Origin: Escherichia coli
GTDB taxonomy: Bacteria; Pseudomonadota; Gammaproteobacteria; Enterobacterales; Enterobacteriaceae
NCBI RefSeq assembly: GCF_045037415.1
Contig: NZ_CP173438.1
Length of the DNA stretch: 64,000 nt
Strand: one strand, 5' to 3'
Made by a program: the position numbers and the translations under genes. Of the stretch, positions 1 through 64,000 are shown one piece after another (positions within the stretch are counted from its first letter, which is position 1; each line of letters begins with the position of its first letter). The notes beneath the pieces were generated by a model. That model worked only from the letters and a program-made list of their open reading frames with translations, did not search any database and was not told where the DNA came from.

Positions 1-20160: not shown

Positions 20161-20325
20161 TTATCTTTCTCTATTTCTAATTTTCCTACAGTTTACCCGA
20201 CTCGTAGCGCAATCGATCGTTTTAAACGTATTTTTCCTCACTCACCGCGCGTGAATGCTGATTTATCGTCATCTTCATGGCAAACTAGCCGCCGAAATTA
20301 TTGCGATCATGCCCTGGAGGAATAC

Positions 20326-21258
20326 GTGGATAAAATTTTCGTTGATGAAGCAGTAAATGAGCTGCAAACCATTCAGGACATGTTGCGCTGGTCGGTGAGC
20401 CGCTTCAGCGCGGCGAATATCTGGTACGGCCACGGCACCGATAACCCGTGGGATGAAGCCGTGCAACTGGTGTTGCCTTCACTCTACCTGCCGCTGGATA
20501 TTCCGGAAGACATGCGCACCGCGCGTCTGACCTCCAGCGAAAAACACCGTATTGTTGAGCGCGTGATCCGCCGCGTCAACGAACGCATTCCGGTGGCTTA
20601 CCTGACCAACAGAGCCTGGTTCTGCGGCCATGAATTTTACGTCGATGAACGCGTGCTGGTGCCGCGCTCGCCGATTGGTGAACTGATCAACAATAAATTT
20701 GCCGGACTCATCAGCAAGCAACCGCAGCACATTTTAGATATGTGTACCGGTAGCGGCTGCATCGCCATTGCCTGTGCTTATGCCTTCCCGGAAGCGGAAG
20801 TCGACGCGGTGGACATCTCTCCCGACGCGCTGGCGGTTGCTGAACAGAACATCGAAGAACACGGTCTGATCCACAACGTCATTCCTATTCGGTCCGATTT
20901 GTTCCGCGACTTGCCGAAAGTGCAGTACGACCTGATTGTCACTAACCCGCCGTATGTCGATGCGGAAGATATGTCCGACCTGCCAAACGAATATCGCCAC
21001 GAGCCGGAACTGGGCCTGGCATCTGGCACCGACGGCCTGAAACTGACGCGTCGCATTCTCGGAAACGCGGCAGATTACCTCGCTGATGATGGCGTGCTGA
21101 TTTGTGAAGTCGGCAACAGCATGGTACATCTTATGGAACAATATCCGGATGTTCCGTTCACCTGGCTGGAGTTTGATAACGGCGGCGATGGTGTGTTTAT
21201 GCTCACTAAAGAGCAGCTTATTGCCGCACGAGAACATTTCGCGATTTATAAAGATTAA
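20326..21258 (+). CDS. prmB: Ribosomal protein uL3 glutamine methyltransferase PrmB
   Basis: 310 aa from GTG start preceded by GGAGG; methyltransferase motifs [10 protein letters not shown] and NPPY. Confidence 0.85.
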
Positions 21259-21292
21259 GTAAACACGCAAACACAACAATAACGGAGCCGTG

Positions 21293-22378
21293 ATGGCTGG
21301 AAACACAATTGGACAACTCTTTCGCGTAACCACCTTCGGCGAATCGCACGGGCTGGCGCTCGGCTGCATCGTCGATGGTGTTCCGCCAGGCATTCCGCTG
21401 ACGGAAGCGGACCTGCAACATGACCTTGATCGTCGTCGCCCTGGGACATCGCGCTATACCACCCAGCGCCGCGAGCCGGATCAGGTCAAAATTCTCTCCG
21501 GTGTTTTTGAAGGTGTTACTACTGGCACCAGCATCGGATTGTTGATCGAAAATACCGACCAGCGTTCTCAGGATTATAGTGCGATTAAGGACGTTTTCCG
21601 TCCAGGTCATGCCGATTACACTTACGAACAAAAATACGGCCTGCGTGATTATCGCGGCGGTGGACGTTCTTCCGCCCGTGAAACCGCTATGCGCGTTGCA
21701 GCAGGGGCGATTGCCAAAAAATATCTCGCCGAGAAATTTGGCATTGAGATTCGCGGTTGCCTGACCCAGATGGGCGACATTCCGCTGGAAATCAAAGACT
21801 GGTCTCAGGTCGAGCAAAATCCATTCTTCTGCCCGGACCCGGACAAAATCGACGCGTTAGATGAACTGATGCGCGCGCTGAAAAAAGAAGGCGACTCTAT
21901 TGGTGCGAAAGTCACCGTCGTTGCCAGTGGCGTACCCGCCGGACTTGGCGAGCCGGTCTTTGACCGCCTGGATGCCGACATCGCCCATGCGCTAATGAGC
22001 ATTAACGCGGTGAAAGGCGTGGAAATTGGTGATGGTTTTGACGTGGTAGCGCTGCGTGGCAGCCAGAACCGCGACGAAATCACCAAAGACGGTTTCCAGA
22101 GCAACCATGCGGGCGGCATTCTTGGTGGTATCAGCAGCGGGCAGCAAATCATTGCCCACATGGCGCTGAAACCGACCTCCAGCATTACCGTGCCGGGGCG
22201 CACTATTAACCGCTTTGGCGAAGAAGTTGAGATGATCACCAAAGGCCGTCACGATCCTTGTGTTGGGATCCGCGCGGTGCCGATCGCAGAAGCGATGCTG
22301 GCGATCGTTTTGATGGATCACCTGTTACGGCAGCGGGCGCAAAATGCCGATGTGAAGACTGAAATTCCACGCTGGTAA
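21293..22378 (+). CDS. aroC: Chorismate synthase AroC
   Basis: 361 aa beginning [20 protein letters not shown]. Confidence 0.95.
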
Positions 22379-22381
22379 AAA

Positions 22382-23206
22382 ATGAACAAAACCGCGATTG
22401 CGCTGCTGGCTCTGCTTGCCAGTAGCGCCAGCCTGGCAGCGACGCCGTGGCAAAAAATAACCCAACCTGTGCCGGGTAGCGCACAATCAATAGGCAGTTT
22501 TTCTAATGGCTGTATCATCGGTGCTGACACGTTGCCGATACAGTCCGAACATTATCAGGTCATGCGTACCGATCAGCGTCGCTATTTCGGTCACCCAGAC
22601 CTGGTGATGTTTATCCAGCGTCTGAGTCGCCAGGTGAGCAATCTGGGCATGGGTACGGTGCTGATTGGCGATATGGGGATGCCTGCTGGTGGTCGTTTCA
22701 ACGGCGGTCACGCCAGCCACCAGACCGGACTGGATGTCGATATCTTCCTGCAACTGCCGAAAACACGCTGGACCTCCGCGCAACTCTTGCGCCCGCAAGC
22801 GTTAGATTTAGTTTCCCGCGACGGTAAACACGTTGTCCCGACGCTGTGGAAGCCAGAAATTTTCAGCTTGATCAAACTCGCCGCCCAGGATAAAGACGTC
22901 ACGCGCATTTTTGTTAATCCGGCGATTAAGCAACAACTTTGCCTTGATGCGGGCACCGATCGCGACTGGTTGCGCAAAGTGCGACCCTGGTTCCAGCATC
23001 GCGCGCATATGCATGTACGATTACGTTGTCCTGCCGATAGTCTGGAGTGTGAGGATCAACCTTTACCGCCACCAGGCGATGGTTGCGGGGCAGAACTGCA
23101 AAGCTGGTTTGAACCTCCAAAACCGGGAACAACAAAGCCTGAGAAGAAGACACCGCCTCCGTTGCCGCCTTCCTGCCAGGCGCTACTGGATGAGCACGTG
23201 ATCTAA
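22382..23206 (+). CDS. mepA: Penicillin-insensitive murein DD-endopeptidase MepA
   Basis: 274 aa with signal peptide; recognised sequence. Confidence 0.9.
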
Positions 23207-24015
23207 TGGAAACGTTTAATAGCCTGTTTATGGTTTCCCCGCTGCTGCTGGGAGTTCTCTTTTTTGTCGCCATGCTGGCGGGATTTATCGACTCGATTGC
23301 CGGTGGCGGTGGGTTACTCACCATTCCGGCATTGATGGCGGCGGGGATGTCTCCCGCTAACGCGCTGGCAACCAATAAACTGCAAGCCTGCGGTGGCTCT
23401 ATTTCCGCCACTATCTACTTTATTCGCCGTAAAGTGGTTAGTTTAAGCGATCAAAAACTCAATATCGCCATGACCTTTGTCGGCTCAATGAGCGGCGCGC
23501 TACTGGTGCAGTATGTTCAGGCCGATGTCTTACGGCAGATTTTGCCTATTCTGGTGATTTGTATCGGCCTCTATTTCTTGCTGATGCCAAAGCTGGGTGA
23601 AGAAGATCGCCAGCGTCGGATGTATGGACTGCCATTTGCGCTGGTGGCGGGGGGCTGCGTCGGTTTTTACGATGGATTTTTTGGCCCGGCTGCCGGATCG
23701 TTTTACGCGCTGGCCTTCGTTACGCTGTGCGGATTCAACCTCGCCAAAGCCACTGCTCACGCCAAATTACTTAACGCAACGTCAAACATTGGCGGTCTGC
23801 TGCTGTTTATTCTCGGCGGCAAAGTGATTTGGGCGACGGGCTTTGTGATGCTGGTGGGGCAGTTCCTCGGCGCGCGCATGGGTTCAAGACTGGTGTTGAG
23901 CAAAGGACAAAAGCTGATCCGCCCGATGATCGTTATCGTCTCGGCGGTGATGAGTGCCAAATTACTTTACGATAGCCATGGACAGGAGATCCTCCACTGG
24001 TTGGGGATGAACTAA
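23206..24015 (+). CDS. yfcA: TauE/SafE-family inner membrane protein
   Basis: 269-aa polytopic membrane protein; start overlaps mepA stop. Confidence 0.85.
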   Translation: METFNSLFMVSPLLLGVLFFVAMLAGFIDSIAGGGGLLTIPALMAAGMSPANALATNKLQACGGSISATIYFIRRKVVSLSDQKLNIAMTFVGSMSGALLVQYVQADVLRQILPILVICIGLYFLLMPKLGEEDRQRRMYGLPFALVAGGCVGFYDGFFGPAAGSFYALAFVTLCGFNLAKATAHAKLLNATSNIGGLLLFILGGKVIWATGFVMLVGQFLGARMGSRLVLSKGQKLIRPMIVIVSAVMSAKLLYDSHGQEILHWLGMN

Positions 24016-24563
24016 TGAACAGTACACACCACTATGAGCAGTTGATTGAGATTTTTAATAGCTGCTTTGCCGATGAATTTAATACCCGTCTGATTAAAGG
24101 CGACGACGAACCGATCTATCTTCCTGCTGATGCGGAAGTACCGTATAACAGAATCGTCTTCGCTCATGGCTTTTATGCCAGCGCCATCCACGAGATTTCG
24201 CACTGGTGTATTGCCGGGAAAGCGCGCCGTGAGCTGGTTGATTTCGGCTACTGGTATTGCCCGGACGGACGCGATGCCCAGACACAAAGCCAGTTTGAAG
24301 ATGTTGAAGTGAAGCCGCAGGCGCTGGACTGGTTGTTCTGCGTGGCAGCGGGATATCCGTTTAATGTTAGCTGCGACAATCTGGAAGGGGATTTCGAACC
24401 GGACCGCGTGGTGTTTCAACGGCGGGTACATGCGCAGGTGATGGATTATCTGGCAAACGGCATTCCCGAACGTCCGGCACGCTTCATTAAAGCACTACAA
24501 AATTATTATCACACGCCGGAACTTACGGCGGAACAGTTCCCGTGGCCGGAAGCGCTCAACTGA
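24015..24563 (+). CDS. epmC: Elongation factor P hydroxylase EpmC
   Basis: 182 aa; position and recognised sequence (formerly yfcM). Confidence 0.8.
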   Translation: MNSTHHYEQLIEIFNSCFADEFNTRLIKGDDEPIYLPADAEVPYNRIVFAHGFYASAIHEISHWCIAGKARRELVDFGYWYCPDGRDAQTQSQFEDVEVKPQALDWLFCVAAGYPFNVSCDNLEGDFEPDRVVFQRRVHAQVMDYLANGIPERPARFIKALQNYYHTPELTAEQFPWPEALN

Positions 24564-24596
24564 AGCCAGCGCCACGTTTTACAATGAGGAAAGAAG

Positions 24597-24875
24597 ATGA
24601 TCGCGGAGTTTGAATCACGCATTCTGGCATTAATCGACGGTATGGTTGACCATGCCAGTGATGATGAGTTGTTTGCCAGTGGGTATTTGCGTGGCCACCT
24701 GACATTAGCCATCGCAGAACTGGAAAGTGGTGACGACCACTCCGCTCAGGCGGTACATACAACCGTTAGCCAGAGTCTGGAAAAAGCCATTGGTGCCGGT
24801 GAATTGTCGCCGCGTGACCAGGCGCTGGTGACCGATATGTGGGAACACCTGTTTCAGCAGGCCTCACAGCAGTAA
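24597..24875 (+). CDS. yfcL: Small conserved protein YfcL
   Basis: 92-aa acidic protein downstream of epmC. Confidence 0.75.
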
Positions 24876-24882
24876 GTTGTGA

Positions 24883-24982
<100 letters not shown>

Positions 24983-24995
24983 ATGCCAGAGCAGA

Positions 24996-27068
<2,073 letters not shown>

Positions 27069-27079
27069 CTATTAATTGG

Positions 27080-27112
27080 CTGATCGGACTTGTTCGGCGT
27101 ACAAGTGTACGC
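27080..27112. promoter_or_regulatory. fabB promoter operators: FadR site plus FabR palindrome
   Basis: ctgatcggacttgtt (FadR-like) immediately followed by palindrome gcgtacaagtgtacgc (FabR-like), about 50-80 bp upstream of fabB. Confidence 0.5.
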
Positions 27113-27160
27113 TATTGTGCATTCGAAACTTACTCTATGTGCGACTTACAGAGGTATTGA

Positions 27161-28381
27161 ATGAAACGTGCAGTGATTACTGGCCTGGGCATTGTTTCCA
27201 GCATCGGTAATAACCAGCAGGAAGTCCTGGCATCTCTGCGTGAAGGACGTTCAGGGATCACTTTCTCTCAGGAGCTGAAGGATTCCGGCATGCGTAGCCA
27301 CGTCTGGGGCAACGTAAAACTGGATACCACTGGCCTCATTGACCGCAAAGTTGTGCGCTTTATGAGCGACGCATCCATTTATGCATTCCTTTCTATGGAG
27401 CAGGCAATTGCTGATGCTGGCCTCTCCCCGGAAGCTTACCAGAATAACCCGCGCGTTGGCCTGATTGCAGGTTCCGGCGGCGGCTCCCCGCGTTTCCAGG
27501 TTTTCGGCGCTGACGCAATGCGCGGCCCGCGCGGCCTGAAAGCGGTTGGCCCGTATGTGGTCACCAAAGCGATGGCATCCGGCGTTTCTGCCTGCCTCGC
27601 CACGCCGTTTAAAATTCACGGCGTTAACTACTCCATCAGCTCCGCGTGTGCGACTTCCGCACACTGTATCGGTAACGCAGTAGAGCAGATCCAACTGGGC
27701 AAACAGGACATCGTGTTTGCTGGCGGCGGCGAAGAGCTGTGCTGGGAAATGGCTTGCGAATTCGACGCGATGGGTGCGCTGTCTACTAAATACAACGACA
27801 CCCCGGAAAAAGCCTCCCGTACTTACGACGCTCACCGTGACGGTTTCGTTATCGCTGGCGGTGGCGGTATGGTAGTGGTTGAAGAGCTGGAACACGCGCT
27901 GGCGCGTGGTGCTCACATCTATGCTGAAATCGTTGGCTACGGCGCAACCTCTGATGGCGCAGACATGGTTGCTCCGTCTGGCGAAGGTGCAGTGCGCTGC
28001 ATGAAGATGGCGATGCACGGTGTTGATACCCCAATCGACTACCTGAACTCTCATGGTACTTCGACTCCGGTTGGCGACGTGAAAGAACTGGCAGCTATCC
28101 GTGAAGTGTTCGGCGATAAGAGCCCGGCGATTTCTGCAACCAAAGCAATGACCGGTCACTCTCTGGGCGCTGCTGGCGTACAGGAAGCTATCTACTCTCT
28201 GCTGATGCTGGAACACGGTTTTATCGCCCCGAGCATCAACATTGAAGAGCTGGACGAGCAGGCTGCGGGTCTGAACATCGTGACCGAAACGACCGATCGC
28301 GAACTGACCACAGTTATGTCTAACAGCTTCGGCTTCGGCGGCACCAACGCCACGCTGGTAATGCGCAAGCTGAAAGATTAA
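27161..28381 (+). CDS. fabB: 3-oxoacyl-ACP synthase I (KAS I)
   Basis: 406 aa; active-site Cys context [10 protein letters not shown] and C-terminal [10 protein letters not shown]. Confidence 0.95.
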
Positions 28382-28385
28382 TTCG

Positions 28386-28450
28386 GAGTAGGTCGGATAA
28401 GACGCGCCAGCGTCGCATCCGACATTACGCGCCAATGCGGCATCCGACAC
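28386..28450. repeat. REP element
   Basis: gtaggtcggataagacgcgccagcgtcgcatccgaca...gcggcatccgaca. Confidence 0.5.
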
Positions 28451-28460
28451 TAACGCAAAA

Positions 28461-28485
28461 GGGAACCTGATGGTTCCCTTTTTCA
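28461..28485 (+). terminator. Rho-independent terminator after fabB
   Basis: gggaacc-tgat-ggttccc followed by ttttt. Confidence 0.55.
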
Positions 28486-28642
28486 CATTATTGACAATCG
28501 CCGCCTGTTCCAGGCAAACTTCCCGCTTTGTCGATTTCCTTCTGAAAAGACGTACGCGTTAAATCCTGCCAACGCACCGTAACCCTGAAACCAGAGAGAT
28601 GAGACGGGGAAATTCCTCGCCTTGCGCTGCATTCTGGAGTAA

Positions 28643-30816
<2,174 letters not shown>

Positions 30817-30914
30817 TACGTATCCTTATACCTGAAATCTTCGCAAGTATGCCTGGCCGCGAGATTATGGCACACTTGTCTGGTTAACTCTCGTCTCATA
30901 CAGGTAACACAAAC

Positions 30915-32051
30915 GTGAAAATCCTTGTTGATGAAAATATGCCTTATGCCCGCGACTTATTTAGCCGTTTGGGTGAGGTGACCGCGGTTCCCGGGCGTCC
31001 AATTCCTGTCGCTCAACTGGCAGACGCGGATGCGCTTATGGTGCGTTCGGTCACGAAAGTGAATGAATCTTTGCTGGCAGGAAAACCCATTAAATTTGTT
31101 GGCACTGCCACCGCGGGGACCGACCATGTCGATGAAGCATGGTTAAAGCAGGCGGGAATTGGTTTTTCCGCTGCACCTGGCTGTAATGCGATTGCGGTGG
31201 TGGAATATGTTTTCTCCTCACTGCTGATGCTTGCCGAACGCGATGGATTTTCACTGCACGACCGTACAGTGGGGATCGTGGGCGTTGGTAACGTTGGTCG
31301 CCGTTTACAGGCGCGACTGGAAGCGTTAGGGATTACAACCTTGCTTTGCGATCCGCCTCGCGCCGACCGCGGGGATGAGGGGGATTTCCGCTCGCTGGAT
31401 GAATTAGTTCAGCATGCGGATATTCTGACTTTCCATACGCCACTCTTCAAAGACGGGCCGTACAAAACGCTGCATCTGGCGGATGAAAAACTGATCCGTA
31501 GCCTGAAACCAGGAGCGATTCTGATTAACGCCTGCCGTGGCGCAGTCGTCGATAATACTGCCCTATTGACCTGTCTGAACGAAGGCCAGAAGTTAAGCGT
31601 AGTGCTGGATGTCTGGGAAGGCGAACCGGAACTCAACGTGGAATTGCTGAAAAAAGTGGATATCGGCACACCGCATATCGCAGGCTATACCCTGGAAGGT
31701 AAAGCACGCGGTACTACGCAAGTGTTTGAAGCCTATAGCAAGCTTATTGGGCATGAACAACACGTTGCGCTGGATACGTTGCTGCCCGCGCCAGAGTTTG
31801 GCCGCATTACGCTGCATGGTCCGCTCGATCAACCGACGCTAAAAAGGCTGGTGCATTTGGTGTATGATGTGCGCCGCGATGACGCACCGCTGCGTAAAGT
31901 CGCCGGAATACCGGGTGAGTTCGATAAGCTGCGCAAAAACTATCTTGAGCGCCGTGAATGGTCATCTCTGTATGTGATTTGTGATGACGCCAGCGCGGCA
32001 TCATTGCTGTGTAAACTGGGTTTTAACGCCGTTCATCATCCGGCACGTTAA
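30915..32051 (+). CDS. pdxB: Erythronate-4-phosphate dehydrogenase PdxB
   Basis: 378 aa from GTG start; D-2-hydroxyacid dehydrogenase NAD motif GIVGVGNVG. Confidence 0.9.
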
Positions 32052-32116
32052 TCTCTTCTTCATGCTCTCTGCTGTAATATTGGCAGGGAGCTTTGCTATT
32101 TCTGGAGTAAACCACC

Positions 32117-33130
32117 ATGTCTGAAGGCTGGAACATTGCCGTCCTGGGCGCAACTGGCGCTGTGGGCGAAGCCCTGCTTGAAACGCTGGCTGAACGTCAG
32201 TTCCCGGTTGGGGAAATTTATGCACTGGCACGTAACGAAAGCGCAGGCGAACAACTGCGCTTTGGTGGTAAGACAATCACCGTGCAGGATGCTGCTGAAT
32301 TCGACTGGACGCAGGCGCAGCTGGCATTTTTTGTCGCAGGCAAAGAGGCTACCGCTGCCTGGGTTGAAGAAGCGACCAACTCAGGTTGTCTGGTGATCGA
32401 CAGCAGCGGATTGTTTGCTCTCGAACCCGACGTACCGCTGGTGGTGCCGGAAGTAAACCCGTTTGTACTGACCGATTACCGCAACCGGAATGTCATCGCC
32501 GTACCAGACAGTCTGACCAGCCAGCTGCTGGCGGCACTGAAACCGCTAATTGATCAGGGCGGTTTATCACGTATCAGCGTTACCAGCCTGATTTCAGCCT
32601 CCGCCCAGGGCAAAAAAGCGGTCGATGCGTTAGCGGGGCAGAGTGCTAAATTACTCAATGGCATTCCGATTGACGAAGAAGATTTCTTCGGGCGTCAGCT
32701 GGCGTTCAACATGCTGCCGTTACTGCCGGATAGCGAAGGTAGCGTGCGTGAAGAACGTCGTATCGTTGACGAAGTACGCAAAATCCTGCAGGACGAAGGG
32801 CTGATGATTTCGGCAAGCGTCGTCCAGGCACCGGTATTCTACGGTCATGCCCAGATGGTCAACTTTGAAGCACTGCGTCCGCTGGCGGCAGAAGAAGCGC
32901 GTGATGCGTTTGCTCAGGGCGAAGATATTGTGCTCTCTGAAGAGAACGAATTCCCGACTCAGGTAGGGGATGCTTCTGGTACGCCGCATCTTTCTGTTGG
33001 CTGCGTACGTAATGACTACGGTATGCCGGAGCAAGTTCAGTTCTGGTCGGTGGCCGATAACGTTCGCTTTGGCGGCGCGCTGATGGCAGTAAAAATTGCC
33101 GAGAAACTGGTGCAGGAGTATCTGTACTAA
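32117..33130 (+). CDS. usg: Aspartate-semialdehyde dehydrogenase paralogue Usg
   Basis: 337 aa with N-terminal NAD-binding motif VLGATGAVG. Confidence 0.85.
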
Positions 33131-33942
33131 TGTCCGACCAGCAACAACCGCCAGTTTATAAAATTGCGCTGGGCATTGAGTACGACGGCAGTAGGTATTA
33201 CGGCTGGCAACGGCAGAATGAAGTCCGCAGTGTGCAGGAGAAGCTGGAAAAGGCGCTCTCCCAGGTGGCGAACGAACCCATCACCGTCTTCTGCGCCGGG
33301 CGTACTGACGCCGGTGTACACGGTACCGGGCAGGTTGTGCATTTCGAAACGACCGCGCAGCGCAAAGACGCTGCGTGGACGTTGGGCGTAAATGCGAATT
33401 TACCTGGTGACATCGCCGTGCGTTGGGTTAAAGCTGTACCTGATGATTTTCATGCCCGATTTAGCGCCACGGCTCGCCGTTATCGCTACATCATCTACAA
33501 TCATCGGCTGCGCCCGGCGGTACTGAGTAAAGGGGTAACCCATTTTTACGAACCGCTGGACGCTGAACGGATGCATCGGGCTGCGCAATGTTTGCTGGGC
33601 GAGAATGATTTCACCTCGTTCCGTGCGGTGCAGTGCCAGTCCCGGACCCCGTGGCGCAACGTTATGCATATTAATGTCACGCGTCACGGTCCTTATGTGG
33701 TGGTAGATATCAAAGCGAATGCCTTTGTACATCATATGGTCAGGAATATTGTCGGCAGCCTGATGGAAGTCGGTGCCCACAACCAGCCGGAGAGCTGGAT
33801 AGCAGAGTTGCTGGCGGCAAAGGACAGAACGCTGGCGGCAGCAACGGCAAAAGCGGAAGGGCTATATCTGGTCGCGGTGGATTACCCTGACCGATATGAT
33901 CTTCCAAAACCGCCAATGGGCCCGCTATTTCTGGCGGACTAA
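33130..33942 (+). CDS. truA: tRNA pseudouridine(38-40) synthase TruA
   Basis: 270 aa; motif [12 protein letters not shown]; start overlaps usg stop. Confidence 0.95.
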
Positions 33943-34024
33943 CGAGAATAATGCTCGGAACATTTCAGGCTGTAGCCAACGTAGTTACAGCCTGATAGAT
34001 GACGAGTACAAGGCATAGGCAAAT

Positions 34025-34684
34025 ATGGACCTGATTTATTTCCTCATCGATTTTATCCTGCACATTGACGTGCATCTGGCAGAGCTGGTCGCGGAGTACG
34101 GCGTCTGGGTTTATGCCATTTTGTTCTTAATTTTGTTCTGTGAAACCGGTCTGGTGGTAACGCCGTTTTTACCGGGTGATTCATTGCTGTTTGTTGCCGG
34201 AGCGTTGGCATCACTGGAGACCAACGATCTCAACGTCCATATGATGGTGGTGCTGATGCTGATCGCCGCGATTGTGGGTGACGCGGTCAATTACACTATC
34301 GGGCGGTTGTTCGGTGAAAAGTTATTCAGTAATCCCAATTCGAAAATTTTCCGTCGCAGTTATCTCGACAAAACCCATCAGTTTTATGAGAAACATGGCG
34401 GCAAAACGATTATTCTCGCCCGTTTTGTGCCGATCGTCAGAACGTTCGCCCCGTTTGTTGCGGGAATGGGCCACATGTCGTACCGTCATTTCGCCGCTTA
34501 TAACGTGATTGGCGCACTGTTGTGGGTACTGCTTTTTACCTACGCAGGCTATTTCTTCGGCACGCTCCCCTTCATTCAGAGCAACCTTAAACTGATGATT
34601 GTTGGCATTATTTTTGTTTCAATATTGCCAGGTGTTTTCGAATTTATTCGCCACAAACGCGCAGCGGCACGCGCCGCAAAATAA
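34025..34684 (+). CDS. dedA: DedA-family inner membrane protein
   Basis: 219 aa, DedA/SNARE-associated membrane domain. Confidence 0.9.
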
Positions 34685-34839
34685 AAAGTAACTCTGCGGT
34701 TCGACCACTTTTTTATCCAAAGTTTCGGGCTGTTATGTTTTAATGTGCAACATTCATGGTCTGTTGGGGGCAAAAATGGCATTATGCGTCCCCAAAGATA
34801 AAACTGGCATCGAACCAGGTTCAGACAGAAAGGTCCCTA

Positions 34840-35754
34840 ATGAGCTGGATTGAACGAATTAAAAGCAACATTACTCCCACCCGCAAGGCGAGCATTCCTG
34901 AAGGGGTGTGGACTAAGTGTGATAGCTGCGGTCAGGTTTTATACCGCGCTGAGCTGGAACGTAATCTTGAGGTCTGTCCGAAGTGTGACCATCACATGCG
35001 TATGACAGCGCGTAATCGCCTGCATAGCCTGTTAGATGAAGGAAGCCTTGTGGAGCTGGGTAGCGAGCTTGAGCCGAAAGATGTGCTGAAGTTTCGTGAC
35101 TCCAAGAAGTATAAAGACCGTCTGGCATCTGCGCAGAAAGAAACCGGCGAAAAAGATGCGCTGGTGGTGATGAAAGGCACTCTGTATGGAATGCCGGTTG
35201 TCGCTGCGGCATTCGAGTTCGCCTTTATGGGCGGTTCCATGGGGTCTGTGGTAGGTGCGCGTTTCGTGCGTGCCGTTGAGCAGGCGCTGGAAGATAACTG
35301 CCCACTGATCTGCTTCTCCGCCTCTGGTGGCGCACGTATGCAGGAAGCACTGATGTCGCTGATGCAGATGGCGAAAACCTCTGCGGCACTGGCAAAAATG
35401 CAGGAGCGCGGCTTGCCGTACATCTCCGTGCTGACCGACCCGACCATGGGCGGTGTTTCTGCAAGTTTCGCCATGCTGGGCGATCTCAACATCGCTGAAC
35501 CGAAAGCGTTAATTGGCTTTGCCGGTCCGCGTGTTATCGAACAGACTGTTCGCGAAAAACTGCCGCCAGGATTCCAGCGCAGTGAATTCCTGATCGAGAA
35601 AGGCGCGATCGACATGATCGTCCGTCGTCCGGAAATGCGTCTGAAACTGGCGAGCATTCTGGCGAAGTTGATGAATCTGCCAGCGCCGAATCCTGAAGCG
35701 CCGCGTGAAGGCGTAGTGGTGCCACCGGTACCGGATCAGGAACCTGAGGCCTGA
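34840..35754 (+). CDS. accD: Acetyl-CoA carboxylase carboxyltransferase beta subunit
   Basis: 304 aa from MSWIERIK; N-terminal zinc finger CDSCGQ...CPKCDHH. Confidence 0.95.
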
Positions 35755-35764
35755 TAACTGATAA

Positions 35765-35790
35765 GGGCAGGGCCACTGGCTCTGCCCTTT
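35765..35790 (+). terminator. Terminator after accD
   Basis: gggcagggcc-actg-gctctgccc followed by tttt. Confidence 0.5.
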
Positions 35791-35823
35791 TGCTATTCTC
35801 ACCGTAACGAATCAGCGGATACC

Positions 35824-37092
35824 ATGATTATCAAACGCACTCCTCAAGCCGCGTCGCCTCTGGCTTCGTGGCTTTCTTATCTGGAAAACCTGCACAGTAA
35901 AACTATCGATCTCGGCCTTGAGCGCGTGAGCCAGGTCGCGGCGCGTCTTGGCGTTCTGAAACCAGCGCCATTTGTGTTTACCGTTGCGGGTACGAATGGC
36001 AAAGGCACCACCTGCCGTACGCTGGAGTCGATTCTGATGGCGGCAGGGTACAAAGTGGGCGTCTACAGTTCGCCGCATCTGGTGCGTTATACCGAGCGCG
36101 TACGTGTGCAGGGGCAGGAATTGCCGGAATCGGCCCACACCGCTTCTTTTGCGGAGATTGAATCGGCACGCGGTGATATTTCCCTGACCTATTTCGAGTA
36201 CGGTACGCTGTCGGCATTGTGGCTGTTCAAGCAGGCACAACTTGACGTAGTGATTCTGGAAGTAGGGCTGGGCGGTCGTCTGGACGCAACCAATATTGTC
36301 GATGCCGATGTCGCGGTAGTAACCAGTATTGCGCTGGATCATACCGACTGGCTGGGGCCAGATCGCGAAAGTATTGGTCGCGAGAAAGCAGGTATCTTTC
36401 GCAGCGAAAAACCGGCAATTGTCGGTGAGCCGGAAATGCCTTCTACCATTGCTGATGTGGGGCAGGAAAAAGGTGCACTGCTACAACGTCGGGGCGTTGA
36501 GTGGAACTATTCCGTCACCGATCATGACTGGACGTTTAGCGATGCTCACGGCACGCTGGAAAATCTGCCGTTGCCGCTTGTCCCGCAACCGAATGCCGCA
36601 ACGGCGCTGGCGGCACTGCGTGCCAGCGGGCTGGAGGTCAGTGAAAATGCCATTCGCGACGGGATTGCCAGCGCAATTTTGCCGGGACGTTTCCAGATTG
36701 TGAGCGAGTCGCCACGCGTTATTTTTGATGTCGCGCATAATCCACATGCGGCGGAATATCTCACCGGGCGTATGAAAGCGCTACCGAAAAACGGGCGCGT
36801 GCTGGCGGTTATCGGTATGCTACATGATAAAGATATTGCCGGAACTCTGGCCTGGTTGAAAAGCGTGGTTGATGACTGGTATTGTGCGCCACTGGAAGGG
36901 CCGCGCGGTGCCACGGCAGAACAACTGCTTGAGCATTTGGGTAACGGCAAATCATTTGATAGCGTTGCGCAGGCATGGGATGCCGCAATGGCGGACGCTA
37001 AAGCGGAAGACACCGTGCTGGTGTGTGGTTCGTTCCACACGGTCGCACATGTCATGGAAGTGATTGACGCGAGGAGAAGCGGTGGCAAGTAA
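35824..37092 (+). CDS. folC: Dihydrofolate synthase / folylpolyglutamate synthase FolC
   Basis: 422 aa; P-loop TVAGTNGKGTT of the Mur ligase family. Confidence 0.95.
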   Translation: MIIKRTPQAASPLASWLSYLENLHSKTIDLGLERVSQVAARLGVLKPAPFVFTVAGTNGKGTTCRTLESILMAAGYKVGVYSSPHLVRYTERVRVQGQELPESAHTASFAEIESARGDISLTYFEYGTLSALWLFKQAQLDVVILEVGLGGRLDATNIVDADVAVVTSIALDHTDWLGPDRESIGREKAGIFRSEKPAIVGEPEMPSTIADVGQEKGALLQRRGVEWNYSVTDHDWTFSDAHGTLENLPLPLVPQPNAATALAALRASGLEVSENAIRDGIASAILPGRFQIVSESPRVIFDVAHNPHAAEYLTGRMKALPKNGRVLAVIGMLHDKDIAGTLAWLKSVVDDWYCAPLEGPRGATAEQLLEHLGNGKSFDSVAQAWDAAMADAKAEDTVLVCGSFHTVAHVMEVIDARRSGGK

Positions 37093-37744
37093 GTTTCAGA
37101 ATCGGTTAGTGGGCACGATCGTGCTGGTGGCGCTGGGGGTGATTGTACTTCCAGGGCTGCTGGACGGGCAGAAAAAACATTATCAGGATGAGTTCGCGGC
37201 TATCCCGCTGGTGCCGAAAGCGGGCGATCGCGATGAGCCTGATATGATGCCAGCCGCCACCCAGGCGTTGCCGACGCAGCCGCCGGAAGGCGCAGCGGAA
37301 GAGGTGCGGGCAGGCGATGCCGCAGCACCGTCGCTCGATCCGGCCACTATTGCAGCCAATAACACCGAGTTTGAACCGGAACCTGCACCGGTCGTCCCAC
37401 CGAAGCCGAAACCGGTGGAGTCGCCTAAACCGAAGGTTGAAGCACCACCTGCGCCGAAGCCAGAACCGAAGCCGGTCGTGGAAGAAAAAGCAGCGCCAAC
37501 GGGTAAAGCCTATGTTGTGCAACTGGGCGCGCTGAAAAATGCCGATAAAGTGAATGAGATTGTCGGTAAGCTGCGCGGTGCCGGTTATCGGGTTTATACG
37601 TCGCCATCCACGCCAGTGCAGGGTAAAATTACCCGTATTCTGGTTGGGCCAGATGCTTCCAAAGAGAAGCTGAAAGGATCGCTGGGTGAGCTCAAGCAGC
37701 TTTCTGGCTTAAGTGGTGTGGTAATGGGCTATACACCGAATTAA
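37082..37744 (+). CDS. dedD: Cell-division protein DedD (SPOR domain)
   Basis: 220 aa from GTG (VASKFQNRLVGTIV...); TM anchor, Pro/Ala/Glu/Lys-rich linker, C-terminal SPOR-like domain. Confidence 0.85.
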   Translation: MASKFQNRLVGTIVLVALGVIVLPGLLDGQKKHYQDEFAAIPLVPKAGDRDEPDMMPAATQALPTQPPEGAAEEVRAGDAAAPSLDPATIAANNTEFEPEPAPVVPPKPKPVESPKPKVEAPPAPKPEPKPVVEEKAAPTGKAYVVQLGALKNADKVNEIVGKLRGAGYRVYTSPSTPVQGKITRILVGPDASKEKLKGSLGELKQLSGLSGVVMGYTPN

Positions 37745-37752
37745 TACGGTTT

Positions 37753-38025
<273 letters not shown>

Positions 38026-38112
38026 TGCCCGATGCCGCAAAGGCATAAAAAGTCGATGGCGTTGAATATTTTTTCAGCGCCATTTTTATTGATGCGCGGG
38101 AAGGAAATCCCT

Positions 38113-38128
38113 ACGCAAACGTTTTCTT
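38113..38128. promoter_or_regulatory. PurR box upstream of cvpA-purF
   Basis: acgcaaacgttttctt matches the pur operator consensus (aCGCAAACGTTTtCtt). Confidence 0.5.
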
Positions 38129-38184
38129 TTTCTGTTAGAATGCGCCCCGAACAGGATGACAGGGCGTAAAATCGTGGGACACAT

Positions 38185-38673
38185 ATGGTCTGGATTGATT
38201 ACGCCATAATCGCGGTGATTGCTTTTTCCTCTCTGGTTAGCCTGATCCGCGGCTTTGTTCGTGAAGCGTTATCGCTGGTGACATGGGGTTGTGCTTTCTT
38301 TGTTGCCAGTCATTACTACACTTACCTGTCAGTCTGGTTTACGGGCTTTGAAGACGAACTGGTTCGAAATGGGATTGCCATCGCGGTACTGTTTATCGCT
38401 ACCCTGATCGTTGGTGCTATCGTGAACTTCGTGATAGGCCAGTTGGTGGAGAAAACGGGGTTGTCAGGCACCGATCGGGTGTTGGGCGTCTGTTTCGGTG
38501 CCTTGCGCGGTGTGTTGATTGTTGCTGCCATTCTCTTCTTTCTCGACTCCTTTACCGGGGTGTCGAAAAGCGAAGACTGGAGCAAATCACAGCTGATCCC
38601 GCAGTTCAGTTTTATCATCAGATGGTTTTTTGATTATCTGCAAAGCTCGTCAAGTTTCTTGCCCAGAGCGTAA
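38185..38673 (+). CDS. cvpA: Colicin V production membrane protein CvpA
   Basis: 162-aa membrane protein immediately upstream of purF. Confidence 0.9.
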   Translation: MVWIDYAIIAVIAFSSLVSLIRGFVREALSLVTWGCAFFVASHYYTYLSVWFTGFEDELVRNGIAIAVLFIATLIVGAIVNFVIGQLVEKTGLSGTDRVLGVCFGALRGVLIVAAILFFLDSFTGVSKSEDWSKSQLIPQFSFIIRWFFDYLQSSSSFLPRA

Positions 38674-38709
38674 GTGCTCTGAGATGTGGCTTAACGAGGA
38701 AAAAGACGT

Positions 38710-40227
38710 ATGTGCGGTATTGTCGGTATCGCCGGTGTTATGCCGGTTAACCAGTCGATTTATGATGCCTTAACGGTGCTTCAGCATCGCGGTCAGGATG
38801 CCGCCGGCATCATCACCATAGATGCCAATAACTGCTTCCGTTTGCGGAAAGCGAACGGGCTGGTGAGCGATGTATTTGAAGCTCGCCATATGCAGCGTTT
38901 GCAGGGCAATATGGGCATTGGTCATGTGCGTTACCCTACGGCTGGCAGCTCCAGCGCCTCTGAAGCGCAGCCGTTTTACGTTAACTCTCCGTATGGCATT
39001 ACGCTTGCCCACAACGGCAATCTGACCAACGCTCACGAGTTGCGTAAAAAACTGTTTGAAGAAAAACGCCGCCACATCAACACCACTTCCGACTCGGAAA
39101 TTCTGCTTAATATCTTCGCCAGCGAGCTGGACAACTTCCGCCACTACCCGCTGGAAGCCGACAACATTTTCGCCGCCATCGCTGCTACAAACCGCTTAAT
39201 CCGCGGCGCGTATGCCTGTGTGGTGATGATTATCGGCCACGGTATGGTTGCTTTCCGCGATCCTAACGGGATTCGTCCGCTTGTACTGGGCAAACGTGAT
39301 ATTGACGATAATCGCACAGAATATATGGTCGCTTCCGAAAGCGTTGCGCTCGATACGCTGGGCTTTGAGTTCCTGCGTGATGTCGCCCCTGGCGAAGCGA
39401 TTTACATCACTGAAGAAGGGCAGTTGTTTACCCGTCAGTGTGCTGACAATCCGGTCAGCAATCCGTGCCTGTTTGAGTATGTATACTTTGCTCGCCCGGA
39501 CTCGTTCATCGACAAAATTTCCGTTTACAGCGCGCGTGTGAATATGGGCACGAAGCTGGGCGAGAAAATTGCCCGCGAATGGGAAGATCTGGATATCGAC
39601 GTGGTGATCCCGATCCCGGAAACTTCCTGCGATATCGCGCTGGAAATTGCGCGTATTCTGGGCAAACCGTACCGCCAGGGCTTCGTTAAAAACCGCTATG
39701 TTGGCCGCACCTTCATCATGCCGGGTCAGCAGCTGCGTCGTAAGTCCGTGCGCCGTAAACTGAACGCCAACCGCGCCGAGTTCCGCGATAAAAACGTCCT
39801 GCTGGTCGACGACTCTATCGTCCGTGGCACCACTTCTGAGCAGATTATCGAGATGGCACGCGAAGCCGGAGCGAAGAAAGTGTACCTCGCTTCTGCGGCA
39901 CCGGAAATTCGCTTCCCGAACGTTTACGGTATCGATATGCCGAGCGCCACGGAACTGATCGCTCACGGTCGCGAAGTAGATGAAATTCGCCAGATCATCG
40001 GTGCTGACGGGTTGATTTTCCAGGATCTGAACGATCTGATCGAAGCCGTTCGCGCTGAAAACCCGGATATCCAGCAGTTTGAATGCTCGGTGTTCAACGG
40101 CGTCTACGTCACCAAAGACGTTGATCAGGGCTACCTCGATTTCCTCGATACTTTACGTAATGACGACGCCAAAGCAGTGCAACGTCAGAACGAAGTGGAA
40201 AATCTCGAAATGCATAACGAAGGATGA
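38710..40227 (+). CDS. purF: Amidophosphoribosyltransferase PurF
   Basis: 505 aa beginning MCGIVGI (N-terminal nucleophile Cys). Confidence 0.95.
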
Positions 40228-40321
40228 TGCCTTCGCTCAGGGTGCCGGTCTGGCACCCTGACTTGCAACTCCCGCCGAAATCCTGCAAAGTCTGCCTGCA
40301 AGTCTGACAGGGCAACTATTT

Positions 40322-40891
40322 ATGAAACGACTCATTGTAGGCATCAGCGGTGCCAGCGGCGCGATTTATGGCGTGCGTTTATTACAGGTTCTGCGCGATG
40401 TCACAGATATCGAAACGCATCTGGTAATGAGCCAGGCGGCGCGCCAGACCTTATCCCTCGAAACGGATTTTTCCCTGCGCGAAGTGCAGGCGTTAGCTGA
40501 TGTGACACACGATGCGCGCGATATTGCTGCCAGCATTTCTTCCGGTTCTTTCCAGACGTTGGGGATGGTGATTTTACCCTGTTCAATCAAAACCCTGTCC
40601 GGCATTGTCCATAGCTATACTGATGGCTTACTGACCCGTGCGGCAGATGTGGTGCTGAAAGAGCGTCGCCCGTTGGTGCTCTGCGTGCGTGAAACGCCAC
40701 TGCACTTAGGCCATCTGCGTTTAATGACTCAGGCGGCAGAAATCGGTGCGGTGATTATGCCTCCCGTTCCGGCGTTTTATCATCGCCCACAATCCCTTGA
40801 TGATGTGATAAATCAGACGGTTAATCGTGTTCTTGACCAGTTTGCGGTAACCCTTCCTGAAGATCTCTTTGCCCGCTGGCAGGGCGCATAA
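40322..40891 (+). CDS. ubiX: Flavin prenyltransferase UbiX
   Basis: 189 aa, N-terminal GISGASGA flavoprotein motif. Confidence 0.9.
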   Translation: MKRLIVGISGASGAIYGVRLLQVLRDVTDIETHLVMSQAARQTLSLETDFSLREVQALADVTHDARDIAASISSGSFQTLGMVILPCSIKTLSGIVHSYTDGLLTRAADVVLKERRPLVLCVRETPLHLGHLRLMTQAAEIGAVIMPPVPAFYHRPQSLDDVINQTVNRVLDQFAVTLPEDLFARWQGA

Positions 40892-41071
40892 CTCCGCTGT
40901 TGCCCTGTTTCAGGGCAATTTTGCAACCGCGATCAAATCCTCGACATTTTGTTTCTGCCATTCAATCGAAACGCTGCGATTCAACCGCTATACCTGCTAT
41001 CTTCAACTTTAGGACAATAATGCAACTTCTTATTAACATATTTAACGTTGAATGTTACTGCTGTCGTCAAG

Positions 41072-41088
41072 ATGGCATAAGACCTGCA
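41072..41088 (+). promoter_or_regulatory. Sigma-54 (-24/-12) promoter upstream of argT
   Basis: TGGCAT-aagac-CTGCA, with GG and GC separated by 10 nt, about 70 bp upstream of the argT start. Confidence 0.45.
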
Positions 41089-41156
41089 TGAAAGAGCCTG
41101 CAAACACACAACACAATACACAACATAAAAAAGCCATTTTCACTTGAGGGTTATGT

Positions 41157-41939
41157 ATGAAGAAGTCGATTCTCGCTCTGTCTTTGTTAGTCGGTCTCTC
41201 CGCAGCGGCTTCCAGCTATGCGGCGCTACCGGAGACGGTACGTATCGGAACCGATACCACCTACGCACCGTTCTCATCGAAAGATGCCAAAGGTGACTTT
41301 GTTGGCTTTGATATCGATCTCGGTAACGAGATGTGCAAACGGATGCAGGTGAAATGTACCTGGGTTGCCAGCGACTTTGACGCGCTGATCCCCTCACTGA
41401 AAGCGAAAAAAATCGACGCCATTATTTCGTCGCTCTCCATTACCGATAAACGTCAGCAGGAGATTGCTTTCTCCGACAAGCTGTACGCCGCAGATTCTCG
41501 TTTGATTGCCGCCAAAGGTTCACCGATTCAGCCAACGCTGGATTCACTGAAAGGTAAACATGTTGGTGTGCTGCAGGGATCAACCCAGGAAGCTTACGCT
41601 AACGAGACCTGGCGTAGCAAAGGCGTGGATGTGGTGGCCTATGCCAACCAGGATTTAGTCTATTCCGATCTGGCTGCAGGACGTCTGGATGCTGCGTTAC
41701 AAGATGAAGTTGCTGCCAGCGAAGGTTTCCTTAAGCAACCCGCCGGTAAAGATTTCGCCTTTGCAGGCCCATCAGTGAAAGACAAAAAATACTTCGGTGA
41801 CGGCACCGGTGTAGGGCTACGTAAAGATGATGCGGAACTGACGGCTGCGTTTAATAAGGCGCTTGGCGAGCTGCGTCAGGACGGCACCTACGACAAGATG
41901 GCGAAAAAGTATTTTGACTTTAATGTCTACGGTGACTGA
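41157..41939 (+). CDS. argT: Lysine/arginine/ornithine periplasmic binding protein ArgT
   Basis: 260 aa with signal peptide; about 70% identical to HisJ encoded just downstream. Confidence 0.9.
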
Positions 41940-41997
41940 TACGTCGCAGGGAAGCTGTACCTGATGGAATGATCATCATGGTGCACGCCAGGTTTGT

Positions 41998-42014
41998 TGC
42001 ACTATCGTGGTGCA
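41998..42014. promoter_or_regulatory. NtrC-like dyad in argT-hisJ intergenic region
   Basis: TGCACtatcgtGGTGCA resembles TGCACCA-N3-TGGTGCA. Confidence 0.3.
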
Positions 42015-42159
42015 TTGAAATGCATACTTAAGCATTTTTAATGAAAAATAATACGTCTAGCGGGGCGGGATATTTTGCCTTGATGGTCAATTTTATGGCA
42101 CGATAAGTGTAACAAACCTGTAAATATTCCCGATAAAAAGACTGTCAGTTGAGGACATT

Positions 42160-42942
42160 ATGAAAAAACTGGTGCTATCGCTCTCTCTGGTTCTGGCCTT
42201 CTCCAGCGCAACTGCAGCATTTGCTGCGATTCCGCAAAACATCCGCATCGGTACCGATCCGACCTATGCGCCATTTGAATCAAAAAATTCACAAGGTGAA
42301 CTGGTTGGCTTCGATATCGATCTGGCCAAGGAGTTGTGCAAACGCATCAATACGCAATGTACGTTTGTCGAAAACCCACTGGATGCGTTAATCCCGTCCT
42401 TAAAAGCGAAGAAGATTGACGCCATCATGTCATCGCTTTCCATTACGGAAAAACGTCAGCAAGAAATAGCCTTCACCGACAAACTGTACGCAGCCGATTC
42501 TCGTCTGGTGGTGGCGAAAAATTCCGACATTCAGCCGACAGTCGAATCGCTGAAAGGCAAACGGGTAGGCGTATTGCAGGGCACCACCCAGGAGACGTTC
42601 GGTAACGAACACTGGGCACCAAAAGGCATTGAAATCGTTTCTTATCAGGGGCAGGACAACATTTATTCTGACCTGACTGCCGGACGTATTGATGCCGCGT
42701 TCCAGGATGAGGTCGCAGCCAGCGAAGGTTTCCTCAAACAACCCGTCGGTAAAGATTACAAATTCGGTGGCCCGTCTGTTAAAGATGAAAAACTGTTTGG
42801 CGTAGGGACCGGCATGGGCCTGCGTAAAGAAGATAACGAACTGCGCGAGGCACTGAACAAAGCCTTTGCCGAAATGCGCGCTGACGGTACTTACGAGAAA
42901 TTAGCGAAAAAGTACTTCGATTTTGATGTTTATGGTGGTTAA
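42160..42942 (+). CDS. hisJ: Histidine periplasmic binding protein HisJ
   Basis: 260 aa with signal peptide; first gene of hisJQMP. Confidence 0.9.
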
Positions 42943-43031
42943 TCGCCATCGGTGAAAGAAAGCCCGCTCCCTTCGGGTAACCGGAGGGAGACAAGAGGCG
43001 GTAATTCACCACACACGACAGGACAGGCAGC

Positions 43032-43718
43032 ATGTTGTATGGGTTTTCAAGTGTTATTTTACAGGGTGCGCTCGTCACGCTGGAGCTGGCTATCAGCTCT
43101 GTAGTGCTCGCTGTAATCATCGGTTTAATTGGCGCTGGCGGTAAGCTCTCACAAAATCGGCTTTCGGGCCTTATTTTCGAAGGGTACACCACGCTGATTC
43201 GAGGCGTGCCGGATTTAGTATTGATGCTGCTGATTTTCTACGGTTTGCAGATTGCGCTAAACACGGTGACGGAGGCGATGGGCGTCGGGCAGATTGATAT
43301 TGATCCGATGGTCGCAGGTATTATCACTCTCGGTTTTATCTACGGTGCTTATTTTACCGAAACGTTTCGTGGCGCGTTTATGGCAGTGCCGAAAGGACAT
43401 ATAGAGGCGGCGACGGCGTTCGGTTTTACTCGTGGGCAAGTGTTTCGGCGGATCATGTTTCCGGCGATGATGCGTTACGCCCTGCCAGGCATTGGCAACA
43501 ACTGGCAGGTGATCCTCAAATCTACCGCACTGGTTTCGTTACTCGGCCTGGAAGATGTGGTCAAAGCCACGCAGCTGGCAGGCAAAAGTACCTGGGAACC
43601 GTTCTATTTCGCTATCGTCTGCGGCGTGATTTATCTTGTTTTCACCACCGTTTCCAATGGTGTGCTGCTGTTCCTTGAGCGCCGCTACTCCGTGGGTGTG
43701 AAGAGGGCTGACCTGTGA
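43032..43718 (+). CDS. hisQ: Histidine ABC transporter permease HisQ
   Basis: 228-aa ABC permease. Confidence 0.9.
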   Translation: MLYGFSSVILQGALVTLELAISSVVLAVIIGLIGAGGKLSQNRLSGLIFEGYTTLIRGVPDLVLMLLIFYGLQIALNTVTEAMGVGQIDIDPMVAGIITLGFIYGAYFTETFRGAFMAVPKGHIEAATAFGFTRGQVFRRIMFPAMMRYALPGIGNNWQVILKSTALVSLLGLEDVVKATQLAGKSTWEPFYFAIVCGVIYLVFTTVSNGVLLFLERRYSVGVKRADL

Positions 43719-44431
43719 TCGAAATCTTACATGAATACTGGAAACCACTGCTGTGGACTGACGGTTATCGCTTTACTGGCGTGGCGATCACCCTGTGGCT
43801 GCTGATTTTGTCGGTAGTGATAGGCGGAGTTCTGGCGCTGTTTCTGGCGATTGGTCGCGTCTCAAGTAATAAATACATCCAGTTTCCAATCTGGTTATTT
43901 ACCTATATTTTTCGCGGTACGCCGCTGTATGTTCAGTTGCTGGTGTTCTATTCCGGCATGTACACGCTGGAGATTGTTAAGGGAACCGAGTTCCTTAACG
44001 CCTTTTTTCGCAGTGGCCTGAACTGTACCGTGCTGGCGCTGACGCTTAACACCTGCGCTTACACTACCGAGATTTTTGCCGGGGCAATCCGTTCAGTGCC
44101 GCATGGGGAAATTGAAGCCGCCAGAGCCTATGGCTTCTCGACCTTTAAAATGTATCGCTGCATTATTTTGCCTTCTGCGCTGCGTATTGCGTTACCGGCA
44201 TACAGCAACGAAGTGATCCTGATGCTGCACTCTACTGCGCTGGCATTTACTGCCACGGTGCCGGATCTGCTGAAAATTGCCCGCGATATTAACGCCGCCA
44301 CATATCAACCTTTTACCGCTTTCGGCATTGCCGCGGTGCTCTATTTAATCATCTCTTATGTTCTGATCAGCCTCTTTCGTAGAGCTGAAAAACGCTGGTT
44401 GCAGCATGTGAAACCTTCTTCAACGCACTGA
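43715..44431 (+). CDS. hisM: Histidine ABC transporter permease HisM
   Basis: 238-aa permease; 4-nt overlap with hisQ. Confidence 0.9.
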
Positions 44432-44438
44432 GAATACG

Positions 44439-45212
44439 ATGTCCGAGAATAAATTAAACGTTATCGATTTGCACAAACGCTACGGCGAACACGAAGTGCT
44501 GAAAGGGGTCTCATTGCAAGCGAATGCCGGAGATGTCATAAGCATCATCGGATCGTCGGGATCGGGGAAAAGTACCTTTCTGCGCTGCATTAACTTCCTC
44601 GAAAAACCGAGCGATGGATCGATCGTGGTCAATGGCCAGACGATCAATCTGGTGCGCGATAAAGATGGTCAACTCAAAGTCGCCGATAAAAATCAGCTGC
44701 GCTTATTGCGCACACGCCTGACGATGGTATTTCAGCACTTCAATCTCTGGAGCCATATGACGGTGCTGGAAAACGTCATGGAAGCGCCGATTCAGGTGTT
44801 GGGCCTGAGCAAGCAGGAAGCGCGCGAGCGGGCGGTGAAGTATCTGGCAAAAGTCGGGATAGACGAACGTGCGCAGGGGAAATACCCGGTGCACCTGTCC
44901 GGTGGTCAGCAACAGCGTGTTTCTATCGCGCGGGCGCTAGCGATGGAACCGGAAGTTTTACTGTTTGATGAACCTACTTCAGCGCTCGATCCTGAACTGG
45001 TAGGCGAAGTGTTGCGTATTATGCAGCAACTGGCAGAAGAGGGGAAAACCATGGTGGTAGTGACTCACGAAATGGGCTTTGCTCGTCATGTTTCTACTCA
45101 CGTCATTTTCCTCCATCAGGGGAAAATAGAAGAAGAAGGGGCGCCGGAGCAGTTATTCGGTAACCCGCAAAGCCCTCGTCTGCAACAGTTCCTTAAAGGT
45201 TCGCTGAAATAA
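44439..45212 (+). CDS. hisP: Histidine ABC transporter ATPase HisP
   Basis: 257 aa; Walker [10 protein letters not shown], signature LSGGQQQR, Walker [12 protein letters not shown]. Confidence 0.95.
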
Positions 45213-45370
45213 TTTCCTCTCCGGTGGTTAACGCTGCCGGAGTATTTCATGGGGAATTTGCGAGTCCGCTTCCGCTGAAATGTAAAAGTTGCAGTCCGCT
45301 AAAAATAGTTCTGAATTATCTATATTTATTCATCAGCGTTTCCGCTGGCGGATGTTTGCAGTAAACCACA

Positions 45371-46264
45371 TCAGCGAACGACATCCGCCAGCGCCTCTTC
45401 TAAATCGTACCAGCGAAACGCAAAACCCGCTTCTTCCAGCTTTTTTGGCAGCGCGCGTTGTCCACCTAATACCAGTACTGAAGATTCGCCCATTAACAGT
45501 CGAATGGCGGTCGCGGGGACGCGCAAAATGGTCGGGCGATGCAGCGCATGACCGAGCGCATGGGCAAATTGTTCATTGCGTACCGGGTAGGGCGAAACCA
45601 TATTAAATGGCCCGCGCAGCTCGTTATCCAGCAGCCAGAGAATGCCGTTGACCATATCATCAATATGAATCCAGGCCAGATACTGCCGACCGGAGCCAAT
45701 CGGCCCGCCCAGGCCAAAACGAAATGGCGGCAGCATTTTACCGAGGATACCACCGTCTGGTGCCAGCACTACGCCGGTACGCAGCAGGCACACTCGCGTT
45801 TTGTCACTTTGCGCCCGACAGGCAATCTCTTCCCAGCGGGCGCAGAGTTTATGGGTAAATTCGTTATGCGGCGGTTCCTCTTCGGTAACCACCACTTCAC
45901 CTAAGTCGCCATAATAGCCCGTTGCCGAGCCGGAAATGAGTACCGACGGTGGCGTGTCGCTGGCATTAATCAAATCGACCAGTTTTTGCGTGGTATTCCA
46001 GCGGCTTTGGCAGAGACGCTCTTTTCGCTCGTGAGTCCAGCGTTTATCAGCAATCGGTTCTCCGGCCAGGTTGATTACCGCATCAACGCCGTTGAGGTTG
46101 CTTTGTTCGGCAAGCCCTTGCCATAGTGTCACTCGGGGGCCGAGAACGGAACTGGCTTTCTGCGGGTTACGCGTCACTACCGTGATTTGATGGCCCAGGT
46201 CCAGCAAACGTGGAATCAAATGGCGACCAATTAATCCCGTCCCTCCGGTGATCACTATGTTCAT
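45371..46264 (-). CDS. yfcH: NAD-dependent epimerase-family protein
   Basis: 297 aa; N-terminal ITGGTGLIG Rossmann motif. Confidence 0.85.
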
Positions 46265-46284
46265 GCAGCCTCCCGATATGGTGG

Positions 46285-46647
46285 TTAACGCTGCCAGCTT
46301 AAGGTCATGGATACCGAATCGGTGTAGCGCAGCGCGTGCAGTTTATCGATCTCCACTTCAGCATACGTCACCCAGTGATGTTCGCGTGCGATATCGAGCA
46401 CATCCTGAGTTAATTTTTCCAGCAAAGAGAAACGGTTATTCTCTACATGCTGAATAATGTTTTTCGTTACGGTGCGATAATTCAGCGCATCGTTGATATC
46501 TTCGCTAGTGCGCGCTTTATCGGCGGGGTAGTGGATCGTCACATTGATAACAATATCCTGACGGTTGTTAATTTCTTCTTCCTTAATTCCGATAAACGTA
46601 CGTAAACGAAGGTTCTTTATACGAATAATAGCGGCAGGTTGTGCCAT
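46285..46647 (-). CDS. folX: Dihydroneopterin triphosphate 2'-epimerase FolX
   Basis: 120 aa beginning [20 protein letters not shown]. Confidence 0.9.
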
Positions 46648-46703
46648 TGCAGGTTCTCCGTTGTTTTACTTAGAATGAAATAATACACGAGAACCTGTTT
46701 CTG

Positions 46704-48180
<1,477 letters not shown>

Positions 48181-48183
48181 TGA

Positions 48184-48738
48184 GTGATGAAACTGATGTT
48201 TGCATCGGACATTCATGGGTCGTTACCGGCGACGGAACGTGTTCTGGAGTTGTTTGCCCAAAGCGGTGCCCAGTGGCTGGTGATCCTTGGCGACGTGTTG
48301 AATCATGGCCCGCGTAATGCTTTACCGGAGGGTTACGCGCCAGCCAAAGTCGCTGAACGGCTTAATGAAGTGGCACATAAGGTTATCGCTGTGCGCGGCA
48401 ACTGCGACAGCGAAGTGGATCAAATGCTGCTGCATTTCCCGATAACCGCGCCGTGGCAACAGGTATTACTGGAAAAACAACGTCTGTTTTTGACGCATGG
48501 TCATCTTTTTGGCCCGGAAAATCTACCTGCTTTAAACCAGAACGATGTGCTGGTGTACGGTCATACCCATCTGCCAGTGGCAGAACAGCGGGGGGAGATT
48601 TTCCACTTCAACCCCGGCTCGGTGAGTATTCCGAAAGGCGGTAATCCGGCGAGTTATGGCATGCTGGATAATGACGTACTTAGTGTAATCGCACTCAATG
48701 ATCAAAGTATCATTGCGCAGGTCGCGATTAATCCGTAA
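48184..48738 (+). CDS. yfcE: Mn-dependent phosphodiesterase (calcineurin-like)
   Basis: 184 aa; metallophosphatase motifs DIHG, GDVLNHG, GNCD, GHTH. Confidence 0.85.
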   Translation: MMKLMFASDIHGSLPATERVLELFAQSGAQWLVILGDVLNHGPRNALPEGYAPAKVAERLNEVAHKVIAVRGNCDSEVDQMLLHFPITAPWQQVLLEKQRLFLTHGHLFGPENLPALNQNDVLVYGHTHLPVAEQRGEIFHFNPGSVSIPKGGNPASYGMLDNDVLSVIALNDQSIIAQVAINP

Positions 48739-48795
48739 TTTACCCACAACTCAAAATGCGCCGTAAGAGCGCCAGAAAAAGAAGGTTTCCTGATA

Positions 48796-49338
48796 ATGGA
48801 ACAGCGTCGTTTGGCAAGTACTGAATGGGTGGATATTGTCAATGAAGAGAACGAAGTCATTGCACAAGCCAGCCGGGAACAAATGCGGGCACAGTGTCTG
48901 CGTCATCGTGCAACTTATATCGTCGTGCATGATGGCATGGGCAAAATTCTGGTCCAGCGTCGTACCGAGACAAAAGACTTTTTACCCGGCATGTTAGATG
49001 CGACCGCAGGCGGTGTAGTCCAGGCCGATGAGCAGCTGCTGGAATCCGCGCGTCGCGAAGCGGAAGAAGAGTTGGGCATTGCCGGTGTCCCCTTTGCCGA
49101 GCACGGGCAGTTCTATTTCGAAGATAAAAATTGCCGTGTCTGGGGCGCGTTGTTCAGCTGCGTCTCTCACGGTCCCTTCGCTCTACAGGAAGATGAAGTC
49201 AGTGAAGTTTGCTGGCTGACGCCGGAAGAAATCACCGCACGCTGCGATGAGTTCACTCCAGACTCGCTGAAAGCGCTGGCGTTGTGGATGAAGCGCAATG
49301 CCAAAAATGAAGCCGTCGAGACTGAAACGGCAGAATGA
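48796..49338 (+). CDS. yfcD: Nudix hydrolase
   Basis: 180 aa; Nudix box ([10 protein letters not shown]). Confidence 0.8.
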
Positions 49339-49342
49339 AAAA

Positions 49343-49362
49343 AGAGCCGCAATCGCGGCTCT
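49343..49362. terminator. Bidirectional terminator between yfcD and yfcC
   Basis: aagagccgc-aat-cgcggctctt between convergent genes. Confidence 0.5.
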
Positions 49363-49370
49363 TAACATTT

Positions 49371-50891
49371 TTAGTGGTAGCCCATCAACTGAGCGCCGAT
49401 CACCACGACGCTGGACATAATAAACAGCAGTCCAAGCAGGGTCGCACCCACCTTCAGCCAGTTACGGAAGTCCACCCGGCAAACACCGAGCGTCGCCATT
49501 AACGAAGCTGAGGTTGGGTAAATGATGTGGCTGAAGCCATCACCAAACTGGAACGCCAGCACGGTAACCTGACGGTTAACACCGACCAGATCGCCAAGCG
49601 GTGCCAGTAACGGCATGGTTAACGCCGCCTGACCAGAACCGGACGTCACGAAGAAATTAAATACCGCCTGGAAGAGCAACATAAACCAGGCCGCGACTGC
49701 GTTATCCAGACCGCTAATGGCATTGGCAATGCTGTTGAGGATGGTATTTAACACGCTGGCATCACCCGCTTCACCATTACCGACCAGCAGCAAAATCCCT
49801 TTGGCGAAACCCACCAGCAGGGCAGGGGCGATCATCATTCGCGCCCCTTCGGTAAAGGATGAAGCCATGGTATTAACCGTCATGCCGTTAAGGCGGAAAA
49901 CAACGCCGATGATGCCAATCACCAGACCCATGGTGAAGAACTGGCTGGCAATTTCAGGAATAAACCAGGCATTAACGATCACGCCCCAAATAACCCAGAC
50001 CATTACGGCGGTCAGGACAATCAATACCAGCCAGTCACCAAAGGTAAACGGACGTTGTTCAACATCAGCCTGCTTTTCACGAAAGAAGCGGTCGGACTCA
50101 TGCACGCGTGACAGAAGAGGATTCTTTTTCACTCGTGAGGCGTACACCATGGTAAAGATCAGGCCAATCAGAGTGGCGATAACCCACACCACGATGCGCA
50201 ACCCGGAGCCAGAAAGCACCGGAACGCCGGCAATACCCTGAGCAACAACCACACAAAACGGGTTCATCCACGAACTGGCAAAACCGATTTGCGTGGCAAT
50301 ATAGGTCACAAGGACGGTGGTAATACTGTCATAGCCCAGCCGGACCATTAGCGGTGCGATGATAATGGCAAAGGCGACGGCCTCTTCTCCCATACCAAAT
50401 ATTGCGCCGCCAAGTGAAAACAGAATAAACAGCGCAGGAATAAAGAGAATTTCATTTCCGCGGGTATGGCGAATAAGCGCCAGGATACCGTTATCAATGG
50501 TTCCTGTACGCATCACAATGCCAAACGCGCCGCCAATCACCAGCATAAACATGATGATGCCAACGGCTGTCCCGTATTTCGATCCTGAGGTTAACCCTTC
50601 AAACGGGAAGTTCATCAGACCCGGGCGTTCATCGCCCGTCGTGAACAGCTGTACGCGGTGATACTCAGGTTCGCCTGCTTCGTTAGTCAGAATGCGAAAT
50701 GAGTGTGGATCTACGACTTTGCGTGTTTTTGTTTGACCATCAACCTGATACTGCACTTCCTGACTGTCAAACATGCCCACCGGAACTACCCAGGTGGCAA
50801 GGCTGGTTAAAATGGCAACAAAAAAGATAATCACCAACGTATCGGGCATTGCCCATCTTCTTGTTGGTTTAGATTCAGTGATTGCGGACAT
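49371..50891 (-). CDS. yfcC: Inner membrane transporter YfcC (C4-dicarboxylate anaerobic carrier-like)
   Basis: 506-aa polytopic membrane protein from MSAITESKPTRRWAMPD. Confidence 0.85.
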   Translation of the reverse strand: MSAITESKPTRRWAMPDTLVIIFFVAILTSLATWVVPVGMFDSQEVQYQVDGQTKTRKVVDPHSFRILTNEAGEPEYHRVQLFTTGDERPGLMNFPFEGLTSGSKYGTAVGIIMFMLVIGGAFGIVMRTGTIDNGILALIRHTRGNEILFIPALFILFSLGGAIFGMGEEAVAFAIIIAPLMVRLGYDSITTVLVTYIATQIGFASSWMNPFCVVVAQGIAGVPVLSGSGLRIVVWVIATLIGLIFTMVYASRVKKNPLLSRVHESDRFFREKQADVEQRPFTFGDWLVLIVLTAVMVWVIWGVIVNAWFIPEIASQFFTMGLVIGIIGVVFRLNGMTVNTMASSFTEGARMMIAPALLVGFAKGILLLVGNGEAGDASVLNTILNSIANAISGLDNAVAAWFMLLFQAVFNFFVTSGSGQAALTMPLLAPLGDLVGVNRQVTVLAFQFGDGFSHIIYPTSASLMATLGVCRVDFRNWLKVGATLLGLLFIMSSVVVIGAQLMGYH

Positions 50892-51010
50892 AGCGCAAAT
50901 ATTCCCTTGCACAAAACAAAGTGGTAAGTATGCAAAGTGAGATGGCGCAATTCATTGATGCAGCGCAGTTAAGCAAGATAATCAGAAAGGATTAATGCAA
51001 ATTAAGAGAA

Positions 51011-51040
51011 TAAAAAACCGGAAATAGTGACTATTTCCGG
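51011..51040 (-). terminator. Rho-independent terminator after pta
   Basis: Minus strand reads ccggaaatag-tcac-tatttccgg followed by tttttta. Confidence 0.5.
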
Positions 51041-51080
51041 TTCAGATATCCGCAGCGCAAAGCTGCGGATGATGACGAGA

Positions 51081-53225
51081 TTACTGCTGCTGTGCAGACT
51101 GAATTGCAGTCAGCGCGATGGTGTAGACGATATCATCAACCAGTGCGCCACGGGACAGGTCGTTAACCGGCTTGCGCATGCCCTGCAGCATCGGTCCGAT
51201 AGAGATCAGGTCAGCAGAACGCTGTACCGCTTTGTAGGTGGTGTTACCGGTGTTCAGATCCGGGAAGATGAACACGGTAGCGCGACCTGCAACCGGAGAG
51301 TTCGGTGCTTTGGATTTCGCAACGTCAGCCATTACCGCAGCGTCGTACTGCAGCGGACCGTCGATCATCAGATCAGGACGTTTTTCCTGCGCCAGACGAG
51401 TTGCTTCGCGAACTTTTTCTACGTCGCTACCAGCACCAGAAGTACCGGTGGAGTAGGAGAGCATAGCAACGCGCGGTTCGATACCGAAGGCCGCAGCGGA
51501 ATCAGCGGACTGAATCGCGATTTCTGCCAGCTGTTCTGCGGTCGGATCCGGGTTGATCGCACAGTCACCGTAAACGTAAACCTGTTCCGGCAACAGCATG
51601 AAGAACACGGAAGATACCAGGGAGCTGCCCGGTGCAGTTTTGATCAGCTGCAGCGGCGGACGGATGGTGTTTGCGGTGGTGTGAACAGCACCGGAAACCA
51701 GACCATCAACTTCATCTTGTTCCAGCATCAGCGTACCGAGAACCACGTTGTCTTCCAGCTGTTCGCGGGCAACGGTTTCGGTCATGCCTTTGTTCTTACG
51801 CAGTTCGACCAGACGACCAACATAGTTTTCGCGAACCACTTCTGGATCAACGATTTCAATGCCTGCACCCAGTTCTACACCCTGAGAGGCTGCAACACGG
51901 TTGATCTCTGCCGGATTACCCAGCAGTACGCAAGTTGCGATACCACGTTCAGCACAGATAGCGGCTGCTTTAACGGTACGCGGTTCGTCACCTTCCGGCA
52001 GAACGATACGTTTGCCCGCTTTGCGCGCAAGTTCAGTCAGCTGATAACGGAACGCTGGCGGAGACAGACGACGGCTGCGCTCAGAAGTGGCAGTCAGAGA
52101 ATCGATCCAGTCAGCGTTGATGTAGTTAGCAACGTATTCCTGAACTTTCTCGATACGCTCGTGATCGTCAACCGGAACTTCCAGGTTGAAGCTCTGCAGG
52201 CTCAGAGAAGTCTGCCAGGTGTTGGTGTTCACCATAAATACCGGCAGGCCGGTAGCGAAAGCACGTTCGCACAGTTTAGAAATGCGCGCGTCCATTTCGT
52301 AGCCGCCAGTCAGCAGCAGGGCACCGATTTCTACGCCGTTCATGGCAGCCAGGCAAGCGGCAACCAGCACGTCAGGGCGGTCTGCGGAAGTCACCAGCAG
52401 AGAACCGGCACGGAAGTGCTCCAGCATGTGCGGAATGCTGCGTGCGCAGAAAGTGACGGATTTAACGCGGCGAGTATTGATGTCGCCTTCGTTGATGATG
52501 GTCGCATTCAGGTGGCGAGCCATATCGATCGCACGAGTCGCGATCAGGTCAAAGCTCCACGGCACAGCGCCGAGAACCGGCAGCGGGCTGGATTCTTGCA
52601 GCTTCGCCGGATCAACGTTGTTCACTTTTGCTTTGGTGGAGTCGTCAAAAATCTCGGACAGATCCGGACGGGTACGACCCTGCTCATCAACCGGAGCGTT
52701 CAGTTTGTTAACGATAACGCCGGTAATATTGGTGTTTTTTGCACCGCCGAAGCTGTTGCGAGTCAGTTCGATACGCTCTTTCAACTGTTCCGGAGTATCA
52801 GTGCCCTGAGACATAACGAAGACGATTTCTGCGTTCAGCGTTTTGGCGATTTCGTAGTTCAGAGACTGGGCAAACTGGTGCTTACGTGTCGGGACCAGAC
52901 CTTCCACCAGAACGACTTCAGCGTCTTTGGTGTTAGCGTGGTAGTTCGCGATGATCTCTTCCATCAGCACATCTTTCTGATTGCTGGAAAGCAGACCTTC
53001 AACGTAGCTCATTTTCAGCGGTTCAGCGGCCGTCGTGGTGGAAGAGTTCGCACGCACGATAGTCGTAGTCTGATCGGGCGCATCGCCACCGGTACGCGGC
53101 TGAGCGATAGGTTTGAAAACGCTCAGACGAACGCCTTTGCGTTCCATTGCACGGATCACGCCAAGGCTGACGCTGGTCAGACCGACGCTGGTTCCGGTAG
53201 GGATCAGCATAATAATACGGGACAC
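51081..53225 (-). CDS. pta: Phosphate acetyltransferase Pta
   Basis: 714 aa beginning [31 protein letters not shown]. Confidence 0.95.
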
Positions 53226-53299
53226 GGTTTATCCTCTTTCGTTACCGCCGATTTGGCGGGTTACAAAACAGCACCGCCAGCTGAGCTGGCGGTGTGAAA

Positions 53300-54502
53300 T
53301 CAGGCAGTCAGGCGGCTCGCGTCTTGCGCGATAACCAGTTCTTCGTTGGTTGGGATAACCACCGCAGGACGGGTACCTTCTTTGTTGATGAAACCAGATT
53401 TGCCGAAACGTGCAGCCAGGTTGCGTTCATGATCAACTTCAAAGCCCAGCACGCCCAGTTTGCCCAGAGACAGTTCACGAACCATCGCGGCATTTTCACC
53501 GATACCACCGGTGAATACAACAGCGTCCAGACGACCATCCATCAGCGCAGTGTAGGCACCGATGTATTTGGCCAGGCGGTGGCAGTAAACGTCCATTGCG
53601 CGCTTCGCGTCTTCTTTCGTCGCGTAGTTGTCTTCAACATAGCGGCAGTCGCTGGTCACTTCGGTCAGACCCAGCAGGCCAGACTCTTTGGTCAGCAGTT
53701 TGTTGATTGCGTCAACGCTCATGCCCAGGGTGTCGTGCAGGTGGAAGATGATCGCCGGATCGATATCACCAGAACGGGTACCCATGACCAGACCTTCCAG
53801 CGGGGTCAGGCCCATAGAGGTGTCAACGCATTTACCGTTGCGGATAGCAGAAACGGAACCACCGTTGCCCAGGTGGCAGGTGATGATGTTCAGTTCTTCT
53901 ACCGGTTTGTTCAGCATTTTTGCCGCTTCCTGGGTTACATAGAAGTGGCTGGTGCCGTGCGCGCCGTAACGACGGATGCCGTGCTCTTTGTACAGGTTGT
54001 ACGGCAGGGCGTAGAGATAAGACTCTTCCGGCATAGTCTGGTGGAATGCGGTGTCAAATACAGCAACGTTTTTGTCTTTCAGCTGTGGGAAAGATTTCAG
54101 AGCTTCTTCGATACCGATCAGGTGAGCCGGGTTGTGCAGCGGTGCAAAAGAAGCTGCATCTTTGATACCCTGAATAACAGACTCATCAATCACTACGGAG
54201 CTGGTATACTTTTCGCCGCCGTGTACGATACGGTGACCGATAGCAGTCAGCTGCGCAGACAGTTCTGGTTTTTGTGCCAGAATAGTATTAACGATAAAGT
54301 TGAGCGCTTCGCTGTGAGCGGCGCCTGCACCTAAAGCCGCTTCCTGTTTATTGCCGTCCATTTTCCATTTGATACGTGCTTCGGGCAGGTGGAAACATTC
54401 GGCTAAACCAGAAAGGTACTCTTCACCATTTACTGCATCGATGATGGCAAATTTCAGTGAAGAACTACCGCAGTTCAGAACCAGTACTAACTTACTCGAC
54501 AT
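53300..54502 (-). CDS. ackA: Acetate kinase AckA
   Basis: 400 aa beginning [20 protein letters not shown]. Confidence 0.95.
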
Positions 54503-54839
54503 GGAAGTACCTATAATTGATACGTGGCTAAAAAAACGTCAGGGAGCCATAGAGCGTAGCGCATGATGACACCGACATTTATGATTAACATCATGCACTG
54601 CAAATTTTTTTTGCATGATGGAAGAAATATCTTGAGTCTATGCCATTTTGCGTAATTTTCAGCCAATGGCATAATGTATATGAATTTGACGACTCAATGA
54701 ATATGTACTACTTAGGCCTTCAGGCTGCTAAAGGATACCTGATAGTGGGTATGGAAGACAAAATGTTTTGAACGTTGTCCCGCTGAGTTGTGAATTTGCA
54801 CAAATTTTTGAATCTTTATATGTGAAGTTGAGGTGAAGC

Positions 54840-55295
54840 ATGTCAACGCCGGATAATCGTTCTGTTAATTTTTTTAGCTTGTTTCGCCGGGGACAGCATT
54901 ACTCAAAGACGTGGCCGCTGGAAAAACGCCTTGCCCCAGTCTTTGTCGAAAATCGCGTTATCAAGATGACGCGTTATGCGATCCGTTTTATGCCGCCGAT
55001 CGCCGTATTTACTCTCTGCTGGCAGATTGCCCTGGGCGGTCAGCTTGGGCCGGCAGTTGCCACTGCGCTGTTCGCCTTAAGTTTACCCATGCAGGGATTG
55101 TGGTGGCTGGGCAAGCGTTCTGTAACGCCATTACCTCCTGCAATCCTCAACTGGTTTTATGAAGTTCGCGGTAAATTGCAGGAGTCTGGACAGGTGTTGG
55201 CACCCGTTGAAGGCAAGCCTGATTACCAGGCATTAGCTGACACGCTTAAGCGTGCCTTCAAACAACTGGATAAAACTTTCCTTGATGATTTGTAA
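54840..55295 (+). CDS. yfbV: Inner membrane protein YfbV (UPF0208)
   Basis: 151 aa with two TM segments; divergent from ackA. Confidence 0.8.
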
Positions 55296-55299
55296 TTGA

Positions 55300-55872
<573 letters not shown>

Positions 55873-55882
55873 GGAGGCCCGC

Positions 55883-56533
55883 GTGCGGTGCAAAGGTTTT
55901 CTGTTTGATCTTGATGGAACGCTGGTGGATTCCCTGCCTGCGGTAGAACGGGCGTGGAGCAACTGGGCCAGACGTCATGGGTTATCGCCGGAAGAGGTGC
56001 TGGCTTTCATTCACGGTAAACAGGCGATCACCTCTCTGCGCCATTTTATGGCGGGCAAATCCGAGGCAGACATTGCCGCCGAGTTTACGCGTCTGGAACA
56101 CATCGAGGCCACGGAAACCGAAGGTATTACCGCGCTTCCGGGGGCAATCGCCTTACTCAATCATTTGAATAAAGCAGGTATTCCGTGGGCTATTGTGACT
56201 TCTGGCTCCATGCCGGTAGCGCGAGCGCGTCATAAAATAGCGGGGCTTCCCGCGCCAGAGGTGTTTGTAACCGCTGAGCGGGTGAAGCGCGGAAAACCAG
56301 AACCTGATGCGTATCTGTTAGGCGCGCAGCTGCTGGGGCTTGCGCCGCAGGAGTGTGTTGTGGTGGAAGATGCTCCCGCTGGCGTGCTTTCAGGTCTGGC
56401 GGCGGGTTGCCATGTTATTGCGGTTAATGCCCCGGCAGATACCCCGCGCCTGAATGAAGTCGATTTAGTCCTCCACAGTCTGGAGCAAATTACTGTGACC
56501 AAACAGCCAAATGGCGATGTTATTATTCAGTGA
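55883..56533 (+). CDS. hxpA: HAD-family hexitol/sugar phosphatase
   Basis: 216 aa from GTG; HAD motif I FLFDLDGTLVDS (formerly yfbT). Confidence 0.8.
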   Translation: MRCKGFLFDLDGTLVDSLPAVERAWSNWARRHGLSPEEVLAFIHGKQAITSLRHFMAGKSEADIAAEFTRLEHIEATETEGITALPGAIALLNHLNKAGIPWAIVTSGSMPVARARHKIAGLPAPEVFVTAERVKRGKPEPDAYLLGAQLLGLAPQECVVVEDAPAGVLSGLAAGCHVIAVNAPADTPRLNEVDLVLHSLEQITVTKQPNGDVIIQ

Positions 56534-56552
56534 AACACCTGATCATGATTTA

Positions 56553-56576
56553 GCCCCGTCTCGTCGGGGCTTTTTT
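56553..56576 (+). terminator. Terminator after hxpA
   Basis: gccccg-tctcgt-cggggc followed by tttttt. Confidence 0.5.
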
Positions 56577-56619
56577 ATGGCAGAATCAAGTTATCCCCCT
56601 CAATTAACAAGGATAAGTT

Positions 56620-58452
56620 GTGAACGGTGAATTGATTTGGGTTCTTTCATTACTGGCCGTTGCCATCGTCTTGTTTGCGACGGGCAGAGTGCGTATGGAT
56701 GCGGTCGCTTTGTTTGTTATTGTCGCGTTTGCATTAAGCGGAACGCTGACGGTCCCCGAAGTATTTTCCGGCTTTTCCGATCCTAACGTTGTCCTGATTG
56801 CCGCCTTGTTCATTATTGGCGATGGTTTGGTCCGTACCGGTGTTGCCACTGTAATGGGGACATGGCTGGTCAAAGTGGCGGGCAACAGTGAAATCAAAAT
56901 GTTGGTTTTGTTGATGCTGACCGTCGCGGGACTTGGCGCGTTTATGAGTTCAACCGGCGTTGTCGCTATCTTTATCCCCGTGGTGTTAAGCGTTGCCATG
57001 CGTATGCAAACGTCGCCGTCGCGTCTGATGATGCCGTTAAGTTTTGCCGGGCTGATAAGCGGCATGATGACGCTGGTGGCGACGCCGCCGAACCTGGTAG
57101 TCAACAGTGAATTACTGCGTGAAGGCTATCACGGCTTCAGTTTCTTTAGCGTAACACCTATTGGCCTGGTCGTGCTGGTGCTGGGTATTTTGTATATGTT
57201 AGTGATGCGTTTCATGCTGAAAGGGGATACCCAGACCCCACAACGCGAAGGCTGGACGCGCCGAACCTTTCGCGATCTTATCCGTGAATATCGACTGACC
57301 GGGCGTGCGCGACGTCTGGCTATTCGCCCCGGATCGCCAATGATTGGTCAACGACTGGACGATCTCAAATTACGTGAACGTTATGGTGCTAACGTCATCG
57401 GTGTTGAACGCTGGCGGCGTTTTCGTCGCGTTATCGTGAACGTTAATGGGGTTTCTGAATTTCGCGCGCGTGACGTTTTGCTTATTGATATGTCTGCGGC
57501 TGATGTCGATCTCCGGCAATTTTGTAGTGAGCAATTGCTGGAGCCGATGGTACTGCGCGGCGAGTATTTTTCTGACCAGGCCCTTGATGTGGGCATGGCA
57601 GAGATTTCATTAATTCCTGAGTCAGAACTTATTGGTAAATCGGTGCGCGAAATTGGTTTTCGTACCCGCTACGGATTGAATGTGGTGGGGCTAAAGCGCA
57701 ATGGTGTGGCGCTGGAAGGTTCGCTGGCGGATGAGCCTCTGCTGCTGGGCGATATCATTCTGGTTGTTGGTAACTGGAAACTGATCGGTATGCTGGCCAA
57801 ACAGGGCCGCGACTTCGTGGCGCTGAACTTACCGGAAGAGGTGAGTGAAGCATCGCCCGCGCACAGCCAGGCACCCCATGCCATTTTCTGTCTGGTGCTA
57901 ATGGTGGCGTTAATGCTGACCGATGAAATTCCTAATCCTGTTGCCGCTATCATCGCCTGCCTGCTGATGGGGAAATTCCGCTGTATCGATGCCGAAAGTG
58001 CCTATAAATCCATTCACTGGCCGAGCATTATTTTGATCGTTGGGATGATGCCGTTTGCTGTGGCATTACAGAAAACGGGAGGTGTCGCGCTGGCGGTGAA
58101 AGGGCTGATGGACATTGGCGGCGGTTATGGGCCACATATGATGCTGGGTTGTTTGTTTGTCTTGTCGGCGGTTATTGGGCTATTTATTTCTAATACTGCG
58201 ACGGCGGTGTTGATGGCTCCGATTGCGCTGGCTGCTGCCAAAACGATGGGGGTGTCGCCTTATCCATTTGCGATGGTCGTGGCGATGGCAGCATCCGCCG
58301 CCTTTATGACACCGATATCTTCACCTGTTAACACACTGGTTTTAGGTCCGGGGAATTACAGCTTCAGTGACTTTGTTAAGTTGGGGGTACCGTTCACCAT
58401 TATCGTGATGGCGGTTTGTGTGGTGATGATCCCGATGCTGTTTCCGTTTTGA
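56620..58452 (+). CDS. yfbS: SLC13/DASS-like anion transporter with TrkA-C domains
   Basis: 610-aa membrane protein from GTG start with central soluble duplicated domain. Confidence 0.85.
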
Positions 58453-58457
58453 CAAGA

Positions 58458-58500
58458 GCCTGATGTCGCATCCGGCGCTTATTGCCTGATGCGACGCAGA
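58458..58500. repeat. REP element
   Basis: gcctgatgtcgcatccggcgcttattgcctgatgcgacgc. Confidence 0.4.
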
Positions 58501-58510
58501 CTCCAGCTGC

Positions 58511-59110
58511 TTACAGCGGTGAATCCTGGCTAATCTCATCGAGCGAAAGATGGAAGCTGGGAACAAATACTTCCATGAAGTAGTCCATCTCCTGGCTGCG
58601 ACGCGCTTCAAGCGTCGCTTCCAGTCGCGTTTTTGCCAGCAAGAATTCATTATTTCCGGCCGCGAGTTCTTCCAGACATTTCAGATATGCACACAGTGCA
58701 TCTGCCTGTTTCACCAGCGATTTTTCTTCATCGCTATATGCATGCTCGTCAATTAACGGCGCAAAGATATCCTGTAGCTCTTCCGGAACCATATCGACCA
58801 GTTTTTGCTGAGCGATTTTTTCAATAGCCTTGTATTCCTGAGCGATTTGCGAATTGAAGTATTTCACCGGAGTAGGGAGATCTCCGGTGAGCACTTCTGA
58901 AGCATCGTGGTACATCGCCAGTAAAGCGATACGTTCGGCGTTGACATTACCGCCAAATTTACGATTTTTGATAGCTGCCAGCGCATGGGCGACCATCGCT
59001 ACCTGCAAACTGTGTTCGGACACATTTTCCGTCCGCACGTTGCGCATTAGCGGCCAGCGGTTAATGAGTTTCAGGCGGGAGAGATGGGCAAAAAAATGGC
59101 TCTGTTTCAT
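58511..59110 (-). CDS. yfbR: 5'-deoxynucleotidase (HD domain)
   Basis: 199 aa; HD motif ([16 protein letters not shown] ... YHDASEV). Confidence 0.85.
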
Positions 59111-59193
59111 AGTGACCTTACGTATGATGACATCATCAGGTCATTGTGGCGGGATAACACTGCCGGATGCAATCTCCGGCAGTGAAATTAAGA

Positions 59194-60411
59194 TTACAGC
59201 TGATGATAACCAGAAAGGAAACGCGCGAACTTACTCAAAGACAGCTCGATATCATCGACACGCGGTAGCGTGACAATGCGGAAGTGATCCGGCCACGGCC
59301 AGTTGAATGCCGTCCCTTGCACCAACAGGACTTTTTCCTGCAACAGGAAATCCAGCACCATTTTCTGATCGTCGTGAATGTTAAAGCGTTTGGCGTCGAT
59401 TTTCGGGAACATATACAGCGCACCACGAGGTTTCACGCAGGAAACGCCCGGAATATCGTTGATCAATTCCCACGCGCGGTTACGCTGCTCATAAAGACGA
59501 CCGCCAGGGGTAATAAATTCACTGATGCTCTGATAACCACCCAGTGCGGTCTGAATGGCGTGTTGCGCAGGAACGTTAGCACACAGGCGCATTGAAGCCA
59601 GCATTTCCAGACCTTCGATGTAACCTTTAGCGTGTTTTTTCGGCCCGTTCAACACCATCCACCCCTGACGGAAGCCTGCAACGCGGTACGTTTTCGACAG
59701 TCCGTTAAAGGTAATGGTCAGCAGGTCAGGTGCAAGCGGCGCAATGGAGTGATGCTCAGCGTCGTCGTAGAGAATTTTGTCATAAATTTCATCGGCAAAG
59801 ATAATGAGATTATGCTGACGTGCAATCTCCACAATCTCCATTAAAAGCTCTTTGGAATATACCGCGCCGGTTGGGTTATTTGGGTTGATAATAACGATCC
59901 CACGCGTACGAGGCGTAATTTTAGCGCGAATATCATCGAGGTCCGGGAACCAGTCAGAGGATTCATCGCAAAGATAATGCACCGCTTTACCGCTGGAGAG
60001 TGAAACCGCCGCGGTCCATAGTGGGTAATCAGGTGCAGGAACCAACATTTCGTCCCCGCTGTTCAGCAATGCTTGCATTGCCTGAACGATAAGCTCCGAT
60101 ACACCATTGCCGATGTAAATATCTTCCACGGTAACATCACGCATGCCACGAGCCTGGTAGTGCTGCATGATGGCTTTACGCGCGGAGTAAAGACCTTTGG
60201 AATCGCAATACCCTTGAGCGGTAGGCAGGTTGCGTATCACGTCAACGAGAATTTCATCTGGCGCGTCAAAACCGAACGGGGCAGGGTTGCCGATGTTCAG
60301 TTTCAGAACCTTGTTACCTTCTTCTTCCAGGCGTTTTGCTTCTTTCAGCACCGGACCACGGATGTCATAACAGACATTCTCTAATTTGCTGGATTTTTCA
60401 ATGGGGGACAT
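59194..60411 (-). CDS. alaA: Glutamate-pyruvate aminotransferase AlaA
   Basis: 405 aa; PLP-dependent aminotransferase class I with SKTYRVAGFRQG lysine motif. Confidence 0.9.
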   Translation of the reverse strand: MSPIEKSSKLENVCYDIRGPVLKEAKRLEEEGNKVLKLNIGNPAPFGFDAPDEILVDVIRNLPTAQGYCDSKGLYSARKAIMQHYQARGMRDVTVEDIYIGNGVSELIVQAMQALLNSGDEMLVPAPDYPLWTAAVSLSSGKAVHYLCDESSDWFPDLDDIRAKITPRTRGIVIINPNNPTGAVYSKELLMEIVEIARQHNLIIFADEIYDKILYDDAEHHSIAPLAPDLLTITFNGLSKTYRVAGFRQGWMVLNGPKKHAKGYIEGLEMLASMRLCANVPAQHAIQTALGGYQSISEFITPGGRLYEQRNRAWELINDIPGVSCVKPRGALYMFPKIDAKRFNIHDDQKMVLDFLLQEKVLLVQGTAFNWPWPDHFRIVTLPRVDDIELSLSKFARFLSGYHQL

Positions 60412-61327
60412 GAATCTTGACCTTTTTTGCTGTTATCGCCACTCCCTGCCGTGGAAGTCAGCTTAGAACAATGTACTCCCCCAGGACGGTGTTTTGAAGG
60501 TCTGCAGAATAAGATTTTGCCAGAGGGGAAGGCTCGATTGTGCTGTTAATAACTTAATAATGGCAAAATAATGAGGTGCATATGCTTAATAAGTAATGTT
60601 ATGTAGTGAATTGTTCTGATTCTTAATTGTAAGTGTGGTTTTTTTATCTGTAAGATAATTGTGTGAAAATGCCTCGTTTAAGAATTCACTACTGAATCGC
60701 GATGATGATATTTCCGCATTACGGAGAGTTTAACAGCGTGATGATTTCCGAGGTGTCACAATGGGGGCAAGGTGTGAAACTATTGTTAAGCGGAATTAAT
60801 GAATGGGGATGAAGCTAATTAATTATTATTTAATATTCAAAAAGGTTTTGTTGTGCTTATTAATAATAGAAGATTACTTTGCCTAACATAACATAACTTT
60901 GCATCAGATAATTCGCAATGACCCTTATAAATAAAAGGTTTTTGGGGTAAAATGCTTGCATAAATGACGGATCCCTGCTCTTGATGCCGCCTCACCATTG
61001 CTGTTTGTACGTGTTCGCGTATGACCAGCGATGCTGTACGAGAGTGGAACAAGGACTCACATTTACATTTATACAAACACGCGCATGTCATAAATAGAAA
61101 AGAGTGAGTAACTTAATAGATATGCGATCCCTGAAGATATATTCTGTGATCTACTTCAGGCATTATAACGGAACAATGTGAGTCGCTTTTTTAGTGCAAC
61201 TCATATGCATTTTTACTTTCGTCCGGGTTCCGGATGAAACTGCCAGGGAGGCACATTACAAATGGAATTGCTTGTTTGTGTGTGCACAGCATTAACCAGC
61301 TCAGTATGAGCCGCCAGTAAGTGATAA

Positions 61328-62269
<942 letters not shown>

Positions 62270-62314
62270 TCGACGGACGATAGATAATTCCTGAGACAAT
62301 AGTGTAAAAACGAA

Positions 62315-62350
62315 CCGCTGGGTTTATTTTAAACCCCAGCGGCTTTTTTT
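62315..62350 (+). terminator. Rho-independent terminator after lrhA
   Basis: ccgctggggttta-tttt-aaaccccagcgg followed by cttttttttt. Confidence 0.55.
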
Positions 62351-62898
62351 TAGTAAAAAGCCTTCCTCGTATCGTGCAGAACGTATAAAACTGTTCATTT
62401 TTCAATCACCAGAGATTCACGCCCCGTACGCACAAATAATCACCTGAAAAAAATCTCCTGCTACAATAATGTTAAAAAATACGTGAATTTGTTGCTGCGT
62501 TTTTGTTATAGAATGACAAAAGCGTGTCACAGATCAAGAAAATACTCTCTTTTGGGGGGAGGAATCGACACAAATTCCTGTCAAAATAGACCCGTATTTT
62601 TTCCATTGCTTCACAACGGACACGATTCAACAACATCTAATTTTCCTGGAGTCGTCAATGATCTGGGGAGAAAGGGCGCCAAATGCAAATGTTGTTGTCA
62701 TTGTGTAAATCAGTGTGAAGAAACCTTTGTTAAAGTTGACAAAAGGTTATAGAAAGGAGTAAAAGACCACATCAATTAGCTGTATAAAATAGTTTCTGCA
62801 GTTATTGTAAGGTTTTTTTTATTCCTCCCCATGAATCGATGTGGCGTCCATCTGCCGTGAAGAGCAGTGAATCTGGCGCTACTTTTGATGAGTAAGCA

Positions 62899-63342
62899 AT
62901 GAGTATGTCAACATCCACTGAAGTCATCGCTCATCACTGGGCATTCGCTATCTTTCTTATCGTTGCCATTGGCCTGTGTTGCCTGATGCTGGTAGGCGGT
63001 TGGTTTTTAGGCGGTCGCGCACGCGCGAGGTCAAAAAACGTTCCGTTTGAATCCGGTATCGACTCGGTCGGCTCCGCCCGCTTACGCCTGTCCGCCAAGT
63101 TTTATCTGGTGGCCATGTTCTTCGTTATCTTCGACGTTGAAGCGCTGTATCTGTTCGCATGGTCAACCTCTATCCGCGAAAGCGGCTGGGTAGGCTTTGT
63201 GGAAGCTGCAATTTTTATTTTTGTGTTACTGGCAGGTCTGGTTTATCTGGTGCGTATTGGCGCGCTGGACTGGACGCCCGCGCGTTCACGCCGCGAGCGT
63301 ATGAACCCGGAAACGGACAGTATCGCTAATCGTCAACGCTAA
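62899..63342 (+). CDS. nuoA: NADH:quinone oxidoreductase subunit A
   Basis: 147 aa with three TM segments; long upstream leader. Confidence 0.95.
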
Positions 63343-63357
63343 CCGCGAGGCATTAAG

Positions 63358-64000: not shown

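Follow-up and report, generated by a model that had tools for sequence, protein, structure and literature searches.

The window analyzed here, a stretch of 64,000 nt of Escherichia coli DNA whose own coordinates are used throughout, carries the gene order ubiX-argT-hisJQMP. On the plus strand, ubiX (40322-40891, from the annotation of identical E. coli records) is followed by the argT coding sequence for the lysine/arginine/ornithine binding protein (41157-41939, from the list of open reading frames and the identical E. coli records) and by hisJ, which encodes the histidine binding protein and is the first gene of hisJQMP (42160-42942, from the open reading frame list and annotation); hisQMP follow hisJ. 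The counterparts in K-12 MG1655 are b2311 (ubiX), b2310 (argT) and b2309 (hisJ), all of which are on the minus strand there. Several E. coli chromosomes match the region from 40850 to 42200 with 100% identity, matches exist in 5,425 of the 5,426 complete E. coli genomes, and the ubiX-argT-hisJ synteny was found in all 80 other Enterobacteriaceae species examined. Several papers, including PMC8743547 and PMC9299463, treat argT-hisJQMP as a single operon. A terminator scan after argT turned up a single weak terminator-like site, at 42054-42067, and no convincing terminator, so read-through from argT into hisJQMP is probable. A consensus scan for sigma-70 promoters found none in either the ubiX-argT or the argT-hisJ spacer, and an Rfam search of 40800-43100 gave no match at E values up to 1.

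A preliminary description of this sequence had proposed that a sigma-54 pattern upstream of argT and an NtrC-like dyad in the argT-hisJ spacer bracket argT. The sigma-54 promoter is the 17-mer ATGGCATAAGACCTGCA at 41072-41088 (+), with the GG of its -24 element at 41074-41075, the GC of its -12 element at 41086-41087, and the obligatory 10-nt spacing between them. Its last 16 nucleotides, TGGCATAAGACCTGCA (41073-41088, +), are the sole match to TGGCAYN5YTGCA in the 64 kb, where 0.21 matches were expected. When the window was shuffled 100 times, 18 of the shuffled sequences had at least one match, and the bare pattern is thus weak evidence. A sigma-54 matrix was built from the 41 ChIP-verified intergenic sites of Bonocora et al. 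(PMC4591121) with argT left out. With this leave-one-out matrix, the argT 17-mer scored 14.84 bits and ranked second among the 127,968 positions on both strands, and its score is mid-range among the genuine sigma-54 sites (42 verified). The element is in the sense orientation with the argT ATG (41157) 69 nt past its end, and the argT transcription start is predicted at approximately 41098-41099. Papers that include PMC6640053 and PMC3844500 describe an argT start some 12 nt past the GC that requires rpoN and an enhancer-binding protein.

The published binding data agree with these scores. The sigma-54 ChIP-seq site OS22, which was assigned to argT, is letter for letter ATGGCATAAGACCTGCA and lies 58 nt from the gene (PMC4591121); this distance to the gene start places the predicted argT start at approximately 41099. 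In Salmonella LT2, the argT site TGGCATAAGACCTGCATG was positive by ChIP-chip, and argT is one of the four sigma-54 operons that the study regards as established by experiment (PMC3844500). The pattern that had been proposed upstream of argT is at 41073-41088, within the 17-mer listed as OS22, and the Salmonella site has the same sequence. Binding in vitro is indicated by an RpoN holoenzyme gSELEX peak in the ubiX-argT spacer (PMC8743547). A second ChIP-seq study reported that an overlapping sigma-70 promoter competes with sigma-54 at argT (PMC4551910), and argT has been described as sigma-54 and NtrC dependent, with hisJ served by a sigma-70 promoter under ArgR repression (PMC6640053). The argT promoter, argTp, is in use as an engineering part and had the top output of 12 sigma-54 promoters tested (PMC7045595). 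As read from the primers, the cloned reporter fragment in that study is 197 bp long, corresponds to window positions 40901-41097, and does not include the spacer dyad.

The argT element was present in 81 of 81 loci (the window and the 80 other species), mostly 72-106 nt from the ATG, and the -12 GC was kept in every one of them, window included. The 17-mer was invariant in 11 Escherichia sequences, while 54 of the 265 spacer columns vary. The element at 41072-41088 is the argT sigma-54 promoter, and it is already documented as such. The ubiX-argT spacer also holds unassigned conserved blocks, and no match to the IHF consensus WATCAANNNNTTR was found in it with up to one mismatch. In the argT 5′ UTR, a C/A-rich stretch at 41104-41125 (+) is, from its sequence and its conservation across genera, a likely pairing region for the GcvB sRNA; Sharma et al. 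2007 reportedly identified exactly this stretch as the GcvB pairing site. Among published targets, argT is listed for the R1 seed of GcvB (PMC9299463).

The dyad TGCACTATCGTGGTGCA at 41998-42014 in the argT-hisJ spacer was identified by its pattern, by an NtrC matrix, and by its position inside a published ChIP-seq peak. It is the only match to TGCACN7GTGCA in the window, with 0.05 expected and matches in 5 of 100 shuffles. For the matrix, dyads were sought upstream of eleven other K-12 promoters that depend on NtrC. Those that agreed with the consensus at 9 or more of 12 positions, 13 dyads from nine of the eleven promoters, were combined in symmetric form; the scan recovers the two classical sites of glnAp2, at -139 and -107. 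The spacer dyad scored 19.35 bits and ranked first of 63,984 window positions, with the runner-up at 11.96 bits. It carries 11 of the 12 consensus positions of the 17-bp sequence TGCACC-N5-GGTGCA.

In nitrogen-starved E. coli, NtrC ChIP-seq peak 12 (2424941-2425021, 23.7-fold) was labeled hisJQMP, and peak 13 (2425861-2425941, 5.4-fold), a weak peak that was added manually, was labeled argT (Brown et al., PMC4066584). K-12 positions were mapped onto the window by anchoring on the unique sigma-54 motif (centre 2425890 = 41080) and were checked against the K-12 annotation. Peak 12 falls at 41949-42029, with the dyad within it, and peak 13 falls at 41029-41109, with the sigma-54 promoter within it. 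These 80-bp calls are imprecise. At most loci in the table of that study the call is on the sigma-54 motif (PMC4066584), and at glnA it falls downstream of the motif, on the opposite side from the established -108 and -140 sites. The reading of the 80-bp windows as a sign that argT has no upstream NtrC site was dropped, because the glnA call in the same study misses known sites. No peak at argT-hisJ is included in the list of NtrC targets obtained in vitro by gSELEX, from which several accepted targets are also absent.

Among the 11 Escherichia sequences the dyad has one change, at a spacer position, and most of the 80 other species have an NtrC-type site that scores 12 bits or more in the argT-hisJ spacer, with 7 loci lacking one. 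The sequence at 41998-42014 is an NtrC site that is already documented as bound in vivo; as proposed, the spacer contains an NtrC-like dyad, and it is the top match to the NtrC matrix and lies inside ChIP-seq peak 12. The centre of the dyad is at about +908 from the predicted argT start and at -115 from the predicted start of a hisJ-proximal TGGCAC element. Since it lies some 908 bp past the start predicted for argT, the dyad is by position not the upstream activating site of argT, and position and conservation together assign it to the hisJ control region rather than to an argT enhancer. A possible second and weak NtrC site, ATGATCATCATGGTGCA (41969-41985, 8 of 12 consensus positions, 5.6 bits), lies 29 bp upstream of the dyad and is centred at -144 from the hisJ-proximal element; only its right half-site is good, and it is variable within Escherichia. 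The E. coli spacer thus has one strong NtrC site, compared with the two that are usual for enhancers and with two or three strong ones in other genera.

Upstream of argT, the second-best match to the NtrC matrix in the window is the perfect palindrome TGCCCTGTTTCAGGGCA at 40901-40917 (approximately 12 bits), which has its centre at -189 relative to the argT start and begins 10 nt after the ubiX stop codon. It is invariant in the 11 Escherichia sequences, the published argTp reporter fragment starts exactly there, and the orthologous -189 position is occupied by canonical NtrC dyads in Klebsiella and Raoultella. The same region, 40899-40919, which begins 8 nt past the stop codon of ubiX, folds into a 9-bp stem with a 3-nt loop and has UUUUG directly behind it, with a z-score of only -1.7; the terminator scan missed this hairpin because its T run is only 4. 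From these features, the palindrome is probably a weak NtrC site, a ubiX terminator hairpin, or both. A very weak NtrC-like dyad, TGCCCGCTGGCAGGGCG (40870-40886, 6.7 bits), lies inside the 3′ end of ubiX and is centred at -220; its function as an NtrC site is doubtful. Most other genera have a canonical dyad at -220 and therefore a 31-bp spacing to the -189 site. Escherichia has a 32-column alignment gap where the -220 dyad of the other genera lies, and Salmonella and Citrobacter have only a degenerate version of this site. The low NtrC ChIP signal at argT is in keeping with weak upstream NtrC sites.

The TGGCAC element near hisJ, ATGGCACGATAAGTGTA (42095-42111, +), scored 12.6 bits with the sigma-54 matrix and ranked fourth in the window, at a level that random sequence in the window also reaches. 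It has GG at 42097-42098 and GT in place of GC at -12, so that the GG-N10-GC arrangement is not present. It begins 65 nt before the hisJ ATG and overlaps the region of the sigma-70 hisJ promoter. In 79 of 81 loci, TGGCA is present at a distance of 64-68 nt from the ATG of hisJ. Among the 80 element-bearing loci, the -12 GC was present in 43 and missing in 37, and Citrobacter, Franconibacter, Pluralibacter, Pseudocitrobacter and others have a canonical sigma-54 sequence, ATGGCACGATAACTGCA (approximately 18 bits), at hisJ. In the 80 other species the NtrC-type dyads of the spacer are at quantised distances of -113, -135, -165 and -177 from the TGGCAC element. These distances, together with the canonical hisJ promoter in other genera, indicate that the dyad is part of an ancestral NtrC/sigma-54 control region of hisJ. 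The spacer NtrC sites are equally strong with and without the hisJ -12 GC (median approximately 17 bits); their equal retention where the GC is lost indicates that they may have a role different from the activation of a sigma-54 promoter. Sigma-54 binding at hisJ is absent from the E. coli ChIP-seq tables and supplements and from the gSELEX tables, and the main text of the Salmonella study gives no sigma-54 site at hisJ (PMC3844500). The sigma-54 ChIP table does contain pspA, pspG and glnHp2, which are working promoters with a non-GC -12 (PMC4591121).

Between the dyad and this element lies a tandem ARG-box-like operator at 42019-42057, which consists of two 18-bp boxes that are 3 bp apart and agrees with the consensus at 24 of 32 positions. 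It is the second-best tandem ARG-box match in the window and a conserved block across genera, and it is probably the ArgR site of the hisJ promoter. The match starts at 42019, 4 bp from the end of the dyad at 42014, and an alternative register at 42009-42047 overlaps the dyad. The ArgR boxes have been placed 17 bp upstream of the hisJ -35 element, where they repress weakly by an indirect mechanism (PMC6640053).

The spacer also contains an inverted repeat, with its left arm CAGGTTTGTTGCACTATCGTG (41989-42009, +) overlapping the left half of the NtrC dyad and its right arm CACGATAAGTGTAACAAACCTG (42099-42120, +) covering the -12 region of the hisJ-proximal element. The arms would form 21 pairs with one bulge, one G-T being counted as wobble, and a 14-of-15 match of such kind occurred in 1 of 300 dinucleotide-preserving shuffles. 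In the cross-genus comparison the repeat was confined to Escherichia. Positions 42089-42124 were invariant in the 11 Escherichia sequences, and the three arm variants within Escherichia are all transitions, which give little information on pairing. A templated mutation at a quasi-palindrome, with the -12 GC lost in the same step, may be an attractive origin for the repeat. A structured spacer RNA is not proposed: the fold z-score is strongly negative, but this is generic, with values between -3.6 and -5.7 for each of the eight genera tested, presumably because of the dense palindromic protein sites. A literature search for RNase III processing of argT-hisJ returned nothing relevant.

Taken together, our data indicate, with a probability of about 0.8, that both motifs are established nitrogen-control elements, namely the argT sigma-54 promoter and an NtrC upstream activating site of the hisJ region. 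This assignment draws on what was observed of the sequence, the scores, the conservation, and the occupancy in vivo by sigma-54 at argT and by NtrC in the spacer. Sigma-54 RNA polymerase would wait at 41072-41088 as a closed complex, and under nitrogen scarcity phosphorylated NtrC would open this complex for a start near 41098-41099 and transcription into argT, which would probably run on into hisJQMP. The site at 41998-42014 is a high-affinity NtrC site that is occupied in nitrogen-starved cells and that, by its position, would be the upstream activating site of hisJ. There the dyad may activate a sigma-54 start at the hisJ-proximal element; because the Escherichia element has GT at -12, NtrC probably drives no more than weak sigma-54 transcription from it. 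The reading we prefer for hisJQMP is a weak NtrC-activated sigma-54 start at hisJ in combination with read-through from argTp. The agreement with the known nitrogen regulation of argT-hisJQMP that the preliminary description had pointed to is borne out by the published sigma-54 and NtrC occupancy, by the matrix scoring (14.84 bits and rank 2 for sigma-54, 19.35 bits and rank 1 for NtrC), and by the comparison with mapped sites, where the argT sigma-54 site is found in both E. coli and Salmonella and the NtrC peak in E. coli. As for the two motifs bracketing argT, both positions were right; the term is not to be taken to mean that the dyad is an argT enhancer, given its assignment to the hisJ region by position and conservation and the high activity of the dyad-less reporter fragment.

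That one or both motifs are chance matches without function is extremely improbable, and the ChIP occupancy and the conservation refute it. The bare sigma-54 pattern did occur in 18 of 100 window shuffles, and a better-scoring sigma-54 matrix match, which is absent from the published ChIP tables, lies inside the dedA coding sequence; however, both sites have published occupancy in vivo, each motif is one of the two top-scoring positions of the window on its own matrix, and both are conserved in 80 other species and in Escherichia while their flanks vary. The function of the dyad leaves more room for other views. It could be a remote downstream enhancer of the argT promoter that loops back over approximately 908 bp and offsets the weak upstream sites, and these weak sites (12.1 and 6.7 bits) are the main argument for such help to argTp from downstream. 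NtrC sites are said to act at a distance, also from downstream (reported by Reitzer and Magasanik in 1986), the -220 dyad of other genera coincides with a gap in the aligned Escherichia sequence, and NtrC ChIP was only 5.4-fold at argT, in a peak added by eye, compared with 23.7-fold at the spacer. Nevertheless, the 40901-41097 fragment is the strongest of 12 sigma-54 promoters without the dyad, a published argTp-lacZ fusion at the lac locus still responds to phosphorylated NtrC, and the spacer sites are retained equally, and at fixed distances to the hisJ element, in genera whose -220 and -189 sites are strong. We consider the remote enhancer unlikely.

A similarly low probability is given to the view that the dyad acts on the sigma-70 hisJ promoter, with NtrC displacing or counteracting ArgR and so relieving repression of hisJQMP under nitrogen scarcity. 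The closeness of the dyad end (42014) to the ARG-box start (42019), together with the alternative register that overlaps the dyad, is consistent with this view, as are the weak and indirect ArgR repression of hisJ from upstream of its -35 element, the lack of detected sigma-54 at hisJ in the ChIP-seq and gSELEX tables, and the retention of NtrC sites in species without the hisJ -12 GC. It leaves unexplained, however, the near-universal TGGCAC at a fixed distance and the canonical sigma-54 promoter at the hisJ position in many genera. A broader possibility, to which we attach somewhat more weight though still well short of an even chance, is that the region has been remodelled in Escherichia: the -220 argT site and a third spacer site would have gone with the alignment gaps, the hisJ -12 GC would have been lost in the event that produced the inverted repeat, and the dyad would have been kept with another role. 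If so, the dyad would be an enhancer without a canonical partner promoter, which might act on the sigma-54 start that has no GC, counteract ArgR, or serve argTp from the downstream side, and the inverted repeat might form a processing stem in the argT-hisJ read-through RNA.

Both motifs are real, functional and already described, which makes this an ordinary finding. The finding confirms textbook regulation, argT being one of the standard genes of the NtrC/sigma-54 regulon, and a reading of the sequence by itself had placed both elements to the base. The useful correction is that the spacer dyad is not the enhancer of argT. A modest comparative addition is that Enterobacteriaceae keep the hisJ TGGCAC element and the NtrC sites even without the -12 GC. 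This conservation raises the question of the role of NtrC at E. coli hisJ, where sigma-54 binding is unreported.

The arrangement upstream of hisJ is similar to that of glnAp2, in which a -24/-12 sigma-54 promoter is preceded by 17-bp TGCACC-N5-GGTGCA dyads approximately 110-140 bp upstream. The glnAp2 sites were at -139 and -107 in our scan (known as -140 and -108), compared with -144 and -115 for the hisJ-region sites, and the spacer dyad scored 19.35 bits compared with 19.3-19.4 bits for the glnA sites. In contrast to glnAp2, hisJ has a weak second site (5.6 bits), a site spacing of 29 instead of 32 bp, and GT at -12, and the NtrC-type sites of argT are much further upstream (-189 and -220) and weak in E. 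coli. The Hsu et al. 1991 "argT promoter" reportedly concerns a tRNA gene of the same name and was set aside.

The orthologous argT and hisJ control regions of Salmonella typhimurium (argTr/dhuA, from the Ames laboratory) have an identical argT sigma-54 sequence, TGGCATAAGACCTGCATG. The NtrC consensus is said to have been first defined partly from a footprint in the Salmonella histidine-transport region, by Ames and Nikaido in 1985. Compared with Escherichia, the Salmonella subspecies sequences examined have CCGCA at the hisJ -12 and approximately 21 extra alignment columns in the spacer. In several other genera the stretch of approximately 21 columns that is missing from Escherichia holds a third NtrC dyad. 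This 21-column Escherichia gap, into which the third spacer site falls, corresponds to approximately two helical turns.

The hisJ element is also similar to E. coli glnHp2, which is NtrC dependent and has the non-GC -12 sequence CTGGCACGATTTTTTCA, with TGGCACGAT common to glnHp2 and the hisJ element. Because glnHp2 works with a non-GC -12, the missing GC alone does not rule out function at hisJ. Unlike the hisJ element, glnHp2 was detected by sigma-54 ChIP-seq (OS06), and it has NtrC sites at -107, -120 and -133, compared with one good site at hisJ.

Four blocks of sequence (40924-40945, 40968-40977, 40993-41002 and 41019-41046) that lie between the NtrC-type palindrome at -189 of the predicted argT start (40901-40917) and the argT sigma-54 promoter (41072-41088, + strand) are strongly conserved over 16 genera, with CGATCAAATCCTCGACATTT and TTATTAACATATTTAACG as examples. 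When the blocks were searched with the IHF consensus, allowing at most one mismatch, no match was found in any of the four. Directly after the ubiX stop, the Escherichia sequences have a 32-column alignment gap (window 40892-40900), and its place is where, in other genera, the argT promoter has a canonical NtrC dyad at -220. A second Escherichia gap, of 21 columns, is located in the spacer between argT and hisJ, at a place where a third NtrC dyad is present in several genera. In a single strain, E. coli B27 (NZ_AP027424.1, 2169-2570), the match starts only at window position 41087, and the annotation shows no ubiX gene between purF and argT; ubiX and the greater part of the argT promoter region therefore appear to be missing from this strain.

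The argT-hisJ spacer also contains an inverted repeat specific to Escherichia, with arms at 41989-42009 and 42099-42120 that would form 21 pairs with one bulge. These arms join the left half of the NtrC dyad (41998-42014) with the -12 region of the TGGCAC element proximal to hisJ (42095-42111, + strand). A 14/15 match like that of the repeat was obtained in 1 of 300 shuffles. The repeat may have originated by quasi-palindrome templated mutation, or alternatively it may act as a stem within a putative argT-hisJ read-through RNA. The sole terminator-like site between the two genes (42054-42067) is weak, consisting of a 5-bp stem followed by GGATATTTTG, and this weakness fits with read-through from argT into hisJ.

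The best match to the sigma-54 matrix in the whole window was TTGGCATTATTTTTGTT (34602-34618, + strand; 14.9 bits), which falls within the coding sequence of dedA and reads in the same direction as the gene. This match is absent from the main-text sigma-54 ChIP-seq tables searched, and it probably arose by chance.

A C/A-rich tract in the 5' untranslated region of argT (tract at 41104-41125) is kept across genera, and the hisJ-hisQ spacer (window 42943-43031) contains the G+C-rich dyad CCCGCTCCCTTCGGGTAACCGGAGGGAG. argT is among the known targets of the GcvB sRNA, and repression of hisQ by GcvB has been reported as well (PMC9299463).
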